From a virus (Duplodnaviria > Caudoviricetes), in the IMG/VR virus record IMGVR_UViG_3300036781_000813, positions 2,095 through 66,094 of that record: a stretch of DNA of 64,000 nucleotides, one strand, 5' to 3'. The notes below the pieces were generated by a model. That model did no database searches. It was not told where the DNA came from and was given only the letters and a program-made list of their open reading frames with translations. This document shows, one piece after another, positions 1 to 64,000 of the stretch; positions within the stretch are counted from its first letter, which is position 1, and every line of letters starts with the position of its first letter. The translations under genes and the position numbers were made by a program.

Positions 1-146
1 TGGTGACGCAGGACCGGCATCGGCAGGTCGGGCACCTCGGCCTCGCACACCGGGCACTTGTAGGGCTTGGGCTTGTGCACCGGGATCAACGCGCGGAGGC
101 GGCCTTTAGGCTGCCGCTTTTCCGGCGAACATTTGTAAGGCCATGG

Positions 147-176
147 TTGACATGCGGTAAGGAATTGCCTTACATT
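147..176 (+). promoter_or_regulatory. Sigma70-type promoter and operator of higBA
   Basis: TTGACA(147-152)-N18-TACATT(171-176), overlapped by the palindrome GTAAGG-N5-CCTTAC (157-173). The ATG is 5 nt downstream, so the mRNA is probably leaderless. Confidence 0.7.
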
Positions 177-181
177 CCTTC

Positions 182-460
182 ATGATCGCGTCGTTCAAAC
201 ACAGGGCTCTGCAGCGCTTCTTCGAAACCGGGAAGCCCAAGGGCCTCAGCGTTCAGGATTATGGCCGGGTCGAGCGCATGTTGGCGACCCTCGATGATGC
301 TGAACGGTTAGAAGACATGAACGTTCCCGGCTATCACTTTCACCGCCTGACGGGCGATCAGAAAGGGCGCTATTCGATCCGGGTGACGGGCAACTGGCGC
401 ATCACATTCGGTTGGGACGGAGAGAACGTCACCGACGTAGACATGGAGGACTATCACTGA
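182..460 (+). CDS. higB: HigB toxin (RelE/ParE superfamily)
   Basis: MIASFKHRALQRFFETG...PGYHFHRLTGDQKGRYSIRVTGNWRITF...DYH, toxin-first gene order. Confidence 0.93.
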   Translation: MIASFKHRALQRFFETGKPKGLSVQDYGRVERMLATLDDAERLEDMNVPGYHFHRLTGDQKGRYSIRVTGNWRITFGWDGENVTDVDMEDYH

Positions 461-768
461 TGGCTACGACCAAGACGATCAAGCGCGGCCTGCGCGCCGT
501 GCACCCCGGCGAGATCCTTCGCGAGGACGTAATCCCCGCGCTCGGCAAGTCCAAGACCGAGATCGCCGCCCTGCTCGGCATCTCTCGGCAGACGCTCTAC
601 GATATTCTTGAGGGGAATCAGCCGGTCACCGCCGCCATGGCCGTCCGCATCGGCAAGCTGTGCGGCAATGGGCCTAATCTGTGGCTCAACCTTCAGAAGC
701 GCTTCGATTTGGAGCGCGCGGAGAAAGAGGTCGACGTGTCTAAGATCCCAACCCTGGAAGCGGCGTAG
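460..768 (+). CDS. higA: HigA antitoxin (HTH)
   Basis: HPGEILREDV...LGISRQTLYDIL...WLNLQ. The ATG overlaps the higB stop (TGATG) and has a GGAGG RBS. Confidence 0.93.
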   Translation: MATTKTIKRGLRAVHPGEILREDVIPALGKSKTEIAALLGISRQTLYDILEGNQPVTAAMAVRIGKLCGNGPNLWLNLQKRFDLERAEKEVDVSKIPTLEAA

Positions 769-802
769 TTCGCGCCGCCGAGGGCAAGGAGGCCCGCAAC
801 GC

Positions 803-1021
803 ATGGCGATATACGCTTTCTTCTCCGACGAACGACAGGCCAACGTCATGCCCGTGCTGGCGATGGCAGAGGTAATCTCGGGCTCGTGCAAGGGCGCGCG
901 ACTCTACCGAGCGCATGAGCATCTTTGGCAACTGTACATGCCGGACGGCGAGACAATCGACCTTGCTTATCCCGGGAGCGACATGCTCGTTCGCTGCCTC
1001 GACGTGAGAGCGGCCCAATGA
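803..1021 (+). CDS. Small hypothetical protein
   Basis: AGGAGG RBS before ATG803, ATGA coupling to the next ORF. Confidence 0.55.
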   Translation: MAIYAFFSDERQANVMPVLAMAEVISGSCKGARLYRAHEHLWQLYMPDGETIDLAYPGSDMLVRCLDVRAAQ

Positions 1022-1188
1022 CCGCCGCTGCCTTCCGCAAGGGCGATCCGGTGCTCATGTCCTACGGGTCCGCTCGCATCATGTCGGCCCCGGCCAAATT
1101 CGCCGTGAGCGGCCGCGTGGTCGACCGCCGCCACTACCGGCGCGGCTGGCACGAGGTAGCGTTGCGTTGGGAGGTCGACGCGCAATGA
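1018..1188 (+). CDS. Small hypothetical protein
   Basis: ATGA overlaps on both sides. Confidence 0.5.
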   Translation: MTAAAFRKGDPVLMSYGSARIMSAPAKFAVSGRVVDRRHYRRGWHEVALRWEVDAQ

Positions 1189-1583
1189 CAGGTGATCGTG
1201 ATCGCGCACGCTTCGGCGCTCACATCGTTGACGATACAGCCCACCACCAGCGAGACAGGGAACGCATGAGGCCGATCAATAGGATCGAGATCAACGCGAA
1301 GGCAGCCATGGCCAAGCACGGCTTGCGCCCCTTTGATGAGCCTATGGGCGATAGCCACCACACGGATGCGCCGTTCACGTCGGAGGATCGCGAGATCGCA
1401 GAATTGGCATTCTGGCTGGGGGGCCTCTTCATCGACAAGCAGGATGAATGCGATCCGTCGACCGCTCTTTACAAGAACACCTACTGGTACAAAGAGATGA
1501 CGTCGCTGGACGTATGGGCTCGCGTGGCTCGCGCTCTCCGCATCCATGGTTTGAAGATCGTGAACACACAAGGGGATCGGTGA
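1185..1583 (+). CDS. Hypothetical protein
   Basis: Coupled ORF with GGAGG upstream and protein-like composition. Confidence 0.6.
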   Translation: MTGDRDRARFGAHIVDDTAHHQRDRERMRPINRIEINAKAAMAKHGLRPFDEPMGDSHHTDAPFTSEDREIAELAFWLGGLFIDKQDECDPSTALYKNTYWYKEMTSLDVWARVARALRIHGLKIVNTQGDR

Positions 1584-1804
1584 CCCCCGCCGACCTCTTC
1601 GACCGCACCGGCCGCGCGCTCTATGGCGACCAGTACGTGGCACCGATGGCGGTGCTGCTCGATCTCGACAAGGGCGTCGTGCTCAAGATGCGCAACGGGA
1701 AGAGCGACATTCACCCGCCGACGTGGGTGAAGATCAGGGACGAAGCGGCGCGCCGGGAAAAGACGCTCGGGCTGCTCAAGGAAGCGCTTGAGACGATAAT
1801 CTGA
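1580..1804 (+). CDS. Small putative HTH DNA-binding protein
   Basis: GTGA-coupled. TPADLFDRTGRALYG...MAVLLDLDKGVVLKMRNG resembles small phage HTH proteins. Confidence 0.55.
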   Translation: MTPADLFDRTGRALYGDQYVAPMAVLLDLDKGVVLKMRNGKSDIHPPTWVKIRDEAARREKTLGLLKEALETII

Positions 1805-1875
1805 GGTGCGGGCCGAAACGCGGCGGGCAATCATCACGTCGCCAAGGCGGTGAGACGCGCAATCGGCGGGGAGCA

Positions 1876-2112
1876 ATGAGAAGAACGATTCAGAGAACGT
1901 TGCTGTCGGCGATATTCCTCGGCGGATGCCTGCTCGTCGGCGGCAAGCTGCGAGGTCCGGATTTCGATTTCGAGGACGGCTTTCAGGCGACCCTCTTGGG
2001 CGCCTTCGTGCTGGTCCTGATCTGGGGCATCGTCGAGTTGGTCAATATCGTTCGATGGCGGCTGAATGGTGGCGAGTTTCAGCAAAGAAGGCGCAGGCGG
2101 CGCCGGATCTGA
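1876..2112 (+). CDS. Small membrane protein (2 TM)
   Basis: Two hydrophobic segments, a basic C-terminal tail and a GGGGAG RBS. Confidence 0.55.
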   Translation: MRRTIQRTLLSAIFLGGCLLVGGKLRGPDFDFEDGFQATLLGAFVLVLIWGIVELVNIVRWRLNGGEFQQRRRRRRRI

Positions 2113-2146
2113 AACGCAAAATCCGCCCGGTGGTGAGCCGAGCGGG
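2112..2146 (-). terminator. Probable intrinsic terminator between convergent genes
   Basis: CCGCCCGG-N7-CCGAGCGG hairpin followed on the minus strand by ATTTTGCGTTT. Confidence 0.5.
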
Positions 2147-2149
2147 TCG

Positions 2150-2875
2150 CTACTGAACCCGAATCCAGCAGGCCAATCGCTCGGCCCATCGCCATGGCTG
2201 CAACTGGTAGAGATGTGCCGGCAGGCTCTTGGCGAACGGCGCAAGCGGGTTCGGTATCCCTTTCACGCTGGAGTTGGCCAGCGCGTCCCATTTTCCGCCG
2301 AACTTCTCGACGTGAACGGCCCCGAAGGGTGACGCGATTCCCCGCACGTCGCCGCGAGTGAAGAAACGCAGGTCGAAGATGGGATCTGTCTTGGCTTGCC
2401 GCTTGAACTCCGCGACGAGCCGCTCGTTCTCGCCGTTGTGGACGAGGGCCACGATCCATTTGCGCGCGACCCGCACCTGCTCTTTCAGCATCCGGACAAT
2501 ATCGTCGTCGTCCCTGAAATTGACGAACAGCCCGTTGTGAAACACGACGTCGAAGCTCTTATCGGGGAACGGCAGCGCGAAGGCGTCGGCCACCCGGAAC
2601 ATCCTGGCACGGTCGGGGAATCGACGCCCAAGCTCCTCGATGCACTTCGGAGAGAAGTCGGAGGCGACGACGCCTCGGTATCCCACGCGAGAAAGATAGA
2701 TGGAATCTCGCGCGCTTCCCGCCCCTACTTCGAGGATGCCGTCCGTGCGTCGTGGCAAGCGGGCGGCCATGTATTGGCCGGTCCTCGGCCGGGCGGAAAG
2801 GTAATCGGCGAGCTTGTGGGACCATGCGTCGTCCCAGAAGGCCGAGGTGGTCAGTGCGGCGGTCATCATCGGCAA
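2150..2875 (-). CDS. Class I SAM-dependent methyltransferase (moron)
   Basis: ILEVGAGSAR motif I, ASDFS, ADAFALPFPDKSFDVV. Confidence 0.88.
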   Translation of the reverse strand: MPMMTAALTTSAFWDDAWSHKLADYLSARPRTGQYMAARLPRRTDGILEVGAGSARDSIYLSRVGYRGVVASDFSPKCIEELGRRFPDRARMFRVADAFALPFPDKSFDVVFHNGLFVNFRDDDDIVRMLKEQVRVARKWIVALVHNGENERLVAEFKRQAKTDPIFDLRFFTRGDVRGIASPFGAVHVEKFGGKWDALANSSVKGIPNPLAPFAKSLPAHLYQLQPWRWAERLACWIRVQ

Positions 2876-2960
2876 GCTAACGGATCAGGACCGCTGTCGC
2901 CGGGGAATCTCCGCAAGATGTTTCCGGCTTTCGATCCACCTATGGCGCGGGCCCTGAAAC

Positions 2961-3030
2961 AAAAAAGGCCGCCACCCGGTTGAGGATGGCAGCCAAGTCG
3001 TTTGGGGAGGAAACGCCCATACGGGCATAC
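2961..3030 (-). ncRNA. suhB/MmgR (alpha-r8)-like small RNA including its terminator
   Basis: Minus strand: GCCC-GTAT-GGGC hairpin, GTTTCCTCCC core, GACTT, then the hairpin GGCTGCCATCC-N6-GGGTGGCGGCC followed by TTTTTT. Confidence 0.65.
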
Positions 3031-3082
3031 AGCGGGGCGATACGCTGCCCTGCTACGGCGACCGGGTGGCCGCCGATTTCGG

Positions 3083-3472
3083 CTATCCGCCCGCGCCGCC
3101 CACCAGCGCGCAATAGAAGTAGCCTTGCCGCTCGCAGATGTGGCCGGTGAGCGGGACCTTGTTCATCGTGTCGGGCAACACGGCGTAGGCTGGCACGGCA
3201 ATCGTCTTGCCGGCGATGCGCGTCCAGACGTTGCCCCGGTCATCGCGCCACACGGCGCCCGGCCGACAATCGCCCTCGGTGCCATCCTCCGAGCCGTTGC
3301 AACACGAATAGCCGGAGTTCGTTTTCAGGTCCCGGTACCAATCGTGGTTCTCGGCATGGCCGTGATTGCGTATCCCGTCCTGTGCCCGCACCGGTCCGGT
3401 GCACTTCACGGCCACTGCCAGGATCATCGATCCGAGCGCGATAGCGGCGATGACGCGGTCGGAGGACATCAT
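3083..3472 (-). CDS. Secreted Cys-rich hypothetical protein
   Basis: N-terminal hydrophobic segment, then HDWY...SCCNG...DCRP...HIC...YC pattern. Confidence 0.7.
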   Translation of the reverse strand: MMSSDRVIAAIALGSMILAVAVKCTGPVRAQDGIRNHGHAENHDWYRDLKTNSGYSCCNGSEDGTEGDCRPGAVWRDDRGNVWTRIAGKTIAVPAYAVLPDTMNKVPLTGHICERQGYFYCALVGGAGG

Positions 3473-3684
3473 GTCGGCGGCTTCCAACCGCAAAGACGTT
3501 CGCCGGTCTCGTCATGGTTCACGATGGCGAGCCACGTCGCGCCCGCGAGCTTGTCGGCCGGGTCCATGTAGATCGGCTGGGCGATCTGACAGAAGGTGTC
3601 AGCCACCGCCGGCTGGGCGCGTCCATTTTCGGCGCAGCTGGTCACGCTGATCATCGCCAGCAGCAGCAATATCTGCCTGAACAT
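3469..3684 (-). CDS. o-spanin (Rz1-like) lipoprotein
   Basis: Lipobox ISVTSC, FCQIAQPI...LCGW. Overlaps the 3' end of the i-spanin candidate. Confidence 0.75.
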   Translation of the reverse strand: MFRQILLLLAMISVTSCAENGRAQPAVADTFCQIAQPIYMDPADKLAGATWLAIVNHDETGERLCGWKPPT

Positions 3685-3856
3685 CCTTGGCCTCCTTCAC
3701 CTTGTCGTCTGCGGCCTGCAGGTCGGCCTTCGCCTGTTCAGTTCGGCCGGCTTTGTTGGCGTCACGGATCGCGAACCGCTGCAGGAACCAGTTCACGGCA
3801 GCACCGGCTATTCCGCCGATGCCGCTACCGATGGCGCTCCCGACGATGCCGGACAT
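3599..3856 (-). CDS. i-spanin (Rz-like)
   Basis: N-terminal TM segment followed by a coiled coil, overlapping the lipoprotein gene. Confidence 0.7.
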   Translation of the reverse strand: MSGIVGSAIGSGIGGIAGAAVNWFLQRFAIRDANKAGRTEQAKADLQAADDKVKEAKDVQADIAAAGDDQRDQLRRKWTRPAGGG

Positions 3857-4083
3857 CAGGCTGCCGGGGCTGGCGCGGCGGGATCCTTGTTGAGCTGCGC
3901 CGTCAGCGCGTCGAGCTCGGCATTGACGGCCGTCCACTGATCGACGGTCGGGTCGGTCGCGCCCGACTGCACGGCGGCGGTGACGCGGGCGATGAGCCCT
4001 TCGATCTGCACGCCCGCGGCGATCAGGCTGGGCAGCAGGGCGATGACCTGCGCCAAGATAGCGATGATGGCGGTGGCTTCCAT
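3856..4083 (-). CDS. Small membrane protein in the lysis cassette
   Basis: Hydrophobic N-terminus, coupled to its neighbours. Confidence 0.7.
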   Translation of the reverse strand: MEATAIIAILAQVIALLPSLIAAGVQIEGLIARVTAAVQSGATDPTVDQWTAVNAELDALTAQLNKDPAAPAPAA

Positions 4084-4085
4084 GA

Positions 4086-4478
4086 TCAGGCTCCCTTCCT
4101 GGGTGCATAGATGGCGAGGATGGCTTGGAGCGCCGAGACGGCATTGGTGGCACCCAACACGACGGCTGCCTTTGTGTCGGCCGTGACGGTCGGGTCGCGC
4201 ACCGTCTTCTCCGCGGCGTCGAGCGTGGTTCGCGCGGCGTCATTGGCCTTGCGGATGGCTCCCACGGCGGATTGGTCGGAACAGACCGGCGGAGAGGTTG
4301 GCGCGCCACAGCGCGGCAGGTTGTTGTAGGTGACGGCGCCGATCAGCGCCGCCTCGTAGGCATTCTTCGCCGCATAGACGGACGATGCCGACGATGGTCC
4401 CTGCTGACCGCACGCGGCAAGCAGGACAACGACAAGCACCAGCGGCGATGCAAGGAGGGAGCGTCGGAAGATGTTCAT
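4086..4478 (-). CDS. Lipoprotein in the lysis cassette
   Basis: MNIFRRSLLASPLVLVVVLLAAC lipobox. Confidence 0.75.
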   Translation of the reverse strand: MNIFRRSLLASPLVLVVVLLAACGQQGPSSASSVYAAKNAYEAALIGAVTYNNLPRCGAPTSPPVCSDQSAVGAIRKANDAARTTLDAAEKTVRDPTVTADTKAAVVLGATNAVSALQAILAIYAPRKGA

Positions 4479-4480
4479 GG

Positions 4481-4789
4481 TCAGGAAGCCTTCTGGACGG
4501 TTGGAAGATTGGAGTTGGTCGCGGCCCGCGCGGCACCGCCCGTGGCATTCGGGGAGATGGCGATCGCATCCACGCCCGGAACGGACGCAGCGGCAGCGAT
4601 GGTGTTGTGATCGGTATGGGTCACGAGGCCCCACACGAGGCTGATCAGTGGCGGCAGGACGATCAGCGCCGTTGTCAGGACGTCGTTGATGGTCCCGGCT
4701 TCCATGCCGGCATTGGCGAGCAGGCCCGCGACGGGGCCGCCAGCGGCAAGCAACACACGCAACAGGGAATTGATCTGGTCTTGGTTCAT
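4481..4789 (-). CDS. Putative holin
   Basis: Two TM segments, immediately downstream of the endolysin, GAGGA RBS. Confidence 0.65.
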   Translation of the reverse strand: MNQDQINSLLRVLLAAGGPVAGLLANAGMEAGTINDVLTTALIVLPPLISLVWGLVTHTDHNTIAAAASVPGVDAIAISPNATGGAARAATNSNLPTVQKAS

Positions 4790-4810
4790 GGTTGGTCCTC
4801 TCAAAATGGG

Positions 4811-5356
4811 CTAAGGAGCGAGCGCCGCGAGAAACGCGCGGTGGATGTCCGCAATCTCTTCCGCGCGGTCGGTGCCGTTGATCACGCGCCGGGCGTTCAC
4901 CGGGTCGTCGGTCGTCGCGTTGAAGTAGCTCTGCAGGCCCTTCCCGGTGAACAGGCCGCCCTTCATGCCTTCGAACATGATCAAGGCGGCAATCTTGGGA
5001 TCGAGCGCGAGTTCGGGATGGTTGACCAGATCGCAACCGGTCAGCGCCGCCATCTTCGCGTAGTTGGTCGCCCAGGTGAGTTGGCACAATCCGCGTCCGT
5101 AGTAGACGTGGCCGTTGATCGCGACGCCGTACGGTCGCCCGCGCCCTTTGCCGATCTCCTCGATCGGCTGCATGGTGTGCGCCGTCTCCCACTTCGCCGT
5201 GGCCAACATGTAGGCGAGCCAGCGGATATCCTTGAAGTCGGCACGGGACTCCCAGCCGTCGAGAATGGCGTTGCAGCCGTCGACCTGACCCGGTGCCAAC
5301 GAACCGGCGAACGGTGTGATGCGGGCGCGGCCGAAGAATTTGTCGCGTTCGATCAT
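4811..5356 (-). CDS. Endolysin, glycoside hydrolase family 19-like
   Basis: LAYMLATAKWET...YYGRGLCQLTWATNY...ARRVINGTD. Confidence 0.9.
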   Translation of the reverse strand: MIERDKFFGRARITPFAGSLAPGQVDGCNAILDGWESRADFKDIRWLAYMLATAKWETAHTMQPIEEIGKGRGRPYGVAINGHVYYGRGLCQLTWATNYAKMAALTGCDLVNHPELALDPKIAALIMFEGMKGGLFTGKGLQSYFNATTDDPVNARRVINGTDRAEEIADIHRAFLAALAP

Positions 5357-5601
5357 GGATTGCCCCGCTTCTCGCGCCACTCCTCGAGCTTGCCGATGCG
5401 GCGCTCGTGATCTTCGAGCCGGGTGCCGTAGCTTCCGGTGATCTTGCCAAGCTCGACCTGCAGGGCGTTAACGGCTCGGCTGGTCTCACGCACACTGTCG
5501 TAGACGCCGTATGAGAGGACGCTAAGCAGCGCGAGGCCGACGCTGTAGATCGTGCGCCAGGCAAGCGTGCCGTTGCCCTCTTTCCGGGGGAACTCGCTCA
5601 T
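5353..5601 (-). CDS. Single-TM coiled-coil protein heading the lysis cassette (holin or antiholin-like)
   Basis: TM segment, then LEDHERRIGKLE. ATGA overlap with the endolysin. Confidence 0.65.
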   Translation of the reverse strand: MSEFPRKEGNGTLAWRTIYSVGLALLSVLSYGVYDSVRETSRAVNALQVELGKITGSYGTRLEDHERRIGKLEEWREKRGNP

Positions 5602-5675
5602 GTCGCACACGACATCGTTGATACAGGCGCGAGCGACCAGACGGCCCATCCCTGCTCTATGATCGGTTCAGCCAT
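5598..5675 (-). CDS. Putative 25-aa leader peptide
   Basis: GAAGGAG RBS, MAEPIIEQGWAVWSLAPVSTMSCAT. Its stop overlaps the next ATG (ATGA). Confidence 0.35.
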   Translation of the reverse strand: MAEPIIEQGWAVWSLAPVSTMSCAT

Positions 5676-5867
5676 TCGCCCGCTCCTTCATTGAGCTGGT
5701 GGGTGGTCAGGCTCGGGGCGTTAGTGCCGCTATCGCTCCGGGCCGCTTGCATCGATTCTCATCACAACCCCGGTCCCGCAGCCGAAGAGTCACGGGCAGT
5801 GGACGCGCTCCGACTGCGGGCGCCGGGGACCGCCGGAGCGGTTTTCTCGGGAGTTACTTGCGGGCGA

Positions 5868-6851
5868 TCAGGGAACGACGGGCGCGCCCTTGATCTTGCG
5901 GCCGCTAATCGTGATGAAGCCGCCATTGCCTTGGGCGCTGAACACGATGGGGTATGTCGTTCCGGGCGAGACTGACACGCCGGAATGGGTGGTGGTCGCC
6001 GGTCGGGTTGCAAGGCCGCGATTGGACAGCGAGTTGTTAGGCGACGGTGGCGTGTAGCTCGATCCGTTCCAGGTAAAGCCGAATCCGGTCAGGGCGCCGC
6101 CAGCAAAACCGAAGACATAACGGCCGTTGCTCTGGATGCTGGCGTTGTTCGGATCGCCCGCATATAGCGGCAGATGAAGCGTCGCCCCCGGATCGTTAAA
6201 ATACAGTCCCTGCGGGATGTTGGATGAAGGCGGATTCGTCGGCGCATTGCCGAAGGTCATGGCGCCAGTGCCGGCCCACGCTTTTCCGCTCGGCGGCCCC
6301 GGAAAATACAAGGACTGAAGAATCAGGGAGCCGATGACCGACATTCCTTGCGGGTCTTCATAGGTGCTGCCGTCGTTGCTGAAATAAGTGAAGTTGGGGC
6401 CGACCTTCTGCCACTGCGGGTTCGTGTTGTCGTACGGGAAGAAGGCGTTGCTCTGCAGGTCCGGTGCCGCGCCGCTGCTTGGCGTGTTCGACAGCCATTT
6501 GTAATTGAGCGCCGGCGGGTAGGCAGTGAACGGAGAGACGGTGGTGAACCGCCGCGTCGTCGATCCGTTGTTGCCCGCGATGGCGGTGTTGATCGTGTTG
6601 TAGATCTGATCCAGCGACGTACCGTCATAGGGATTCGTCGCGGGCGTGCTGCTGCCTTGCGTGGCGGGTGTCACAGCCCCCAAGCTCATGAAGGTAATCG
6701 AGACGACGCCGTCACTGTTGCCGAACCGGCCTTGCCCGACGAGGTCTACCCTGGTGCAGCCGGCCGGCATGACGAAGTTGACGCTGTGGTTGTAGGTGAC
6801 CGTGAAATCTTCATACAGAAGACCAGCAAGGCGGGGCCACGGGTAAAGCAT
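5868..6851 (-). CDS. Tail fibre-associated or receptor-binding protein
   Basis: G/S/T/N/P-rich, FVMPAGCTRVDLVGQG...VSVSPGTTYPIV motif, directly after the fibre gene. Confidence 0.65.
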   Translation of the reverse strand: MLYPWPRLAGLLYEDFTVTYNHSVNFVMPAGCTRVDLVGQGRFGNSDGVVSITFMSLGAVTPATQGSSTPATNPYDGTSLDQIYNTINTAIAGNNGSTTRRFTTVSPFTAYPPALNYKWLSNTPSSGAAPDLQSNAFFPYDNTNPQWQKVGPNFTYFSNDGSTYEDPQGMSVIGSLILQSLYFPGPPSGKAWAGTGAMTFGNAPTNPPSSNIPQGLYFNDPGATLHLPLYAGDPNNASIQSNGRYVFGFAGGALTGFGFTWNGSSYTPPSPNNSLSNRGLATRPATTTHSGVSVSPGTTYPIVFSAQGNGGFITISGRKIKGAPVVP

Positions 6852-6856
6852 CGCGA

Positions 6857-8113
6857 TCAAGCCGCCGGCAGGAAGCTGCAGGAGAACACCGGCGTCACGG
6901 CGTCGACGCAGAGCATGGTGATCAGGTCCCACTTGTTGGCGCCGGTCGAGAAGGCCGGAGCGCCTGCCGCACCGAAGTTGAAGCAGGACGGTAGCGTGGT
7001 CGTGATTCCACCGGGACCCGAATTGATGCGCAGGCTGTAGGTAATCCCTTCCTGCGGATTGAGCGGCACCGCAAAGGTCCGGGTCGTTCCGGTCGTATAG
7101 GTGACCTTGGCGTTGTAGCCGGTGGTCATGTTCCACGCGATCGACGTGGCATCGGTCAGCGTGATGAAGGCGGCGGAGGCCGCTAGAGCACCGGGCGACA
7201 CGATCAGGTTGCTGGCCGTTCCCGCGCGGATATCGTTGGCCGTGGCACCATTGCCCTGGACCGTGCCCGTGGTCGTGATGCCGCCGCCGGGCGACGTGCT
7301 CAGAAACGACCCGGCGCTGACATTGGTGACGCTGCCGCTGCCGCCCGTCGTCGCGCTGAGCTGGCCCGAACCATTGATTGTGATCGAGGTGCCATCCGGG
7401 CGGACGATGCCGTTTGTGGAATTGGTCGCCACGCCGCCATTGGACGCCGCCGTGATGATGCCCTGCGCGTTGACCGTCAGGTTCGTGAACTTGTAGCTGC
7501 CAGCGGTGACGCCGGAGTTCGGCAGGGCGACGGCGGCGGTGTTGCGCACCCAAACCGCGCGACCGCCGCCTGAGGCAGGGCCCGTCGACGTGCAGACCCA
7601 GAAGGCGTTGTTGACCGAATCCCACAGCATCGACTTCGTGATGCCGAGAGCACCGAACGCGACGCCTGCAACGTTCCCATTGGGATCACCGGCGTAGGTC
7701 GTGCCGTAGCTGATCTTCTCCCAATTGGCGGGGCTGCCGCCGTCCGGATCGGTCGTGTTGTTGTCGGCCGTCGAGAGCCACCACACCGCGCTCCCGGCGG
7801 TCGCAGAGGGCAGCAGGGCGCCCTTGGGGTAGCCGCTGTTCGTGGACGAGAACGGAGAGTTGTACGGGATGGGCCCGCCGGCGGCGATCCAGCGCAACCA
7901 CGTCGTGGCATCGAACAGGATGCCGTTCATGTCCGCGCCAAAGGGCGGGATGCCGCCGCCGGCGATCGGAATGAAGTTGATCGACCCGAAACCCTGCGTG
8001 AAAGAGGCGCGGCCGGGCGTCGTCGTCGTATCGGGAATGACGGCGCGATAGGTACCACTCGCGCTTTGTGCAAACGCGATGGTGATCCGGCTCGGGATGT
8101 CAGTGGACTGCAT
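6857..8113 (-). CDS. Tail fibre protein
   Basis: Baseplate-anchor N-terminus ASFTQGF...GGIPPFGADMNGILF...GYPKGA followed by a Gly/Thr-rich shaft. Confidence 0.85.
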   Translation of the reverse strand: MQSTDIPSRITIAFAQSASGTYRAVIPDTTTTPGRASFTQGFGSINFIPIAGGGIPPFGADMNGILFDATTWLRWIAAGGPIPYNSPFSSTNSGYPKGALLPSATAGSAVWWLSTADNNTTDPDGGSPANWEKISYGTTYAGDPNGNVAGVAFGALGITKSMLWDSVNNAFWVCTSTGPASGGGRAVWVRNTAAVALPNSGVTAGSYKFTNLTVNAQGIITAASNGGVATNSTNGIVRPDGTSITINGSGQLSATTGGSGSVTNVSAGSFLSTSPGGGITTTGTVQGNGATANDIRAGTASNLIVSPGALAASAAFITLTDATSIAWNMTTGYNAKVTYTTGTTRTFAVPLNPQEGITYSLRINSGPGGITTTLPSCFNFGAAGAPAFSTGANKWDLITMLCVDAVTPVFSCSFLPAA

Positions 8114-8122
8114 GCAGTCGCC

Positions 8123-8761
8123 TCACGCGAAATCGAAGGTGGTCGTCACACCGGCCGGGTGCTGAAAGATCCCGGTCTGCGTCACGATGGCCCGCTCGGC
8201 CGCCGACGTCGGAAACTCGAAGACGTATTGCATCGTCATGTCGGCGGGGTCGGTGACGTAGCAATTGCCGCGGCCGGGAAAGAGCAGCTGCAGCACCTTG
8301 TTAATCGCGGGGATCGTGCCCTCGCAGATGTTGGCCAAAGCCTTGGCAAGGATGGCCTTCCGGTAGACGTCGTCGGACATCAGGAAGGTCGAGGTCAGCG
8401 CCTGCCCGCTGTAGTACGGCGCGCTATTGAAGGGCTCGATGTCATCCGGGCCCATCTCGTCGAAACCGAAGTATTTGACCGGGACCTTGAGCGCGCGGCC
8501 GATGACGACGATGCGGCCCCAGACGTCGAGCCCCCAGCCCTGCGCCGTATCGACGTTCCAGACCAGATCGTAGAAGCGGTCGATGTTCGCGGTCTGGTCG
8601 AAGGCATCCGAGAACGATGCGATCAGGTTCATGGTCCGGTCGGCGTTCGCGTACTGCGACATGACCGTTTGCTGCCATGCGAACGGCTGAGGACCGATAC
8701 CGGTGACGCCGACCGACAGCGGCGGTGGCGCCGGTGGGGCCGGGAAGAAGTTGTTGGGCAT
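8123..8761 (-). CDS. Baseplate wedge protein (DUF2612-like)
   Basis: SQYAN...WNVDTAQGWGLDVWGRIV...DDVYRKAILAKALANI. Confidence 0.85.
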   Translation of the reverse strand: MPNNFFPAPPAPPPLSVGVTGIGPQPFAWQQTVMSQYANADRTMNLIASFSDAFDQTANIDRFYDLVWNVDTAQGWGLDVWGRIVVIGRALKVPVKYFGFDEMGPDDIEPFNSAPYYSGQALTSTFLMSDDVYRKAILAKALANICEGTIPAINKVLQLLFPGRGNCYVTDPADMTMQYVFEFPTSAAERAIVTQTGIFQHPAGVTTTFDFA

Positions 8762-9025
8762 CTACTTCTTTGGCGGCAGCGCTTTTGGCGTCTCGGGATG
8801 CTGGGTGGCACGGAGTTTGCGCGCCATCACGGTCGCGGCCTCGGCGCAGAGCAGGCCCTTCGCCTTCACGCACTCGTCCAGCATCTGGATGGTGACGTCG
8901 ATCTCGGCGTCGGTGAGCTTTACGGTCCGCTCCACCGGCATGTGCACGGACTGCGCGGGCGGCTCCGCGAAGGCGCCCGTCGAGCAAGCCGCCAGCGACA
9001 GGATGGAGAGGGCAAAGCGTTTCAT
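8762..9025 (-). CDS. Small protein with a signal peptide
   Basis: MKRFALSILSLAACSTGAFA N-terminus. Confidence 0.65.
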   Translation of the reverse strand: MKRFALSILSLAACSTGAFAEPPAQSVHMPVERTVKLTDAEIDVTIQMLDECVKAKGLLCAEAATVMARKLRATQHPETPKALPPKK

Positions 9026-9267
9026 TGGTGTGATCCTGGGCCGGGCGTGCTTGGGACGAGCGACGCGATTTCGCTGTAGTCGACCTGTGGCAGGGCGCTG
9101 AGATAGTCGTGGAACTCGGCGTGTGCGGGATCGGCCAGCACTTCGACGCCGAGATAGAACCGGCCGTCCGTGAGCGGGAGCGGCTGGAGAGAAGCAAGCG
9201 GCGTCTCATCCGACATGCCTCGCACATGTGCGGCGTCATCTGCGGAGAGCAGGATCACGCTGGCCAT
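9022..9267 (-). CDS. Small acidic hypothetical protein
   Basis: Coupled ORF in the tail cluster. Confidence 0.6.
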   Translation of the reverse strand: MASVILLSADDAAHVRGMSDETPLASLQPLPLTDGRFYLGVEVLADPAHAEFHDYLSALPQVDYSEIASLVPSTPGPGSHQ

Positions 9268-10145
9268 CAAAGGCCTGCAAGATAAGTGGAGAACCGCGTG
9301 CCAAGGGCGGCACGAAGCGTGCTCGACAGATGCCCGCCGCAGAAGGACATCGCTCCGTTGGCGGGGGCCGGTCGGGAAAAGTCGTTGGCGGTGCCGTGCG
9401 TCCCGCCGAGATAGAATGTCTGGTCTACAACCGCGTTGGATGTCTGATTGGCGGTCTCGACTAGGCCGTTGGCGCGGTACAAAGCATTCGTGGTTGAGCT
9501 ATCGCGGTCCGCGATCCAGAGGCCAGTAGTCGTGCCTGGAGTCGCCCCGCCACTATCGGCATCGAGATCATTGACGCCCGAATACGCGTTTCCATCTGTA
9601 AAGGCGGCCCAAATGATTGCCCTGCTACCGCCACCGAATTGAAAGGACCCCATCTGGGTGCCGTTGACCTGCGATAGGCTAGTATTCTGGAACCATCCAA
9701 ATGAAGCGCTGTTCAGCGTGTAGTTGCTGCCGGGCACCAGCAACTGGACATAGCTCGATGAGCCGTCCGTCGTGATGCCCGATCTGGCTGTGAACGTCGG
9801 GCTGTTGACCAGCGTCGCAGCGGCGCGTGTCTTGAGGTCGATGGTCGCCTGCTGCACGTTCTCGGCGGCATGCAGGAACTGCCAGTCAAGGACCGCCCAG
9901 ACGCCATCCGTCTTCTCGCCCGCGATCAGCGCGCTCACATTTGCGAGCTGTGAACCGCTGACCGTGCCTCCTGCTGTGACAACAGCCGCCTGCCAAGCCA
10001 ATGCATCAGGATCGATGTTGCTTTTGGTGGCGATGAGAGACGCTCGCGAGGAGCCCACAACAGCCGTCGCCACGTTGGGCAGGAGCGCCGCCCAAACCAG
10101 CAGTACCGATGCCAGTACCCCGGCGAGGAGTCCCCGGCGACGCAT
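9267..10145 (-). CDS. Fibre-associated beta-rich protein with a signal-like N-terminus
   Basis: MRRRGLLAGVLASVLLVWAALL, then DPDALAWQAAVVTAGG...GVWAVLD. Confidence 0.7.
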   Translation of the reverse strand: MRRRGLLAGVLASVLLVWAALLPNVATAVVGSSRASLIATKSNIDPDALAWQAAVVTAGGTVSGSQLANVSALIAGEKTDGVWAVLDWQFLHAAENVQQATIDLKTRAAATLVNSPTFTARSGITTDGSSSYVQLLVPGSNYTLNSASFGWFQNTSLSQVNGTQMGSFQFGGGSRAIIWAAFTDGNAYSGVNDLDADSGGATPGTTTGLWIADRDSSTTNALYRANGLVETANQTSNAVVDQTFYLGGTHGTANDFSRPAPANGAMSFCGGHLSSTLRAALGTRFSTYLAGL

Positions 10146-10146
10146 C

Positions 10147-12534
10147 TTAGTAATTCTGCCCGCCAACGAAGCCGTACCAGGTCGTGCCGCCGTTATTGGT
10201 AACGAAGGTCAGCACGTCGACCTTGCCGCTCGTGGCGGTGAGGGTCGGTGCCGTGCCGCCGGGCCATTTCACTGACGACCCCCACGTCTGCGTCCGGCTA
10301 GAGCCGTTGCTGGTCATCACCAGCGTGAATGCCTGCGCGGTCGAGGCTGTCGCGTTGCTGATCGTGAAGGTGTTGATGTTCGCGCTGTTGGTGACGTTGA
10401 ACACCGTCCCTTGCGTCAGGTCGATGGTCAGGACGTTCGACGTGATGGACGGCGCGCTGAACGTCTCGATAATCGAGGTCGTCTTGATCGACGAAGAGAA
10501 TGTCTGAGCGCCGGACCACGTCAGGCTCCCGCCAATGGTTCCCGACAGGGTCGGCGAGGCCGCGAAGACCAGCGCGCCGGACCCCGTTTCGTCGGTCACG
10601 GCCCCCGCGAGATTACCGCTCGTCGGCGTCACCAGGAACGCCGACACTCCACTGCCGAATCCGGTCACGCCCGAGACTGGAAGACCAGAGCCATTGGTCA
10701 GTGTTACAGCCGATGGCGTGCCGAGGTTCGGCGTGGTCATGACGCAGCTCGTCGTCATGCAGACGTTGCCGGAACCGCTGATCGTGTACTCGCCCAGCGT
10801 GCCGCTGTTGTCGAACAGGACGCGGGTATTGGTGCCACTGGTGATCGTGGTCGAGCCGACGGTCAGGCCGCTGCCCCCGGAGCCGATCTGTGTCCACGTC
10901 GTGCCGCTGCCGGAGCTGCTGTTGTAGTAAGGCGCACCATCGCTGCGGATGTAGAGCGAGCCCTGTGCCGTGCTGAGGGTCGGAGCACCGGACCCAAAGT
11001 AGACGCCTAGATTGGCGGTGGTGCTGCCCTTGACGAGATAGTCGGCATTGTTGCCGCCCGCGGGTACGGCAGTGGCGTTGAAGACTGTCGCACCAGCAGT
11101 CAGCGAGACCGAGGTGCCTGTCGCGGCACCGATCGCCGGGGTCGTCAGTGATGGCGTGTTGGCGAAGACCAGAGCACCAGACCCGGTTTCATCGGTGATG
11201 GCCGAGGCGAGGTTCGCGCTGCTGGGCGTGGCGAGCCATGTCGCGATGCCGGTCCCGAGACCCGAGATGCCGGTACTGACCGGAAGGCCTGTGCCGCTGG
11301 TCAGAGTGATTGCGGACGGGGTCCCGAGGTTCGGGGTCGTGAGCACGGGGGACGTCGCGAGAACGATATTGCCGCTGCCCGTGGACGTGTTGCCGAGCAC
11401 CGTCGCCGTACCCGTGGCGGCGGGGAACGTGATGGTGTTCGAACCAGCGGCCGAAGGGACCGCCAGCGTGATCGTGCCCGTCGACGAGCCGTTCAGGATC
11501 ACGGAGCCCGCGGTGCCGGACTGGCCGAGCGTGAGAGCACCCGCAGAGACCGTGACGTTGGCGTTGCCGCTGACTGCCGACGAGCTCGTGGCGTAGTACG
11601 CCAGTTGGCCCGCAGTGCCCGAATTGACGGTGCCGGAACCCGAGATCGAATTGCACCCGAACCCGCTGCCTGAGGTCCACGTCAGGGCATTGGACGAGGA
11701 ACTGCACGAGGGCATGGAGAACGCGATGGGCGACGCCGAGGAGCCCGTACCATTGGCGACCACGGTGTCGGCCGCGATGCTGGCGAGACCGCTGACAGGG
11801 AGGCCGGAGCCATTCGTCAGCGCGATCGCCGATGGGGTGCCGAGGTCCGGCGTGACGAGCGCGGCATTCGTGGTGAGCACGACGGCGCCCGTGCCATTGA
11901 CCGCCGAGATGGCCGTGCCGTTGATCTTGAAGACATTCCCGGCGCCAGCGGTGTCGTAGGTCTTGCCGGTCAGGGTATCGGTGGTGGCCTTGCCGACCAA
12001 GGTATCGGTCGCGGCCGGGAGGGACAGGACGGCAGACCCCAGCGCGCCCGTCACGGGCTGCAGGGTGATCGAGCCGGTGGTGGCGTTGTTGAGCGAGATG
12101 GCACCGACCGAGGTGCCGGAGACGCCGAGACCGATGGCGCTGGTGCCGTCATAGGTAAAGCCGTCGTTGCCGTCGAACGCGCCGGCGTTGTTCCACTGGA
12201 CGTTCCCGCTGGCGCCGCCCGGCGCACCACCCGCGGCGTCGATCTGGATCGACCCCTGCCCGTTGGTGATCGTGACGTTGCTGCCGGCCGTGAGCGTGTT
12301 CAGCGTATAGCCGGCGCCGTTGCCGATCAACAGTTGGCCGTTCGCCGGAGGGACGCCGCCGATGCCGTTGCCGTCGATCTTCCACGACCACCACATCGCC
12401 CATTCCTGTGGCGTCGGGACGTAGCCCCGGTACCAGTTCGGATAGGCGTAGGGCCCAATCGTGCTGGGCGTCGGAGACTGCGCGAAGGCAGCCGACGGCA
12501 GCAAGGCCAGCAGGAGGAGAAGCTTCCTGATCAT
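10147..12534 (-). CDS. Gly/Ser/Thr-rich fibre or adhesin-like protein with a signal-like N-terminus
   Basis: 795 aa, repeats TP(N/D)LGTPSAxxLTxGxGLPVS x3, and a C-terminal VKWPGGTAPTL...KVDVLTF fibre-tip domain. Confidence 0.8.
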   Translation of the reverse strand: MIRKLLLLLALLPSAAFAQSPTPSTIGPYAYPNWYRGYVPTPQEWAMWWSWKIDGNGIGGVPPANGQLLIGNGAGYTLNTLTAGSNVTITNGQGSIQIDAAGGAPGGASGNVQWNNAGAFDGNDGFTYDGTSAIGLGVSGTSVGAISLNNATTGSITLQPVTGALGSAVLSLPAATDTLVGKATTDTLTGKTYDTAGAGNVFKINGTAISAVNGTGAVVLTTNAALVTPDLGTPSAIALTNGSGLPVSGLASIAADTVVANGTGSSASPIAFSMPSCSSSSNALTWTSGSGFGCNSISGSGTVNSGTAGQLAYYATSSSAVSGNANVTVSAGALTLGQSGTAGSVILNGSSTGTITLAVPSAAGSNTITFPAATGTATVLGNTSTGSGNIVLATSPVLTTPNLGTPSAITLTSGTGLPVSTGISGLGTGIATWLATPSSANLASAITDETGSGALVFANTPSLTTPAIGAATGTSVSLTAGATVFNATAVPAGGNNADYLVKGSTTANLGVYFGSGAPTLSTAQGSLYIRSDGAPYYNSSSGSGTTWTQIGSGGSGLTVGSTTITSGTNTRVLFDNSGTLGEYTISGSGNVCMTTSCVMTTPNLGTPSAVTLTNGSGLPVSGVTGFGSGVSAFLVTPTSGNLAGAVTDETGSGALVFAASPTLSGTIGGSLTWSGAQTFSSSIKTTSIIETFSAPSITSNVLTIDLTQGTVFNVTNSANINTFTISNATASTAQAFTLVMTSNGSSRTQTWGSSVKWPGGTAPTLTATSGKVDVLTFVTNNGGTTWYGFVGGQNY

Positions 12535-14189
12535 ACCAGGGTCACCTGAATGTTTTCGGGCACGACCGTCGGTACCTGGGTGATCTTCGTCGGCACCCGG
12601 AACAGGGTCGCCGCCACGGTCTGCATGGCCTCGCTCGTGATCGGATCCGTGAACGTTGCCGAGAGGTTGTAGTCACCGGCGCCACCCGGCGTGCCGCTGG
12701 CCTGCGAAAGGATCGTGACGCCGTCCTGAATGCTTTCACCGAACAGCGTCTGGCCGACGGCGATGGTGCCGGTCACCACGCTTGCGGTGAGAACGGCGTC
12801 CGTGATCTCGCCCGTGAACGAGGCCGCCGGCGAATTGGTCGTGCCCAAGGTGATCTCGACGATCTCAGCCCAGTCGCCCAAGCCCTCTATGCCGGCATAG
12901 AAACGAGAGGCAAAGACCGTCGATCCGATTCCAGCCCTGCGACCGCCATCGGTTCCGGCAAAGGCCGCCACGACGGCGTTCTGGATGAGAGTGTTCGCAT
13001 TGGCCGGCACGGCGCTGCTGTTGGCGATCTGCACCAGCACGACGAACGAGAGCGGGTCCGGGATCTCGTAGACCACCGTGTAGGGGATGCCCGGTGGGGC
13101 ATATTGCGGGCTGGTATCGTAGACCGTGACCGTGGTGTTGCCGTTGTAGCCACAGCCCGGCGGTTTCTTCGTCCAGATCGCCGTGGCCACATCGGTTTCG
13201 CCACCGCCGACCACGGCCACATAGAGCGAGTGCGCGACAAGCACGGTGCCGCCCAGGTTCATCGTGGTCCCCGCCACGGTCTGGGAGTGGTTGACCACCC
13301 ATGACGTTCCGCTGCCGCTTATGATCGTGGTACCATCCGCAACACCGATGCCCAGCCCATCTGCGCCTGTGACGGTCTGCCCGGCCTTGATCGTGCCGGA
13401 GATGATCGCGGAAATGGTGAGCGTGGTGCCGGAGATCGAAGCCGAAACCACGGCCTCAGGGTTGACGCCGAGCTGGTAGCCGTTCTGGTTGTCCGTGACG
13501 TAGGCGTCGAGGACGCCGTCGACCTTGAGGACGGCGCCGAGGATCGAAGGCGCGAAGTTCTTGGCCCCGTTGAAGACCGAGGCCTCGCGACGTGCTTCGA
13601 ACGGGGCGCGGCCCTCGACGTTACGGCCGAGGACACCCGGGGCGGAATTGTTGACGGTGTCCCATCCCGGAATGGCCTGATAGATCTGGTTGATGCTGTT
13701 CGCAGGGCACGGGATCGGCCCCGTGGTCTGGTTGGCGAACTCGAGGTCTATCGTGCCAGATGCCGGGATCGTGCCCCCAGCGGAGGCATAGTACAGGTTG
13801 CCCGATGTATCGCGGACCAGCGTGCCGAAGGGGATGACGGTGTTCGGCAGGCCGATGCAGGTGCAGGTCACGACGGTCGATTGATCCGGCAGTCGCGACA
13901 GGAAGTAAATCCTGGCAATCGCGTCCTGCATGCGGCCGGTCGCGAAAGCGGGATCGACGCCGTTCGTGAGCGCCATGAACTGATACATGACGTTCGCGTA
14001 GATCGCGGACTCGCTGGTGACGAGCTGGCCCTGCGGCGTCGAATTGATCGGCGCACCACCCGAGGTCGTGAAGCTGAGGCCCGGGATTGCGGCCAGCCAG
14101 TCGGCGATGAAGCCGGCAAGGATGCTGGCCTCGTCCGGCGACATGAAGCCGCGATCGCCAAAAGTGGGCGCCGGTACGTTGGTGGGCAT
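12531..14189 (-). CDS. Baseplate J/gp47-like protein
   Basis: STPQGQL...DPAFATGRMQDAIARIYFLSR...GPIPCPA...GWDTVNN. Confidence 0.88.
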   Translation of the reverse strand: MPTNVPAPTFGDRGFMSPDEASILAGFIADWLAAIPGLSFTTSGGAPINSTPQGQLVTSESAIYANVMYQFMALTNGVDPAFATGRMQDAIARIYFLSRLPDQSTVVTCTCIGLPNTVIPFGTLVRDTSGNLYYASAGGTIPASGTIDLEFANQTTGPIPCPANSINQIYQAIPGWDTVNNSAPGVLGRNVEGRAPFEARREASVFNGAKNFAPSILGAVLKVDGVLDAYVTDNQNGYQLGVNPEAVVSASISGTTLTISAIISGTIKAGQTVTGADGLGIGVADGTTIISGSGTSWVVNHSQTVAGTTMNLGGTVLVAHSLYVAVVGGGETDVATAIWTKKPPGCGYNGNTTVTVYDTSPQYAPPGIPYTVVYEIPDPLSFVVLVQIANSSAVPANANTLIQNAVVAAFAGTDGGRRAGIGSTVFASRFYAGIEGLGDWAEIVEITLGTTNSPAASFTGEITDAVLTASVVTGTIAVGQTLFGESIQDGVTILSQASGTPGGAGDYNLSATFTDPITSEAMQTVAATLFRVPTKITQVPTVVPENIQVTLV

Positions 14190-14190
14190 A

Positions 14191-14541
14191 TCAGAAAGTC
14201 ACTCCCAACGTGACGCCACTCCGGTCCGTGAACTGCACCTGGCCCTGAAAAACGCGGTTCTCGAACGACGACAGGAAGCACTTCGCGGTCACCACACCCG
14301 GAACAGTCAGAGCAGCTTCAACCAGCTTGGCCTTGATGAACGAGGCCGGCGGGAACTTCCCGAGGATCGACTCCCAGTACGGAACGCCCTGTGTGGTGTC
14401 GTAGTAGAGCTCGCCCAGGAACAGGCGGACGGCCGAGGCGACGTCCTGCGCCATGGCGTAGGGGCCCGTCGTCACCGCGATATTGCCGGCGGTGTCGACC
14501 GTGAGGTCCCAATTGTCGGTGTCGAGAAGAAGTGATGCCAT
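14191..14541 (-). CDS. Baseplate wedge or sheath initiator protein
   Basis: WDLTVDTAGNIA...AQDVASAVRLFLGELYYDTTQGVPY. Confidence 0.8.
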   Translation of the reverse strand: MASLLLDTDNWDLTVDTAGNIAVTTGPYAMAQDVASAVRLFLGELYYDTTQGVPYWESILGKFPPASFIKAKLVEAALTVPGVVTAKCFLSSFENRVFQGQVQFTDRSGVTLGVTF

Positions 14542-14573
14542 GCGTCACCCCGTCAGCGGGTGGTTACGCGCCT

Positions 14574-14915
14574 TCAGCCGACGCCAGGCGGTAGTTCCTC
14601 GGGCTCGATCCAGAGCAACACGAAGTCGCTGCCGAGCCCGGTGTAGTACGGGTCCCTGCCCTGCCCTGTCGTGTCGTAGAAGACGAGATCGCCCTGAAAG
14701 CCGAGATACAGATCGCGGACGATGCGGTTCAGGTTCTCCGCGATGACGCCGCCGATGATCAGGGCGTTGTTGACATATAAGTCAACGTAGATGCCCATCG
14801 TCATCATGAAGGCCGGGACGTTCTTCTGCCGGACTTTGATCTGGCAGATTTGATCGCCCAGCACGACCGAGAATGACTGCGACGACACTGGCGAAAGCGG
14901 GATCAGTTGCGTCAT
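14574..14915 (-). CDS. Baseplate plug-like protein
   Basis: IPLSPVSSQSFSVVLGDQ...YLGFQGDLVFYDT...GLGS, plus synteny. Confidence 0.75.
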   Translation of the reverse strand: MTQLIPLSPVSSQSFSVVLGDQICQIKVRQKNVPAFMMTMGIYVDLYVNNALIIGGVIAENLNRIVRDLYLGFQGDLVFYDTTGQGRDPYYTGLGSDFVLLWIEPEELPPGVG

Positions 14916-14918
14916 CTC

Positions 14919-15497
14919 TCAAAGCGGCTTCACGCCTGCGGCCAGCTGGTAGGCATCGGTCTGCACCTGTCCTCCCATTATTCCGGACGCGCTCGCGGGA
15001 TCGGTCGGGTCGCTGATCGGCGTCGCGTTTGGATTGGTGCCCGTGGGATTGCTGCCGCCGAGCGACGCCGAAACCGTGTTGCGAATCTCGATCAGATGAA
15101 TCTCGACCTTGATGAGACCAGCTCTGCCGTCACGTCGATTCCAGTCGACGTGCGTGATGTTGGCCTTGGGGAAGGTCTTTTCCGGCGTGACCACGGCGTA
15201 GGTCTTGAGGTCGCCCTGGATGGCCTGAATAGAGTCGAGCAACGCCTGTCGGTTCGCGAAGCTTCCACCTGACGAGAACATCACGCGATATTCGCCCGGT
15301 AGCTCGACCTTGTTGTAACTCTCGAATGCGCCCTGCTCGAGCGGATAGTCAGCGACGCTGTAGTCCTTCTTTTGCTCAACGCTCAGGACGTTATCGAACG
15401 TCACCGCCGGCGAGCCGCCAGTGGTGTAGATGCCCCACTGCTGAAGGAACGGGATGCCGCTGAAGTTGATGAGGTCGGTGACGAGAAGACTGACCAT
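14919..15497 (-). CDS. Baseplate or tube-initiator (Dit-like) protein
   Basis: VADYPLEQGAFESYNKVELP...VVTPEKT. Confidence 0.75.
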   Translation of the reverse strand: MVSLLVTDLINFSGIPFLQQWGIYTTGGSPAVTFDNVLSVEQKKDYSVADYPLEQGAFESYNKVELPGEYRVMFSSGGSFANRQALLDSIQAIQGDLKTYAVVTPEKTFPKANITHVDWNRRDGRAGLIKVEIHLIEIRNTVSASLGGSNPTGTNPNATPISDPTDPASASGIMGGQVQTDAYQLAAGVKPL

Positions 15498-15511
15498 GGG
15501 TCACCGCACAA

Positions 15512-16390
15512 TCAAGTGGGCACGGGTTGATAGCCCGGCACGACGCAATCGATATCGCTAAACCACGGGCCGCGGGGTGTCTGGGATGCGAGCGAATGCG
15601 TGATATTGAACGTCGTGTAGGTGCCGTTCGCCTGTTTGACGAAGCTGTCTTTCACTTGCACCTGAGAGCCGAAGCGAATCGCCGGATTAAACAACGTCCG
15701 AATGCTGATGCCGTTCGGAATGAAGGTCGGATACCCCACAAGGCCCGTCGACGGGGACACGATCGATATCGTGCCCTTGCGGAACTGTCCGCGCGGCCAA
15801 ATTGCCAGCACGTTGCCCTCACCCGCGTTCCACTCGATGCCAGCCTGTTGCACGAGCTCAAGCATCTGCTCGCGCGCCGTACTCGCCACGTAGGTGACGG
15901 GCAACATCACATGGACGCCATTGTTCTCGAACTGCCAGCCCACTTGTTGCGCGAGTTGCGCTAGTGCGTCCTCAACAGCCACGGCCTGCGCGTAGCTAGA
16001 TGGCGTAGTCGGCTTCAGTGCCTCAAGCGTGCCCGTCGAACCCATGACCCTCATGGCGACGTCGGGAGAGGCATTGAAATCTGCCCACGCGTTGACGATC
16101 GAGCCGTCGAACACCTTTGTCATCGGGCCGCCAGTAGAGCCAGCAAAGACGCTGACGAAATTGGCGCGCTGGGTTGTGATCACTTGTCCCAGCGTCATGA
16201 GCTGGTTCATCTGCGACAGAGTGAGGCCGTACACGGTTAGATCGAGCGACGGCAGGGCGGCGCCGCCGGCATTGGCGACGCGCGCCGTTGCCCTCACGCG
16301 CTCCACTGTGAACGAACTGAATCCGCCTAGGCCGTAGGTGCCCAAGCCGATGTTGAAGACGATACGGAGATTACGTTCTTCAAGTGCCAC
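15512..16390 (-). CDS. Baseplate hub protein
   Basis: FDGSIVNAWADF...FENNGV...TGLVGYP...LFNPAIRFG. Confidence 0.8.
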   Translation of the reverse strand: MALEERNLRIVFNIGLGTYGLGGFSSFTVERVRATARVANAGGAALPSLDLTVYGLTLSQMNQLMTLGQVITTQRANFVSVFAGSTGGPMTKVFDGSIVNAWADFNASPDVAMRVMGSTGTLEALKPTTPSSYAQAVAVEDALAQLAQQVGWQFENNGVHVMLPVTYVASTAREQMLELVQQAGIEWNAGEGNVLAIWPRGQFRKGTISIVSPSTGLVGYPTFIPNGISIRTLFNPAIRFGSQVQVKDSFVKQANGTYTTFNITHSLASQTPRGPWFSDIDCVVPGYQPVPT

Positions 16391-16392
16391 GA

Positions 16393-17208
16393 TCAGGTCC
16401 CGGGCGTCGGTGGGTTTGTCTCGGCCTCTGTATCCCCGTGGCTATCGTTGGGCTGGGCGTGGGTGTGCGTCGTCAGTCCGACGCCGCTGCCGCTCGTGTT
16501 GCCCGTGACGAGGCCCGTGATCTCCATTGCGCCGATCACCTTGAACAGCGGCGTCGTCAGCTCGACTGTCCCGGCCTTCATGTTGAAGATGTTGCCGTTC
16601 TTGTCGGTGATCTTGATGCCGGCGCTGGTCATCAGGATCGTGTTGTTCTGCTTGTCGACGGCCTTGATGCCGTCGGCATTCAACAGGACATCATTGCCGT
16701 TGCGGTCGTGAACCTCGATGCCCGGCGAACCGTCGCCCGTATCGAAGAACCGGACATATTGATCAGGCGTCCCGTTCAGAAAGCCACCGAAGTACATGCC
16801 ATCGGCGAGATTGAAGCGGCGATAGCTGCCGGGGTTCGCGATGTCCTTGCTGGCCTTCACCGCCGAACTGTCGCGGTCGCAGATCACTGCAACGCCGATA
16901 TCTCCCACCTTGGGGTCGCAGATGATGGCGTCTTGCCCGCCTTGCAGCCGGAAGTACGGGAGATCGTAGACGGTGCCGTGCTCCGTCACGACGCCGCCGC
17001 CGTCCATCTGGTTGACCATCGGCTGAACATCGACGCGGCCGACGGGTTCCACGCCGCCGTTGTTCGTGACCTTCAGCACCTTGACCAGCTTCGCCGTCGA
17101 GATGCGGCCCAGCATTTGGCGGGCCGTGAACATCGAAAGGTTGCCGTCGTTTCCATCCGACGAGAGGCCTTGCTGGCCGGAGTAGCTTGAGGGACCGGTG
17201 CCGGACAC
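16393..17208 (-). CDS. Baseplate spike (gpV/gp45-like)
   Basis: VDVQPMVNQ...PYFRLQGG...DPKVGDIG...CDRD, with a C-terminal THTH metal-binding tip. Confidence 0.88.
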   Translation of the reverse strand: MSGTGPSSYSGQQGLSSDGNDGNLSMFTARQMLGRISTAKLVKVLKVTNNGGVEPVGRVDVQPMVNQMDGGGVVTEHGTVYDLPYFRLQGGQDAIICDPKVGDIGVAVICDRDSSAVKASKDIANPGSYRRFNLADGMYFGGFLNGTPDQYVRFFDTGDGSPGIEVHDRNGNDVLLNADGIKAVDKQNNTILMTSAGIKITDKNGNIFNMKAGTVELTTPLFKVIGAMEITGLVTGNTSGSGVGLTTHTHAQPNDSHGDTEAETNPPTPGT

Positions 17209-19838
17209 TAGACGATGCCGTAGTTGGCGGCGTTGGCGGTGCGGAAGCGATCGAGGCGGGCGTCGAGATCGCGGGCCAGTCCTTCGCCGTCAGTGGCCTG
17301 CGTATTGATGGTGCCGATATGCGTCGTCGACGTGTGGGTCACCGTCGAATTCGAGCGGCTGTTATCGTTGTTGTATGTTTCCGCCGCATTGGCCGGCGCG
17401 CCCTGCGTCAGGTTGAGGACGCTGGGAGGGGCCTTCTGAGCCAACCGGGAGAAGACATCGTCGGGCACCTTAAGCGATTCATAGATGCCGCGGGCAAGTG
17501 CCGCGCGGTTGCGTGCGGCTTCCGCCTTGATGGCTTCGGTCGTGCCGGGCCGCTCAAATTCGCGAGATACGACGGCTCCGGATGTGCCCTCGTCCTTGGC
17601 CCGCGCGAGGCTCCTGCCCGCGTCCCTCTCGGTGTTGCGCAGCTCCCAATCGACGAACTTCAATTGTTCGTCGCGGGTCGACTCCCGGATGCCGTGGCCG
17701 AATACCTTGCGGAAATTGGCCTGCCGGTCCTTATGCCACTGGGCCAGCCCGTATGCCTCACCGCCGTCGCCGACCGCCTTGAAGTCATTCTTGCCGTACG
17801 AGCCGCTTTCGGCCCGGAGGTTGGCAACGATGCCGGCGGCCTGCTCGCGCGTCCAGCCCATGCCTTCGAACTTCTCGACGTCCTCCCGATTGCGGCGCGC
17901 CGATTCCTTGTCGCTCAGCTGGACCGGGCCGTCTCGCCCCTCGCCGGGCCGGGGGGCGCCGTCTTCATTGCCGCCCCTCTCCTCACCCCGCTCGGCATTA
18001 CCGCCGCGCCCTTCGCCATGCCCCTGCGGGTGGCCAGCTCGGTCTTCGTCGCCACCGAAGATGGTCGCGACCCTGCCCATGACCGTGGTCAGGGCAGACA
18101 TGCCGGGCACGAGGCTGCGCAAGATGCTGTGTCCCAACTCTTCCAGGGAGAAGCGCGTGCGGTTCTCGTTCGCGGCCTGATCCTTCAGCGCCCCTGAAAG
18201 CATCATCGCGGCTGAATTGAACAGTTCAGCGGATGCAGCGAGTGTGGTCGAAAGGCGGACTACATTTGATTTCGCCAGATCATGGTTGGGAATGACGTTG
18301 CCCGAGGAACCGAAGTTGACGACCTCGGGACCCTTCTCGCCGACCAGGTATGACTTGCCAGCCTGCACTGGTCCGCCCGCAGCACGGGCGCCCGCAAGTT
18401 CAATGATGTGCGCCGACGGCCGCGCGCCATCACCGGTCGGCTTATTCGAGAAGACCTTCGTCGGGATGTCATCGCCAGCGGATGATAGCTTCTCGGACTC
18501 GGCCGGCGGCTCGCTACTCGGCTTCGCATTGAAAATGCCGTTCCAGAGCTTGGAGGCGAAGTCGTCGATGATCTTCTTGTTACGATCATAGGCGTCGCTA
18601 GGCGTGACTTTCTCGCCCGGCTTCGCATCCCATGCCACACCTTCCTGAAGCGGCAGCGGCGGCAGCTTTCGCCCCTTGGTCATCTGCTCGTTACGCCACC
18701 TGTCAATAGCGAGCGGCGAATAGCCGGAGACATTTGCCGGATCAGTCGGGTCCGTCGTCCGGGGCGCCTTCCCGACGGCCCACTCTCTCGCCGCCTTACG
18801 GGCCACACCGATCGCAGCAACCGCGCCAAGGGCTGTAGTTGCCGCGACTAGCCCCATAATCGCAGCGGCCAGCGTGGAGATGCCGGCTGTCAGTCCGATC
18901 ACGGCATTGAGACCCGCGATCAGGGGCGCGAACGACAGACCCAGCAGGGCCAGACTGAGGGCGCCGATAGCGGCGGTGAGAACGCCAACAGCAATCTTCA
19001 ATGCCGTGGGGTGGGATTGGAACCAGATCGCCAACTCGCGCAGCTTCTTGAGAAGGAAAATCAGTGCCGGTGTGAGCGATGTGCTGATAGTTCGGCCGAG
19101 CGTGTCGAGCGTGTCGCCGAGATTCGAAAAGGCCTCCTGGCGAGCCTGCGCGGCGGCAGCATCTTCGGGCGTCACGACGCCGGATTTCGCGGCCTCGGCA
19201 AGCTGCTTTTGAAGTGCAGCCTTGCCCTGCATGATTAGGCGAGCCGTGTTGTCGTCGACGCCGACCCCGCGCAGAAATTCCAACTTCTGCGGTGCCGACA
19301 TCTTTCGCTTTTCCATGACATCGGCCAGCTCTGTATAGAGCTGGGTCATCGATTTCATTTTACCGCCAGCATCGACGATATCGACGCCAAGGGCGCGCAG
19401 GTAAGCAATCGCAGGCGGCGCCTGCCCGGTCAGCTTGAACTTCTCGAAATCCGAGACGAGCTTAGCGTAGCTGTCGACGGCACCGTTGGCATCGCCGCTG
19501 AATGCCTTCATGGCGTGCTGCCACAGCGAGATTTCGCCGGTATTGGAGTTGATCGACTTCGCCATGCGGCCGATGGCGCTGTCCGCGCTGGTGATCGTCT
19601 TGATGAAGTCGGAGACGCCTTTGCCGGCAGTGAATGCCGTGAAGAGACCGAGAAGCTGATTGCGGATTTGCCCGAAGAATTCGCCGGCCTTCTTGCCCTG
19701 AGCCTGCATCTCCTTGGCGACGCCGGTCGCCTTTTCCTTTGTCTTGTCCAACCCCACCGAGGCGCGCTTCGCCCCCTCGGTCAGCCCCGTGGTGTCCAAG
19801 CCGATCGTCACCAAAAGTGCATCAACGATCGTCGGAAT
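17208..19838 (-). CDS. Tape measure protein with a phage tail lysozyme domain (probable ATT start)
   Basis: Long Ala/Lys-rich helical ORF with QAAGIVANLRAESG...GDGGEAYGLAQW. AAGGAG RBS lies 7 nt before ATT-CCG-ACG-ATC. Confidence 0.85.
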   Translation of the reverse strand: MPTIVDALLVTIGLDTTGLTEGAKRASVGLDKTKEKATGVAKEMQAQGKKAGEFFGQIRNQLLGLFTAFTAGKGVSDFIKTITSADSAIGRMAKSINSNTGEISLWQHAMKAFSGDANGAVDSYAKLVSDFEKFKLTGQAPPAIAYLRALGVDIVDAGGKMKSMTQLYTELADVMEKRKMSAPQKLEFLRGVGVDDNTARLIMQGKAALQKQLAEAAKSGVVTPEDAAAAQARQEAFSNLGDTLDTLGRTISTSLTPALIFLLKKLRELAIWFQSHPTALKIAVGVLTAAIGALSLALLGLSFAPLIAGLNAVIGLTAGISTLAAAIMGLVAATTALGAVAAIGVARKAAREWAVGKAPRTTDPTDPANVSGYSPLAIDRWRNEQMTKGRKLPPLPLQEGVAWDAKPGEKVTPSDAYDRNKKIIDDFASKLWNGIFNAKPSSEPPAESEKLSSAGDDIPTKVFSNKPTGDGARPSAHIIELAGARAAGGPVQAGKSYLVGEKGPEVVNFGSSGNVIPNHDLAKSNVVRLSTTLAASAELFNSAAMMLSGALKDQAANENRTRFSLEELGHSILRSLVPGMSALTTVMGRVATIFGGDEDRAGHPQGHGEGRGGNAERGEERGGNEDGAPRPGEGRDGPVQLSDKESARRNREDVEKFEGMGWTREQAAGIVANLRAESGSYGKNDFKAVGDGGEAYGLAQWHKDRQANFRKVFGHGIRESTRDEQLKFVDWELRNTERDAGRSLARAKDEGTSGAVVSREFERPGTTEAIKAEAARNRAALARGIYESLKVPDDVFSRLAQKAPPSVLNLTQGAPANAAETYNNDNSRSNSTVTHTSTTHIGTINTQATDGEGLARDLDARLDRFRTANAANYGIV

Positions 19839-19839
19839 C

Positions 19840-20085
19840 TCAAGTCTCCTTGCGCTTGTGCTGGCTCAAGAGCCGCTGATTGAACCTGTCCACGCGAATG
19901 ATCTCCAAGAGGTCATAGACGTCTTTGAGGCCGTACACGGTCTTGCACTCGTGCAGCGTCGCGCGCTTCGCAGACAGGACAGTCGCTATGGATTCTGGGA
20001 GGTTGGGATAATCAATGAGGTCCGCGGCGTCCTCGTCTCCGATGGGTCCTTCATCATCGAGAGGGCGCCGCTCAAAGAAAAACCC
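19840..20085 (-). CDS. -1 frameshift extension of the tail assembly chaperone (gpGT-like)
   Basis: Slippery site G-GGT-TTT at 20079-20085. The -1 frame is open to TGA19840: DYPNLP...ATLHECKTVYGLKDVYDLLEII. Confidence 0.8.
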   Translation of the reverse strand, partial: GFFFERRPLDDEGPIGDEDAADLIDYPNLPESIATVLSAKRATLHECKTVYGLKDVYDLLEIIRVDRFNQRLLSQHKRKET

Positions 20086-20513
20086 GTGTGGAGCGAAAGG
20101 AACTCCGCGCGCAGTCGAAGGACGGTCTTCAGCTCCTGAATTTCGTCCGGAAGCAACTTGTGCCTGATCTCCAGTTTCGCTGGATCAGGCACAAAGTAGA
20201 CAGCCTTCAGCATCTGATCGAGCAGAGGCTTGGCGCGATCGTATTCGAGACCGGCGAACAGCTTGATGCCGAGAACGGCAACTAGGGCCATGCCCTTCTT
20301 GGCGATGGCTTCGTCGGTCCAGTCGAGTTGCTTCAGTGCATCGAGGTCCTCATTCTGCAATTCCCCACCGGACCGCAGGACGGCGAGAACGGCGCGCATC
20401 GCCCATTCCTCGGCCGCCATCGCGGATAGCTCCTCGATGAGGTATGTCTTGCCCTTGTCGCGGCCCTCGTCCTGAATCGTGACGAGCACTTGCCGCCGTG
20501 ATGCTTCCATCAT
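19986..20513 (-). CDS. Tail assembly chaperone (gpG-like)
   Basis: GRDKGKTYLIEELSAMAAEEWAMRA, located between the tube and tape measure genes. Confidence 0.8.
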   Translation of the reverse strand: MMEASRRQVLVTIQDEGRDKGKTYLIEELSAMAAEEWAMRAVLAVLRSGGELQNEDLDALKQLDWTDEAIAKKGMALVAVLGIKLFAGLEYDRAKPLLDQMLKAVYFVPDPAKLEIRHKLLPDEIQELKTVLRLRAEFLSLHTGFSLSGALSMMKDPSETRTPRTSLIIPTSQNP

Positions 20514-20547
20514 GGTTACTCACCCACTGCCAGAGGAGTATGAAAAA

Positions 20548-20982
20548 TCAGATCGGCGTCGGGACGACGCGCTCCCAAGTGATGCCGTACTTGCGAGGCT
20601 TCAGGATCTTCCCGGCGTTCGGGATCGGCGGGTAGCTGGAGAGCGCGCCGCCGGTCATCACCCACTTCTTGTTGATCGCGGGATAGATGATGACGCCCTG
20701 CGCGAAGAACTGGTCGCCAACGGCATCCTGAGCCTGCTTCCAGGCATCGAAGAAGTCGTTGCTGGGCGAGTTCGCCTGCAGGTTGATGCCCTGCTTGATC
20801 GGGACGAAGACGTAGCCGGCCGACATGCGGCCATCGACGCCCATCTCGACCTCGGTGGGCTCGACGGTGTCGGTGTCAAAGATGTCGTCGACCGCAAATT
20901 CGCTGATCGCCTGCGGGACCGGAACGACCCCGACAACGGCAAGCGTGAGCTGGATATTCGAGGCGGTAAGTGACCGTGCCAT
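20548..20982 (-). CDS. Tail tube protein
   Basis: EMGVDGRMSAGYV...LQANSPS, directly after the sheath gene. Confidence 0.8.
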   Translation of the reverse strand: MARSLTASNIQLTLAVVGVVPVPQAISEFAVDDIFDTDTVEPTEVEMGVDGRMSAGYVFVPIKQGINLQANSPSNDFFDAWKQAQDAVGDQFFAQGVIIYPAINKKWVMTGGALSSYPPIPNAGKILKPRKYGITWERVVPTPI

Positions 20983-21000
20983 GGGGCGAGCGCTCCTTCG

Positions 21001-22500
21001 TTACTGCACGTTGATGCTGGTGATCTGGAGCTTCTGCACACTCTGGCCATCGCAGTACCAAAGCGTGATCGGGGGAGAGCCGCGCTGGACGCGAACCGAA
21101 GCCGCAGCCGGCAAGACCTGCAGATACCAGCCAGTGTTGAACAACGTGTCGTCGATCTTCACGCCAGCCGCGTTGTTGACTGCGGAGATCTGCGATTGCG
21201 AGAGATCCGTGCCGGGGCGGATCGTGCCGAAATTGAGGGCCGCCAAGATCGGATCGCGAAGCGCCATCTCGATCTGGCTGTAGCCAGCCCGGTTGTACGG
21301 GATCGACTTCGTGTTGAAGAGCAGGTTCATCCCGGCGTTCTGGAGCCCCGAGTTGAGCGAGATCTGGTTGAGGTAGCTGTCGGCCCACAGGAAGTTGCCG
21401 GAGATCGTCCCGTTAGCGAGGCCGATGAACTGCGCGTTCGCCGTCGCCCACGCGCCATAGAAGTTGTAGCCATTTGCCAGCAGATTGTTCGCTGTGGTTT
21501 CGTCGGTCACATCGAACACGAGCCCACTTTGCTGCCTGAACTTGAGCGTGGCGCGGCCATTGAGTTCGTTGAAGTCAACCGACCCCGCCCAACCACAGAC
21601 GAAGGCCGCCTTGGTGTAGTCCGGGGACCACACCAGAACCGTCCCTGAGAGATCGGCGTCGGCCAGCAGTACGCCGAGGCTCGAGGACGCCGGAACGGTG
21701 ACAGTCGGTGCGGCATCGTTGTCCCAGCAGGCATAGATGAACTCGTCATCGGTCCCGCCGACCCACTCGGCGAACAGCAGCTTGTTGGCGTTGCCGCTGT
21801 TGTCGGGGTTGAAGATCGTCATGAACGTCGCCCAGTTTCGAGTGACGGACGTGACGCCGTTCATGAAGGCCGACGGGCTAGCCGCATCGGCGCCCTGCGA
21901 GAGCACGGCACCGGTGGCCTGCGTCAGGTTGATGCCGGTGTAGAGGGTGCTGGTACCGGTCGCGTACTCGATGGTCGCGCTGGCGCCGGTCTCCGTCGTC
22001 GTGAAGACGAAGGCGTTCTGGACGGTGTCGAAGGTGACCGCGAAGGACGGGTCGGTAAACGCGGTCTGGATGATGGTCGCCGCGTTGCTGAAAGACGTCG
22101 CGCTGCTCAGGTTGACCGACGCGGAGGTCAGCGAACCATCCTGCGTGACGATGGTGATCGTACCGGTCAGCGCCTTGACCTGCGCCAGCGTGAGGCCGAG
22201 CCGGCCACCGCGGAGATAGGCCGAGACGTCGGTGGTGTTGTACTGCGCGAACAGGACCGACGCCGGCAGCACGTTGCTGTTCGTGAAGCCGTTGAAGTAG
22301 ATGTTGGCGGCCTTGTACTCGTCCGACGACGCGCCGAAGTATGCCGCCACATCGTTGGCATTTGCGAAGGGCTGCACGGCGCCAATCGGAACCTTGGCCG
22401 AGGTCGTCAGCATGAGGCCGATGGTCTCGACGGCCGAGCCGCCGGCGTTGAGCACGTTCGGCTGGACGCTGACGATGTCTTTTGCCGGGATGGTCGTCAT
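21001..22500 (-). CDS. Tail sheath protein (DUF3383-like)
   Basis: IVSVQPNVL...YFGASSDEY...GYNFYGAWAT...RGSPPITLWYCDGQSVQ. Confidence 0.9.
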   Translation of the reverse strand: MTTIPAKDIVSVQPNVLNAGGSAVETIGLMLTTSAKVPIGAVQPFANANDVAAYFGASSDEYKAANIYFNGFTNSNVLPASVLFAQYNTTDVSAYLRGGRLGLTLAQVKALTGTITIVTQDGSLTSASVNLSSATSFSNAATIIQTAFTDPSFAVTFDTVQNAFVFTTTETGASATIEYATGTSTLYTGINLTQATGAVLSQGADAASPSAFMNGVTSVTRNWATFMTIFNPDNSGNANKLLFAEWVGGTDDEFIYACWDNDAAPTVTVPASSSLGVLLADADLSGTVLVWSPDYTKAAFVCGWAGSVDFNELNGRATLKFRQQSGLVFDVTDETTANNLLANGYNFYGAWATANAQFIGLANGTISGNFLWADSYLNQISLNSGLQNAGMNLLFNTKSIPYNRAGYSQIEMALRDPILAALNFGTIRPGTDLSQSQISAVNNAAGVKIDDTLFNTGWYLQVLPAAASVRVQRGSPPITLWYCDGQSVQKLQITSINVQ

Positions 22501-22527
22501 GTAGGGGGTGCTCCTTGAGGGCGGACG

Positions 22528-23304
22528 TCAGTTCGGCGGGTAGACGACGTCGACGTTGATGAGGCCAGTCGCGATCTCGGTGGCGAACTGCAGGGGCAGC
22601 GTCGCCGTGAAATCGACCTGCGCGCGGGCATCGACGACCCAGCGGTATTCGACTTGCTGCTGGTCGTTGGCGAAGGGGATTTGCTTGGGATCGTCGGCGT
22701 AAAGCGGCGAGATCAAGTACGGCAGGTTGAGCGCTTCGAAGGCCTGGACGCCGGCGTCGTCACGCAACAGCGTCGAGAGGGTGATTGCGTTCTGCATCGA
22801 CGCCGGGCCGTGGACATCGATCTGGAGGTGGAACTCGGTCGGCTGCGTCAGGGTCTCGTAGCCCGCCGCCATGTTCTCTGAGGCGACGGCCTGGGCGTTG
22901 CTGACGATGTAGGCCCCGATGCCGCCCGGCGTTCCGGACGACTGCGACAGGATCACGGTGTTGGCCGAGACGCCCTGCCCCCACACTGTATTTCCGGCCT
23001 TGAGCGCACCCGGGAAGTTCGGAGAACCGGCCGCCGGGATCGCGGTGACCGTCATCGTCGACGTGACGGTGTCAGCGATCGGCGCCATGGAGGCGGTGAA
23101 GTAACAGTCAAAGAATTCGTCGAGGTTGGTCGCGAGGCGCGGCGCGAGGATTGGCGTCATCACGACGTAGTTCGGGGCCTTGGGCGACGGGACCCGGTTG
23201 ACCTGTCCTTTGACAACCTCGACCGAGGGATCGAGCCAGCCGAGCAGGACTGTCCTGAACGCCGCCAGGACCTGGTCCATGGTCGGCGTGATCGTGACCG
23301 GCAT
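22528..23304 (-). CDS. Tail completion or terminator protein
   Basis: GQVNRVP...QIDVHGP...PLYADDPKQIPF...EYRW, just upstream of the sheath gene. Confidence 0.75.
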   Translation of the reverse strand: MPVTITPTMDQVLAAFRTVLLGWLDPSVEVVKGQVNRVPSPKAPNYVVMTPILAPRLATNLDEFFDCYFTASMAPIADTVTSTMTVTAIPAAGSPNFPGALKAGNTVWGQGVSANTVILSQSSGTPGGIGAYIVSNAQAVASENMAAGYETLTQPTEFHLQIDVHGPASMQNAITLSTLLRDDAGVQAFEALNLPYLISPLYADDPKQIPFANDQQQVEYRWVVDARAQVDFTATLPLQFATEIATGLINVDVVYPPN

Positions 23305-23308
23305 CGCC

Positions 23309-23611
23309 CTACTGCTGGCGGTACCAGATCGTGCCGCTCAACTGCACGTCGGCGGCAAGGGTGAGCACGAAGTCCTCGCCCTCGGGGACGTACCAATAGG
23401 CCGGATCGTCGAGCAGGAGGCCCTTGCGGTATTCCGTCAGGGTCATCGCACCAGTGAGCGTGGTTTCGCCCGCCTTGAGTTCCAGCGTGCCGGACGTGGC
23501 CAGAAAGAGGTCCAGCCCGTAGATGGCGATCTTCTTGCCCTCGACGCCCGCGATGGCGACGTTGTCGCCGGTGCTGTCGAAGCTGACCGGGATGACGGCG
23601 TTATAAGCCAT
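23309..23611 (-). CDS. Hypothetical virion protein
   Basis: Beta-rich 100-aa ORF with a GGAG RBS in the neck cluster. Confidence 0.65.
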   Translation of the reverse strand: MAYNAVIPVSFDSTGDNVAIAGVEGKKIAIYGLDLFLATSGTLELKAGETTLTGAMTLTEYRKGLLLDDPAYWYVPEGEDFVLTLAADVQLSGTIWYRQQ

Positions 23612-23614
23612 GCG

Positions 23615-23992
23615 CTAGCTCCCATTCTGGAGGGTGACCGCCACCGAGCACCAGTCCTGCGCCCACTGCTCCATCGGCTGGGAAACCAGCCAGACGTTGT
23701 TCTGTGGGTCGGTGATGATGTCGCCGCCCTTGAGCTGCGAGCGGACGACGCCGTCGCTCTCGCCGAAGAGGTAGACCTTGGTGCGATTCCGTTGCTGGTC
23801 GACGGCATCGACCATCTTGAGGTCGTCGGACGTCATCGGCTGGAAGCGGGCCAGCACCGTCACCGGTGCCGCGTAGGCTGGCACCTGCGCGCCGGCCGCA
23901 TCGTAGGTGTAGCCGGTAGAGGCCTTGTAGAGGCAAGAGATACGCGGGTTGACGGCATCGATATTGCCGGCAACGAACCCGTGGAGGTTCAT
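23615..23992 (-). CDS. Head-tail joining (head closure) protein
   Basis: MNLHGFVAGNIDAVNP...KGGD...WLV...EQW...W. Confidence 0.75.
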   Translation of the reverse strand: MNLHGFVAGNIDAVNPRISCLYKASTGYTYDAAGAQVPAYAAPVTVLARFQPMTSDDLKMVDAVDQQRNRTKVYLFGESDGVVRSQLKGGDIITDPQNNVWLVSQPMEQWAQDWCSVAVTLQNGS

Positions 23993-24507
23993 CAGGCGGG
24001 CGTGCCGGCCTTCAGGACGCCGTAGCTGACAACAATGGTGCCGTTGAAGGCCTGCGTGGCGTGGATGTTCTTCACGATGAACACGACGGTCTGGTCGGTG
24101 ACCGTGGTCGTGACGATCTGCGGGAGGCCCTGCGTCGAGTCGCCGAGCGCAACGCTCGGCAGGACGATGTCACCCGCCGCAACCTTCGAATTGGTCAGCG
24201 TCATCGTGTACAGGCTGCCGGCCGTCGTGGTCAGTGCTTCCGATGTCAGGACACCCGAGGACTTGTTGAGCGTGACAGCGCCGGCGGTCGCCGCGGCGGT
24301 CTTGGTGCCGGTGTCGAGCTCCAATTCCTCGGCGACGACCGGGCCCGGGGTCGGATCGCTCGCCAAGATGCCCTCGATGGCGCTGGCAAGGGCGGCCTGA
24401 TCGGTCGAATTGGCCCCGGTGATCATCGCCGTCATGGTCGGCGCGGCGATATCGAGACCGCCGACAAGTTGGTCGATCGTCACGTTCGGGGTGGTGATTG
24501 CGGTCAT
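23992..24507 (-). CDS. Hypothetical virion decoration protein
   Basis: Thr/Ala-rich, AVTLNKSSGVLTS...TLTNSKVAAGD. Confidence 0.65.
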   Translation of the reverse strand: MTAITTPNVTIDQLVGGLDIAAPTMTAMITGANSTDQAALASAIEGILASDPTPGPVVAEELELDTGTKTAAATAGAVTLNKSSGVLTSEALTTTAGSLYTMTLTNSKVAAGDIVLPSVALGDSTQGLPQIVTTTVTDQTVVFIVKNIHATQAFNGTIVVSYGVLKAGTPA

Positions 24508-24517
24508 GCGATATCTC

Positions 24518-25060
24518 CTATTCGACCTCGACGCCGACGCTGTTCAGCATCGTGCTCGTATCGATCAATGGCTTCGTAGGCGCGCCGTAATTCGTCTTGC
24601 CCGCCGCGACGCGGGCCGCGGCCTCGCCGACGGTCTTTCCGCTGACTGTCAGGCCGGGATCGTTCAGGCGCATGCCGCGCAGCATCACGGTCACATCGCT
24701 GAGTGGGGGCGCCATCGTATCGATGATGGACTTCTGGATGTCTTCCTTGGCGCCCTGCCCGACCAACTCCATGGCGGTCTTGGCGTCGTAGTCGGTGCGC
24801 TTCAGGGCGGTGGCGATGTTCTTGGCCCACGCATCGGCGCGGGCGTTGATGGCCTGGCGGAAGAACGGACGCGGTGGGATGTTCCGCTTCGGCGCGCCGT
24901 ACTCCTGTATGGCGGCGATCATGGGGACTGAGGTGCCGTCGGCTTCGGTCGCGCCCTGGAAGAAGCCGACCTTGGCGACCGCGCCCTTGCCGACGGCGTC
25001 AGCGATGCGTTGCAGGGCGGCCTTGGCCTTGTCGCCGCCTTTGACTTCGAAGGCGCCCAT
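24518..25060 (-). CDS. Neck or morphogenesis protein
   Basis: AAIQEYGAP...IPPRPFFR...KPLIDTSTMLNSV. Confidence 0.8.
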   Translation of the reverse strand: MGAFEVKGGDKAKAALQRIADAVGKGAVAKVGFFQGATEADGTSVPMIAAIQEYGAPKRNIPPRPFFRQAINARADAWAKNIATALKRTDYDAKTAMELVGQGAKEDIQKSIIDTMAPPLSDVTVMLRGMRLNDPGLTVSGKTVGEAAARVAAGKTNYGAPTKPLIDTSTMLNSVGVEVE

Positions 25061-25530
25061 CAGATGCCCCACTCGTTGAACGGGATGCCCGCAGGTGCCG
25101 CCGGGCCGGAACCAACCGAGTAGACGCCGCCGAGCTCGTAGCCGCGGACCATGCTGGCGAACAGCATGCCGTAGCGCGTCTGCACCAGGTTGGCGGTCGT
25201 GATGCCGAGCGTCGGGGCCATGCCGAGATCGGTCTGGACGGTGACGCTGCCCTGGGTCGCGCTCGAGATGCGGCCGACGGGGTTGTTGGGATCCTGTGTC
25301 GTGCCCCGGTTGGCCGAGCCCTGTGCTTGCGCATTCAGGGCGGCCACATGCGAGGTCAGCAGGTTGAGGTACAGCCCTTGCGAGCTATCCGGATTCGGCG
25401 ACGAGCCGTCGTTCCGCCAATACTGGCACGCCATCGAGAAGTAGAAGTTGGCCAGCGCCTCCGGAACCGCGGTGAACTCGGGGAAAACCGTCTTCCACGC
25501 GGTCCAATCGAAAGCGTACGGCTTGGCCAA
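25060..25530 (-). CDS. Head-tail connector (DUF4054-like)
   Basis: FPEF...LLTSHVAAL...VGRISSATQGSVTV...QTRYG. Confidence 0.82.
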   Translation of the reverse strand: MAKPYAFDWTAWKTVFPEFTAVPEALANFYFSMACQYWRNDGSSPNPDSSQGLYLNLLTSHVAALNAQAQGSANRGTTQDPNNPVGRISSATQGSVTVQTDLGMAPTLGITTANLVQTRYGMLFASMVRGYELGGVYSVGSGPAAPAGIPFNEWGI

Positions 25531-25532
25531 GG

Positions 25533-26051
25533 TCAGTCCTTGGTGGCGGTGGCCAGGCCGCGCGGCATACGCGGATCGCCGTCCGGGTTCAGCGGCTCGA
25601 GGTTGGTGACGCGCTTCTCGTTCTCACGAGCAATCGCCTCGGCCTCGGCCATGTTGCGAGCGGCGAAGACTAGCTTGTTGCGGATGAAGGGCTGGTCCTG
25701 GTTGGCTTCTTCCCAGTTCTCGTAGGCGTCGCGCGGGATGCCCTCAGTGAAGCAGTAGCCGTACAGGATACGGCGGCCATCGCTGATCGGCCCGCGGCCG
25801 GCGCCGCGAAGCTGGGCGTTGCCAAGGGCGACATAGGTGTTCGGCAAGCGCTCGGCGCGCTTCACTTCCTGGCTCGGAGAGTTGGGCCGCTGCTCCATGA
25901 TGGAGACCATCCGGTCGTTGTGGATCCGGAGGGCCATCGGGAGCTTGTTCGCCACGACGACCTTGTCGCCGGCGGAGGATGGCGCCTTGGGCGCGCCTTG
26001 AGCGAGGGTCGCGGCATTGGGAGCCGCGGCCTGAGTCGGTTGCACTGCCAT
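25533..26051 (-). CDS. Hypothetical protein after the capsid gene
   Basis: VVVANKLP...YGYCFTEGIP...NLEPLNP, conserved position. Confidence 0.7.
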   Translation of the reverse strand: MAVQPTQAAAPNAATLAQGAPKAPSSAGDKVVVANKLPMALRIHNDRMVSIMEQRPNSPSQEVKRAERLPNTYVALGNAQLRGAGRGPISDGRRILYGYCFTEGIPRDAYENWEEANQDQPFIRNKLVFAARNMAEAEAIARENEKRVTNLEPLNPDGDPRMPRGLATATKD

Positions 26052-26066
26052 GATCAACCTCTTGGT

Positions 26067-27170
26067 TTAGACGCCGAGCATCTGCGCTACGCCGACAGGC
26101 ATGCGCCAAATTGCACCCCAAGCACCGCTCATCTGCTTCTGCTGGAAGGCGGAGGCGAGACGGACGATCGGGAAGGTGCGCAGCTTCTCGGTGTAGGCTG
26201 CGAAAACGGTCTTCTGACCCTCGATGCTGTCGGCCTTGATCTGGATCATGTTGCCGGCAGGGTTGCCCTGGGTGTTGGTCGTGGTCTGGGCACCGAACTG
26301 CGGGATCACAACGATACGCAGGTTCGGGAAGTTCTTCTTCAGCAGGTCCTCGACCGAGATGCCGAAGGCGTTGGTGAAGGCCAGCGCCATATGGGATGCC
26401 GGCGAGATGCCCATGGTCATCTTGGTCTGCGCGTTGACCAGACCGTTGTTGGCGTTCACCAGCGAGGTCACGACGGCGAGGATGTCGTTGTAGACCTCGT
26501 TCGCGGTCGCGTTCGGGGTGCCGCCGTTGGTGAACCACGCCGTGCCACCGGCCGCCTTGCTGGCCGGGGTCAGCGCCGCCGGCAACAGCGGATCGTTCAC
26601 GGCGCCGTAGTTCACCAGGCTGGAGACGCCGTAGGTGTAGATCAGGTTCGTGAAGTTGTTGAGCTGGTACGCCGCCGAGCGGTCGAGCTGTTCGGCCCAG
26701 TTCAGCTTGGCGAGACCGGCGCGTGCCAGTTCGCGATCGCCGTACTGCACGAAGGTCTGGAAGTGGTAGGACTGCCACTGCGGCCAGTTGAAGTTGGCGC
26801 GCGACATGCCATTGTTCGACCAGTCGTCGTAGGACGAGACCTCGCCGGTGAACTCGACCACCGGGAAGGCGGCGGTGTCGTCGACCCAGGTGCCCTGCTT
26901 CTCCTCGCCGAGGTAATCGGCAAGGGCGAGCGGGGCGAACAGGATGTCGTAGAAGTCGGGGCTGACGTAGGTCGTCAGCATCGACAGGATCGCCGAGTTG
27001 GGATCAGTCGCCAGGTTCGGCAGCGCGTCCATGGCGATGTCCGACATGGGGCGGCTGTCGCGGGCGAGGTCCGGCGGCAGGAATGAATTCACCCCGTAGA
27101 GGTGAACGCCGCGGTCCTCGAACCACTGCCGGCGTGCGCCAAAGGCGGTGATTGCCTCAGAGCGGTTCAT
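26067..27170 (-). CDS. Major capsid protein (DUF2184-like)
   Basis: EEKQGTW...FPVVEFTGEVSSYDDW...YGAVNDP...TEKLR...QKQMSGAWG. Confidence 0.88.
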   Translation of the reverse strand: MNRSEAITAFGARRQWFEDRGVHLYGVNSFLPPDLARDSRPMSDIAMDALPNLATDPNSAILSMLTTYVSPDFYDILFAPLALADYLGEEKQGTWVDDTAAFPVVEFTGEVSSYDDWSNNGMSRANFNWPQWQSYHFQTFVQYGDRELARAGLAKLNWAEQLDRSAAYQLNNFTNLIYTYGVSSLVNYGAVNDPLLPAALTPASKAAGGTAWFTNGGTPNATANEVYNDILAVVTSLVNANNGLVNAQTKMTMGISPASHMALAFTNAFGISVEDLLKKNFPNLRIVVIPQFGAQTTTNTQGNPAGNMIQIKADSIEGQKTVFAAYTEKLRTFPIVRLASAFQQKQMSGAWGAIWRMPVGVAQMLGV

Positions 27171-27190
27171 GTGTGGTTGCTCCTTTCCGC

Positions 27191-28144
27191 TCAGTTCAGC
27201 TTGCTGGTGATCTTGACGACCTCGCCGGGCAGCGCGGCGGAAGCGAACTTCCACGCGGTGCTGACGGTGGTCGTGCCCGTGATGGTGGTCGACGTGACGG
27301 TCTGCGTCGGGCTCACGTAGTAGGTGCCCAAGCCGCCGGCGCCGGTGCCGAAGCCCGTGATGACGGTGTTCGCGGTGACGCCGCCGCCGCCCGCACCGCT
27401 CAGCACGGAGCCGACCGAGAACAGGCCGGACAGAGCCGAAACCGCAGTGAAGAGGCCGTAGGCGCCAGAGATCGTCGTCGAGGTGGCGTTCTGCTCGGGG
27501 ATCGAGACCGAGTAGCGGCCGATGCCGTTCAGGCTCTCGCCGCTCAGCAGCGGGAGAAGCTGACGGACGATCTTGGTGCCCGAAGCAACTCCGGTACCGG
27601 AGATCGTGGCGCCCGGCGGGATGAGGCCGCTGCCGACGGCGGTGACCGTCAGTGTGGCGTTGGCGATCGAGCCCGTCACCGAGAAGGTCTCCGGGTCGAT
27701 GGTGCCGGTCGCGCTCGCCGTGCCGGACTGCGCCTTGATCTTGCCGGTCGCGACTTCGGCGTAGACCGTGCCGCCGCGAAGCGCCTGGATGCTGTCGTCG
27801 TTCTTGGCCCAGAAGTCGGTGCCGCTGACGAGCGCCATCTGCTGGCCAGCGATGATCGTCAGGCTCGCATCGGCGAGGTACTGCGTGATGGTGGCCTGCA
27901 GGGCGCTGCGCACGAAGCCGTCGGGGGCCGAGCCGTTGCCGACGTTCTGCGCCCACGAAGGAGCGCCGTCGCCGTCGGGCGGATTGAACAGCCACGCAAA
28001 GCGGCCGACCACGCAGCCGTTCGGACCGGCGACGATGCCGAACGGGCCAGCGTCGACCGAGAAGGGGGGATTGGTGCTCGCCGGATCACCCGCGATGCCG
28101 CGGGCCGACGAGCTAGCGACGAAAGTCTGACGACCAGCGGTCAT
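27191..28144 (-). CDS. Head decoration or cement protein
   Basis: AGDPASTNP...VGRFAW...GFV...QATITQYL, immediately upstream of the capsid gene. Confidence 0.75.
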   Translation of the reverse strand: MTAGRQTFVASSSARGIAGDPASTNPPFSVDAGPFGIVAGPNGCVVGRFAWLFNPPDGDGAPSWAQNVGNGSAPDGFVRSALQATITQYLADASLTIIAGQQMALVSGTDFWAKNDDSIQALRGGTVYAEVATGKIKAQSGTASATGTIDPETFSVTGSIANATLTVTAVGSGLIPPGATISGTGVASGTKIVRQLLPLLSGESLNGIGRYSVSIPEQNATSTTISGAYGLFTAVSALSGLFSVGSVLSGAGGGGVTANTVITGFGTGAGGLGTYYVSPTQTVTSTTITGTTTVSTAWKFASAALPGEVVKITSKLN

Positions 28145-28169
28145 GTTGCTTCCTTTCTCTGGTCAGATT

Positions 28170-29018
28170 TCAGTTGAGGCCGATGGCCGCGGCGTGGGGG
28201 TACTTCTTGGCCAGCTCATCGCTGACCGAGGCCTCGACCGTCTTGCTGTCCGAGGCGCGCACGGTGCGGTCGCCAGGCTTAGGCAGGCGCTCGATCAGGA
28301 TGCGCAGCGCCGCGACGTCCTTGACCGCCTTGGCGTCCTGCCCCAGCGCGTCGAGTGTGCTGCGAAGGACCTTCTCGACGCTGTCGTGCGCCATCGACAT
28401 GGCGCCCACCCAGGGGCGGACGAACTCGCGGGCCTCGGCCAGAGCGGTCGCCTCGGCGCGCACGCGCTTCTCGGTGTCCTCGGCCGCCTTCTTGATGGCG
28501 GCGTCCATGGCTTCCTTGGTGACGCCCTTGTCATCCTTCTCGTCGCCCGGAGGGGCTTCCGTGGGATCGGCCGGAACGTTCATGTCACCGGCCTTCTTGC
28601 CCATCATCTTGCCGAAGGCCTCGATCTGGCCCTCGTCCATGCCGCAGTCGGTGAGGAACTTGCGCTGGGCCTCGTCGAGCGCGGGAATCTCGCCCTCGCC
28701 CTCGGCCTCCATCGGCATCTCGTCGGACTCCTGCGCTTCCGCGCTCGGTGCCTCGCCGCCGATGATGTGGCTGGCCAGCATGTGGATGACGTCGTCGGGG
28801 CCCATCTTGCCCGCGGCGCCGTTCGGGTCGGGTGCCAGCATCGGTTCTGCGTCCTTGCAGAGCTTGACGACGATGCCCTTGATCTCGGCCTTGTAGGTCT
28901 TGGCCGTGAGATCCTTCACGTAGGGCACGACGTCGAGCTTCTTGTCCTTGGCCAGACGCGGCCCGACGTAGGCAGCGAGCGCCATCCCGACCGCGAGCCG
29001 GGTCTTCGAAAACTTCAT
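28170..29018 (-). CDS. Capsid scaffold-like protein
   Basis: Charged and helical, AMDAAIK...AREFVRPWVG. Confidence 0.7.
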   Translation of the reverse strand: MKFSKTRLAVGMALAAYVGPRLAKDKKLDVVPYVKDLTAKTYKAEIKGIVVKLCKDAEPMLAPDPNGAAGKMGPDDVIHMLASHIIGGEAPSAEAQESDEMPMEAEGEGEIPALDEAQRKFLTDCGMDEGQIEAFGKMMGKKAGDMNVPADPTEAPPGDEKDDKGVTKEAMDAAIKKAAEDTEKRVRAEATALAEAREFVRPWVGAMSMAHDSVEKVLRSTLDALGQDAKAVKDVAALRILIERLPKPGDRTVRASDSKTVEASVSDELAKKYPHAAAIGLN

Positions 29019-29054
29019 GATGTTCTCCTTGGGGAGCGAGGGGCCCGGGTCGCG

Positions 29055-29999
29055 CTACAGGCGATCGAGCAGCGGGACGTCGAACATGCGGTCGAGCAGA
29101 CCGCGCGACGGGGTGAACTTCGGTTTGGCGTCGGCAACGGCGACGGCGGGGCCCTGCCTGCCCTCTTCGACCAGCGCCACATGGTTGAAGGCGATGTTCG
29201 TCATGAGCCCGTCGTACTTCTCGCCGTTCCATTCTCCGGCGGTCATGACCGGGTCGTAGCGATAGCTCGGCGACAACTCGCGCTTGGTGTCGGCGTCGAT
29301 GCCCTTGATCGATTCGGCGTCCCAGACGACCAGCGAGTTCCACAAACGGCTGCCGTCGAACGCGGCATCGGTGCCGGTGCTGCCGGCCACGTTCTGCTTC
29401 TGCGGGTTCTCGGCATCCACGCCGATATGCTCGTCGAGCAGCTGAATATTGTTGGCGCTCGGCGCCGCCTTCTCGATCTCTTCGGGCGGCCGAAACATCT
29501 GGTAGATGCGGCCCGGCTCCAGGCCCAACTCTTCCCAGCCCGGGATTTCCTCGCCCAAGTAGGGATTGACAGCCGCCATACAGATCGGCGTCTTGGCGAC
29601 ATGGAGGCGGCCGTCCTGATCGATGGTGCGGTTGCTCTGAAAGTCGACGGCGAAGCGGTACTTGCCGAGGGCGCGGTCTCGAGCGAGGCCGGCGTGCTCC
29701 TTGGTCTTGAAGGGGCCGATGGCGCGGTCGGCGGCTAGAGCCATCCAGCCGTCCGAGGCCTGCACGACGGAGTGTTCAGGCTCAGCCATCTCCTCGGCGA
29801 TGAACCTCAGCACGCCCATCCAGTCACCGGGCGTCATGTCCTTGGCGGCGGCTGCGTGCTCCGGCGCCCAGTCTTTCGCGTCCTTGCCCGCGGTGTGATA
29901 GGCGATCGCGGCGGCCTGCTTGGGGTCCCGCCCCTCGCCGACCAGCTTCTTGATGTTGGCGCTGATGACTTCGGACGACGCGCCCTTCTCAAGCGGCAT
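29055..29999 (-). CDS. Prohead maturation protein (DUF2213-like)
   Basis: DGRLHVAKTPICMAAVNPYLGEEIP...RELSPSYRY...NHVALVEEGRQG. Confidence 0.88.
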   Translation of the reverse strand: MPLEKGASSEVISANIKKLVGEGRDPKQAAAIAYHTAGKDAKDWAPEHAAAAKDMTPGDWMGVLRFIAEEMAEPEHSVVQASDGWMALAADRAIGPFKTKEHAGLARDRALGKYRFAVDFQSNRTIDQDGRLHVAKTPICMAAVNPYLGEEIPGWEELGLEPGRIYQMFRPPEEIEKAAPSANNIQLLDEHIGVDAENPQKQNVAGSTGTDAAFDGSRLWNSLVVWDAESIKGIDADTKRELSPSYRYDPVMTAGEWNGEKYDGLMTNIAFNHVALVEEGRQGPAVAVADAKPKFTPSRGLLDRMFDVPLLDRL

Positions 30000-30171
30000 C
30001 GTGGTGGTCTTCCTCGTGCCGCTCCTCGACCGGCTGCTCGACCGTCACGGGCTCGGGTGCCGGCGTCGGCGCTGGCTCCTCATCGGGCTGTGGCGTCGCC
30101 TTGGGCGGCTTGCGGTGGAACGGAACGACCGGCATCGGCTGGCCTCCTGTGCCGCTAGCAGCGCCCGGCAA
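29989..30171 (-). CDS. Small Pro/Glu-rich hypothetical protein
   Basis: Fills the gap in the operon, start uncertain. Confidence 0.4.
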   Translation of the reverse strand: MPGAASGTGGQPMPVVPFHRKPPKATPQPDEEPAPTPAPEPVTVEQPVEERHEEDHHDAA

Positions 30172-30358
30172 CCTCCAGTGAGGTCATGGTGCGCAAGGCA
30201 TCGCGAATAGTGTTGCGGTTGACGAAGCGCTTCGGGCAGTCACAGCCGCTTGCGGCGTCTGCCAATTCAATGTCGCTGAGATGCAGCGAGCGGGCCTTGG
30301 CGAAGAACACTCGGCCATCCGAGAGTTGGATCGACACGATCAGTTCCGCGTCGTCCAT
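30155..30358 (-). CDS. Small hypothetical protein
   Basis: TGATG-coupled to the MuF gene. Confidence 0.5.
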   Translation of the reverse strand: MDDAELIVSIQLSDGRVFFAKARSLHLSDIELADAASGCDCPKRFVNRNTIRDALRTMTSLEVAGRC

Positions 30359-32295
30359 CAGACGAAGCCCTCGATTATCGAGCGCGCCGTGCAGCGGCAG
30401 TTTTTGCTGACAAATCCTTGTGTCGTTGTACTATACCACCCGACATTACTTTGGAGGGTATAGACGTGGCCGCTCGTATTTTTACTGATGAGTTTCTTGC
30501 CCACGCGAACGGCCTGAAAGACAAATTCACCAGCCTCAAAGACCTTGCCGCCCATCTCGAAGTTGACGCGGGCGAGTTGAGCAAGAACCTCCGCACTAAG
30601 GGCTATCCCGTCCCTAACGGTCGGATCGGCGCTACCCATCGGCGCATCAACATCGACCTTGACCAGATCGTCGCCCTGCACTGTGCCGGGAATCCCGTCG
30701 CCAGCGTCGCGAAGACATTCGGCGTCTCGCCCACCGTGATCTTTCGTATCATGCGAGGCGGCGGAATTACGCCGCGCAAGGATTTCTACGATTTCACGGA
30801 CGCGGAGATCGTCCGGATGTTCAACGAGGGCTACAGCGTTCTTTCCATCGCCGAGCACTTCAAGGTCTCTCGAAACGTTGTCGCCCATCGGCTGAAGCGC
30901 AACGGCATCACGCCGCGAGGCGCCAGTGCGGCCAACCATCTGCGCTTCGAGCGCACCAGCGGGACCGAGCTTCGGGGTTTGACCGAGGCCGCTCGTCGCA
31001 AGCGGATCGCCAACCTGCGAGACAATGGAACTGACTACGACGCTCCCGCGATTGGTCTCGGCGAGGTCGAATTTCGAGACGCACTCGTCGCTGCCAGCAT
31101 TGAGTTCACGGAGCAGTCGGAACTCGGCCCCTACGCTCTCGACTTCCGAGTCAGGAATGTCGCCGTGGAAGTTAAATACAGCGCCAACCTGACCGCTGGT
31201 TACACCGCGTGGGGACAGCCGGCTGAGCGCGCCGAATATATCCGCAAAGCTAAACTTGGTCTGATTACGATCCTGCATTCCGGCGTCGAGTTTCTTAAGC
31301 CGGCTCTGCCATATGTAGTCGCCCTCGTTGATCGCTTGAGCCGCGACCCATCCTTTCGGAGTCAAGAGCGGATGATTAGGTGTCGCTCGTACAGTGGCCT
31401 CTCCCGCTTCAAGGGCAATAAGGTCGCCCCGGTAGTGGTAACGCCAGACTTTATGGCAACCATTCACGAGATCGACTAGCACATCACCCGGGAAGCAGTT
31501 CGGCAGGGTGCCGGGCCAGATGCGTTGACCGACATCGGGGTCAAGCCAGCCCTCGACGATGTTGTACCGGGTCTTGTCGCGACCGGCCTTCAGATGGCTG
31601 GTCCTTGGATGTTTTCCCCCGCCTGAGTGCTGCCAAACCGCCTCGGTGATACCGAGAGACATCTGGCGACCGCGATTCAACATGGCCGAGGCCTTGTGAT
31701 TCTGATCTCGCGCAATGAACGCCGCTCGCCGCCGCGTCACCCCGTAGGTCTGTTCCAGTTCCTTTGCCAGCGCGCCGACATCGTGGCCGGCGCTGACACT
31801 GCGCATGACGCTGCCTTCCACGTCCTTGAAATACTGCTCCGGGATCGACCGGATCAGGCTGACATTCTCCTGAATGGCCGCCTGGATGAGATCGCGTTGG
31901 GCCGCGGTCATCTTGAAGTCGATGGAGAAGCCGGCCTTCTTGAGGATGGCCTTCAGTTGCTCATCAGTCCGGGCCGATGCCGCCTTGGCGAAGTAGTCGG
32001 CCAGCGACTGGGCGCCTTCATCGAACTTGGCTTCCCACTGCTTGCGGAGCTCGCGGACCACCTTGGAGATCGTGACCGCCGGGGCTTCGTCTTCAGCCAT
32101 AAGCTTCGTTACAGCGGGCTCGTTCGCTCGGTAGGCCGCCAGCACCCATTTCCGGACGGAGCGGTGCATGGCCTCTACAAGCCTGTGCAAACGCTTCTGG
32201 TAGATCACCCGGAGGCCCGCGTTTGCGTTCAGCGGGGGAAGGATGACCTCAGGCATCGAAGCTGCGGGGGGCGCGGGCTCGAGTGCTGCGGCCAC
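30358..32295 (-). CDS. MuF/SPP1 gp7-like head morphogenesis protein, intein-containing precursor
   Basis: RRAAFIARDQNHKA...WQHSGGGKHPRTSH...PGTLPN/CRC motif split by a 366-aa insertion. Follows the portal gene. Confidence 0.92.
   Translation of the reverse strand: MAAALEPAPPAASMPEVILPPLNANAGLRVIYQKRLHRLVEAMHRSVRKWVLAAYRANEPAVTKLMAEDEAPAVTISKVVRELRKQWEAKFDEGAQSLADYFAKAASARTDEQLKAILKKAGFSIDFKMTAAQRDLIQAAIQENVSLIRSIPEQYFKDVEGSVMRSVSAGHDVGALAKELEQTYGVTRRRAAFIARDQNHKASAMLNRGRQMSLGITEAVWQHSGGGKHPRTSHLKAGRDKTRYNIVEGWLDPDVGQRIWPGTLPNCFPGDVLVDLVNGCHKVWRYHYRGDLIALEAGEATVRATPNHPLLTPKGWVAAQAINEGDYIWQSRLKKLDAGMQDRNQTKFSFADIFGALSRLSPRGVTSGQVGAVFNFHGDIPDSEVESVGAEFRLLRELNAGSDECVSKFDLAETNRGSVVVSSIVSQVGDPLATSGLGQTPKLGPAGALEAQMVGRTGASRRDAVALQPMGDNVSRDLEVLGDGKNAVALVEHPDDLRVREIVEILARRNSAASHDTKDHGGRDAECLRDAGDGIPGTVQGDDLVKVDVDAPMGSADPTVRDGIALSAEVLAQLARVNFEMGGKVFEAGEFVFQAVRVGKKLISKNTSGHVYTLQSNVGWYSTTTQGFVSKNCRCTARSIIEGFV
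30407..30458 (+). promoter_or_regulatory. Candidate promoter and RBS for the antisense nuclease gene
   Basis: CTGACA(30407-12)-N16-TACTAT(30429-34), and GGAGGG (30453-58) 7 nt before GTG30466. Confidence 0.55.
30466..31479 (+). CDS. Antisense intein-nested putative homing endonuclease (3x HTH plus PD-(D/E)xK/DUF559-like domain)
   Basis: HTH repeats such as EIVRMFNEGYSVLSIAEHFKVSRNVVAHRLKRNGI, then EVEFRDAL...IEFTEQSELGPYALDF...VAVEVK. Has its own SD. Confidence 0.8.
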   Translation: MAARIFTDEFLAHANGLKDKFTSLKDLAAHLEVDAGELSKNLRTKGYPVPNGRIGATHRRINIDLDQIVALHCAGNPVASVAKTFGVSPTVIFRIMRGGGITPRKDFYDFTDAEIVRMFNEGYSVLSIAEHFKVSRNVVAHRLKRNGITPRGASAANHLRFERTSGTELRGLTEAARRKRIANLRDNGTDYDAPAIGLGEVEFRDALVAASIEFTEQSELGPYALDFRVRNVAVEVKYSANLTAGYTAWGQPAERAEYIRKAKLGLITILHSGVEFLKPALPYVVALVDRLSRDPSFRSQERMIRCRSYSGLSRFKGNKVAPVVVTPDFMATIHEID

Positions 32296-33904
32296 GGTCC
32301 GGTCGACTGTCGCGGTCTCGTTCGCCTTCGGGCCGGCCCTCGCGCTCGCCGCCTTCCTCGCGGCGCAGGTTCGGGAAGGTCCGGCTCATCGCGGGGTCGA
32401 CCAGGTCTTCTTCCCCAAGGCCGTCGTCCTCGTCCGCCAGATCGAGGCCGTCGTAGGGGCTGTCGGGGTCACTCGCCAGGCGTCGGCGGTCATCTTCGGG
32501 AGTGATGACGCCGGACTGGATGTAAACCGCCGAGGTATCGGCCTTCGTCTTCTGCAGGTCCGCCAGTTCCTTCGCCGACAGCGCCTTGAGCGGCTTGAAC
32601 TCCCACACGATGTCGGGGTCGACGACACCCCACAGCGAGATCATCGCGAAGCAGGCGACCGAGTTGAGATGCTTCGTGAACAGCTTGGCCTGGCTGGCGC
32701 GGACCCACTCGTACCAGGTCTGCATCTCGAACTCCGACGTCGCGTTCAGGCCTGACGGCGAGATGCCGGTCAGCTTCACGAGAGGCACGTGGGATACGGC
32801 TGACTGGTGCTCTTGAGCCTGCGCCTGCAGATGATCGAGGCTGGCCAGCGGGGCGGCGATATTGGCGAAATCCTCGCCGTCCTTGTCGATCATGAGGACG
32901 CCGTTGTTGTTGAGCAGCTGGCTCATCAGCGCGGCGCGCTTCAACATCTTCTGGCCGCCCTCGGTGGTCGAGGCGTCCATGCTGGTCTTCAGCACGTTGA
33001 CGCTGAACTTGTACATGATGTCGGCGACGGTCTTGCGCGCCCGGAGCCAGTTGTCGACGGTGGGCTTCACCATCTGGCTCATCGGCAGGCCGCCGTACAT
33101 GTAGGCCGGCTTCAGCATGTCGGGCACTTCACGTCCGACGAAGGTCAGCAGACGGGTGACGTGCACTTCCTTGCCGAGCACGTACCAGCTTTGCGGGTTG
33201 TACCAGTCCGGCTTCAGGGGATCGTTCGAGGTGTACTGCGCCGGGTAGGACCAGAGTGGTTCGATAGGCCGTAGCGCCTTCAGGAAGCCCTTCTTGTCCT
33301 TTGCCTTCGCGTCGGTCGTGGCATCGCGCCCGTTGCCGATGCTGGTCTTGAGTTCGTCCGGCGCGTCGGTATCGCCTGTGTCGAGGTAGAGATGCGAGCG
33401 GCCGAAGTAGAGATCGAGCTCGGCAACGCGGCGGAAAACACCCTGCACGTCGAGCCGCTTGAACTCCTCGGTCAGTTCCTTGATGCGCTCGGCCTTCGAT
33501 GCCTTGTCGGTCGAGGTCGATTTGAACTCGATCCATTCCCGCGTCATCTCCGTCGCGGTGACTTCGGCGATCGCACGATATTCCGCGATCTGCGCCAGTT
33601 CCGAGAGGTACGGGAAGCCGAGGAAGACGATGCCGTTCAGTAGCGCGGCGTTCTGCAGTTGGCCGACCGCCCAGCCGTTCATCTGCTGGAGGTTGCTGTC
33701 CATCGCCAGTGTGGCCTTGCCCTCGGGCACGACACCGGGCGGGGGCTTGGGGAGCGACCCCGGCGCGAACGGCGACCAGTTCGGATCGGCGAGACGCTTG
33801 CTCAGATCTTGTGCGGCGACCGCTGCCAGCACGGCATCGGAAACGCCGCGCGCCTGCTGAGCCGCCCTCTTCGGCGCCTTCAACTGCGCCGGCTTCTTCG
33901 CCAT
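32249..33904 (-). CDS. Portal protein (DUF1073-like)
   Basis: FLGFPYLSELAQIAEYR...EMTREWI...PLVKLTGISPSGLNATSE. Confidence 0.9.
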   Translation of the reverse strand: MAKKPAQLKAPKRAAQQARGVSDAVLAAVAAQDLSKRLADPNWSPFAPGSLPKPPPGVVPEGKATLAMDSNLQQMNGWAVGQLQNAALLNGIVFLGFPYLSELAQIAEYRAIAEVTATEMTREWIEFKSTSTDKASKAERIKELTEEFKRLDVQGVFRRVAELDLYFGRSHLYLDTGDTDAPDELKTSIGNGRDATTDAKAKDKKGFLKALRPIEPLWSYPAQYTSNDPLKPDWYNPQSWYVLGKEVHVTRLLTFVGREVPDMLKPAYMYGGLPMSQMVKPTVDNWLRARKTVADIMYKFSVNVLKTSMDASTTEGGQKMLKRAALMSQLLNNNGVLMIDKDGEDFANIAAPLASLDHLQAQAQEHQSAVSHVPLVKLTGISPSGLNATSEFEMQTWYEWVRASQAKLFTKHLNSVACFAMISLWGVVDPDIVWEFKPLKALSAKELADLQKTKADTSAVYIQSGVITPEDDRRRLASDPDSPYDGLDLADEDDGLGEEDLVDPAMSRTFPNLRREEGGEREGRPEGERDRDSRPDRGRSTRARAPRSFDA

Positions 33905-33905
33905 C

Positions 33906-35444
33906 TCAGAAAGCCTGCTGCCCGGCGTAGTGCTGCTGAACCATATCGAGCACCTCGTCGGACACGTTCATCTGCTTCGGCTTCTGGATCAGGCGGCCGA
34001 AGGCTCCGGAACTGGCGTCGACCTGGTCCTTGAACCGGCCGGCGGGGAATACTCCGAGTTCGTCGAAATAGACCTGATTCCAATCGCCACGGACGACGAA
34101 GACGTTTCCGGCTTCACACTGCGCCGCGAATGGCAGGGCGCGATCTTCCTTGTTGCCAGTCTCGGGCTCGGCGTGGACGTTCCAGCCCGCCAGCATCAGG
34201 ATCATATCCTGCGCTTGCACCTTGCCGGATTGGCCCGGGTCTTGCGGCAGGCTGATTTCGACCGACTTGCCGTCAGCTTCAGCGAAGTGCTTCAAGAAGC
34301 GCCGTACCTCGTTTCCTTCGCTTTGCGTCGTGAAGACATGGCCGACATAGAATGTGCCGTCCGGGGCGCGGCCAAGCTTCACACCTGCCGTGCGTGCCGC
34401 CGTCTCGCTCTTGGTAGCGGCAAGGTCCCAGTGGCGAACCCAAACCGTGCCTCGAGGTGCCTGATCCACCATCTTGTCGGCGAACCACGAAAGCTTGAAC
34501 AGCGCGCCCTCGCGTGGGGCGGGGCGCTGCTGATACTGGCCAGCCCACATGTACGACAGCGTCTTGAAGCCGGACAGGGTCTCGGCGGGGAACCGAATGG
34601 GGTCCATCAGCTCGCCGTCGTAGGTGCGAGGGTCGGACCATGGCAGAGGCGTCACGCAGCGGCGGTCGGCCTCGAATTCCATTGGGATGTAGAGATGGAT
34701 GAACCCGAATTGCTGCGCGAGCAGCGCGCCGGTGAGATCGAGTTCGTGGATACGCTGCATCACGACCACGATGGCCGAGGTCTTCAGGTCGTTGACGCGA
34801 TTCAGGCCGCCTTCAAGGAAGTCGCGGATGGCGTTGCCGCGTTCCTTTTCCGACTCGGCCTGCTTGATCGAATGAGGGTCGTCCACCACCAGGCGGTCGC
34901 CGCGCTTGCCGGTGATCGAGCCGAAGGCGATTCCTTCGCGAAAGCCGGTGGCCGTGTTTTCGAAGCTAGTCTCGCCGTAACGGGTAAGGGCGACTTCGGG
35001 CCAGAGCGACTGAAACCACTCTGACATGACGATATTGCGCGTCTTACGGGTGTCGCGCTTGATCGCCTCGAACTCGAACGCCGTCGTAACGAAGCGGACC
35101 GAGGGCCTGCCGCATGGCCCCCACTCCCAGGCCTGCCATAGCACCGTGATGATTGTCGACTTCGAAGAGCCCGGCGGGACATTGATGATCAGCCGCGGGT
35201 GAAGCTTGCCGAAGGTGATCGCCTCAAGGTGATCGCACATCGCCTGGAGGTAGAACCCCCACACCAGCGGAGTGGTCGGCTCGATGATGTGCCACGCTTC
35301 CTTGACGAAGCCCGCGAAGGACTTGCAGCGCTCCCGGGTCCGCTCAAGCGCCCGGCGATGCTTCTCCTTCCGGACCATCTCCATCATCGCTGATGGGTCC
35401 GGCAGGCGCCGTGAGGATGCGCTCGAGCTGGTCAAGCTGCTCAT
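33906..35444 (-). CDS. terL: Terminase large subunit (start may be ATG near 35387)
   Basis: RLIINVPPGSSKS (Walker A), LVVDDPH, GQYQQRP, WDLA, KDQVDA nuclease motifs. Confidence 0.93.
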   Translation of the reverse strand: MSSLTSSSASSRRLPDPSAMMEMVRKEKHRRALERTRERCKSFAGFVKEAWHIIEPTTPLVWGFYLQAMCDHLEAITFGKLHPRLIINVPPGSSKSTIITVLWQAWEWGPCGRPSVRFVTTAFEFEAIKRDTRKTRNIVMSEWFQSLWPEVALTRYGETSFENTATGFREGIAFGSITGKRGDRLVVDDPHSIKQAESEKERGNAIRDFLEGGLNRVNDLKTSAIVVVMQRIHELDLTGALLAQQFGFIHLYIPMEFEADRRCVTPLPWSDPRTYDGELMDPIRFPAETLSGFKTLSYMWAGQYQQRPAPREGALFKLSWFADKMVDQAPRGTVWVRHWDLAATKSETAARTAGVKLGRAPDGTFYVGHVFTTQSEGNEVRRFLKHFAEADGKSVEISLPQDPGQSGKVQAQDMILMLAGWNVHAEPETGNKEDRALPFAAQCEAGNVFVVRGDWNQVYFDELGVFPAGRFKDQVDASSGAFGRLIQKPKQMNVSDEVLDMVQQHYAGQQAF

Positions 35445-35907
35445 CGCTGTACTTCACCAGACTTACGGTTTCGATTGGGCCGCCATCCTTGCCCGTGTGC
35501 TCATGTTCCTGTCGGTCGCGCCATTTCCAGCGTTGGCGGTTCTTGAGCCAGAAGATCGCGGCCGTCACATCCGGCGGGTAATGCTCGGTGAAAGGCGCAT
35601 ACACCGGCTCGTCTGCACCAGCGGGCATGAAGATCTTCACGGCGTGCGGATTGGAGTAACCGGTCGCCCGCGAATACAGCCGTTCAGCGACCTTGGCGTC
35701 AGCCGACAGCTTTCCTTCCTTTAGGGCCTCCAGAAACTCCGGATGGGCACTTTTCCACGTGTTCAACGTGGCGACGGAAACGTCCCAGAAGGCAGCCATT
35801 TCATCGTCTGTCGCGCCAAGAAGCGCAAGCTTGCGCGCCTCCTCGACAAAGCGACGATCGTATTTCGATGGCCGGCCGCCAGCGCCCTTCTTCGTCTTCT
35901 TGGCCAT
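35344..35907 (-). CDS. terS: Terminase small subunit
   Basis: GRPSKY...LGATDDEMA...PPDVTAAIFWLKNRQ...WRD...HTGKDGGPI. Confidence 0.9.
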   Translation of the reverse strand: MAKKTKKGAGGRPSKYDRRFVEEARKLALLGATDDEMAAFWDVSVATLNTWKSAHPEFLEALKEGKLSADAKVAERLYSRATGYSNPHAVKIFMPAGADEPVYAPFTEHYPPDVTAAIFWLKNRQRWKWRDRQEHEHTGKDGGPIETVSLVKYSDEQLDQLERILTAPAGPISDDGDGPEGEASPGA

Positions 35908-35912
35908 GTGTC

Positions 35913-36443
35913 TCAGCTCACGAGCTCGACGTCGTCGGCCCTGACCTTGATCTCGCGTTCAGCGCCCAGCAGCGACATCAGCACCTTCACCCGGTCGCCC
36001 TCGGCCCAGCTAACCTTGGCCTCATGGTCCGCGAAGGTGCCCTTGAGCAGCTTCACCGTGGATCCGATGGGAATCACCTTGGATAGCGCGGCGTCGATGT
36101 TCTCGGAATTAACCCAGTCGCCATTGCAGAGGTCGAACAGGACCTTCATGGCCCGCTCGGGAACGCGCACCGGCTTGGCGGGCAGCGGCGGGATCATATT
36201 CTTGACGCCCCGGGTGCCGTAGACCTTGCCCCAATCATCGTGGTCGAGATCGAGGCGCACGAAGATGTATCCGGGGAAATACGGCCGGACGACATCCTCG
36301 AAGGAGCCGCGCACGCGGCGGCGTACCAAGCAACGGGGGCTGAAAGTCTGGAAACCTTGTCGCTGCAGGTTCTCTCTGGCGGCAATCTCGCCAAAGTTAT
36401 TCAGCGTAGCGACATACCAGGAAAAGCGGCCGGTGGAGCTCAA
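35913..36443 (-). CDS. NusG/RfaH-family antiterminator
   Basis: WYVAT...LQRQGF...PYFPGYIFV...TRGV, with a C-terminal KOW region (GTFAD...RVKVLMSLLG). Confidence 0.88.
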   Translation of the reverse strand: MSSTGRFSWYVATLNNFGEIAARENLQRQGFQTFSPRCLVRRRVRGSFEDVVRPYFPGYIFVRLDLDHDDWGKVYGTRGVKNMIPPLPAKPVRVPERAMKVLFDLCNGDWVNSENIDAALSKVIPIGSTVKLLKGTFADHEAKVSWAEGDRVKVLMSLLGAEREIKVRADDVELVS

Positions 36444-36626
36444 TCTTCGCCTCTTTACGGCTACCGCACATCCTCAAAAAACGGATGTACGTTGGGTCAC
36501 GTAAACGGCGATGAGAGTTCATTATCGCGGCGTTAAGCTACAGATGGGTGCCGCGTTAGGATCGGAAGCTAATAGTTGTGGGTACGGCGTGTCAAGTGCC
36601 GGTGATCGAGTTAGCCACAGTTGCCC

Positions 36627-36944
36627 TTATCGTTGGTCATAGAAGGCGCGGTCTGGGTCGAGGCCAATCACGGAAAATCGACCTCCGGCCGTTGTCTCGA
36701 CCAGATATGCCCGGTCAGCCATTTTATCGCGACATCCGGGGAATTCTCGCTTACTCGCGCATGATCCAAAAATAGGACTGCCGGTAGACATGATCATGAC
36801 GCCATCATCCTGCATGCAGCCTTGAACCTTCAGGAGTTTTCCGCACTCCCGACATTCGGCCACGACGTTGGCGTAGCCTTCCTCCATCTGTTTGACCGAG
36901 CGCCGATCTCTCTCGTCGTCGAGATTGATGATCTTGTCTGACAT
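36627..36944 (-). CDS. Hypothetical protein
   Basis: GAGGG RBS, low-GC standalone ORF. Confidence 0.55.
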   Translation of the reverse strand: MSDKIINLDDERDRRSVKQMEEGYANVVAECRECGKLLKVQGCMQDDGVMIMSTGSPIFGSCASKREFPGCRDKMADRAYLVETTAGGRFSVIGLDPDRAFYDQR

Positions 36945-36968
36945 GATCCCTCTCACCGTCTTCCTCGG

Positions 36969-37009
36969 AAAAATACCCCGCCGCAACCCTCTATAGGCGC
37001 GGCGGGGTA
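36969..37009 (-). terminator. Intrinsic terminator ending the early operon
   Basis: TACCCCGCCGC-N14-GCGGCGGGGTA followed on the minus strand by a T-run. Confidence 0.7.
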
Positions 37010-37279
37010 AGGACTCGCAGGACCGCCGTCAGGACGTGCGAGGGGATGGGGTTAGCAGCGCGCGCTTCATGTCGATGATGACCCGCGCGGCATTGGCCGC
37101 GTTCAAGGCCGCCTGCGCATACTTCATGGCATCGTCTGGCAGGGCCGCACCGGCCGCCTTGCTCACCAGTTCCTTAACTTGCTTCTCAACATCATCCATG
37201 GGTTCTAACTCCATAAGACTGGCCGGCACTTTGGCTTTCGCAATCCGCGGTGTGCCGACATTTGACCGCGGAACGCTTT

Positions 37280-38882
37280 TCACCCCTCCTTGAGCGAGGA
37301 GCTGTCGGGCTTCTCGTTCAGGATGGCTTCGATGCCTGCAACGAATGCGTTTTCTATCCATCTGTGAGGCACATGGAATATGTCGTTGTCGAACGCCCCC
37401 GACTCACGCATGGCCTCTACTACATGATCATCGGGCCAGCTCACGGCCAGCAAGACGGCCCGGACAATCGCGAGGCGCAATGGCGTAGCCACGGCCGAGC
37501 CACCCGGAATTGCCTCGCCAACGGCAGCAGCGGCCTTTTCCATCATCGTCATCTCCCCTCTCCCTTCTCCAGCTCCTCGATGCGGCGCTGCAGGAACGCA
37601 ATCTGTCGGGCGAGATGCGCAACCTGCAATTCGGTCACCGTCGGCGTGTGGACGTAGGTGTGCGCCATTTCCAGGTTGTCGGCCCAACCGTCCAGCGAGG
37701 CCACTGACATGGGTACGAAACTGGTTATCGTCTTTGCCGCGCGACGCCGGGGCACTTTCCGCTTCCTCATGTCTTCCTCCCCGACAGATCAAATCCAACC
37801 CGCGCTAGGCATCTCGTCCTTCGCCGCCTCGCGCACGCTCGATGCAATGGACTGCGAGACGACATAGACCGCCGACCGTGCGACTTCGTTGACCCATGCA
37901 TCCCATTGCACTGAACGCAGCCGTTCGGCTTCCTCGGGCGGCGCAAGCGCTTTTAACTGGGTCCCATCAATCGCGAATTCGCACTGGCTCTTTGGCCCCA
38001 CCAAGGGCCGATTGCCCGGCTCGCCCGCGTCCATGTCCTGCACTTCGAAGACGATCTTGAACTTGCGCATCTCAGTCCTCCCTCCGCTTTCCCGACAGAT
38101 CAAACCCAATAGGCTGCCGCTGCACGACGATCCGGTTGCCGTCCTTGTCGAGTAGCCCGGTATCCCGTGCGCCCTCGGGCTCGTACACGGTGAAGTTTTG
38201 CACCATGCCGCCGTATTCGTCGGCCCAGCGTTGGTTCCTGTGATTCCCTGTCGCTTGGCGCTTTTCCGGTGTTGTGCGGCGCGTCATAGCTTGAACCTCA
38301 CGGCGGCAGGCCTTGCCCCGGCGCGAATTTCCTCTCGCGCCTCTTCTATGAACTTATCGGCCTCGGCGATCTTGCGCGCCACATCCATGGGCACCACAGC
38401 GAAGCCCGCGGCCTCGATGGCGGCGTATGCGGTGGCTGCCTGTTCGAGTGCTCGGGCCACGCGGTACGCAGGCGCGTCCTCGAACGCGAATTTACGGCAC
38501 ACTTCCGCGCCGTCGACCATTTGGCCCGCCGGCATGTAGAACGGCTCAAGGTCGTACAGGGCCCGGGCGATGGTCTCCGTGAGGTCGGCCGCACCGGAGC
38601 GCGGCGGTGTCTCGGCGACCTTCGGCATCGGTATCTGAAGCGTCGTTTGCGGCACGACTGGCTTGGTCATGTCGTTGACCCTCCGGTATCTGCACTCGTC
38701 AGGTTCGGTTCAGGGGCGGTCGCTGCGTTTTCACGTGAAACTTGTGAAACGCGCCTCTCGACGATTGCGTGCAGCCGACGTGCCCTTCCTCGCTCCCTCC
38801 ACTCCCGCATGTAGCTGGCATGGCATGCAGGACAGTATCTGTGGCCGGGATGGCGGGATAAGGGGTGGGTACAGCGGGTCAT
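37280..38882 (-). other. Cluster of six small coupled hypothetical ORFs (37280-37552, 37549-37770, 37789-38070, 38072-38287, 38284-38670, 38667-38882)
   Basis: RBSs and ATGA overlaps, nin-like region. Confidence 0.6.
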
Positions 38883-38915
38883 GGGGGTTTTATCTCGCTC
38901 GCTCGCGCGTCGTTC

Positions 38916-39836
38916 CTAGCGCTCACTACGCACCTGTTCCTCGCCGTCTGAGACTGTTGCCTTCTCTCCGAGCAACGCCATTGTCTCTCTCATCGACATT
39001 GGGCGACCGTTCTCGTTGAGATACTTGTGCGCCGCCATGACTTGGACAACGAACGTGTCCTCAATTTGGGTTGGCATGTATGCGCGGTCGTGCGGTTGGC
39101 GAGATGCGGCAACGTCTTCATAGGGGCGCTCGTCTTCGTTACCAGCGCCAAGCCCCAGCACTTCCTGCCATGGCTGCTGTTTCTTGTAGTATTCCTTGAT
39201 GAAGTAGCGTGGCTTGCCCTTGTGGGCCTCAAGCTCTGCGAGCGTCGTCTTACCTTCAAACAGAGCCAGCATAATGCTCTGGCAGATGTCGGAGCGTTGC
39301 CACTCTGGGAACGACCTCGGTACCAGCGCATTGACGCGCAGAAGGTCGGCGTGTTCGGGGCGCGCCTTCTTGATGTACGGGAACTGGAGCTGTTCATAAC
39401 GCTCCTTGTTCTTGCTGATGAAGTAGTATGGCCAACTCGTCGGCACGGCGAGGCCGATACGCCGCGCACGATTCGCAAGCGCGGGAGCGGGACGGCCGAG
39501 GGAAATGGAAGCCTGCGCAGGATCGACTTTGGCCGCCACCAAAAGCGATAGCGCGCGATCCTCTGCGGCTAGCCAGTGTGTACCGCGCCCCATGGCTGGA
39601 GCGGGCCCGAGGGCCAAGAGTTCTGCGGCTGTGCTGGCAGACGCAATGCCCTCGATAAGCGGCGCGCGTAGTTTGTAAACGAAACGCTCCTTCTCCTCGC
39701 GCGCAATACGCTTGCGCATCTTCGCCAGTTTGAGCGGCGCCTTCTTGAAATAGCAATTCGCACACTTCGCGGCAGAGCCGGGCGAGCGAGGGCGGCCACA
39801 AGAGACGCAGAGGAAAGGGCTGGGCTTGGTGTTCAT
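38916..39836 (-). CDS. Hypothetical protein with a Zn-finger and HTH/Myb-like segment
   Basis: CxxC-CxxC N-terminus, WLAAEDRAL...LGRPAPALANRARRIGL. Confidence 0.6.
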   Translation of the reverse strand: MNTKPSPFLCVSCGRPRSPGSAAKCANCYFKKAPLKLAKMRKRIAREEKERFVYKLRAPLIEGIASASTAAELLALGPAPAMGRGTHWLAAEDRALSLLVAAKVDPAQASISLGRPAPALANRARRIGLAVPTSWPYYFISKNKERYEQLQFPYIKKARPEHADLLRVNALVPRSFPEWQRSDICQSIMLALFEGKTTLAELEAHKGKPRYFIKEYYKKQQPWQEVLGLGAGNEDERPYEDVAASRQPHDRAYMPTQIEDTFVVQVMAAHKYLNENGRPMSMRETMALLGEKATVSDGEEQVRSER

Positions 39837-39932
39837 GGCTAGGTCGGATGGGCGCGGCGGTTGCACAATCCTAGGATTCCCGCCGTGTTCATCGGCATTC
39901 GGCCGACTAGCCCATCCGATTCTTCCAATGTA

Positions 39933-40097
39933 TCAGCGCTTCATCTTCGCTTTGCTGCGGCGAAGCGTCTTCTTCGTTTCGGCCTTCTGGCCTGAGACGA
40001 ACTTGAAATATTCCTCGGCCACCACAATGGCATCACATGGGCCATTCTGAAGGGCGAGGCGAAGGCATTCAAACTTAAGCTGTTCGACGGGATTCAT
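39933..40097 (-). CDS. Small hypothetical protein
   Basis: GAAGGA RBS, MNPVEQLKFECLRLAL. Below the ORF-track size cutoff. Confidence 0.5.
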   Translation of the reverse strand: MNPVEQLKFECLRLALQNGPCDAIVVAEEYFKFVSGQKAETKKTLRRSKAKMKR

Positions 40098-40304
40098 GCA
40101 GTGCGTCCTTCTGTTGAAAAACTCGGTTGGTGCGGTAGGCCCGTCTTCGGGCCGCGTAGCGCGCTATTATTCATCCAGCGCATCACATCCCTCCCCTCTG
40201 CGAGCACTGGCCGAGCCAGTCCCGTGTCAGGGGTGGCGAGCACGGTCCCGAGCAGCCGGCCAGCAGGACTAGGAGCAGCGTCGCCATCAGGAAGCGGGCC
40301 ATGG

Positions 40305-40562
40305 TCAGGCGCTCCCCGCCCCGCCCTTAGATAGGGTCGCGATCACCGACTGGTTGCCGTACTCGATATTGTCCGAGACGACGCGCATGGCCATCTCGGG
40401 CGTCGTCTTCCGCTGGTCTTGGAGCGCGATCAGCTTGCCCAGCATGTTCGCGGCCACCGCCAGCAGTTCCAAGGGTGTCAGCTTGTTGGCGTGTTTGCTC
40501 ACGAGCGCGGTGAGGTCCTGATAGGCGACCTCGTGCTCGGGTTTCGCGATGTGGAGGCTCAT
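40305..40562 (-). CDS. Hypothetical protein
   Basis: ATGA-coupled, helical. Confidence 0.6.
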   Translation of the reverse strand: MSLHIAKPEHEVAYQDLTALVSKHANKLTPLELLAVAANMLGKLIALQDQRKTTPEMAMRVVSDNIEYGNQSVIATLSKGGAGSA

Positions 40563-40963
40563 GTGCCCACCTTCGATCCGTCGTCCCAGACGAACTCGCC
40601 GTCGGTGCCGACAGGGAAGTGCTTGCCGCATCCGACGCAGAAGGTGCCGCTGTAGAAGTCCGGGTCGCGCGCGTAGGTCTCGGCGAGAGCCTGTCCCATG
40701 GTCGTCGCCGCACCGCACTTCTCGTGAACGTAGGTGCGCCGCACCGGCCGGACGAAGCCCTTGGCGCGCTCGGCGTCGCTCAGCACCACGTAGCCCTTCT
40801 GCTGGCCGTTGGGCTTCAGCTCGCGATGATCGCCGGTGACCGGGCTGCCGTCGGTCAGCGTGCGCTGCGAACGATCAACGGGTGATGGCGGATAGGCCTC
40901 CGTCCGCGCCTGCTCGCGCAGATCGTCAGGAATGCCCTCGGTAAGCTTTCGCACGTCAACCAT
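40559..40963 (-). CDS. Conserved phage Zn-ribbon protein
   Basis: YVVLSDAERAKGFVRPVRRTYVH..CG...TFCVGC. Confidence 0.7.
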   Translation of the reverse strand: MVDVRKLTEGIPDDLREQARTEAYPPSPVDRSQRTLTDGSPVTGDHRELKPNGQQKGYVVLSDAERAKGFVRPVRRTYVHEKCGAATTMGQALAETYARDPDFYSGTFCVGCGKHFPVGTDGEFVWDDGSKVGT

Positions 40964-40966
40964 TGG

Positions 40967-42364
40967 CTATGCTCCTTCCAGATCAGAAAACCTCGTCAGC
41001 CACGCCTCGAACTTCGTGGTGATCGTCCCGATGGGGCCGTGGCGCTGCTTCTCGACAAGGATCTCGGCGCGGTTTTCGATGTCGGCCGGCACATCGAGGC
41101 CCTGCCGGGCGAGGTAGTACGCCTCGCGGTAGATGAACATCACGACGTCGGCGTCCTGCTCGATGCTGCCGGATTCGCGGAGGTCGGAGAGCTGGGGCCG
41201 CTTGTTCTCGCGGCTCTCCACTGCACGGCTGAGTTGACTCAGCGCCAGCACCGGGACGTCCAGCTCTTTGGCCAGCCCCTTGAGACCGCGGGTGATCGTG
41301 GAGACATCTTCGACGCGGTTGCCGTTGCGGCGACGGTCATCGGGCTCGATGAGCTGCAGGTAGTCGATCACCAGCAGCTCGCAGCCGTGCTGCCGCTTCA
41401 GCCGGCGGGCGCGGGCGCGGATGGCGGACAGCGTCTGGCCGGGGGTATCGTCGATCCACATCGGCATCGATTCGAACTCCCTGGCGGCATTCAGGAAGCG
41501 GTCGAACTCGGCGGCGTTCATGTTGCCCTTGCGCACTGCGGCGCTGCTGACCATGGCCCGTTCGGACACGATGCGGGTCGCCAGCTGGTCGGCCGACATC
41601 TCGAGCGAGATGAAGCCGACGCGGGCGCCGTCAATGGTCACCGGGCCGGCATCGGTATCCTCGGTGCGCCAGGCCAACGCCGCGGAGACCGAGATGTTCG
41701 AGGCCAGGGAGCTTTTGCCCATACTCGGCCTCGCCGCGAGGATGATCAGATCGGAGCGGTGGAGACCGCCCAGCAAGCGGTCCAGAGACCGCAGACCGGT
41801 GGTGACGCCGCTCAGACCACCCTCGCGCTTGTGCGCGGCCTCGGCGCCCTTCACGGCGCTGGTCAGCCCCTTGCTGAAGCCAGCGAAGTCGCTGTCTGCA
41901 GCTCCCTCGGCGAGCTCGTACAGCCGCTTCTCGACGCGGGCGATCTGGTCGGCCGCGGTGTCCTCGGGCTGCGGGTAGCAGGCCTCCGTCATGGCGTCGT
42001 TGCCGATCGCCACGAGTCCCCGGCGCAGCGCGGCGTCGCGCACCACCCGTGCCATGCTGAGCGCGTCGGCCACGACCACAGAGCCCGATGCGAGCTCGGC
42101 GAGGTAGCGGTTGACGCCACCCGACGGCAGGCCTGGCAAGCTCTCGGCGTAGGCCTTGAGCGAGAACGGGTTCACGGCCTGGCCGCGGTTCAGCAGCTTG
42201 GCGCTGGCATCGTACAGCGCGGCATGCAGCGGGTCGGCGAAGTGCTCGACCCGAAGGAATTCCGAGACACCGTGGAAGGCGAGGTTGTTCACCAGGATCG
42301 CCCCCAGCACGGCCTGCTCGGCCTCGAGGTTGGTCGGCAGGTCGGAGATTCTCGGCAGGCTCAT
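40967..42364 (-). CDS. dnaB: Replicative DNA helicase
   Basis: EAEQAVLGAIL, AARPSMGKS, IDYLQL, LSQLSRAVE, DLRESGSIEQDAD. Confidence 0.96.
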   Translation of the reverse strand: MSLPRISDLPTNLEAEQAVLGAILVNNLAFHGVSEFLRVEHFADPLHAALYDASAKLLNRGQAVNPFSLKAYAESLPGLPSGGVNRYLAELASGSVVVADALSMARVVRDAALRRGLVAIGNDAMTEACYPQPEDTAADQIARVEKRLYELAEGAADSDFAGFSKGLTSAVKGAEAAHKREGGLSGVTTGLRSLDRLLGGLHRSDLIILAARPSMGKSSLASNISVSAALAWRTEDTDAGPVTIDGARVGFISLEMSADQLATRIVSERAMVSSAAVRKGNMNAAEFDRFLNAAREFESMPMWIDDTPGQTLSAIRARARRLKRQHGCELLVIDYLQLIEPDDRRRNGNRVEDVSTITRGLKGLAKELDVPVLALSQLSRAVESRENKRPQLSDLRESGSIEQDADVVMFIYREAYYLARQGLDVPADIENRAEILVEKQRHGPIGTITTKFEAWLTRFSDLEGA

Positions 42365-42876
42365 ACGCGCTTCCTCGCTGCAAGTTCGGTGATCATGGCC
42401 ATGCCGTCGTGCGCGGGCGCCTCAAGCGCCCCGTGCGCGGTTGCCGGTGGTGATGTCTGATGCTCATCAGGGGGAAGCCCTGGAGGGGCTTCCCCTAATT
42501 CTGCTCTGTTCTGCTCTGGTGCGTTTCCTGAAACCGTTTCATGCGGTTTCCCGGAGCGTTCCCTTTTGCGTTTCCGAAACGATCTGACACGCCCGGTTGA
42601 AACGTCCGACTTGTATTGACGGCCGTTCCAGTTGTGCGGCTCGGTTCCCGTTTCGGAAACGTCGAATAGTTTGGCCTCAATCAGGGCGTCGACGGCGCGC
42701 TGAACTTCCTTCTCGCTTTTGCGAAGGCCGAAAGCCATGTCGGTGGTCGACGGCAATACTCCACCGTTGCGGCTCGCAAGGCAGAGCAAGTTGAACCACG
42801 TCTTGAACAATTCGCCGGGGAGGCGCTGCAATTTGGGATCGTCGACCGCTTCGTCGTGCGCGCGCCACCAAGCCAT
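42361..42876 (-). CDS. Phage replication initiator-like protein
   Basis: WWRAHDEAVDDPKLQRL...WFNLLCLA...PHNWNGRQYKSD.STGRV, upstream of dnaB. Confidence 0.7.
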   Translation of the reverse strand: MAWWRAHDEAVDDPKLQRLPGELFKTWFNLLCLASRNGGVLPSTTDMAFGLRKSEKEVQRAVDALIEAKLFDVSETGTEPHNWNGRQYKSDVSTGRVRSFRKRKRERSGKPHETVSGNAPEQNRAELGEAPPGLPPDEHQTSPPATAHGALEAPAHDGMAMITELAARKRV

Positions 42877-43016
42877 TACTTCGCCCCCTTGCTGGCGTTG
42901 CAAGACACGCAGAGCAGTCGGAGGTTCGCCGGATCGGTGACGATGGAGTCGATGCTGCTGTCGGCGAACGTCTTCAGCACCTCGCGCGAGTCACCGTGAT
43001 GGATGCGCACCGTCAC
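42876..43016 (-). pseudogene. Chimeric remnant: N6/N4 methyltransferase N-terminus fused to an HNH C-terminus
   Basis: VRIHHGDSREVLKTFADSSIDSIVTDP joined to ANLRLLCVSCNASKGAK. Confidence 0.7.
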
Positions 43017-43149
43017 GACCGCCCCCGCATCAGCGCAGCCGCCAGCACCAGGTCGAACGTGTCCTCTGGCTTCGGCCACCGCTCCCCGGTCAGCAGGGCG
43101 CGCAGCCGGATAGCGGCGCAGGCGACGATGTAGCTTTCGGCGGCGTCGG

Positions 43150-44844
43150 TCATGCCGCGAGATCCCAAAGAGCGGCGGCGACCAGCGCGCGGGCGGTTCG
43201 CACTGGCACAGCGTTCCCAATCTGTTTTGTGATCTCCGTCTTGGTGCCGGCGAACTCGTAGTCGCTGTCGGCGTCGCTGAAGCTCATCGCCCGGGCGAGC
43301 TCGCGCCAGTGCAGCATCCGGAAGAGGATGTCGTACTGCTGCTCGCCCTCGGCTTCCGAGGCTTCGGCCATGCGGACGCTGCCCTGTGCCGGGATCGTCG
43401 GCATCGGCATCTCGAGGTCATGGGTGCGCGGCAGCTGGCCGTCGCGCTCTCCGAAGCTCGCGGTGATGAAGGCGAGATGGCCGCCCTTGGAAGTGGTCAG
43501 CGTCGGCAACGGTGCAGCGAGGTCGCGCGCGACCGGACCGCCACCACTATGGGTGACTGGGCAGACCATGCCGAAGCGCGGCAGGACGGTGATCGTGTCG
43601 AGCGGCTGTTCGACGCTCTTGCAGGTCGTGCCGGAGCCACTGCCGTAGTACGGCGTGATCAGCGCCGTGCCCTCGCCGCGGTTCTGCTGGCCGCCGGTGG
43701 TGATCGTGGGGAAGGGCTGGTCGACGGTGCGTGGCGCGCCGCCCGAGGCCTGTGAGAGCACGAACGGCTCGACCAGGGCTTGCTCTCCCCGATTCGCCCC
43801 GGTCACGGTCGGCAGCGGGCCGTCGAGCGTCCGGCCACGGAACTGGCCGTGATGCGTCACCGGAAGGATGATGGGCTGCGCAACACCGCGACGGTCCTGC
43901 GTCAGCACCGTCGTCAGCGGATCCTCGACCGACCTAGGCTTGCCCGCGTACTGCGCGCCGCCATTGCCGACTAAGATCGGCGTCGCCAGTCCGATATGCG
44001 TCCCGCGCGCCGCGACCGTCGGCAGAGGCAAGTCGATCGATCGCCCCGCCATATGCTGGCGCAGCACGACCAGGAACGGCTCGGGCCAACTGAAGCGGAC
44101 GGCACCGGCATAGATGCGCTGCATCGTGCGCGCCGCCAGCGGTTGCTTCCGGCCAAAGATCGAACGCCCGCGCATCGCCCAGTCGATGCACTCCCGCGCT
44201 GGACGCCACTTCTGCAGCGGTGCCAGCAGATCGTGCTTGGGCTCCTTGGTGTGAGTCGCCTCCGGCCAGCGGATGCGGCCGCGCTTTCGTGCCATCAGGA
44301 AGAACCGGCGGCGCGTCGTGGCGTCGCCATAGTCGGCGCAGTTCAGCATCCGGTACTCGACCTGATAGCCGAGCCCGCGCAGCGCGGTGAGCCACTGCTG
44401 GAAGTAGAGTCCCTTCTTCGCCTTTATCGGCTTGCCGGTCTTGGGATCGACCGGCCCCCAGTCGGTGAACTCAGGCACGTTCTCAATCAGCAGCCGAGCG
44501 ACGTTCAGTTCGGTCAGCCAGGTGATGACGTGCCAGGGGTCCATGCGCTGCTGGTCGCTGGTCGGCCGGCCGCCGCGGGCGCGGCTGTGGTAGGTGCACG
44601 TCGGTGACGCCATCAGGAGGTCGAGCTGGCCGCCCGGCACGCACTGGATCGGCCGCGCGGACGACACGTCTTGGCAGTAATGCCGAGCCTCGGGATGCAT
44701 GCGCTTGTGGGTCTCGATGGCGCGGTCCCAGTGATTGACGCAGACGAGGTCCATCTCCCGGCCGAGGCCTTCGATGGCCTGCTTGGCGCCAGTGCTTGAC
44801 CCTCCAGCGCCACAGAAAAGGTCGGCGACCTTGATCTTTTTCAC
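43150..44844 (-). CDS. C5 cytosine DNA methyltransferase
   Basis: DLFCGAGG, ASPTC, ENVPEF, RRRFF, KQIGNAVP, with internal repeats of RxxxxPLxTxT. Confidence 0.92.
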   Translation of the reverse strand: MKKIKVADLFCGAGGSSTGAKQAIEGLGREMDLVCVNHWDRAIETHKRMHPEARHYCQDVSSARPIQCVPGGQLDLLMASPTCTYHSRARGGRPTSDQQRMDPWHVITWLTELNVARLLIENVPEFTDWGPVDPKTGKPIKAKKGLYFQQWLTALRGLGYQVEYRMLNCADYGDATTRRRFFLMARKRGRIRWPEATHTKEPKHDLLAPLQKWRPARECIDWAMRGRSIFGRKQPLAARTMQRIYAGAVRFSWPEPFLVVLRQHMAGRSIDLPLPTVAARGTHIGLATPILVGNGGAQYAGKPRSVEDPLTTVLTQDRRGVAQPIILPVTHHGQFRGRTLDGPLPTVTGANRGEQALVEPFVLSQASGGAPRTVDQPFPTITTGGQQNRGEGTALITPYYGSGSGTTCKSVEQPLDTITVLPRFGMVCPVTHSGGGPVARDLAAPLPTLTTSKGGHLAFITASFGERDGQLPRTHDLEMPMPTIPAQGSVRMAEASEAEGEQQYDILFRMLHWRELARAMSFSDADSDYEFAGTKTEITKQIGNAVPVRTARALVAAALWDLAA

Positions 44845-45338
44845 GCCGCCACCCCTTCCCGCTCATTACGGCGCAGCACATCCCTAGACCTGCTTACGGC
44901 GCTCTTCACGGTCCCCTCTTTGACTCCCGCTGCCTTGGCTGCCTGGTCGTAGGTCATGCCCTCCAGCCCGACCATGAGGAGCATCTTTCTGTGGTGGGGC
45001 ATGATCCTCTTCATGCAGTGGATGACCTCGCGGAGACGTAACCCGTCTTCCTGGCAGGCCTTGATGGTCGGGAGATCGACCGTCGACAGTCCCTCGTGCG
45101 GTTGGTTCTTCGACAGCCGCCGGGTGGAGATGAAGTGGTTCTTCATCAGCACGGTGGCCCACGCGATGAAGTTGGTGCCCTGCTCGAAGAGATGGGCCTT
45201 CTCCACTGCTCGGAGATAGACGTCCTGCATCAAGTCCTGTGCCCGGTCGGGATCGCGGGTCAGCGATATCGCCAGGAGCTTCAAGGTGTGGCGGACCTCG
45301 AGGAATTCGGAGGAGACGTGGTGCTGGGCGGGGGTCAT
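44841..45338 (-). CDS. ECF-type RNA polymerase sigma factor
   Basis: AISLTRDPDRAQDLMQD...GTNFIAW...EGMTYDQAA...GTVKSAVSR. Confidence 0.88.
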   Translation of the reverse strand: MTPAQHHVSSEFLEVRHTLKLLAISLTRDPDRAQDLMQDVYLRAVEKAHLFEQGTNFIAWATVLMKNHFISTRRLSKNQPHEGLSTVDLPTIKACQEDGLRLREVIHCMKRIMPHHRKMLLMVGLEGMTYDQAAKAAGVKEGTVKSAVSRSRDVLRRNEREGVAA

Positions 45339-45709
45339 GCGGCTTCAGCCACCGCCTGCTTGCCGACGCGATCAGCTTCGACCCAGATCAGCGCTTCCTT
45401 GCCGGGCGCATTCCGTCGAACGGTGATGGTGGTGACGTGCTTGTCGTCGTCGATGCGCCGGCTGGCCACAAGCGCGTCCAAAAGCCCTTTGATCCTGTTG
45501 TCGATGTCGCCCTTCATGGAAGTCGGCAGGCTGATCGTGACCGCGACGGCGCCACCGATACGCTGATCTGCGCGAACCTGGGCGTAGATCGCCAGCACCG
45601 CGTTCTTCCGCCAGTCCCGATAGTCGCGCGTCTTCACGCGGCCCTTGCCGGCTACGTTGCGGAAGGCGCGGTTCACGCTCGGCGGGGGTGGCAGCTTGAG
45701 GTGCATCAT
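45335..45709 (-). CDS. rusA: RusA Holliday junction resolvase
   Basis: LPPPPSVN...DIDNRIKGLLDAL...DDDKHV. Confidence 0.9.
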   Translation of the reverse strand: MMHLKLPPPPSVNRAFRNVAGKGRVKTRDYRDWRKNAVLAIYAQVRADQRIGGAVAVTISLPTSMKGDIDNRIKGLLDALVASRRIDDDKHVTTITVRRNAPGKEALIWVEADRVGKQAVAEAA

Positions 45710-45869
45710 CGCGCCGCCTTCCGGTTCCGAACTGCACCCAACAGCGACGTCATGTAGTCCCGTAGCTTCTTCTGAGCGCGGGACTTGTCCCCACCCCGGG
45801 CGTTGTGCGCGGCCATCATCAGGCGCTTGTGCTGGGGATCGATCGCCCGGCGGGTAAGCTGGCGGCGGG

Positions 45870-46823
45870 TCATGCTGCTGCCTCTTGCTGGCGACGGAGG
45901 AAGACCGGGATCGCCAGATCGTCCTCATCGGGATTGATCGCCGGCGCGGAACCGGCCGGCTGGTCGCCCTCAAAATGGCCTAGAACGTCGGTTTTATTAG
46001 TGTTTGACCCGGCCGGTTCGGTGGCGCGCTGGTCACCTTCAGTCGTCCGATTTTCTCGGACATCTGGCTGGACCTCGTTCTGGGCGAGGTCCAGAGGGGT
46101 ATCGGTTTGGCCGACCCCCTCAGCATGGCGAGCCTCACGCTCTAGCCTTGCTGGATCTGTGGATGTCGCGACTTGCTCGCGAAGAATGGCGCCAACTTCC
46201 GCCCCGACCGCGGCTGTTGGCATTGCAGGCGGCTCGTATCCGTGTGCTTGCGAGGCATCATCAGGCCGCCGACTGCTGTCGACTGCGCCCTGTTCCGGGC
46301 CCGCGTTGTATTGCTGCACCACGCCGTCGCTGTCGGCCTCCAGCGGGTTGCCCTTGGCGTCGTGGCCGGTGGGGAGGGATGCGACTTCCGGCGGCGTGAT
46401 GACTGTGACCTTGGGCTTGCGTCGTCCATCCATTTTGGAGTGGATGGATACGTCGAACATCTGGCCAAGCTGCCGGAGCTTGCCGGCCTTGCCATTGCTG
46501 ACGCGCAATTCAGCGGCCACCTGCTGCACCGTCATGTTCCGGCGGAACAGGTTGATCGCTTGGGCTAGCTCGCAGCCGATCGGCAGCTCGGCCGGTGTAT
46601 CGCGCTCCCCGGCGAGGTATAGACACTGCTGGTCGATGGCGTCCTGCTGGGCGCGCTTCTCGCTGCCTTGGCGTTTCCGGGCGACGTAGCGGCGCAGGCC
46701 GGCCGTATCGATGCCATGCCCCGCCACCTGCTCCATGAACCTGTCGACGCTGTTCTTGTTCGAGTCCTGCAGGTCGCGGAACTGCGTGGCCAGCGCCTTG
46801 AATTGCTCGCGGTCGATGGTCAT
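45870..46823 (-). CDS. GapR/DUF2312-like domain plus HTH and a disordered acidic tail
   Basis: GHGIDTAGLRRYVARKRQ...RAQQDAIDQQCL, MTVQQVAAELRVSNGKA, and a C-terminal DDLAIPVFLRR. Confidence 0.6.
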   Translation of the reverse strand: MTIDREQFKALATQFRDLQDSNKNSVDRFMEQVAGHGIDTAGLRRYVARKRQGSEKRAQQDAIDQQCLYLAGERDTPAELPIGCELAQAINLFRRNMTVQQVAAELRVSNGKAGKLRQLGQMFDVSIHSKMDGRRKPKVTVITPPEVASLPTGHDAKGNPLEADSDGVVQQYNAGPEQGAVDSSRRPDDASQAHGYEPPAMPTAAVGAEVGAILREQVATSTDPARLEREARHAEGVGQTDTPLDLAQNEVQPDVRENRTTEGDQRATEPAGSNTNKTDVLGHFEGDQPAGSAPAINPDEDDLAIPVFLRRQQEAAA

Positions 46824-47110
46824 GCGCGCACCGGATTGTTGACGGCATCCTTCGGCTGAGCGGTCGTGACGCCGCTGTCCGATGGATGCCGTCCGACCGA
46901 ACCGCTTCGGTCGTTTTCAAGTTCCTTGATGGCTGCCCTCACGCGGCGCCAGAGGTCGTAGTGTTCGCCGTCGATGGGACGGCTAACCGAAATCGGCTGC
47001 CCCAAGATGTCTTTCCTTTCTTCGCGAAGAACCTGCCCCGGCACGTCGACGCCGGTGAGACGTTGAAAGTGCCGGTCGACCTCGCGCAGCGTTTCGAGAA
47101 CGTCGTTCAT
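46820..47110 (-). CDS. Hypothetical protein
   Basis: GGGGAG RBS, ATGA coupling. Confidence 0.55.
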   Translation of the reverse strand: MNDVLETLREVDRHFQRLTGVDVPGQVLREERKDILGQPISVSRPIDGEHYDLWRRVRAAIKELENDRSGSVGRHPSDSGVTTAQPKDAVNNPVRA

Positions 47111-47297
47111 CTCCCCTCCCTGTCGCTCTCGATCCGCTCCACCACCGCCGCGCGCAGCTTTCGATAGGCATCCAGCAGGCAAACCTTGAGGACGAAGATC
47201 GTCACGAAGCCGGTGCCAAGGACCCAGTAGAAGAGGTCCGGCTCCTGATTGCTGAGGTGCGGCTTGGTCCATTTGTGGAAGCGGACGTAGAGATCCT

Positions 47298-47624
47298 TCA
47301 CTCGCCAGCCTCCAGTTCCTTCAACCGCTTCTTGGCCGCTACTACCTTCGCTTGATGCGCGACCTCTGGATTGACCGGCGCGAGCAACAGCGCGCACAGG
47401 TCGTCATCGCTCAGCATGGCTAGTACGTGCTCGCCCTTGGGCACGCTGCGACGCTGCTTCCAGCCTTCGACGGTACGGACACTCGCGCGCGCCTTGGCGG
47501 CAATCAGCTTCGCGGGAAGCGTGCAGAGCACGTCCGCGATGACATCGGCCATGGACACACGTATCGCCATACTCACGCGCTTTACTCCGTTAGGTCCCGT
47601 ACACGGGTACGTTTTTCTCGCCAT
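47298..47624 (-). CDS. HTH regulator (CII-like position), start uncertain
   Basis: AKLIAAKARASVRTVEGWKQ. Confidence 0.6.
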   Translation of the reverse strand: MARKTYPCTGPNGVKRVSMAIRVSMADVIADVLCTLPAKLIAAKARASVRTVEGWKQRRSVPKGEHVLAMLSDDDLCALLLAPVNPEVAHQAKVVAAKKRLKELEAGE

Positions 47625-48062
47625 GCTCTCGCTCCATAACTGAGGCATGAGCACACGGGCTGACAAAGACACATGGGTTTCGGTTGGCTCGCTCCTTCGC
47701 GATATGGCCGGCAAGCTCATCGCGAAGAGAAATTCGGGCGTGACGCCCGCTGAAGAAAGTGCCGAGCCCGAAGGCCCGGCGAGTTACCCGCCGCCCGAGG
47801 AGAGAGAAGCGGCAGGGGGAAAGCCGGTGGCTATCAACACCGGAGGAAACGGGCCTCGCCGCCGTGAGGGGCATCCTGGGGAGGATGGCGGCGAGGCGGC
47901 GTCCGGACCCTCGGATTGCTATCGGTCTCGGACGCGGGGAGTGATTAGGCCGCTCGACAGACGGCCTGGTGAGTTCGTGACGCGTAGTTGCCCCTGCAGC
48001 GCTCACGCGGCCCGGACGGCCGTCTCCTCGGCTACCCACGCAGCCAAGACCGTCCGGGCCGA

Positions 48063-48392
48063 TCACGAATGCAGCTCCTTGGCGATGTCCGCAGCCGTGC
48101 GGAAAGGAACGCCCCGGCGGAGCAGGACTTGGTAACGCTCACGTTCCTTCAGGGTCAGGTTGGCCTTGATGCGCTGGCGCTCGCTTCGACCGGCGCGGCG
48201 GAGGATGTCCCGCAGGGCCTGCTCCGTGAGCCCGTAGCCCTCGCGCAACTGCTTCTGGGTCGCGCCATCATCGAAGGCCTTGATGATTGCCTCTCGCTGG
48301 CGGGCAACGGCATCGGCACGCTCGTCTCGCAGCCGGGCCAAGGCCTCGACCGTGACGGCGATGTCGGCGTCGATCTCGGCCAAGCTCTTCAC
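48063..48392 (-). CDS. HTH protein
   Basis: FDDGATQKQLREGYGLTEQALRDIL. Confidence 0.6.
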   Translation of the reverse strand: MKSLAEIDADIAVTVEALARLRDERADAVARQREAIIKAFDDGATQKQLREGYGLTEQALRDILRRAGRSERQRIKANLTLKERERYQVLLRRGVPFRTAADIAKELHS

Positions 48393-48590
48393 GGCTCAGT
48401 TCCCCCGTCCCGCCTGCCGCGTGATAGCGACCAGCAGGAACAGCAAGCCGAAGGCGGTGACGGAGATACCGATGCAGTCAGCGGTGATCGGCGCGCCAGG
48501 ATTGGTGATGATCGACCACTGTTGAGCGGTGAAGCCCACGACACCGGCGAGGATCAAGCTGACAAGCAGGGCGATGAAGGAGCGCACGCT

Positions 48591-48923
48591 CTAAACTCCC
48601 CTCGCCGCGCGCTTGGCGGCCTTGGCTGCCTGCTTCGCGCCCCCGTGCGGCTGGTATTTGGATTTCGGCGTCGCCCAGCCGCCGACGTGGCGGCGGGTGT
48701 ATCCGTGCTGCTGGCGTCGACCGTTGCTGAGCATCTTGGAGAGCCCGGCAGTGACAGCGCCGTACATGCTTTCGAGGCTGGCTTGGTAGCTGCTCTCCTG
48801 AACCACGGTCACGGCCTCGGTGAGCACGTCGTCCATGCCGAGCGCCCGAGCGGTGTAGATATTCAGGTCGGTGGACGTGAATGTTGGTCCGGAGATCGAT
48901 CCGGTAATCAGCGTCTTGGTCAC
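48591..48923 (-). CDS. Hypothetical protein
   Basis: GGGAGGG RBS, GTG start. Confidence 0.5.
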   Translation of the reverse strand: MTKTLITGSISGPTFTSTDLNIYTARALGMDDVLTEAVTVVQESSYQASLESMYGAVTAGLSKMLSNGRRQQHGYTRRHVGGWATPKSKYQPHGGAKQAAKAAKRAARGV

Positions 48924-49451
48924 GTCGACACCCTCCCCGTCTCTTCCTCGACCTGCCGTTGCCGAACCCGTGCGCGGATTCTCTCTATGGCCGCTTCATC
49001 GCATCCAGCCGCCTCGGCAAACCTGAGCAGCTCGGCGGCTTTCTCTGCCAAGGCGACGTGATCGGAAGACGGGGTGTAGGAGATGTCGATCATGCGGACC
49101 TCTCTTCAAATTCAGCAGCCCGACGTGAGAGATGCGCAGCAAGTTCGAGATAGCCCTTAGCGATCAGGCCGGGGATTGCGGCGCGCGCGGCCTTTGCTGC
49201 GGCGGCATAGCTCTCCTTGGAAAGCACGATGGGGTGGGACCGCTGATGGAAGCGCATGTGGGCCATCCCTCAGCCCTCCCGCAGCGCGAGTCGCATGACA
49301 CACGCCACCACGACCAGCCAAACAGAGAAGATCAGCAGCGTGATCGGAATGCCGACGAAGCCAATCTTCGTGCAGGCGATGAGGCCGACGATCAGCATCG
49401 TCCACCACGCGGCGATGAAGATGCAGACGGCGGACAGGGCAATGGCGCGCT

Positions 49452-49775
49452 TCATTTGTGCCACTGCCCCATGAGCAGGTGACAGCGCTCATGCCTGAGT
49501 GTGTCTTCCCGCTTCCACCCTCGCAGGCTGTCGTCGATCACGATGTGGTTGCCCCAGGTCTCGCCGAGGATGCGGCCCTCGTACCCGAGGATGGCCGCCT
49601 CTTCGGCCATCCACTGGCGCGGCTTGAAGGTGATCGTTGCCTCGACCTTGGAGAGGTCCCCACGGCACTGCGGCGGGTAGACATTCCCAGCCTGATCGGT
49701 GAGCGGGCCTTCATGCGAGGCACAGGCGGTCAGAGACGCGGCCAAGAGGATGGCGATGGCTGGGCGGGAGGTCAT
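49452..49775 (-). CDS. Lipoprotein with an HExxH motif
   Basis: ASLTAC lipobox, TLRHERCH. Confidence 0.6.
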   Translation of the reverse strand: MTSRPAIAILLAASLTACASHEGPLTDQAGNVYPPQCRGDLSKVEATITFKPRQWMAEEAAILGYEGRILGETWGNHIVIDDSLRGWKREDTLRHERCHLLMGQWHK

Positions 49776-50245
49776 GCGGCCTCGCACGATCTGGCCGGGA
49801 ACAGCCGCGCCATCACCTTCTCATCGAGGGTGACGTCGTACTGGTCGGCGGCGGCGCGAATCTGCGCCTCGCGGTAATGCGGGATGCGCTTGCTCAACCA
49901 CTTCCGGATAAGGCTCGGATGTTCGCCGAGAGCCGACGCGGTGGATCGCAATCCGCCAAAAATCCCGCAGAGATCGATCACGCCATGATTGATCGACTGC
50001 GGGTCGGGCGCAGGCTCGGTCGCCATGCGCAGCGACCAACGGAACCATTCGCCCTCGGTTCGATGTTCCGCAAAGATAGCGTGGAAGGCTGCTTCGGTGG
50101 CGAAGTCACCTTCGACCGTCCGGACGATTTCAAGCCGATGCGGGCAGCCAGCTTGGAGTTGCGCCACGCGGCGCTCGACCATGGCGGCGTAGCCGATCTT
50201 CACGAAATCCGTGCCAGTCGCGCGAGCGAAGTAAACGGTCATCAC
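49772..50245 (-). CDS. GIY-YIG (T5orf172-like) domain fused to a Cro-like HTH
   Basis: VYF...VKIGY...RVAQLQAG...EAAFH...GEWF, then IFGGLRSTASALG...W...IP. Confidence 0.75.
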   Translation of the reverse strand: MMTVYFARATGTDFVKIGYAAMVERRVAQLQAGCPHRLEIVRTVEGDFATEAAFHAIFAEHRTEGEWFRWSLRMATEPAPDPQSINHGVIDLCGIFGGLRSTASALGEHPSLIRKWLSKRIPHYREAQIRAAADQYDVTLDEKVMARLFPARSCEAA

Positions 50246-50481
50246 GCGGCCTTCCGGCGGCGGGGCGACTTCGCCTTAGCATGCGCGAGGGCGAGCGCTT
50301 CGTAGGTGAAGCCCTCAAGCCCTTGGGTCTCGGCGAGGCTGATCAGCTTCGGCCACCACGCGACCGGGATCGAGTTGCGTGTCTCCCACGAGGCTACGGT
50401 CGTGAGGTGCTTTTTTAGCGATACCCGGAGGGCTTTTACGCCGCCAAGACGTTCGATCGCATGGGCTGGAGAATTGATCAT
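50242..50481 (-). CDS. cro: Cro-like repressor
   Basis: IERLGG...TVASWETRNSIPVAWW, divergent from cI. Confidence 0.8.
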   Translation of the reverse strand: MINSPAHAIERLGGVKALRVSLKKHLTTVASWETRNSIPVAWWPKLISLAETQGLEGFTYEALALAHAKAKSPRRRKAA

Positions 50482-50489
50482 GGCGACGG

Positions 50490-50546
50490 AACCTACGCAT
50501 AATGCGTAGTCTCGTCAACGCCTATTGCGTAACGCAGGATGCGAAG
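50490..50546. promoter_or_regulatory. Immunity operators (OR) and PR-like promoter
   Basis: Palindrome CTACGCATAATGCGTAG (50493-50509) plus two degenerate copies. Minus-strand TTGACG-N17-TAGGTT lies 8 nt before the cro ATG. Confidence 0.8.
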
Positions 50547-50555
50547 CTCCTGTGG

Positions 50556-51314
50556 ATGGAAAAGCTCAACACGCCCGCAGAGCGCTTGCGATGGGCCCGC
50601 ATCAACAAGGGCAAGTACGAATCCGGCACCAAGGCCGCAGAGGCCCGTGGGTGGACAGTCTCGACCTATTTGGGCCACGAAAACGGCGACAGGACGCCAA
50701 GTCGAAAGGCGGCGGAACGCTACGCAGCGGCCTACGGAATACCGTGGGCTTGGATATTCGACGGTGGGCCGCTGCCATTGAAGCGACGAGACGGTGGTCC
50801 CGCTTCAATGCCGCAGGGCACCAGACCATCCGGCGCCGTTGCCGCGAAACCGGGCGGCAACCTCCGTAGGCAGTCCGACGAAGAAAAGACCGTGCCCGTC
50901 CGGTCCTATGTTGGCGCCGGCGACGAGGTCTTTCCTATCGACGGAGATGGCCCGATCGACTGGGTGTCCGCTCCTCCCGGCATGGAACACGGGGAAGCTA
51001 CGGAGGTCCGCGGGAACTCAATGCGCCCGCTCTATCATGACGGCGATCTGCTGTTCCACATTCAGCGCGTCGACATCGATCTCGGGGCGTACAAGGACGA
51101 AGTCGTTGTGGCCCAGGTCACGAATGGCAAGCGCTTCGTCAAGCTTCTCCGCGCCGGCTCGAAGCGCGGTCTCTACGTTTTGGAGAGCATCAACCCGGCC
51201 TTCGATCTCATCCAAGATCAAAAGCTCGACTGGATCGGGCCGATCCAGTGGGTGCATAAGCGATGGAGGCAAGAACGCCTCAGACGAGGCCGCGGCGCCG
51301 GGAAAGCCGGCTGA
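50556..51314 (+). CDS. cI: CI-like repressor (HTH plus S24 peptidase)
   Basis: ERLRWAR...TYLGHENGDR, VGAG cleavage site, VRGNSMRP, FVK. Confidence 0.9.
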   Translation: MEKLNTPAERLRWARINKGKYESGTKAAEARGWTVSTYLGHENGDRTPSRKAAERYAAAYGIPWAWIFDGGPLPLKRRDGGPASMPQGTRPSGAVAAKPGGNLRRQSDEEKTVPVRSYVGAGDEVFPIDGDGPIDWVSAPPGMEHGEATEVRGNSMRPLYHDGDLLFHIQRVDIDLGAYKDEVVVAQVTNGKRFVKLLRAGSKRGLYVLESINPAFDLIQDQKLDWIGPIQWVHKRWRQERLRRGRGAGKAG

Positions 51315-51543
51315 TCCTCGTTACTGCCCGCGTCGGGATGCATATCAGGCCAGTGGCGTGGCTGGCTTGGTGGTAACTGCCTATGCTCGACGCTATAATC
51401 TTTACCGATCCATCGTCGACCAAGAATCCAACGGTTTGGCATCTTGCCGACGTTTCGGATTTAAGTTCACTCAGTTCATACCAACGCGACGCCGGCTGAC
51501 TGCTGTCCTCCCATTCAATGAGGACGAGTGGATATTCCCCCAT
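51280..51543 (-). CDS. Small hypothetical protein
   Basis: LVLIEWEDS...CQTVGFL...IP, low GC. Confidence 0.65.
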   Translation of the reverse strand: MGEYPLVLIEWEDSSQPASRWYELSELKSETSARCQTVGFLVDDGSVKIIASSIGSYHQASHATGLICIPTRAVTRISRLSRRRGLV

Positions 51544-51721
51544 GATAATTTGTTGCTTTCGTTAATGTTTCCCCCGATACGACGGGCTTTCCAAGAGCCT
51601 GTCGTTCGCAAACGTACAGTAACAGTCTAACTGTATTTGGTTGCCGTGCATTTATGCCTACCCGAGACCCCCTACAGTTGTAGTGCGACCATTTCGGCTG
51701 CAATGTGGGAACGAAATGCAA

Positions 51722-52171
51722 CTACCGCTTGGAATGCTTGTTTTCCGCTCGCCATTCCCAAGCCTTCTGGCAGTCGTGCGCATGCACGCCGAGCCGCGCA
51801 CCGATCGCCGCCTTCTCCTGGCTGATGTAGTCGGAGCTGTACCGGGTGAAGGCCCACGCCATGCCGGCGCGCACCATCTCCGCACCCAGATCCTCGCCGC
51901 CCGCGCGGCATAGGCCGATCGACCGCTTGTAGCGGTCGTGGCCGCGGAACTCACAGACGACTGTCTTTCCCCCGATGAGCTTGCGCATGGTCGCCGTGGC
52001 CTCGAGCCCGGCCGGCCAGCCGTCGGCGCAGGTTTGATGCGTCTCCGGCGCGTCGATCCCCCATAGCCGCCATTTGGTGCCGTCGAGCTTGATTGTATCT
52101 CCGTCAGTGACGGTCTGGGCAAAGGCGGGAGCGGCGATCAGGAGCGTGATCGCAAGGGCGGTGGTTCTCAT
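51722..52171 (-). CDS. Secreted thermonuclease (SNase family)
   Basis: Signal peptide, DGDT...RLWGIDAPE...DRYKR...MVRAGMAW. Confidence 0.9.
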   Translation of the reverse strand: MRTTALAITLLIAAPAFAQTVTDGDTIKLDGTKWRLWGIDAPETHQTCADGWPAGLEATATMRKLIGGKTVVCEFRGHDRYKRSIGLCRAGGEDLGAEMVRAGMAWAFTRYSSDYISQEKAAIGARLGVHAHDCQKAWEWRAENKHSKR

Positions 52172-52234
52172 TCAGGAAGCTTGGCGGCCGTCTAAGGCGA
52201 CGTCGGGGCCGTAGTGTGAAGTTGTGTAAAGCCG

Positions 52235-52978
52235 CTAGCGCAGCACGGCCCGCGTCTCGTATTCGATAAATGGTTCACTCACACCCGGCAGACGATGAAG
52301 AGTGGGGCCGACAACATTCTCGCTGTGCTGACCAATCACGTCCTGAACGCGTTTTGGTTGACCGCTCGCAAATCCCGTTCCAACGAACAGACGATATGCG
52401 CCTGGCTCCAGATTGCCAAATGACTCAGACGTGAATTTTCCTCCGACGACCGTCGCGCTGGAAGTTAGATATATGCACCGTGGGATGCACTCTGGCGGCA
52501 GGCCTTGAAGCGTTATCTGAAGTAGCGCTCCATCTGGCAGGTTTGTCGTTCCAGAGACGATGGGATTGGGCGCGCCACGCACAACCGAGGTGGTGAACAC
52601 GGGGATAAAGGGCTGGCCCGGCGCGGAGAGCTGCGAGGGCGGCCCATGCGGTTCCGATGATCGAAGGCCCAGGATTCCGAGCCGATTGCGATAGGCAAGC
52701 ACGAGGCAATACGCAGAGGTGCATTTATCGCGGACCTCAGTCCGCCATTTATACTGTTGCGCCGTGACTTCATCCCGGTTTGAGGCATTCGCGATCTGGG
52801 CCTTGTAGAGGTCGACCATCGTCTCATCCATTCGGCTGAGTTCTGGCTCGTCGCAGATCATCTTTTCCACGGCCGTACTGGCGAAACGGCAATTGAATCC
52901 GGCCGCCCCGGCAGAGCTTGGAACCAGCCAGACCGCCACTATAGCGAAAAGAACTTTTGTTACCTGCCACCTGTTCAT
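52235..52978 (-). CDS. Secreted protein with an LprI-like (lysozyme inhibitor) domain
   Basis: Signal peptide, FNCRFASTAVEKMIC...LSRMD...QYKW...RDKC...CL..AY..R. Confidence 0.75.
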   Translation of the reverse strand: MNRWQVTKVLFAIVAVWLVPSSAGAAGFNCRFASTAVEKMICDEPELSRMDETMVDLYKAQIANASNRDEVTAQQYKWRTEVRDKCTSAYCLVLAYRNRLGILGLRSSEPHGPPSQLSAPGQPFIPVFTTSVVRGAPNPIVSGTTNLPDGALLQITLQGLPPECIPRCIYLTSSATVVGGKFTSESFGNLEPGAYRLFVGTGFASGQPKRVQDVIGQHSENVVGPTLHRLPGVSEPFIEYETRAVLR

Positions 52979-53000
52979 CTGTGGACAGTGTCACGAAGGA

Positions 53001-53044
53001 CTACGCATTTTGCGTTGACATAGGTTACGCATATTGCGTAGATT
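53001..53044 (+). promoter_or_regulatory. Left operators (OL) and PL-like promoter
   Basis: CTACGCATTTTGCGTTG (53001-17) and TTACGCATATTGCGTAG (53025-41) flank TTGACA (53015-20). Confidence 0.8.
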
Positions 53045-53069
53045 GCGACTCACCACACCGGAGCCCGCC

Positions 53070-55757
53070 ATGCCCGCCGTCACCACCCTCCCCGCCGACC
53101 AAGTCGCTAATCAGAATGAAATTGGCTCGCCCGCAGTGGCGGCCCCTATCACGTCTAAGCAGTCATCCGCTCCTGCAACGTGGCGCAACGAGACGGTCCC
53201 GACGAGCATCGGTCATTGCCACAAGATTATGCTCGGCAACGAGTTGGTTGCTTGCGTCTACGTGGACCATCGGCATCCCAGCGAAAAGGATGCGCGCACC
53301 GTTGCTGCCGCTGAGCGCGCCCGCCTGATCGCAGCCGCTCCCGACATGAAGGCCCAACTCGAAAGCACGCTCCACACGCTGGGCTTGCTGGCCGATGCCT
53401 ATCCGCTCGGCGGCGCGACCCGCAACACTCTTGAGGAAGAGTGCGCAGCAATCCGCGCCACCATCGCCCTAGCCTCCAAGGAGGCCTGAGCCATGGACTC
53501 GATCACCGACGCCTTCCTCCTCCGACCTGAGACAGTTGTTGTTGAAGTGGATGATGTGGCCGAGCCGCGCCGTCCCGCCCTGCCGGGCTTCATCTGGCGG
53601 AAGCTGATCGCCGCCGGCATTACCGACTTCAAGTCGCGCGAGGCTTCCATCGCATGCTGCAAGGCAGAGATGGACTGGGCTCAGGCCGACTGGCGCCGGA
53701 TCACGGCCGATCTGGGGCTCGGCGCAGTGGACGCCAAGGAGCAGACCTGGGGTACCCCGGCTTGGCAGGGCGCTCTCCTCCCGCACGAAGCTGCCGCCCA
53801 AATCGTGGTCAACATCTGGAGCGAACACATCGCTCCGAAGGAAGACCGGGCGCGCAAGCTCTGGTCGACCATGAACGCCCAGCGCAAGGCCGGCTGGAAC
53901 ACCGACGAGATCGCGAAGGACGTCCGCTGGTACTTGGCGGAAAGAAGGAAGCTGCTGCCGAAGTTCAAAGCGGCAATCGAGCGCTACGCCAAGCTGCGGG
54001 AGCAGCTCGACAGGACGCCGAGCGGGCCGGCGTGCGCGAAGGAGGCTGCGTGATGCGTAGCGCAGAACATCACCACAACCTAACCAACGGCGTCGGCAAG
54101 TGCTCCGTCCCCATGTGGGGCATCGCAGGCGAGTGCTTCTGCGACGCGCCTGCATACGGCAAGCCACCGCCGAGCAAGCTGTACTGGAATGCTGGTCGCG
54201 GGCGCTACACGCGCGTTGACGGCAGGTACGACGGCTATGTGCCCGGACTCGCCTGCGTAGCTCACGGCGGTTCTGAGCCCACACACATCGGCGATCCGTG
54301 CGTCCACTGCGACATAGCTCACGACGAGGTGCCCGTGGGGCCATGCAGTCGCGCGATCGCCAAGGTGGAGGTCGCCTGATGTACGGCCACCAGCACGACC
54401 AGCACCGCGCCGCCAAGCTGCAGGACAGCACCGAGGAGATGATCCGCATGCGCGAGCCCCGCCACGCAGCGCCGCCCAAAGCGGAAGACGCACACAAGCT
54501 CCGGCTGGCGCTTCTTCCCTTCGTGCTGGCGTACGCCGAAGCAGCCGACCCGATCGGCGACAGCGATCTCTACAACGAGCAGCCGCGCTCCGTGAGCGTG
54601 ACGCTCGGCGACTGCCGGAAAGCGGCGGCGCTGCTCGGCATCTATCCGAAGGTGAAGCCGTGACCCTCCCCGGATACGACGACTGGAAGACGCACAACCC
54701 CGACGATGACCGCTGCGAGCATTGCGGCGTCCACCCTCGTGAGTGCAGCGGCGATTGGCAGCCCGAGCAATGCACTGGCGAGTGCGGACGCGGCTGGCGC
54801 AATCCCGATGCCGAGCGCGACCAGCGAATCGATGACGAGATGATGGAGCGCGGACAGTGACCACCACGAAGCGCGTCATGGTCGCTCAAACCATTGTCGT
54901 CACAGTGGACGAGACGAAGTTCACGTCGGAGTTCATGCGCGAGTTCCGGCTGCACTTCTACCCGTTCGACACGCTCGACAAGCACATCGAACACCTCGCC
55001 CAGCTACACGCTCGCGGCCTCGCGGCCGATCACAGCTTCATCGAAGGCTACGGCCCCGCGAAGGACATGGGCATCCGGTTCCGCACCGAAGGCGGCACCG
55101 AGACGGACATCCTCGGGAGCCAGTCATGACCCGCTACCTCCTCGCTATCGCCACCATCCTCGCGATGGTCGCCGCCAAGCATGCCACTGCAACGGATACA
55201 GCGATGATCGTCTGCCGTCCCGGTGAGAAGTGCTTCATCAAGTACGTGTTCGATGTCTCGACGGCCTGTGACTTAGACAAATGGAGCGTTGGGAACATTC
55301 AACCCAAGGGCACTCGTCTGTTCTGCCGGCCGGTCAGGGATACCAAAGAGGTGCGCCGGTGATGCCGAACCGCAAAGACCTCGAGAGTGTCCCCGCGTGG
55401 CCGCCGGTCCCAGGCTTCTACGCGACCGCCCTCGTTAAGGGCGGCCCTCGAGTCGCGATCAGGATTTGGTACGGCCTGCCGATCATCGGTGACGAGGAAC
55501 AAGACCGCGGGCCGCGATGGAACGTCTCCGTGGATGGCCGCACCGATCGTTGGGAGCGCGATGAAGGCAACATCTATCGGTGTCGAGTTGCTTTCGACGT
55601 CGATCGCTTCTGGCCCTACTGCGCCCGCGAGCCGATCACCGAGGCTGAATATCGCTTCTTGGTCGCCGACGCCGAATGGACGCGCGAGCACGCGCCCAAC
55701 CATCCGAAGGCCCGACCGCACAAGCCCGTCGATTTCAACACTCTCCTGCCCTTCTGA
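53070..55757 (+). other. Early operon of small hypothetical ORFs (53070-53489, 53493-54053, 54053-54379, 54379-54663, 54660-54860, 54857-55129, 55126-55362, 55362-55757)
   Basis: Tightly coupled start/stop overlaps and RBSs. Confidence 0.65.
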
Positions 55758-55768
55758 AAGGAATCACC

Positions 55769-56893
55769 ATGCCCGACATTAACGACAATCTGATGGGTCG
55801 CTCTGTCGGCCCCGGCCACAACAATCCGCCGGACCCCATCGAGATCCTGCGCAGCCACCTGCAGGACACGTATGGCGACCTGGCCCGTCGGTGCAACGAG
55901 CTGCTCGCCATGGAAGGCCGACTCCCCGAGACAATGGACGCCGAGTGGGAGGCCAAGATCATCGAGGCCATCAAGTCGTGCACCAAATTCAGCCGGAACA
56001 GCGAAGTGACGCGGCTCTCCGCGAACGAGCCGCACCGCGCGCTGATCGCGGCGACGGATGGCTTCTTCAAGGGCATGTCGGACAAGGTCGACGACCTCAA
56101 GAAGAAGATGACCAAGGACTATCTGACGCCCTACCAGCAGAAGCGGGCCGACGAGGAGAAGGCGCGTCGCGACGCGGCGGCAGCCGAGGCGAAGCGTCTC
56201 GCCGATGAACAGGCGCGCCAAGCCCGCGAGGAAGCGGCGCGGCTGGCCGAGGCCAAGCGGCAGGAGGCTGCGGCGAAGGCGGAGGCTGAGCGCATCGAAC
56301 GCGAGCGTCAGGAGGCCGAGCGTCGTCGCGCCGAGGAAGCCCGCCGCGAAGCTGAGCGCGCGGAGAACGCCCGCCGGGATGCAGAGCGGCTCGCTGCCGA
56401 GGCCAAGAGCCGGGAGGAGCGGGCCGCGGCTGCGGCGGCACGCCTCAAGGCTGACCGAGAAGCTGCGGAGGCGAAGGCCAAGTCAGACCGCGAGGCCTCT
56501 GAGGCGAAGGCGAAGGCCGATCGTGAGGCGGCGGAAGCGAAGGCCGCGATCGAGAAGGCCGCCGCTGAGCGCGCCGAGCAGGAGCGCCAGGTGCAGGAAG
56601 CCCGCGATGCCGCGGAGAAGGCCAAGGTCGAGAAGGCGAAGGCCGACAAGGAGGCCGCCGCCAAGGCCGCCGACATGAGCCGCACCCGGACCGATCTCGG
56701 TGCCGTGGCTTCGCTCCGCACCGAATGGAAGCACAACATCATCGATTTGGACAAGGTCCCGCGCGCCTACTGCAAGGTGCATGAGCCCCTGATCACGGCC
56801 GCGATCCGCGCTGCCACGACCGCCGACGGCAAGTGCGATCTCACGATCCCCGGCGTCGAGATTTTCCCCGTCACCAGCAGCGTCACACGCTGA
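55769..56893 (+). CDS. Coiled-coil protein of the recombination module
   Basis: GHNNPP N-terminus, a long E/A/R/K repeat region, and a C-terminal IPGVEIF. Confidence 0.75.
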   Translation: MPDINDNLMGRSVGPGHNNPPDPIEILRSHLQDTYGDLARRCNELLAMEGRLPETMDAEWEAKIIEAIKSCTKFSRNSEVTRLSANEPHRALIAATDGFFKGMSDKVDDLKKKMTKDYLTPYQQKRADEEKARRDAAAAEAKRLADEQARQAREEAARLAEAKRQEAAAKAEAERIERERQEAERRRAEEARREAERAENARRDAERLAAEAKSREERAAAAAARLKADREAAEAKAKSDREASEAKAKADREAAEAKAAIEKAAAERAEQERQVQEARDAAEKAKVEKAKADKEAAAKAADMSRTRTDLGAVASLRTEWKHNIIDLDKVPRAYCKVHEPLITAAIRAATTADGKCDLTIPGVEIFPVTSSVTR

Positions 56894-56913
56894 GAACCGA
56901 GCAGGAAAAGCCC

Positions 56914-58242
56914 ATGGCCGATACCCAGACCTCTGCGCGCCCCGCTGCCGCCACGATGGCTCCGCCACAGCCGGCGCCGACGCCACAGCTGCCGCAGCGC
57001 GTGAAGCCGCCGCTCGCGGGCGGCAATCGAATTCTGCCGATCATCCCGCAGGACTTCGATCAGGCATGGCGTATGGCGCAACTGATCGCCGCCAGCGGTA
57101 CGGCACCGAAGTCATATCGGTCGGACAGCGGGCGCGGACCGATCCAGGTCGAGATGGTGTGCGTCGCCATCATGGCCGGGCTCGAGGTCGGCCTGCCGCC
57201 GCTCTCCGCCGTCCAGGGTATCGCCGTCATCAACGGCATCCCGACGATCTACGGCGATGCGCGAGACGGCCTGGTCGCCGCGTCCGGCCTCCTCGAGGAC
57301 ATGAAGGAGGAAATGACGCTCGACGACGATGGTCTATTCGAGACGGCAACCTGCACGATCTGGCGCGCCGGGCGAAAGACGCCGATTTCTCAGACGATCA
57401 CCAGGCCGCAGGCGGCCCGCGCGGGGTGGCTCAAGAAGGCCGGCCCGTGGACCGAGAATCCGAACCGTATGGCGCAGCAGCGCGCCAAAGGCTGGGCATC
57501 GCGCGACGCCTTCCCCGACGTCCTCAAGGGTCTTACCAACTACGACGAGGTCATGGACATGCTCGATGTGACCGGGCTCGGCGCGGCGACCACCGCCCCG
57601 GCCCAGCCGCGGCGCGCTGACTTTGTGGAGCCCCAAGAGCAGCGTTCCGACGGGCCGCCCGAAGGCGAGCAGCCGCAGCAACAGCAGCGTGAGCTCGATC
57701 GCGAGGAGTCCGCGGAACGCAGCAAGTCGACGGAGGCCGAGGGGTGGCCGCTACATGATGCAACCGGCGAGACCGTCGGAACCTACACGGCCGTCCAGTG
57801 GGCCGACGAATTCGAGAAGCTCACAGGCAGACTGGGAGGCGCCGACCTGGCCGCGGCGATCGACAACAACCGCGAAGCCGCCCTCAAGATCGCGAGCGAG
57901 TGCGCCGGCGAGGTCGGACAGATCATCGCCGATGGTCTGACTGCCATCTTCGCGGATGAACCGAGCGGCGAGCGGGCCGCCACGACGTCGCCATCCAGCA
58001 CGACCCAGAAGGCCTTGCCGCTCGACACGGAAGACCTTTGTCCAGACGGGGCAACACAGGATGAGACCGCCGGCAAGGTCGCGGCGCTGATCAAGTCCTC
58101 GTCGACCGTGGCCAAGGTCAATCAGATCATGAAGGCCAACGCCTCCCGAATGAAGGGTTGGGGCCAAGGCAACCGCGCGAAGGTCATCGTCGCGGCAGAC
58201 GACCGGCTCGAGGATCTGCAGATGGGCGACGCCGGACGATGA
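56914..58242 (+). CDS. RecT-like single-strand annealing protein
   Basis: AIMAGLEVGLPP...QGIAVINGIPTIYGD...KAGPW...RM...RDAFPDVLKG. Confidence 0.78.
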   Translation: MADTQTSARPAAATMAPPQPAPTPQLPQRVKPPLAGGNRILPIIPQDFDQAWRMAQLIAASGTAPKSYRSDSGRGPIQVEMVCVAIMAGLEVGLPPLSAVQGIAVINGIPTIYGDARDGLVAASGLLEDMKEEMTLDDDGLFETATCTIWRAGRKTPISQTITRPQAARAGWLKKAGPWTENPNRMAQQRAKGWASRDAFPDVLKGLTNYDEVMDMLDVTGLGAATTAPAQPRRADFVEPQEQRSDGPPEGEQPQQQQRELDREESAERSKSTEAEGWPLHDATGETVGTYTAVQWADEFEKLTGRLGGADLAAAIDNNREAALKIASECAGEVGQIIADGLTAIFADEPSGERAATTSPSSTTQKALPLDTEDLCPDGATQDETAGKVAALIKSSSTVAKVNQIMKANASRMKGWGQGNRAKVIVAADDRLEDLQMGDAGR

Positions 58243-58562
58243 TCACCGACGAGCAAGTCCAAGCGTCGGTCGACTTCCTATTCGACTCGGCCGATGCCGT
58301 CGCCAAGGCCCGCGCCGAGCGCGCGACCTTGAGCGAGGGATTGAAACGCATCCAGGCCATCGAGTTCATGAACCAGCCCTCGGGAGCGGTGGACGCCAAG
58401 AAGATGGCCGCCCTCGCCTCGGATGCCTACGGGATCGCCCTGGACGGCCTCAAGGAAGCGATCTTCGAGGACGAGAAGATGCGCGCCCTCCGAGACGCCC
58501 ACGCCGCCCGTATCGAGGCATGGCGCACCCAGGAAGCGACGAAGCGGAGCGTCCGGCTATGA
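58239..58562 (+). CDS. Hypothetical helical protein
   Basis: ARIEAWRTQEA C-terminus, coupled to its neighbours. Confidence 0.7.
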   Translation: MITDEQVQASVDFLFDSADAVAKARAERATLSEGLKRIQAIEFMNQPSGAVDAKKMAALASDAYGIALDGLKEAIFEDEKMRALRDAHAARIEAWRTQEATKRSVRL

Positions 58563-58918
58563 CCGACGTCGCCACGACGCCCCGCGGTCCCATGAGCCCG
58601 ATGCGTCGCCTGCGGATTTTCGAGGCCCATGCCGGCCGCTGCGTCTTGTGCGAGCAGCGCATCAAGGCGGGCGACACATGGACCGTCGAGCATATACGCC
58701 CGCTCGGCTTGGGTGGCGAGGATGAGGACTACAATTGCGGCCCAGCCCACGAAGCCTGCCGGCGACTGAAGGACAAGACCGACCTTGCCAGCATCGCCAA
58801 GGCCAAGCGGATCAAGGCGCGTCACTTCGGAATTCCCCGGACCGTCACCAGCACCATGCCGGGATCGCGAGCATCGAAGTGGAAGCGGAAGATGAATGGC
58901 GAGGTCGTGTTGCGATGA
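58559..58918 (+). CDS. HNH endonuclease
   Basis: CVLC...EHIRPLGLGG.D...N....H..C...KDKTD...IAKAKR. Confidence 0.8.
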   Translation: MTDVATTPRGPMSPMRRLRIFEAHAGRCVLCEQRIKAGDTWTVEHIRPLGLGGEDEDYNCGPAHEACRRLKDKTDLASIAKAKRIKARHFGIPRTVTSTMPGSRASKWKRKMNGEVVLR

Positions 58919-59382
58919 ACATCATCGAGCGCGCCGTGCCTCGCGACGCCCGCGACCGTTGCCCGAAGTGCGGCGGCGCCGACGTCGCCCGCGCCATGGT
59001 CAAGCCCGGCAAGTTCGGCGGCTACGGCCCCGAGATCGCCGCCTGCGTTGCCTGCCGCGCGTTGTGGGAGCCGCTGCATCACGATCTGATCTGGGACCCA
59101 GACGACTCGCTCTGCGCCTTCAAGGACCCCTGTGATAACTGCGCATTCCGTCCGGGCTCGTCGGAACAGCGCGACAAGAAGGAATGGGCCTCGATCAAGC
59201 AGAACATCGAGCAGTCCGGTGGCTTCTACTGCCACAAGGGCGTTCCCATCGAACCCGGCGCGAAATACGGCTTCGCCTACCCGCATGATGCCGAGGGCAA
59301 GCCCGAACGGCTGAAGCTCCGGCTCTGTCGAGGCTGGCTCAATGCCTGGGGTGCAAAGATGGATAAGGCGATGGGATCATGA
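58915..59382 (+). CDS. Cys-rich Zn-binding hypothetical protein
   Basis: CPKC, CVAC, PCDNCAFRPGS, FYCH, LCRGW. Confidence 0.65.
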   Translation: MNIIERAVPRDARDRCPKCGGADVARAMVKPGKFGGYGPEIAACVACRALWEPLHHDLIWDPDDSLCAFKDPCDNCAFRPGSSEQRDKKEWASIKQNIEQSGGFYCHKGVPIEPGAKYGFAYPHDAEGKPERLKLRLCRGWLNAWGAKMDKAMGS

Positions 59383-59805
59383 TCGCGAACCAAACCGCCT
59401 CTGCCGTCCGCCCGACGCGCTTTGCCATGCTCCTGCAATCGGGCTCCTGCGAACGACAGGACATCCTGCAGCGCATCGAGCGTGACGCCTTTGCCAGCGT
59501 CCTGAAGGCCTACGCCATCCTCTGCGACTCACCGATCGACAGCCCGATGCGGCATGCGCTCAAGGATCACGTCGGCCGCGCGAAGAGCCGGTGGGCAAGA
59601 GCGCTCACTGATTTCGACCGGTCGCGCAGCTGGCCGGAACTGAACGAGGCGGCCTGATGCTGATCGCCACCACCTGGGAGATCGAAGTCGAGACCACATG
59701 GGCCGACTTCGATCGCGACCACGACGAACAGCGATTCCGAGCTCGGATGGAGAAGCTCGGGTTCGATGATGAAGAGATCGAGCGGCAGTTGGAGACGGAA
59801 CGGCA

Positions 59806-60213
59806 ATGAGATGCGCCAAGGCACCATGCAAATCATGTCCCTACCGTCAGGACGTGCCATCTGGCGTCTGGGCCGCCAGCGAATACGACAAACTGCCGAT
59901 CTACGACTGCGAGATCATCGACCAGCTCGCCAAGGGCGCGACCGGGCTGTTCATGTGCCACCAGCAGGACGGCCGCTTGTGCGCCGGCTGGGTTGGCGCT
60001 CACGGGCCGAACAACCTGCTGGCGATGCGCCTGCACGGGCGGACGGTTGATCCATCGGTGTGGGCCTACAAGAGTCCGGTGCCGCTGTTTGCGTCGGGCG
60101 CGGAAGCCTGCGCCCACGGCAAGCGGGCGATCACGCGACCGGGACACGACGCGCAGCGCGTCATCGAGCGTTTGATCCGGAAGAAGGCGGCAGCGCCGGG
60201 CGTGACGGCATGA
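59806..60213 (+). CDS. Cys-rich protein (DUF6283-like)
   Basis: PCKSCPYRQDVPSGVW...FMCHQQDGRLCAGW. Confidence 0.7.
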   Translation: MRCAKAPCKSCPYRQDVPSGVWAASEYDKLPIYDCEIIDQLAKGATGLFMCHQQDGRLCAGWVGAHGPNNLLAMRLHGRTVDPSVWAYKSPVPLFASGAEACAHGKRAITRPGHDAQRVIERLIRKKAAAPGVTA

Positions 60214-60402
60214 ACCTCGCCCACCTCGTGCTCCCGCTCCGCTCCCTGTCGGCCAAGGTGCGCCGCCGCATCCGCGCTCGAGCCCGTGTCGCCGCCGACA
60301 ACCAGGGCACGCCGTACTGCCTGTCCTGTCAGTTCCCGAATCAGTGCGGGGCGCGTGGGGCGTGCGCACGGACGGGACTCGCTCTCACGCAGGAGGACTC
60401 CA

Positions 60403-60894
60403 ATGGCTGACGACCCGACCGACCGTGGCGGCGAACCCAATCCCCCTTCAGCAGTGGAAGAGGCCGCGCGGGAAATCGTGAAAGCCGGCCATCGCGTGAC
60501 CAATTGGGATTGGTACATCCCTCGGGCCAACAGGGTCGCCCGCGCTCTCCTCTCCCGCCTCTCAGACCGGGATGCGATCATTGAAGAGTGCGCAGCGATT
60601 TGCGACGAAGTATTCCGCGTCTCTCTCGCCAGCGATGGTAAGGCCAGGACCGCGTTCTTGTTGGCGCAACGCATCCGCTCGCTCAAGTCCTCTCAAGACT
60701 CCCCCGCCCTTCCTTCAGGGGAGGCGGGAACGCTGCGCAAAGCCGCTGAACATCTCCTGTCGCTTGGTAGCAAGATCGAGCGCGCCAGCAGCGAGGAAGA
60801 GGAGAACCGTCTTTGCGATGAGCGAGACGCGATCCTCAAACAGTTTCGCCACGCCGACACCCTCCTCTCCATGGTCGAGAAGAGGGGAGATTAG
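60403..60894 (+). CDS. Hypothetical protein
   Basis: GGAGGA RBS, RDAIIEECAAICD motif. Confidence 0.55.
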   Translation: MADDPTDRGGEPNPPSAVEEAAREIVKAGHRVTNWDWYIPRANRVARALLSRLSDRDAIIEECAAICDEVFRVSLASDGKARTAFLLAQRIRSLKSSQDSPALPSGEAGTLRKAAEHLLSLGSKIERASSEEEENRLCDERDAILKQFRHADTLLSMVEKRGD

Positions 60895-60959
60895 AAGGGG
60901 CTACGCGGGATTACCCTACCGCGCCAATCGATTTCTCCAACTGAAGGACGTACTGCACA

Positions 60960-61532
60960 ATGAGCACTATCAGACTGAACGAAGGCGACCGGACTTTCCT
61001 CTACGGCCTTGCAAAGGAACGGATCACCTGTCCCGACGAGGAGAAGGCCGACGCAATCGCGTACGCGAAGGCCGCGCCGCTCGTTCGGCATCTGGTCGAG
61101 GATCGCTATCCGACAAAGGACATGAAGCTGCTACTCAAGTACACGGTGGCGCGTCACGACGATTGCATCCGCCTTCAACTCGCGGCGGGCGGGGTGGTCG
61201 AGTTCAATTTTCGCATGCCCGACAAAGGGCCGCTCGTTCCCAACGGCTATGGATGCAGCAACCGCATGTACATAGCCGGACAGGAAGAGACAGATGCCAT
61301 CTCTGCTTCGCTCACGGCAAAGAGCACCTGCGAGAAGGCCCGCTCCCAGAAGCTGGCCGACTACAAGGCGCTGATCTGGGCATCGCAAACGCTGGAGCAG
61401 ATTGAGGGCGTCTGGCCGCTTGCTGGTGAAGTGCTGCGCCCGCGCAAGGGGCGCGCTTTGCCGGTCGTGCTGTCGGACGAGGTAATCGCCCGCATCAAGG
61501 CCGACTTGCCAAGCCTCAAGAAGGCCGCTTGA
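60960..61532 (+). CDS. Hypothetical protein (Nmad5-like)
   Basis: C-terminal ALIWASQTLEQIEGVWP. Confidence 0.6.
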   Translation: MSTIRLNEGDRTFLYGLAKERITCPDEEKADAIAYAKAAPLVRHLVEDRYPTKDMKLLLKYTVARHDDCIRLQLAAGGVVEFNFRMPDKGPLVPNGYGCSNRMYIAGQEETDAISASLTAKSTCEKARSQKLADYKALIWASQTLEQIEGVWPLAGEVLRPRKGRALPVVLSDEVIARIKADLPSLKKAA

Positions 61533-61626
61533 GCACCCCGCAGCAGTAGTGAGCCTCGTGGCACCCTGTATCCCCACAGCAATCTCATGGCGCGCCTTCG
61601 CGCCGTGAGGAACACAAGGACCCCAA

Positions 61627-62527
61627 ATGCCCTCTGATATGACTCCCTCCCCCGCCCAACAACGGAGAATCGACGTGAAGACCACTGAGGAAACTTCAAT
61701 CGTCCCGATCAAACCGGGCGCACGGGCCATCTTTATTTACACGGACAAGGCGCAGCTTGGCGACGATGCACGGCAAATGTTGATCGAGGCTGGTTACGTA
61801 CCCGTCAAGGTCGCCGCGATCGACAACGTGAAGCTACTTCCCTTAACGGTGCACCACGAAGTTACAGGTGACGAAATCGACCTCGTCTCTATGGTCGCGC
61901 TCAAGACGCTTCTCGCCGGCAAGGGCTCGCAGACCTTCGGTGTCGATTTAATGGACGCCATCGCCCGGCGCCGCAAGGTCCCTCGGTCATGACCGCTAAA
62001 GCCAGTTCCGCCGTAGAGAAGATGCGGAGCGACGATGACATCGCAATCATTCACGTCTGCGCCGGTCCTCCTGCATGCGCTCTTGAGGGCGATGACGCTG
62101 TGGCGGCCCAGATTGCGGGCTGCATGTGGTGTCGCCGGATTCGCATCGCTGACGACGGCACCGAATCGGAAGAAGGGCCGGGGCACGCATGATGCCGCCC
62201 AGCAAAGCCAATCCCGCCGCCGTAGAGAAGATGCGGGAGCTTCATGCGAAGGCAATCGCAAGTGACGGCATGCTGAGCGCGTGGTCCGTCGCCTTTCACA
62301 AAGCTGTGCGTGCCGATCTCCCCGCCCTCCTGTCGGATCACGACCGCTTGGCCGAGGAGAACGGGAGGCTGCGGGAGGCGCTGAAGCCTCTAGCGGCAAT
62401 CGCTGACATCTATGACGACCGCGAAGACGGACATCATCAGGTTTGGGTCGATGCCACGGAACGGGAAGTCAAAGCCCTCACGGTAGACGTTTGCCGCAAA
62501 GCCCGTCGCGCCCTGTCCGAGGAGTGA
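61627..62527 (+). other. Three small hypothetical ORFs (61627-61992, 61989-62192, 62189-62527)
   Basis: ATGA couplings. Confidence 0.55.
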
Positions 62528-62696
62528 GCTATGGCGAGCGCCGCGCCTGCATGGAACGAGACGAAGGAACGAAGTGCCCTGCGTGGCATCCCTGCGACCC
62601 TGTTTATCTGACCACACAGAGGCTTTCAATGAGCGAGCGTATCCGCGTTGGGCGCGTGGTCGAGATCACCGGCATGAGCAAGCGCCAGGTGCAGGC

Positions 62697-63056
62697 ATGA
62701 CTGACCGTGACCCTTGGCTGACAGAGAAGGAGGCGGCGGCTGAGCTCCGTGTCTCGGCATACGTCGTCAGGGCTGAACGCTTGGCCGAGCGGCTAGGCTT
62801 TGCCAAGGTCCGCGGTCGGTTCTTCTACCCCATGTCCGAAATCAACGCTTACAAGGCGAAGGCTGTATGCCCGGCGAAATCAAACTTTGGCAGCATCCCG
62901 ACACAGGCCGACATTACATCACGTGGACGGTCGGGACCCGGTCTCACCGCCGTTCAACGCGCGAGACAGATCTCGGAAAAGCTCAGCAAGTCCTCGCGGC
63001 CTTCATCCTTGACCAAGGTGGTCGCCCTCCAGCCCAGCCCGGCGAAGTCGGCATAA
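62697..63056 (+). CDS. xis: Excisionase-like HTH protein
   Basis: WLTEKEAAAELRVS...RGRFFYPMSEINAY, overlapping the int 5' end. Confidence 0.7.
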   Translation: MTDRDPWLTEKEAAAELRVSAYVVRAERLAERLGFAKVRGRFFYPMSEINAYKAKAVCPAKSNFGSIPTQADITSRGRSGPGLTAVQRARQISEKLSKSSRPSSLTKVVALQPSPAKSA

Positions 63057-64000
63057 GCACTCTGCTAGATTCCTATTGGGAGCGCCACGCCAAGCACCTG
63101 CCGAGCGCAGAGCGCATCGAGATCGCAATCAACCACCTGAAGGCTTTCTATGGCGAAGCATCAACGGATGTCGTCACGGCCCGCAACCACGAACGCTACA
63201 TCGAACATTGCCGGGCCGAAGAACGCCCCAAAGCCGACGGCACGATTAACCGCCATCTCGGAACGCTCCGTGCCGGTCTGCGTTTCGCCGTCAGGAGTGG
63301 TGACCTTTCCGCAGCCCCGCACGTCCCTTCCCTTAGAGAGCCGCCGCCCCGCGCTCACGTGCTGGACCGGAAGCAGGTCGCCCGCCTTCTCCGTGCCGCA
63401 CGGCGGCTCGGTCACCGTCACGTTGGACTCTTCATCCGGTTGGCTGTCTACACAGGCGCCCGCAGGACTGCCATTCTCCAACTCACTTGGGATCGAATTG
63501 ACCTCCGAACCGGCGTTGTCGATTTCCGGCTGCCGGGCGTCACGCACTCGCGGAAACGCCGGGCAGTGACCGCCGTCCCCGATCGGCTGCTGGCGAGCCT
63601 GCGGAGGCTCCACAAGCGCCAGCCGGGCGACAGGGTCATCCAGTACCACAATGCCCGCAAGGACGGCGTAGAGCGCTCCAGACGCCCCGTGAAGGGCATC
63701 CGCCGAGCCTTCCGCGAGGTGGCCAAGGAAGCCAAGTTGCCGCACGTCACGCCTCACATCCTGAAGCACACGGCGGTTAGCTGGGCGCTCCGCGTGGCGT
63801 CCCCTTGGGTGGTGTCCGGCATGACCGCTACGAGCGTCAAGACGCTCCAGTCCGTCTACGGCAAACACATGGCTGACGACCTGAAGGCGGCGGCCGAAGC
63901 GGTTGCTAGGTCTGGCATTACGCGCAAGCCGCGCGCAAATCCGCAGAATAAGAAGGCGACCCGCAACGGGAAGAATGGTAGAAAGAAGCCCATGAAATAA
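62867..64000 (+). CDS. int: Tyrosine integrase
   Basis: YTGARRTAIL.L.W, K, PHILKHTAVSW, YG catalytic motifs. Confidence 0.92.
   Translation: MPGEIKLWQHPDTGRHYITWTVGTRSHRRSTRETDLGKAQQVLAAFILDQGGRPPAQPGEVGISTLLDSYWERHAKHLPSAERIEIAINHLKAFYGEASTDVVTARNHERYIEHCRAEERPKADGTINRHLGTLRAGLRFAVRSGDLSAAPHVPSLREPPPRAHVLDRKQVARLLRAARRLGHRHVGLFIRLAVYTGARRTAILQLTWDRIDLRTGVVDFRLPGVTHSRKRRAVTAVPDRLLASLRRLHKRQPGDRVIQYHNARKDGVERSRRPVKGIRRAFREVAKEAKLPHVTPHILKHTAVSWALRVASPWVVSGMTATSVKTLQSVYGKHMADDLKAAAEAVARSGITRKPRANPQNKKATRNGKNGRKKPMK

What the first reader, a model, noticed from the sequence alone, without database searches (positions are those of the whole stretch)
30400..31497. Intein whose putative homing endonuclease is encoded on the opposite strand
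Seen: the MuF head gene is split at PGTLPN|CRC by a 366-aa intein (CFPGD..., TPNH, GHVYTLQ, ...SKN|C). The roughly 270 aa between the splicing blocks show no LAGLIDADG or HNH motif and read like antisense shadow text. The plus strand of the same DNA, in exact codon register, encodes a 337-aa protein (30466-31479) with three tandem HTH repeats and a DUF559/Vsr-like PD-(D/E)xK motif (E..F..AL....IEF..Q..LGPY.LDF....VAVEVK). Established: canonical inteins carry their endonuclease in-frame within the spliced polypeptide. Inference: this is a two-strand selfish element, in which splicing removes a stop-free filler from MuF while a separately expressed antisense nuclease drives homing. That would uncouple nuclease expression from late-gene expression. 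I do not know of this architecture being described.
Basis: partly seen in the sequence, partly recalled or inferred. Interest (0 to 1): 0.96.

Follow-up and report, generated by a model that had tools for sequence, protein, structure and literature searches.

The report
MuF intein with antisense homing endonuclease
A self-splicing protein insert (intein) in a prophage head-assembly gene carries its DNA-cutting mobility enzyme as a separate gene on the opposite strand, codon against codon; this is real and under selection, but a 2025 preprint already described the layout.

Summary
The minus-strand MuF gene (30358-32295) carries a 366-aa intein (30400-31497). The plus strand, in exact antisense codon register, holds a 337-aa ORF (30466-31479).

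The plus ORF is a real gene. It has Pfam HTH hits above cut-off and a confident AF2 model (pLDDT 85.4). Its C-terminal domain matches Vsr (Z 10.8), NGO0050 and I-Bth0305I. More than 1,200 cluster representatives match it.

All 17 nested loci examined (GC 0.36-0.69) keep both frames open in the same register. They never use TTA, CTA or TCA inside the overlap, although 13-15 were expected in AT-rich phages. Resampling shows the nuclease frame is selected in the middle and the Hint frame at both ends.

The layout is not new. Gosselin, Arsenault and Gogarten (bioRxiv 10.1101/2025.01.02.630785) describe anti-sense VSR-like endonucleases in full inteins of actinophage minor capsid proteins. This scan has also met the same thing on other DNA (201 earlier findings).

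Extras seen here:
- The "filler" holds an invariant sense motif, FHGD, written on the same 12 bases as the nuclease's catalytic strand VAVE.
- The nuclease start codon is the antisense of the block-F His codon.
- Acinetobacter phages carry a free-standing copy beside an intein-less MuF.

Expression, splicing and cleavage were not tested.

The parts
30358..32295 (-). MuF/gp7-type head-morphogenesis precursor ORF (645 aa from GTG; Met14 start at 32256 gives 632 aa), stop TGA at 30358-30360
   Evidence: ORF; phrog_324 head morphogenesis E 4.8e-67 and phrog_15127 E 3.6e-70. Pfam Phage_Mu_F 27.5 bits, just under its 29.6-bit cut-off; gene order is portal (PF06381), MuF, DUF2213.
30400..31497 (-). 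Intein, 366 aa, Cys1 to terminal Asn, inserted at LPN^CRC
   Evidence: junction codons. C1, TPNHP, GD, FHGD, block-F HV, terminal N and Cys+1 are invariant in 20 of 20 aligned precursors; phmmer to the Mtu RecA intein, E 0.002; the top Foldseek hits are intein splicing domains (prob 0.96, E 8e-3).
31288..31497 (-). Canonical Hint N-lobe (intein residues about 1-70: block A Cys1, block B TPNH, GD motif); its antisense is the last helix and C-terminal tail of the nuclease
   Evidence: query residues 24-66 align to Mtu RecA intein 54-97; pLDDT 67-86 for precursor residues 267-332; sense-frame conservation exceeds expectation at z 9-16 in 31309-31461.
31159..31170 (.). Twelve bases read on both strands: sense FHGD (intein 110-113) and antisense nuclease strand V232-A233-V234-E235
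   Evidence: codons are GTC 14/ATC 3, GCC 16, GTG 16 and GAA 17 of 17 nested loci (GC 0.36-0.69). The sense z-scores are 6.6-9.5. The free-standing Acinetobacter copy uses GTG GCG CTG GAA. FHGD is invariant in 20 of 20. A233 and E235 are invariant in 63 of 63.
30688..31125 (-). Sense-frame filler of the intein: stop-free, poorly conserved, predicted disordered
   Evidence: pLDDT 24-35 for precursor residues 391-536; sense conservation is at the level the nuclease protein imposes in 30694-31119 (z -1.2 to 4.1).
30400..30528 (-). Hint C-lobe (blocks F and G: ...SGHVYTLQSNVGWYSTTTQGFVSKN)
   Evidence: strands at 592-631, pLDDT 70-80. H610, V611 and N632 are invariant; sense z 12.1 in 30439-30648.
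30361..30399 (-). C-extein, 13 aa (CRCTARSIIEGFV)
   Evidence: The intein-less allele in L021 reads ELPNCRCTWEAV.
30466..31479 (+). Antisense homing-endonuclease gene, 337 aa, GTG start, TAG stop
   Evidence: The start aligns with Met1 of homologues P0002-P0004 and P0007.
30487..30900 (+). Three helix-turn-helix units (residues 8-44, 65-98, 112-145)
   Evidence: helices, pLDDT mostly above 90. (HTH_38, HTH_7 and HTH_23 above cut-off). (resolvase, GcrA and KorB DNA-binding domains, Z 5-7). (Cbp1-like 2lvs, E 1.8e-8).
31045..31476 (+). Vsr-like nuclease domain with tail (residues 194-337; E200, Y223, D226, E235)
   Evidence: 1cw0 Vsr Z 10.8, rmsd 3.2, 116 aligned over 194-337; 3hrl Z 9.9; 3r3p I-Bth0305I Z 9.6. 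(invariant residues); profile vs 3hrl, E 3.2e-7.
30453..30468 (+). Shine-Dalgarno-like GGAGG (30453-30457) and GTG start (30466-30468), built from the antisense of the block-F codons H-V-Y-T-L-Q
   Evidence: sequence; the start codon is the antisense of the block-F His codon in 10 of 10 nested loci examined.
30407..30434 (+). Promoter-like site CTGACA-16-TACTAT, inside the antisense of block G/F
   Evidence: 9 of 12 matches, but 1 site found against 0.7 expected in shuffles, so this is weak alone; a -10-like hexamer ends 26-31 nt before the start in 7 of 10 nested loci.

Best explanation
This is a two-gene selfish element inserted at the LPN^CRC site, 13 codons before the end of a prophage MuF head-morphogenesis gene.

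Minus strand: the late operon translates a 645-aa precursor. The intein's Hint lobes (residues about 1-70 and about 325-366) should excise all 366 aa by class-1-type protein splicing and ligate a 279-aa MuF. Much of the sequence between the lobes is a disordered, stop-free linker.

Plus strand: the same codons read backwards encode a 337-aa homing endonuclease with three HTH DNA-binding units and a Vsr/I-Bth0305I-like nuclease. Its ribosome-binding site and start codon, and probably its promoter, are built from the antisense of Hint blocks F and G. The nuclease is inferred to cut intein-less MuF alleles at or near the insertion site in a co-resident phage, so that repair copies the intein and nuclease in.

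Exact antisense register is kept because it is the only register in which each frame stays open by avoiding just three codons (TTA, CTA, TCA).

Shown: both genes are real, both frames are under selection in complementary regions, and the layout is conserved across very different phages. Inferred: separate transcription, splicing competence, cleavage and homing.
For: Anatomy.

The nuclease gene is real:
- Pfam HTH hits above cut-off.
- 1,273 cluster representatives at E<=1e-3, 210 at E<=1e-10.
- Y223, D226, A233 and E235 invariant in 63 of 63 aligned sequences.
- AF2 pLDDT 85.4.
- Vsr Z 10.8, NGO0050 Z 9.9, I-Bth0305I Z 9.6.
- 23 of 63 family members hit Pfam REase_MTES_1575 and 4 of 63 hit DUF559.
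- The family profile hits 3hrl at E 3.2e-7 and 3r3p at E 0.014.

The layout is conserved:
- tblastn found 38 phage records.
- Of the 17 I opened, 15 have the homologue antisense inside a MuF-type CDS next to the portal gene, and 2 (Acinetobacter) have it free-standing.
- Adding one IMG/VR locus and the window gives 17 of 17 nested loci with both frames open and register offset 0, at GC 0.36-0.69.

Selection keeps the host frame open:
- No TTA, CTA or TCA occurs inside the overlap in 7 of 7 loci tested.
- 12.8 were expected in Aaphi23 (P 4e-7) and 15.1 in the Vibrio phage (P 7e-9).
- The free-standing copy uses 13.

Complementary selection (11 non-redundant loci, 300 resamplings):
- Nuclease-frame conservation exceeds what the sense protein imposes by z 5.7-19.2 in 30694-31119, where the sense frame shows z -1.2 to 4.1.
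- The sense frame exceeds expectation by z 9-16 in 31309-31461 and z 12 in 30439-30648.

Intein features:
- Invariant C1, TPNHP, block F HV, terminal N and Cys+1.
- RecA-intein sequence match, E 0.002.
- Intein splicing domains top the Foldseek list.
- Filler pLDDT 24-35.

Empty site and sporadic distribution:
- 883 phage records carry N-extein homologues (E<=1e-8), against 34 with the nuclease family (leaving out 4 Burkholderia HTH-only hits).
- The best N-extein match reads ELPNCRCT without an insert.

Same kind in print: anti-sense VSR-like HEN in full inteins of actinophage minor capsid proteins, with 1CW0 at Z 10.6.
Against: - There is no expression evidence. No RNA run is listed for this DNA, and the one DNA run gave no variant or intein-less joint.
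- The promoter-like site is not above the shuffle expectation in the window (1 found, 0.7 expected).
- The window's own nuclease domain hits no Pfam nuclease family at E<=1. Only relatives do.
- The position after E235 (K237 here) is not conserved in the family, so a classical E-x-K is not a family feature.
- The Pfam Intein_splicing hit is below its cut-off (24.7 vs 35.8 bits).
- The residue where, from my recollection, class-1 inteins carry the block-F Asp is T/N/S here. The residue before the terminal Asn is Lys in the window. Splicing competence is therefore not assured.
- The AF2 precursor model is only moderate (pLDDT 62.5, 20 sequences), and Foldseek E-values to inteins are weak (8e-3, high rmsd).
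- No close relative with DNA was found, so recent homing of this particular copy cannot be shown.
Confidence: 0.82

Rival explanations
1. This is a canonical intein with an in-frame sense-strand domain. The plus ORF is a GC-driven shadow ORF that stays open because the exact antisense register rarely meets stops in a 64% GC genome.
For: The window is 63.6% GC. In this register only the sense codons TTA, CTA and TCA close the antisense frame, and they are rare here: the extein background has 0 of 20 Leu codons and 1 of 17 Ser codons of these types. For the window alone the chance of no forbidden codon is 0.23.
Against: The plus protein passes three Pfam HTH cut-offs and folds at pLDDT 85.4 into HTH units plus a Vsr-like nuclease. 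The same ORF is open in loci of 36-43% GC. The sense middle has no Pfam hit, pLDDT 24-35 and conservation no higher than the nuclease protein imposes. GC3 is high in the plus frame through the middle.
Confidence: 0.02
2. The antisense gene is real but no longer works as a homing endonuclease in this provirus. It could be a decaying relic, or it could have been taken over as a DNA-binding regulator or exclusion factor, while the intein is inherited vertically.
For: - The three HTH units are the best-scoring part of the protein.
- The preprint reports that most VSR-like-HEN inteins show patterns suggestive of vertical inheritance, with only two clusters looking horizontally transferred (section 15).
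- Some relatives look reduced. In Sedona and ViaConlectus the N-terminal HTH region does not align and tblastn covers only 63-69%. The Helicobacter prophage copy has IFIE in place of VAVE.
- No close relatives of the window's copy were found that could show recent movement.
Against: The window's copy keeps every invariant nuclease residue (E200, Y223, D226, A233, E235) and an open 337-codon frame. Nuclease-frame conservation is strongest over the catalytic core (z 17.8 in 31120-31164). The element is sporadic among MuF homologues (34 vs 883 records), and empty sites exist.
Confidence: 0.13
3. The intein no longer splices. The MuF gene is then either inactivated by the insert or works as an unspliced 645-aa protein, and the open sense frame is merely tolerated.
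For: The window's intein has Lys before the terminal Asn and Thr where, from my recollection, class-1 inteins carry the block-F Asp. The Pfam and NCBIfam intein hits are below cut-off. Only 13 residues follow the insert, so a truncated or extended MuF might be tolerated.
Against: Cys1, TPNHP, block F HV, the terminal Asn and Cys+1 are invariant in 20 of 20 precursors. Sense-frame selection is strong exactly over the Hint lobes (z 9-16). The host frame is kept open against codon bias (P down to 7e-9). None of this would be maintained if splicing did not matter.
Confidence: 0.03

Closest known systems
Full inteins with an anti-sense VSR-like homing endonuclease in actinobacteriophage minor capsid (MuF-like) proteins (Gosselin, Arsenault, Gogarten, bioRxiv 10.1101/2025.01.02.630785; abstract, sections 8 and 15 and passages read)
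   Same: The host gene type is the same (MuF-like minor capsid). The intein is contiguous with a separate endonuclease ORF on the anti-sense strand. The nuclease fold is the same: their model matches 1CW0 at Z 10.6 and mine at Z 10.8, and both link to 3R3P. Gordonia phages of the kind they surveyed (Fosterous, Vivi2, Malisha and others) are direct homologues of the window's nuclease.
   Different: The window is a 64% GC provirus from a soil metagenome record, not a PhagesDB actinophage. I also find the family in phages of Klebsiella, Edwardsiella, Aggregatibacter, Vibrio and a Helicobacter prophage. [quoted passage not shown] Its main text has no hit for 'register' or 'promoter'. I could not see its supplements.
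Anti-sense LAGLIDADG endonuclease ORFs in inteins (Synechocystis DnaX, Chloroflexus SpoVR-like; Gorbalenya 1998 and Gogarten 2002, known to me only as cited in the preprint)
   Same: An endonuclease gene sits on the strand opposite to a contiguous intein.
   Different: The nuclease family differs (LAGLIDADG vs Vsr-like), and so do the host genes. I did not read those papers.
'Fractured genes': split inteins with a free-standing Vsr-like homing-endonuclease gene between the halves (Dassa et al. 2009, PMC2677866; abstract read)
   Same: A Vsr-related predicted homing-endonuclease family is associated with inteins, mainly in phage. The nuclease is a separate gene with its own control elements, and the family also occurs as stand-alone inserts.
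   Different: In fractured genes the host gene and intein are broken in two and splice in trans. Here the sense frame is kept open through the nuclease gene, so the intein is one polypeptide. That paper's text has no hit for 'antisense', 'opposite strand' or 'reverse'.
I-Bth0305I (PDB 3R3P) and the Vsr / NGO0050 (3HRL) endonuclease fold
   Same: The fold of residues 194-296 matches (Z 9.6-10.8). There is also profile-level sequence similarity (3hrl E 3.2e-7, 3r3p E 0.014).
   Different: By its PDB titles, 3R3P is the I-Bth0305I homing-endonuclease catalytic domain, named 'Mobile intron protein'. The window's protein carries three N-terminal HTH units and sits antisense in an intein. I did not test whether the named EDxHD signature is present.
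Canonical bifunctional inteins with an in-frame endonuclease domain (e.g. PI-MtuI, the Mtu RecA intein)
   Same: The Hint splicing lobes are shared; blocks B/N4 align to PI-MtuI at E 0.002. The inferred life cycle is the same: splice at the protein level, home at the DNA level.
   Different: The endonuclease is not part of the spliced polypeptide. The in-frame middle is largely non-conserved filler.

Membership tests
Intein (class 1 type, Hint domain) | N-terminal nucleophile (Cys/Ser1) directly after the N-extein | tested here: met
   Cys1 at 31495-31497; invariant in 20 of 20 precursors.
Intein (class 1 type, Hint domain) | Block B TxxH motif | tested here: met
   TPNH at precursor residues 305-308; TPNHP is invariant in 20 of 20. 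It aligns to ATPDH of the Mtu RecA intein.
Intein (class 1 type, Hint domain) | C-terminal Asn followed by a Cys/Ser/Thr +1 nucleophile | tested here: met
   N632|C633 invariant in 20 of 20; codons checked.
Intein (class 1 type, Hint domain) | Block-F Asp and penultimate His (features recalled from general intein knowledge, not from a call) | tested here: not met
   Block F reads HVY(T/N/S)L(Q/E), and the window has Lys before the terminal Asn. From recollection, many active inteins lack the penultimate His, so this lowers confidence in splicing but does not exclude it.
Intein (class 1 type, Hint domain) | Hint fold or curated family model | tested here: inconclusive
   Pfam Intein_splicing scores 24.7 bits against a 35.8-bit cut-off. 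NCBIfam intein_Nterm scores 14.2 against 24.5. The top Foldseek hits of the precursor model are intein splicing domains, but at E 8e-3 and rmsd about 15. The Hint lobes have pLDDT 67-86.
Intein (class 1 type, Hint domain) | Protein splicing activity | not testable with these tools
   This needs expression of the precursor.
Non-canonical intein with anti-sense VSR-like HEN (Gosselin et al. 2025 preprint) | A separate endonuclease ORF on the anti-sense strand inside a contiguous (unsplit) intein | tested here: met
   (both frames open, register 0).
Non-canonical intein with anti-sense VSR-like HEN (Gosselin et al. 2025 preprint) | The endonuclease model matches Vsr (1CW0) and relates to 3R3P | tested here: met
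   1cw0_A Z 10.8, rmsd 3.2, 116 aligned; 3r3p_B Z 9.6. The preprint reports Z 10.6.
Non-canonical intein with anti-sense VSR-like HEN (Gosselin et al. 2025 preprint) | Direct homology to the actinophage examples | tested here: met
   tblastn of the window's nuclease hits the anti-sense strand of MuF-like genes in 14 Gordonia phage records (E down to 2e-16; loci L001, L007, L015-L018). I could not check these against the preprint's cluster list because its supplements are closed.
Vsr-like / PD-(D/E)xK-type nuclease (Pfam REase_MTES_1575, DUF559 group) | Sequence match to a curated family model | tested here: inconclusive
   The window's own protein has no nuclease family at E<=1. Among family members, 23 of 63 match PF18741 (best 1e-9) and 4 of 63 match PF04480. 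The family profile matches 3hrl at E 3.2e-7.
Vsr-like / PD-(D/E)xK-type nuclease (Pfam REase_MTES_1575, DUF559 group) | Conserved acidic catalytic residues on the core strands | tested here: met
   D226 and E235 are invariant and E200 is at least 90% conserved in 63 sequences. They lie on or beside strands 227-229 and 232-238 of the model. Their catalytic role is inferred.
Homing endonuclease | Site-specific cleavage of the insert-less allele and gene conversion | not testable with these tools
   The support is indirect only: a sporadic distribution (34 vs 883 phage records) and an empty allele ELPNCRCT.
MuF / SPP1 gp7 head-morphogenesis protein | Family model match and position after the portal gene | tested here: met
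   phrog_324 E 4.8e-67. Pfam PF04233 scores 27.5 bits, just below its 29.6-bit cut-off. The gene lies downstream of a PF06381 portal gene. 883 phage homologues of the N-extein exist, many of them annotated as head morphogenesis.

The most novel reading that the evidence does not exclude
The overlap is double coding at functional sites, not a nuclease gene parked in a linker. The nuclease's catalytic strand (V/I)AVE and an invariant sense-frame motif FHGD (intein residues 110-113) are written on the same 12 bases. FHGD lies beyond the canonical Hint N-lobe. All four codons are fixed (GTC/ATC, GCC, GTG, GAA in 16-17 of 17 loci from 36 to 69% GC), and this fixation relaxes in the free-standing copy. 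FHGD may supply a His/Asp that this intein family needs for splicing, since its block F has T/N/S where I recall an Asp. The nuclease's start codon and ribosome-binding site, and probably its -10 element, are made of Hint block F/G codons, and its C-terminal tail is the antisense of Hint blocks A-B. The free-standing Acinetobacter copy still shows a block-F-like leader and a homologous tail. That would mean it descends from a nested ancestor: an intein was lost and left a free-standing homing gene beside the healed site, the reverse of the usual 'free-standing HEG invades intein' model.
Probability: 0.35. Interest if true: 0.55.

Novelty: new member of a known kind. Interest (0 to 1): 0.35.

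Why it matters
The element shows how a selfish pair, a protein-splicing domain and a homing nuclease, can share DNA on opposite strands. The host gene survives only because three codons are never used in the nuclease gene. This is a clear natural case of long antisense double coding under measurable selection.

The nuclease gene is unannotated in 15 of the 15 nested phage records I opened. In each, the only annotated feature is the MuF or hypothetical CDS on the other strand. Genome annotation therefore misses it routinely.

The family is not confined to actinophages. It occurs in phages of several Proteobacteria and in a Helicobacter prophage.

The FHGD/VAVE pinch point allows a direct test of whether the sense "filler" contributes to splicing. 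The Acinetobacter free-standing copy beside an intein-less MuF bears on how inteins and homing endonucleases associate and part.

As a discovery it ranks modestly. The layout is already described in a preprint, and this scan has met it many times.

Tried and rejected
- Shadow-ORF explanation: rejected (see the rival explanations).
- Close relatives with DNA, for a dN/dS-type test on the window's own lineage. Single-protein scan of viral contigs: none. Alignment A1 was too diverse for the tool. The five-sequence alignment A2 gave one distant IMG/VR locus (L010), nothing in genome contigs, and one short HTH-only metagenome hit that I did not use (L011). I therefore used resampling across 11 divergent loci instead.
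- RNA evidence: no RNA holder is listed.
- Laying the single DNA run (Logan contigs, possibly the source sample) gave no variants, no joints and no intein-less form.
- Whole-chain Foldseek of the nuclease model against PDB gave no hit at E<=0.001. The domain hits 3r3p and 3hrl appeared at E about 0.03 with prob 1.00. The VIA wide search then gave clear Z-scores.
- Single-sequence phmmer of the nuclease against PDB found nothing useful.
- Structural role of FHGD: the AF2 precursor model has pLDDT below 50 there, so it says nothing either way. phmmer places the canonical Hint N-lobe end near intein residue 66-70. I therefore dropped my interim idea that FHGD is the last strand of the Hint N-lobe.
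- Hint remnant in the antisense of the free-standing Acinetobacter nuclease tail: no TPNH-like text, and several stops. The leader shows only a weak block-F-like reading, HVHSLM*. The direction of evolution remains open.
- Literature searches:
  - 'intein' + 'homing endonuclease' + 'opposite strand': 41 papers, none on this among the 20 listed; one was read for passages.
  - 'intein' + 'MuF': irrelevant hits.
  - 'MupF' + 'intein': 0 papers.
  - 'intein', 'antisense', 'free-standing', 'endonuclease', 'overlapping': 4 papers, none relevant by title or abstract.
  - 'Aaphi23' + 'intein': 1 paper, which concerns a TerL intein of phiCbK.
  - 'intein', 'actinophage', 'minor capsid' (at least 2 terms): this search found the preprint.
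  - My recollection that InBase lists an Aaphi23 'MupF' intein comes from no call.
- The preprint's supplements (cluster tables, predicted structures) are closed. They may already show ORF positions relative to the splicing blocks.

Full report
WHAT IS THERE. The minus strand carries a 645-aa ORF (30358..32295). It is a MuF/gp7-type head-morphogenesis protein: phrog_324 E 4.8e-67 and phrog_15127 E 3.6e-70, and Pfam Phage_Mu_F 27.5 bits, just under its cut-off. It sits between a portal gene (PF06381) and a DUF2213 gene. The protein reads ...TLPN|CFPGD...TPNH...GHVYTLQ...VSKN|CRCTARSIIEGFV*. Reading the junction codons base by base puts the intein at 30400..31497 (366 aa), with a 13-aa C-extein. 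The plus strand holds an ORF from GTG 30466 to TAG 31479 (337 aa), and its codons are the exact reverse complements of the intein's codons (register offset 0). The window is a provirus record from IMG/VR.

THE PLUS ORF IS A REAL GENE.
- GC by codon position flips in the middle of the intein, so the plus frame has the high third-position GC there.
- The protein passes the Pfam gathering cut-offs of HTH_38, HTH_7 and HTH_23.
- An exhaustive HMMER search found 1,273 cluster representatives at E<=1e-3 and 210 at E<=1e-10.
- In a 63-sequence alignment Y223, D226, A233 and E235 are invariant.
- AlphaFold2 with that alignment gives pLDDT 85.4. The model has three three-helix HTH units (8-44, 65-98, 112-145), a helical linker, and an alpha/beta domain at 200-293 followed by two tail strands.
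- The VIA wide search puts Vsr (1cw0, Z 10.8, rmsd 3.2, 116 aligned, model 194-337), NGO0050 (3hrl, Z 9.9) and I-Bth0305I (3r3p, Z 9.6) on top. Foldseek listed 3r3p and 3hrl at prob 1.00 but whole-chain E about 0.03.
- By sequence, 23 of 63 family members match Pfam REase_MTES_1575 and 4 of 63 match DUF559. The family profile matches 3hrl at E 3.2e-7 and 3r3p at E 0.014.
- The window's own protein matches no nuclease family by itself.

THE LAYOUT IS CONSERVED AND SELECTED. tblastn of the plus protein against 50,697 phage records hit 38 records. Four Burkholderia hits cover only the HTH part of annotated GIY-YIG or other endonucleases. I opened 17 of the other 34.
- In 15 of them (Gordonia phages Fosterous, Malisha, Vivi2, Angelicage, Sedona and ViaConlectus; four Klebsiella phages; Edwardsiella MSW-3; Aaphi23; a Vibrio phage; virus Rctr197k; a Helicobacter prophage) the match lies on the strand opposite to a MuF-like/head CDS, or a hypothetical CDS, next to the portal gene. 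The nuclease ORF is not annotated in any of them.
- With one IMG/VR locus and the window, that makes 17 of 17 nested loci with both frames open and register 0, at locus GC from 0.36 to 0.69.
- In this register a sense stop is the antisense of TTA, CTA or TCA. Nested nuclease genes use none of these inside the overlap in 7 of 7 loci tested. From the flanking extein codon usage, 12.8 were expected in Aaphi23 (P 4e-7), 15.1 in the Vibrio phage (P 7e-9), 6.9 in the Klebsiella phage and 5.3 in the Edwardsiella phage. For the GC-rich window only 1.4 were expected (P 0.23), so the window alone proves nothing on this test.
- The two TCA codons in the window's longer open frame lie at or before the MuF stop. 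The one CTA in Malisha's open frame must lie outside the overlap, because the opposite frame is open there.
- The free-standing Acinetobacter copy uses 13 such codons.

WHICH FRAME IS SELECTED WHERE. For 11 non-redundant nested loci I held one frame's amino acids fixed and resampled its synonymous codons 300 times, using each locus's own codon usage without the three forbidden codons. I then compared the other frame's observed pairwise identity with the resampled expectation.
- Between 30694 and 31119 the nuclease frame exceeds expectation by z 5.7-19.2, while the sense frame shows z -1.2 to 4.1.
- At 31309-31461 and at 30439-30648 the sense frame exceeds expectation by z 9-16 and z 12, while the nuclease frame shows z 1.7-5.3.
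- AF2 of the whole precursor (20-sequence alignment, pLDDT 62.5) agrees. MuF and the two Hint lobes are modelled (67-86 and 70-80), and residues 391-536 (30688-31125) have pLDDT 24-35.
- The best Foldseek hits of that model are intein splicing domains (Mtu RecA, Ssp DnaB, DnaX), although weakly (E 8e-3).
- phmmer aligns intein residues 24-66 to Mtu RecA intein residues 54-97 (E 0.002).

NOT ALL FILLER. In 31120-31263 both frames exceed expectation (sense z 5.4-9.3). Column by column, the excess sits mainly on four codons. Nuclease V232-A233-V234-E235 is the antisense of sense D113-G112-H111-F110. The codons are GTC (14) or ATC (3), GCC (16), GTG (16) and GAA (17) of 17 nested loci. Synonymous alternatives would not create stops, and GC content ranges from 36 to 69%. 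The free-standing copy has GTG GCG CTG GAA. FHGD is invariant in 20 of 20 precursor proteins, and A233 and E235 are invariant in 63 of 63 nuclease proteins. Both readings of these 12 bases are therefore constrained. FHGD lies about 45 residues past the end of the canonical Hint N-lobe, and the model is uninformative there. Its role is unknown. A contribution to splicing is my guess, because block F has T/N/S at the position where I recall an Asp in class-1 inteins.

EXPRESSION SIGNALS INSIDE THE HINT C-LOBE. In 10 of 10 nested loci examined, the nuclease start codon (ATG or GTG) is the antisense of the His codon of block F, (G)H(V/I)(Y/F/H)(N/T/S)L(Q/E). A GGAG-like ribosome-binding site falls on the antisense of the L-(Q/E) codons (window GGAGG 30453-30457). 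A -10-like hexamer ends 26-31 nt before the start in 7 of 10 loci. In the window the scan finds CTGACA-16-TACTAT at 30407-30434, but one site against 0.7 expected in shuffles is not significant by itself. The nuclease's last 40-60 residues are the antisense of Hint blocks A-B; for example the family's (Y)RVIRC is the antisense of TPNHP. As a proxy, 85 of the 104 representatives that carry the catalytic-strand motif also carry a tail motif compatible with antisense TPNHP at the right distance. In total 152 representatives were examined, and 48 lack the strand motif, many of them long HTH-only matches.

EMPTY SITES AND A FREE-STANDING RELATIVE. The N-extein has homologues in 883 phage records (E<=1e-8), against 34 records with the nuclease family. 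The element is therefore sporadic. The thresholds differ, so the ratio is rough. The best N-extein match, Klebsiella phage ST15-VIM1phi2.1, has the same portal-MuF-DUF2213 order and an uninterrupted ...ELPNCRCTWEAV.... In Acinetobacter phages BUCT629 and IME285 the nuclease homologue is an annotated free-standing gene. It converges on an intein-less MuF (...LPMCKCRAKL...) and overlaps its 3' end by 7 nt. Its tail still aligns with the nested tails, and its leader reads block-F-like in antisense (HVHSLM*), but the antisense of its tail shows no Hint text. Whether it is an ancestor or a derivative of the nested form is open.

WHAT IS KNOWN. Gosselin, Arsenault and Gogarten (bioRxiv 10.1101/2025.01.02.630785, version of 2025-10-20; abstract, sections 8 and 15 and passages read) report anti-sense VSR-like HENs in full inteins of actinophage proteins, including minor capsid proteins, with a 1CW0 match at Z 10.6 and an HHpred link to 3R3P. 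They cite Gorbalenya 1998 and Gogarten 2002 for anti-sense LAGLIDADG HENs (I did not read those papers) and Dassa et al. 2009 for Vsr-like HENs in split inteins (abstract read). This scan has also recorded the same thing on other DNA (201 findings hold the search words), and several follow-ups reached the same preprint. I had found the preprint and run the register and codon tests before looking at those notes.

What I did not see in the preprint's main text:
- the register and the forbidden-codon signature (0 hits for 'register');
- the FHGD/VAVE pinch point;
- the spread beyond actinophages.

LIMITS. No expression data exist for this DNA. Splicing, cleavage and homing are inferred. The resampling test breaks shared ancestry, so related loci could inflate the 'unselected' frame; the near-zero sense z-scores in the middle act as an internal control.

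VERDICT. This is a real, selected, two-strand intein/endonuclease element. It is a new member, in a soil provirus, of a kind described in 2025. A few mechanistic details are worth testing.

Noticed in passing
L008 2935-4640 (Acinetobacter phage BUCT629); also L006 (IME285): A free-standing homologue of the nuclease (annotated as hypothetical) converges on an intein-less MuF (258 aa, ...LPMCKCRAKL...) and overlaps its stop by 7 nt. It uses 13 TTA/CTA/TCA codons. Its leader reads HVHSLM* in antisense, which resembles Hint block F. About 670 nt upstream of it carry no annotated gene.
   Followed up: partly
L017 (Gordonia phage Sedona) and L018 (ViaConlectus), about 1650-2820: The nuclease homologues lack an alignable first HTH region, and tblastn covers only 63-69% of the query (E 2e-4 to 2e-5). 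These may be shortened or decaying copies, yet both frames are still open.
   Followed up: no
L020 1830-2738 (Helicobacter sp. prophage, GC 0.36): This is the only nested locus where the pinch-point codons differ. The nuclease reads IFIE instead of VAVE, and the sense frame reads FYKD instead of FHGD. Both frames are still open.
   Followed up: no
window 30466-30630: The window's nuclease and its closest relatives (P0002-P0004, P0007) carry an extra N-terminal HTH unit (residues about 8-44) that the phage homologues lack. The start codon is at the block-F His codon in all of them, so this lineage's intein has a longer stretch just upstream of block F.
   Followed up: partly
proteins P0167, P0170, P0172, P0173: Homologous inteins with the same FHGD and block-F motifs sit in other head-protein families (PF06152 Phage_min_cap2, PF18823), at an ...HPNC|...|HNC... 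type site. Some have much shorter middles. I could not check whether those still encode an antisense nuclease, because no DNA was available.
   Followed up: no
PHROG phrog_15127: This 'head protein' profile (602 positions) matches the precursor through residues 30-432, running through the intein N-lobe and part of the filler. The family model itself therefore contains intein sequence.
   Followed up: no
window 30155-30358 (-) and 28170-29018 (-): A 67-aa ORF lies immediately downstream of MuF, and a 282-aa acidic ORF lies downstream of the DUF2213 gene. Neither has a Pfam match. The 282-aa ORF sits in the position where a scaffold-like protein might be expected; this is a guess from position only.
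   Followed up: no
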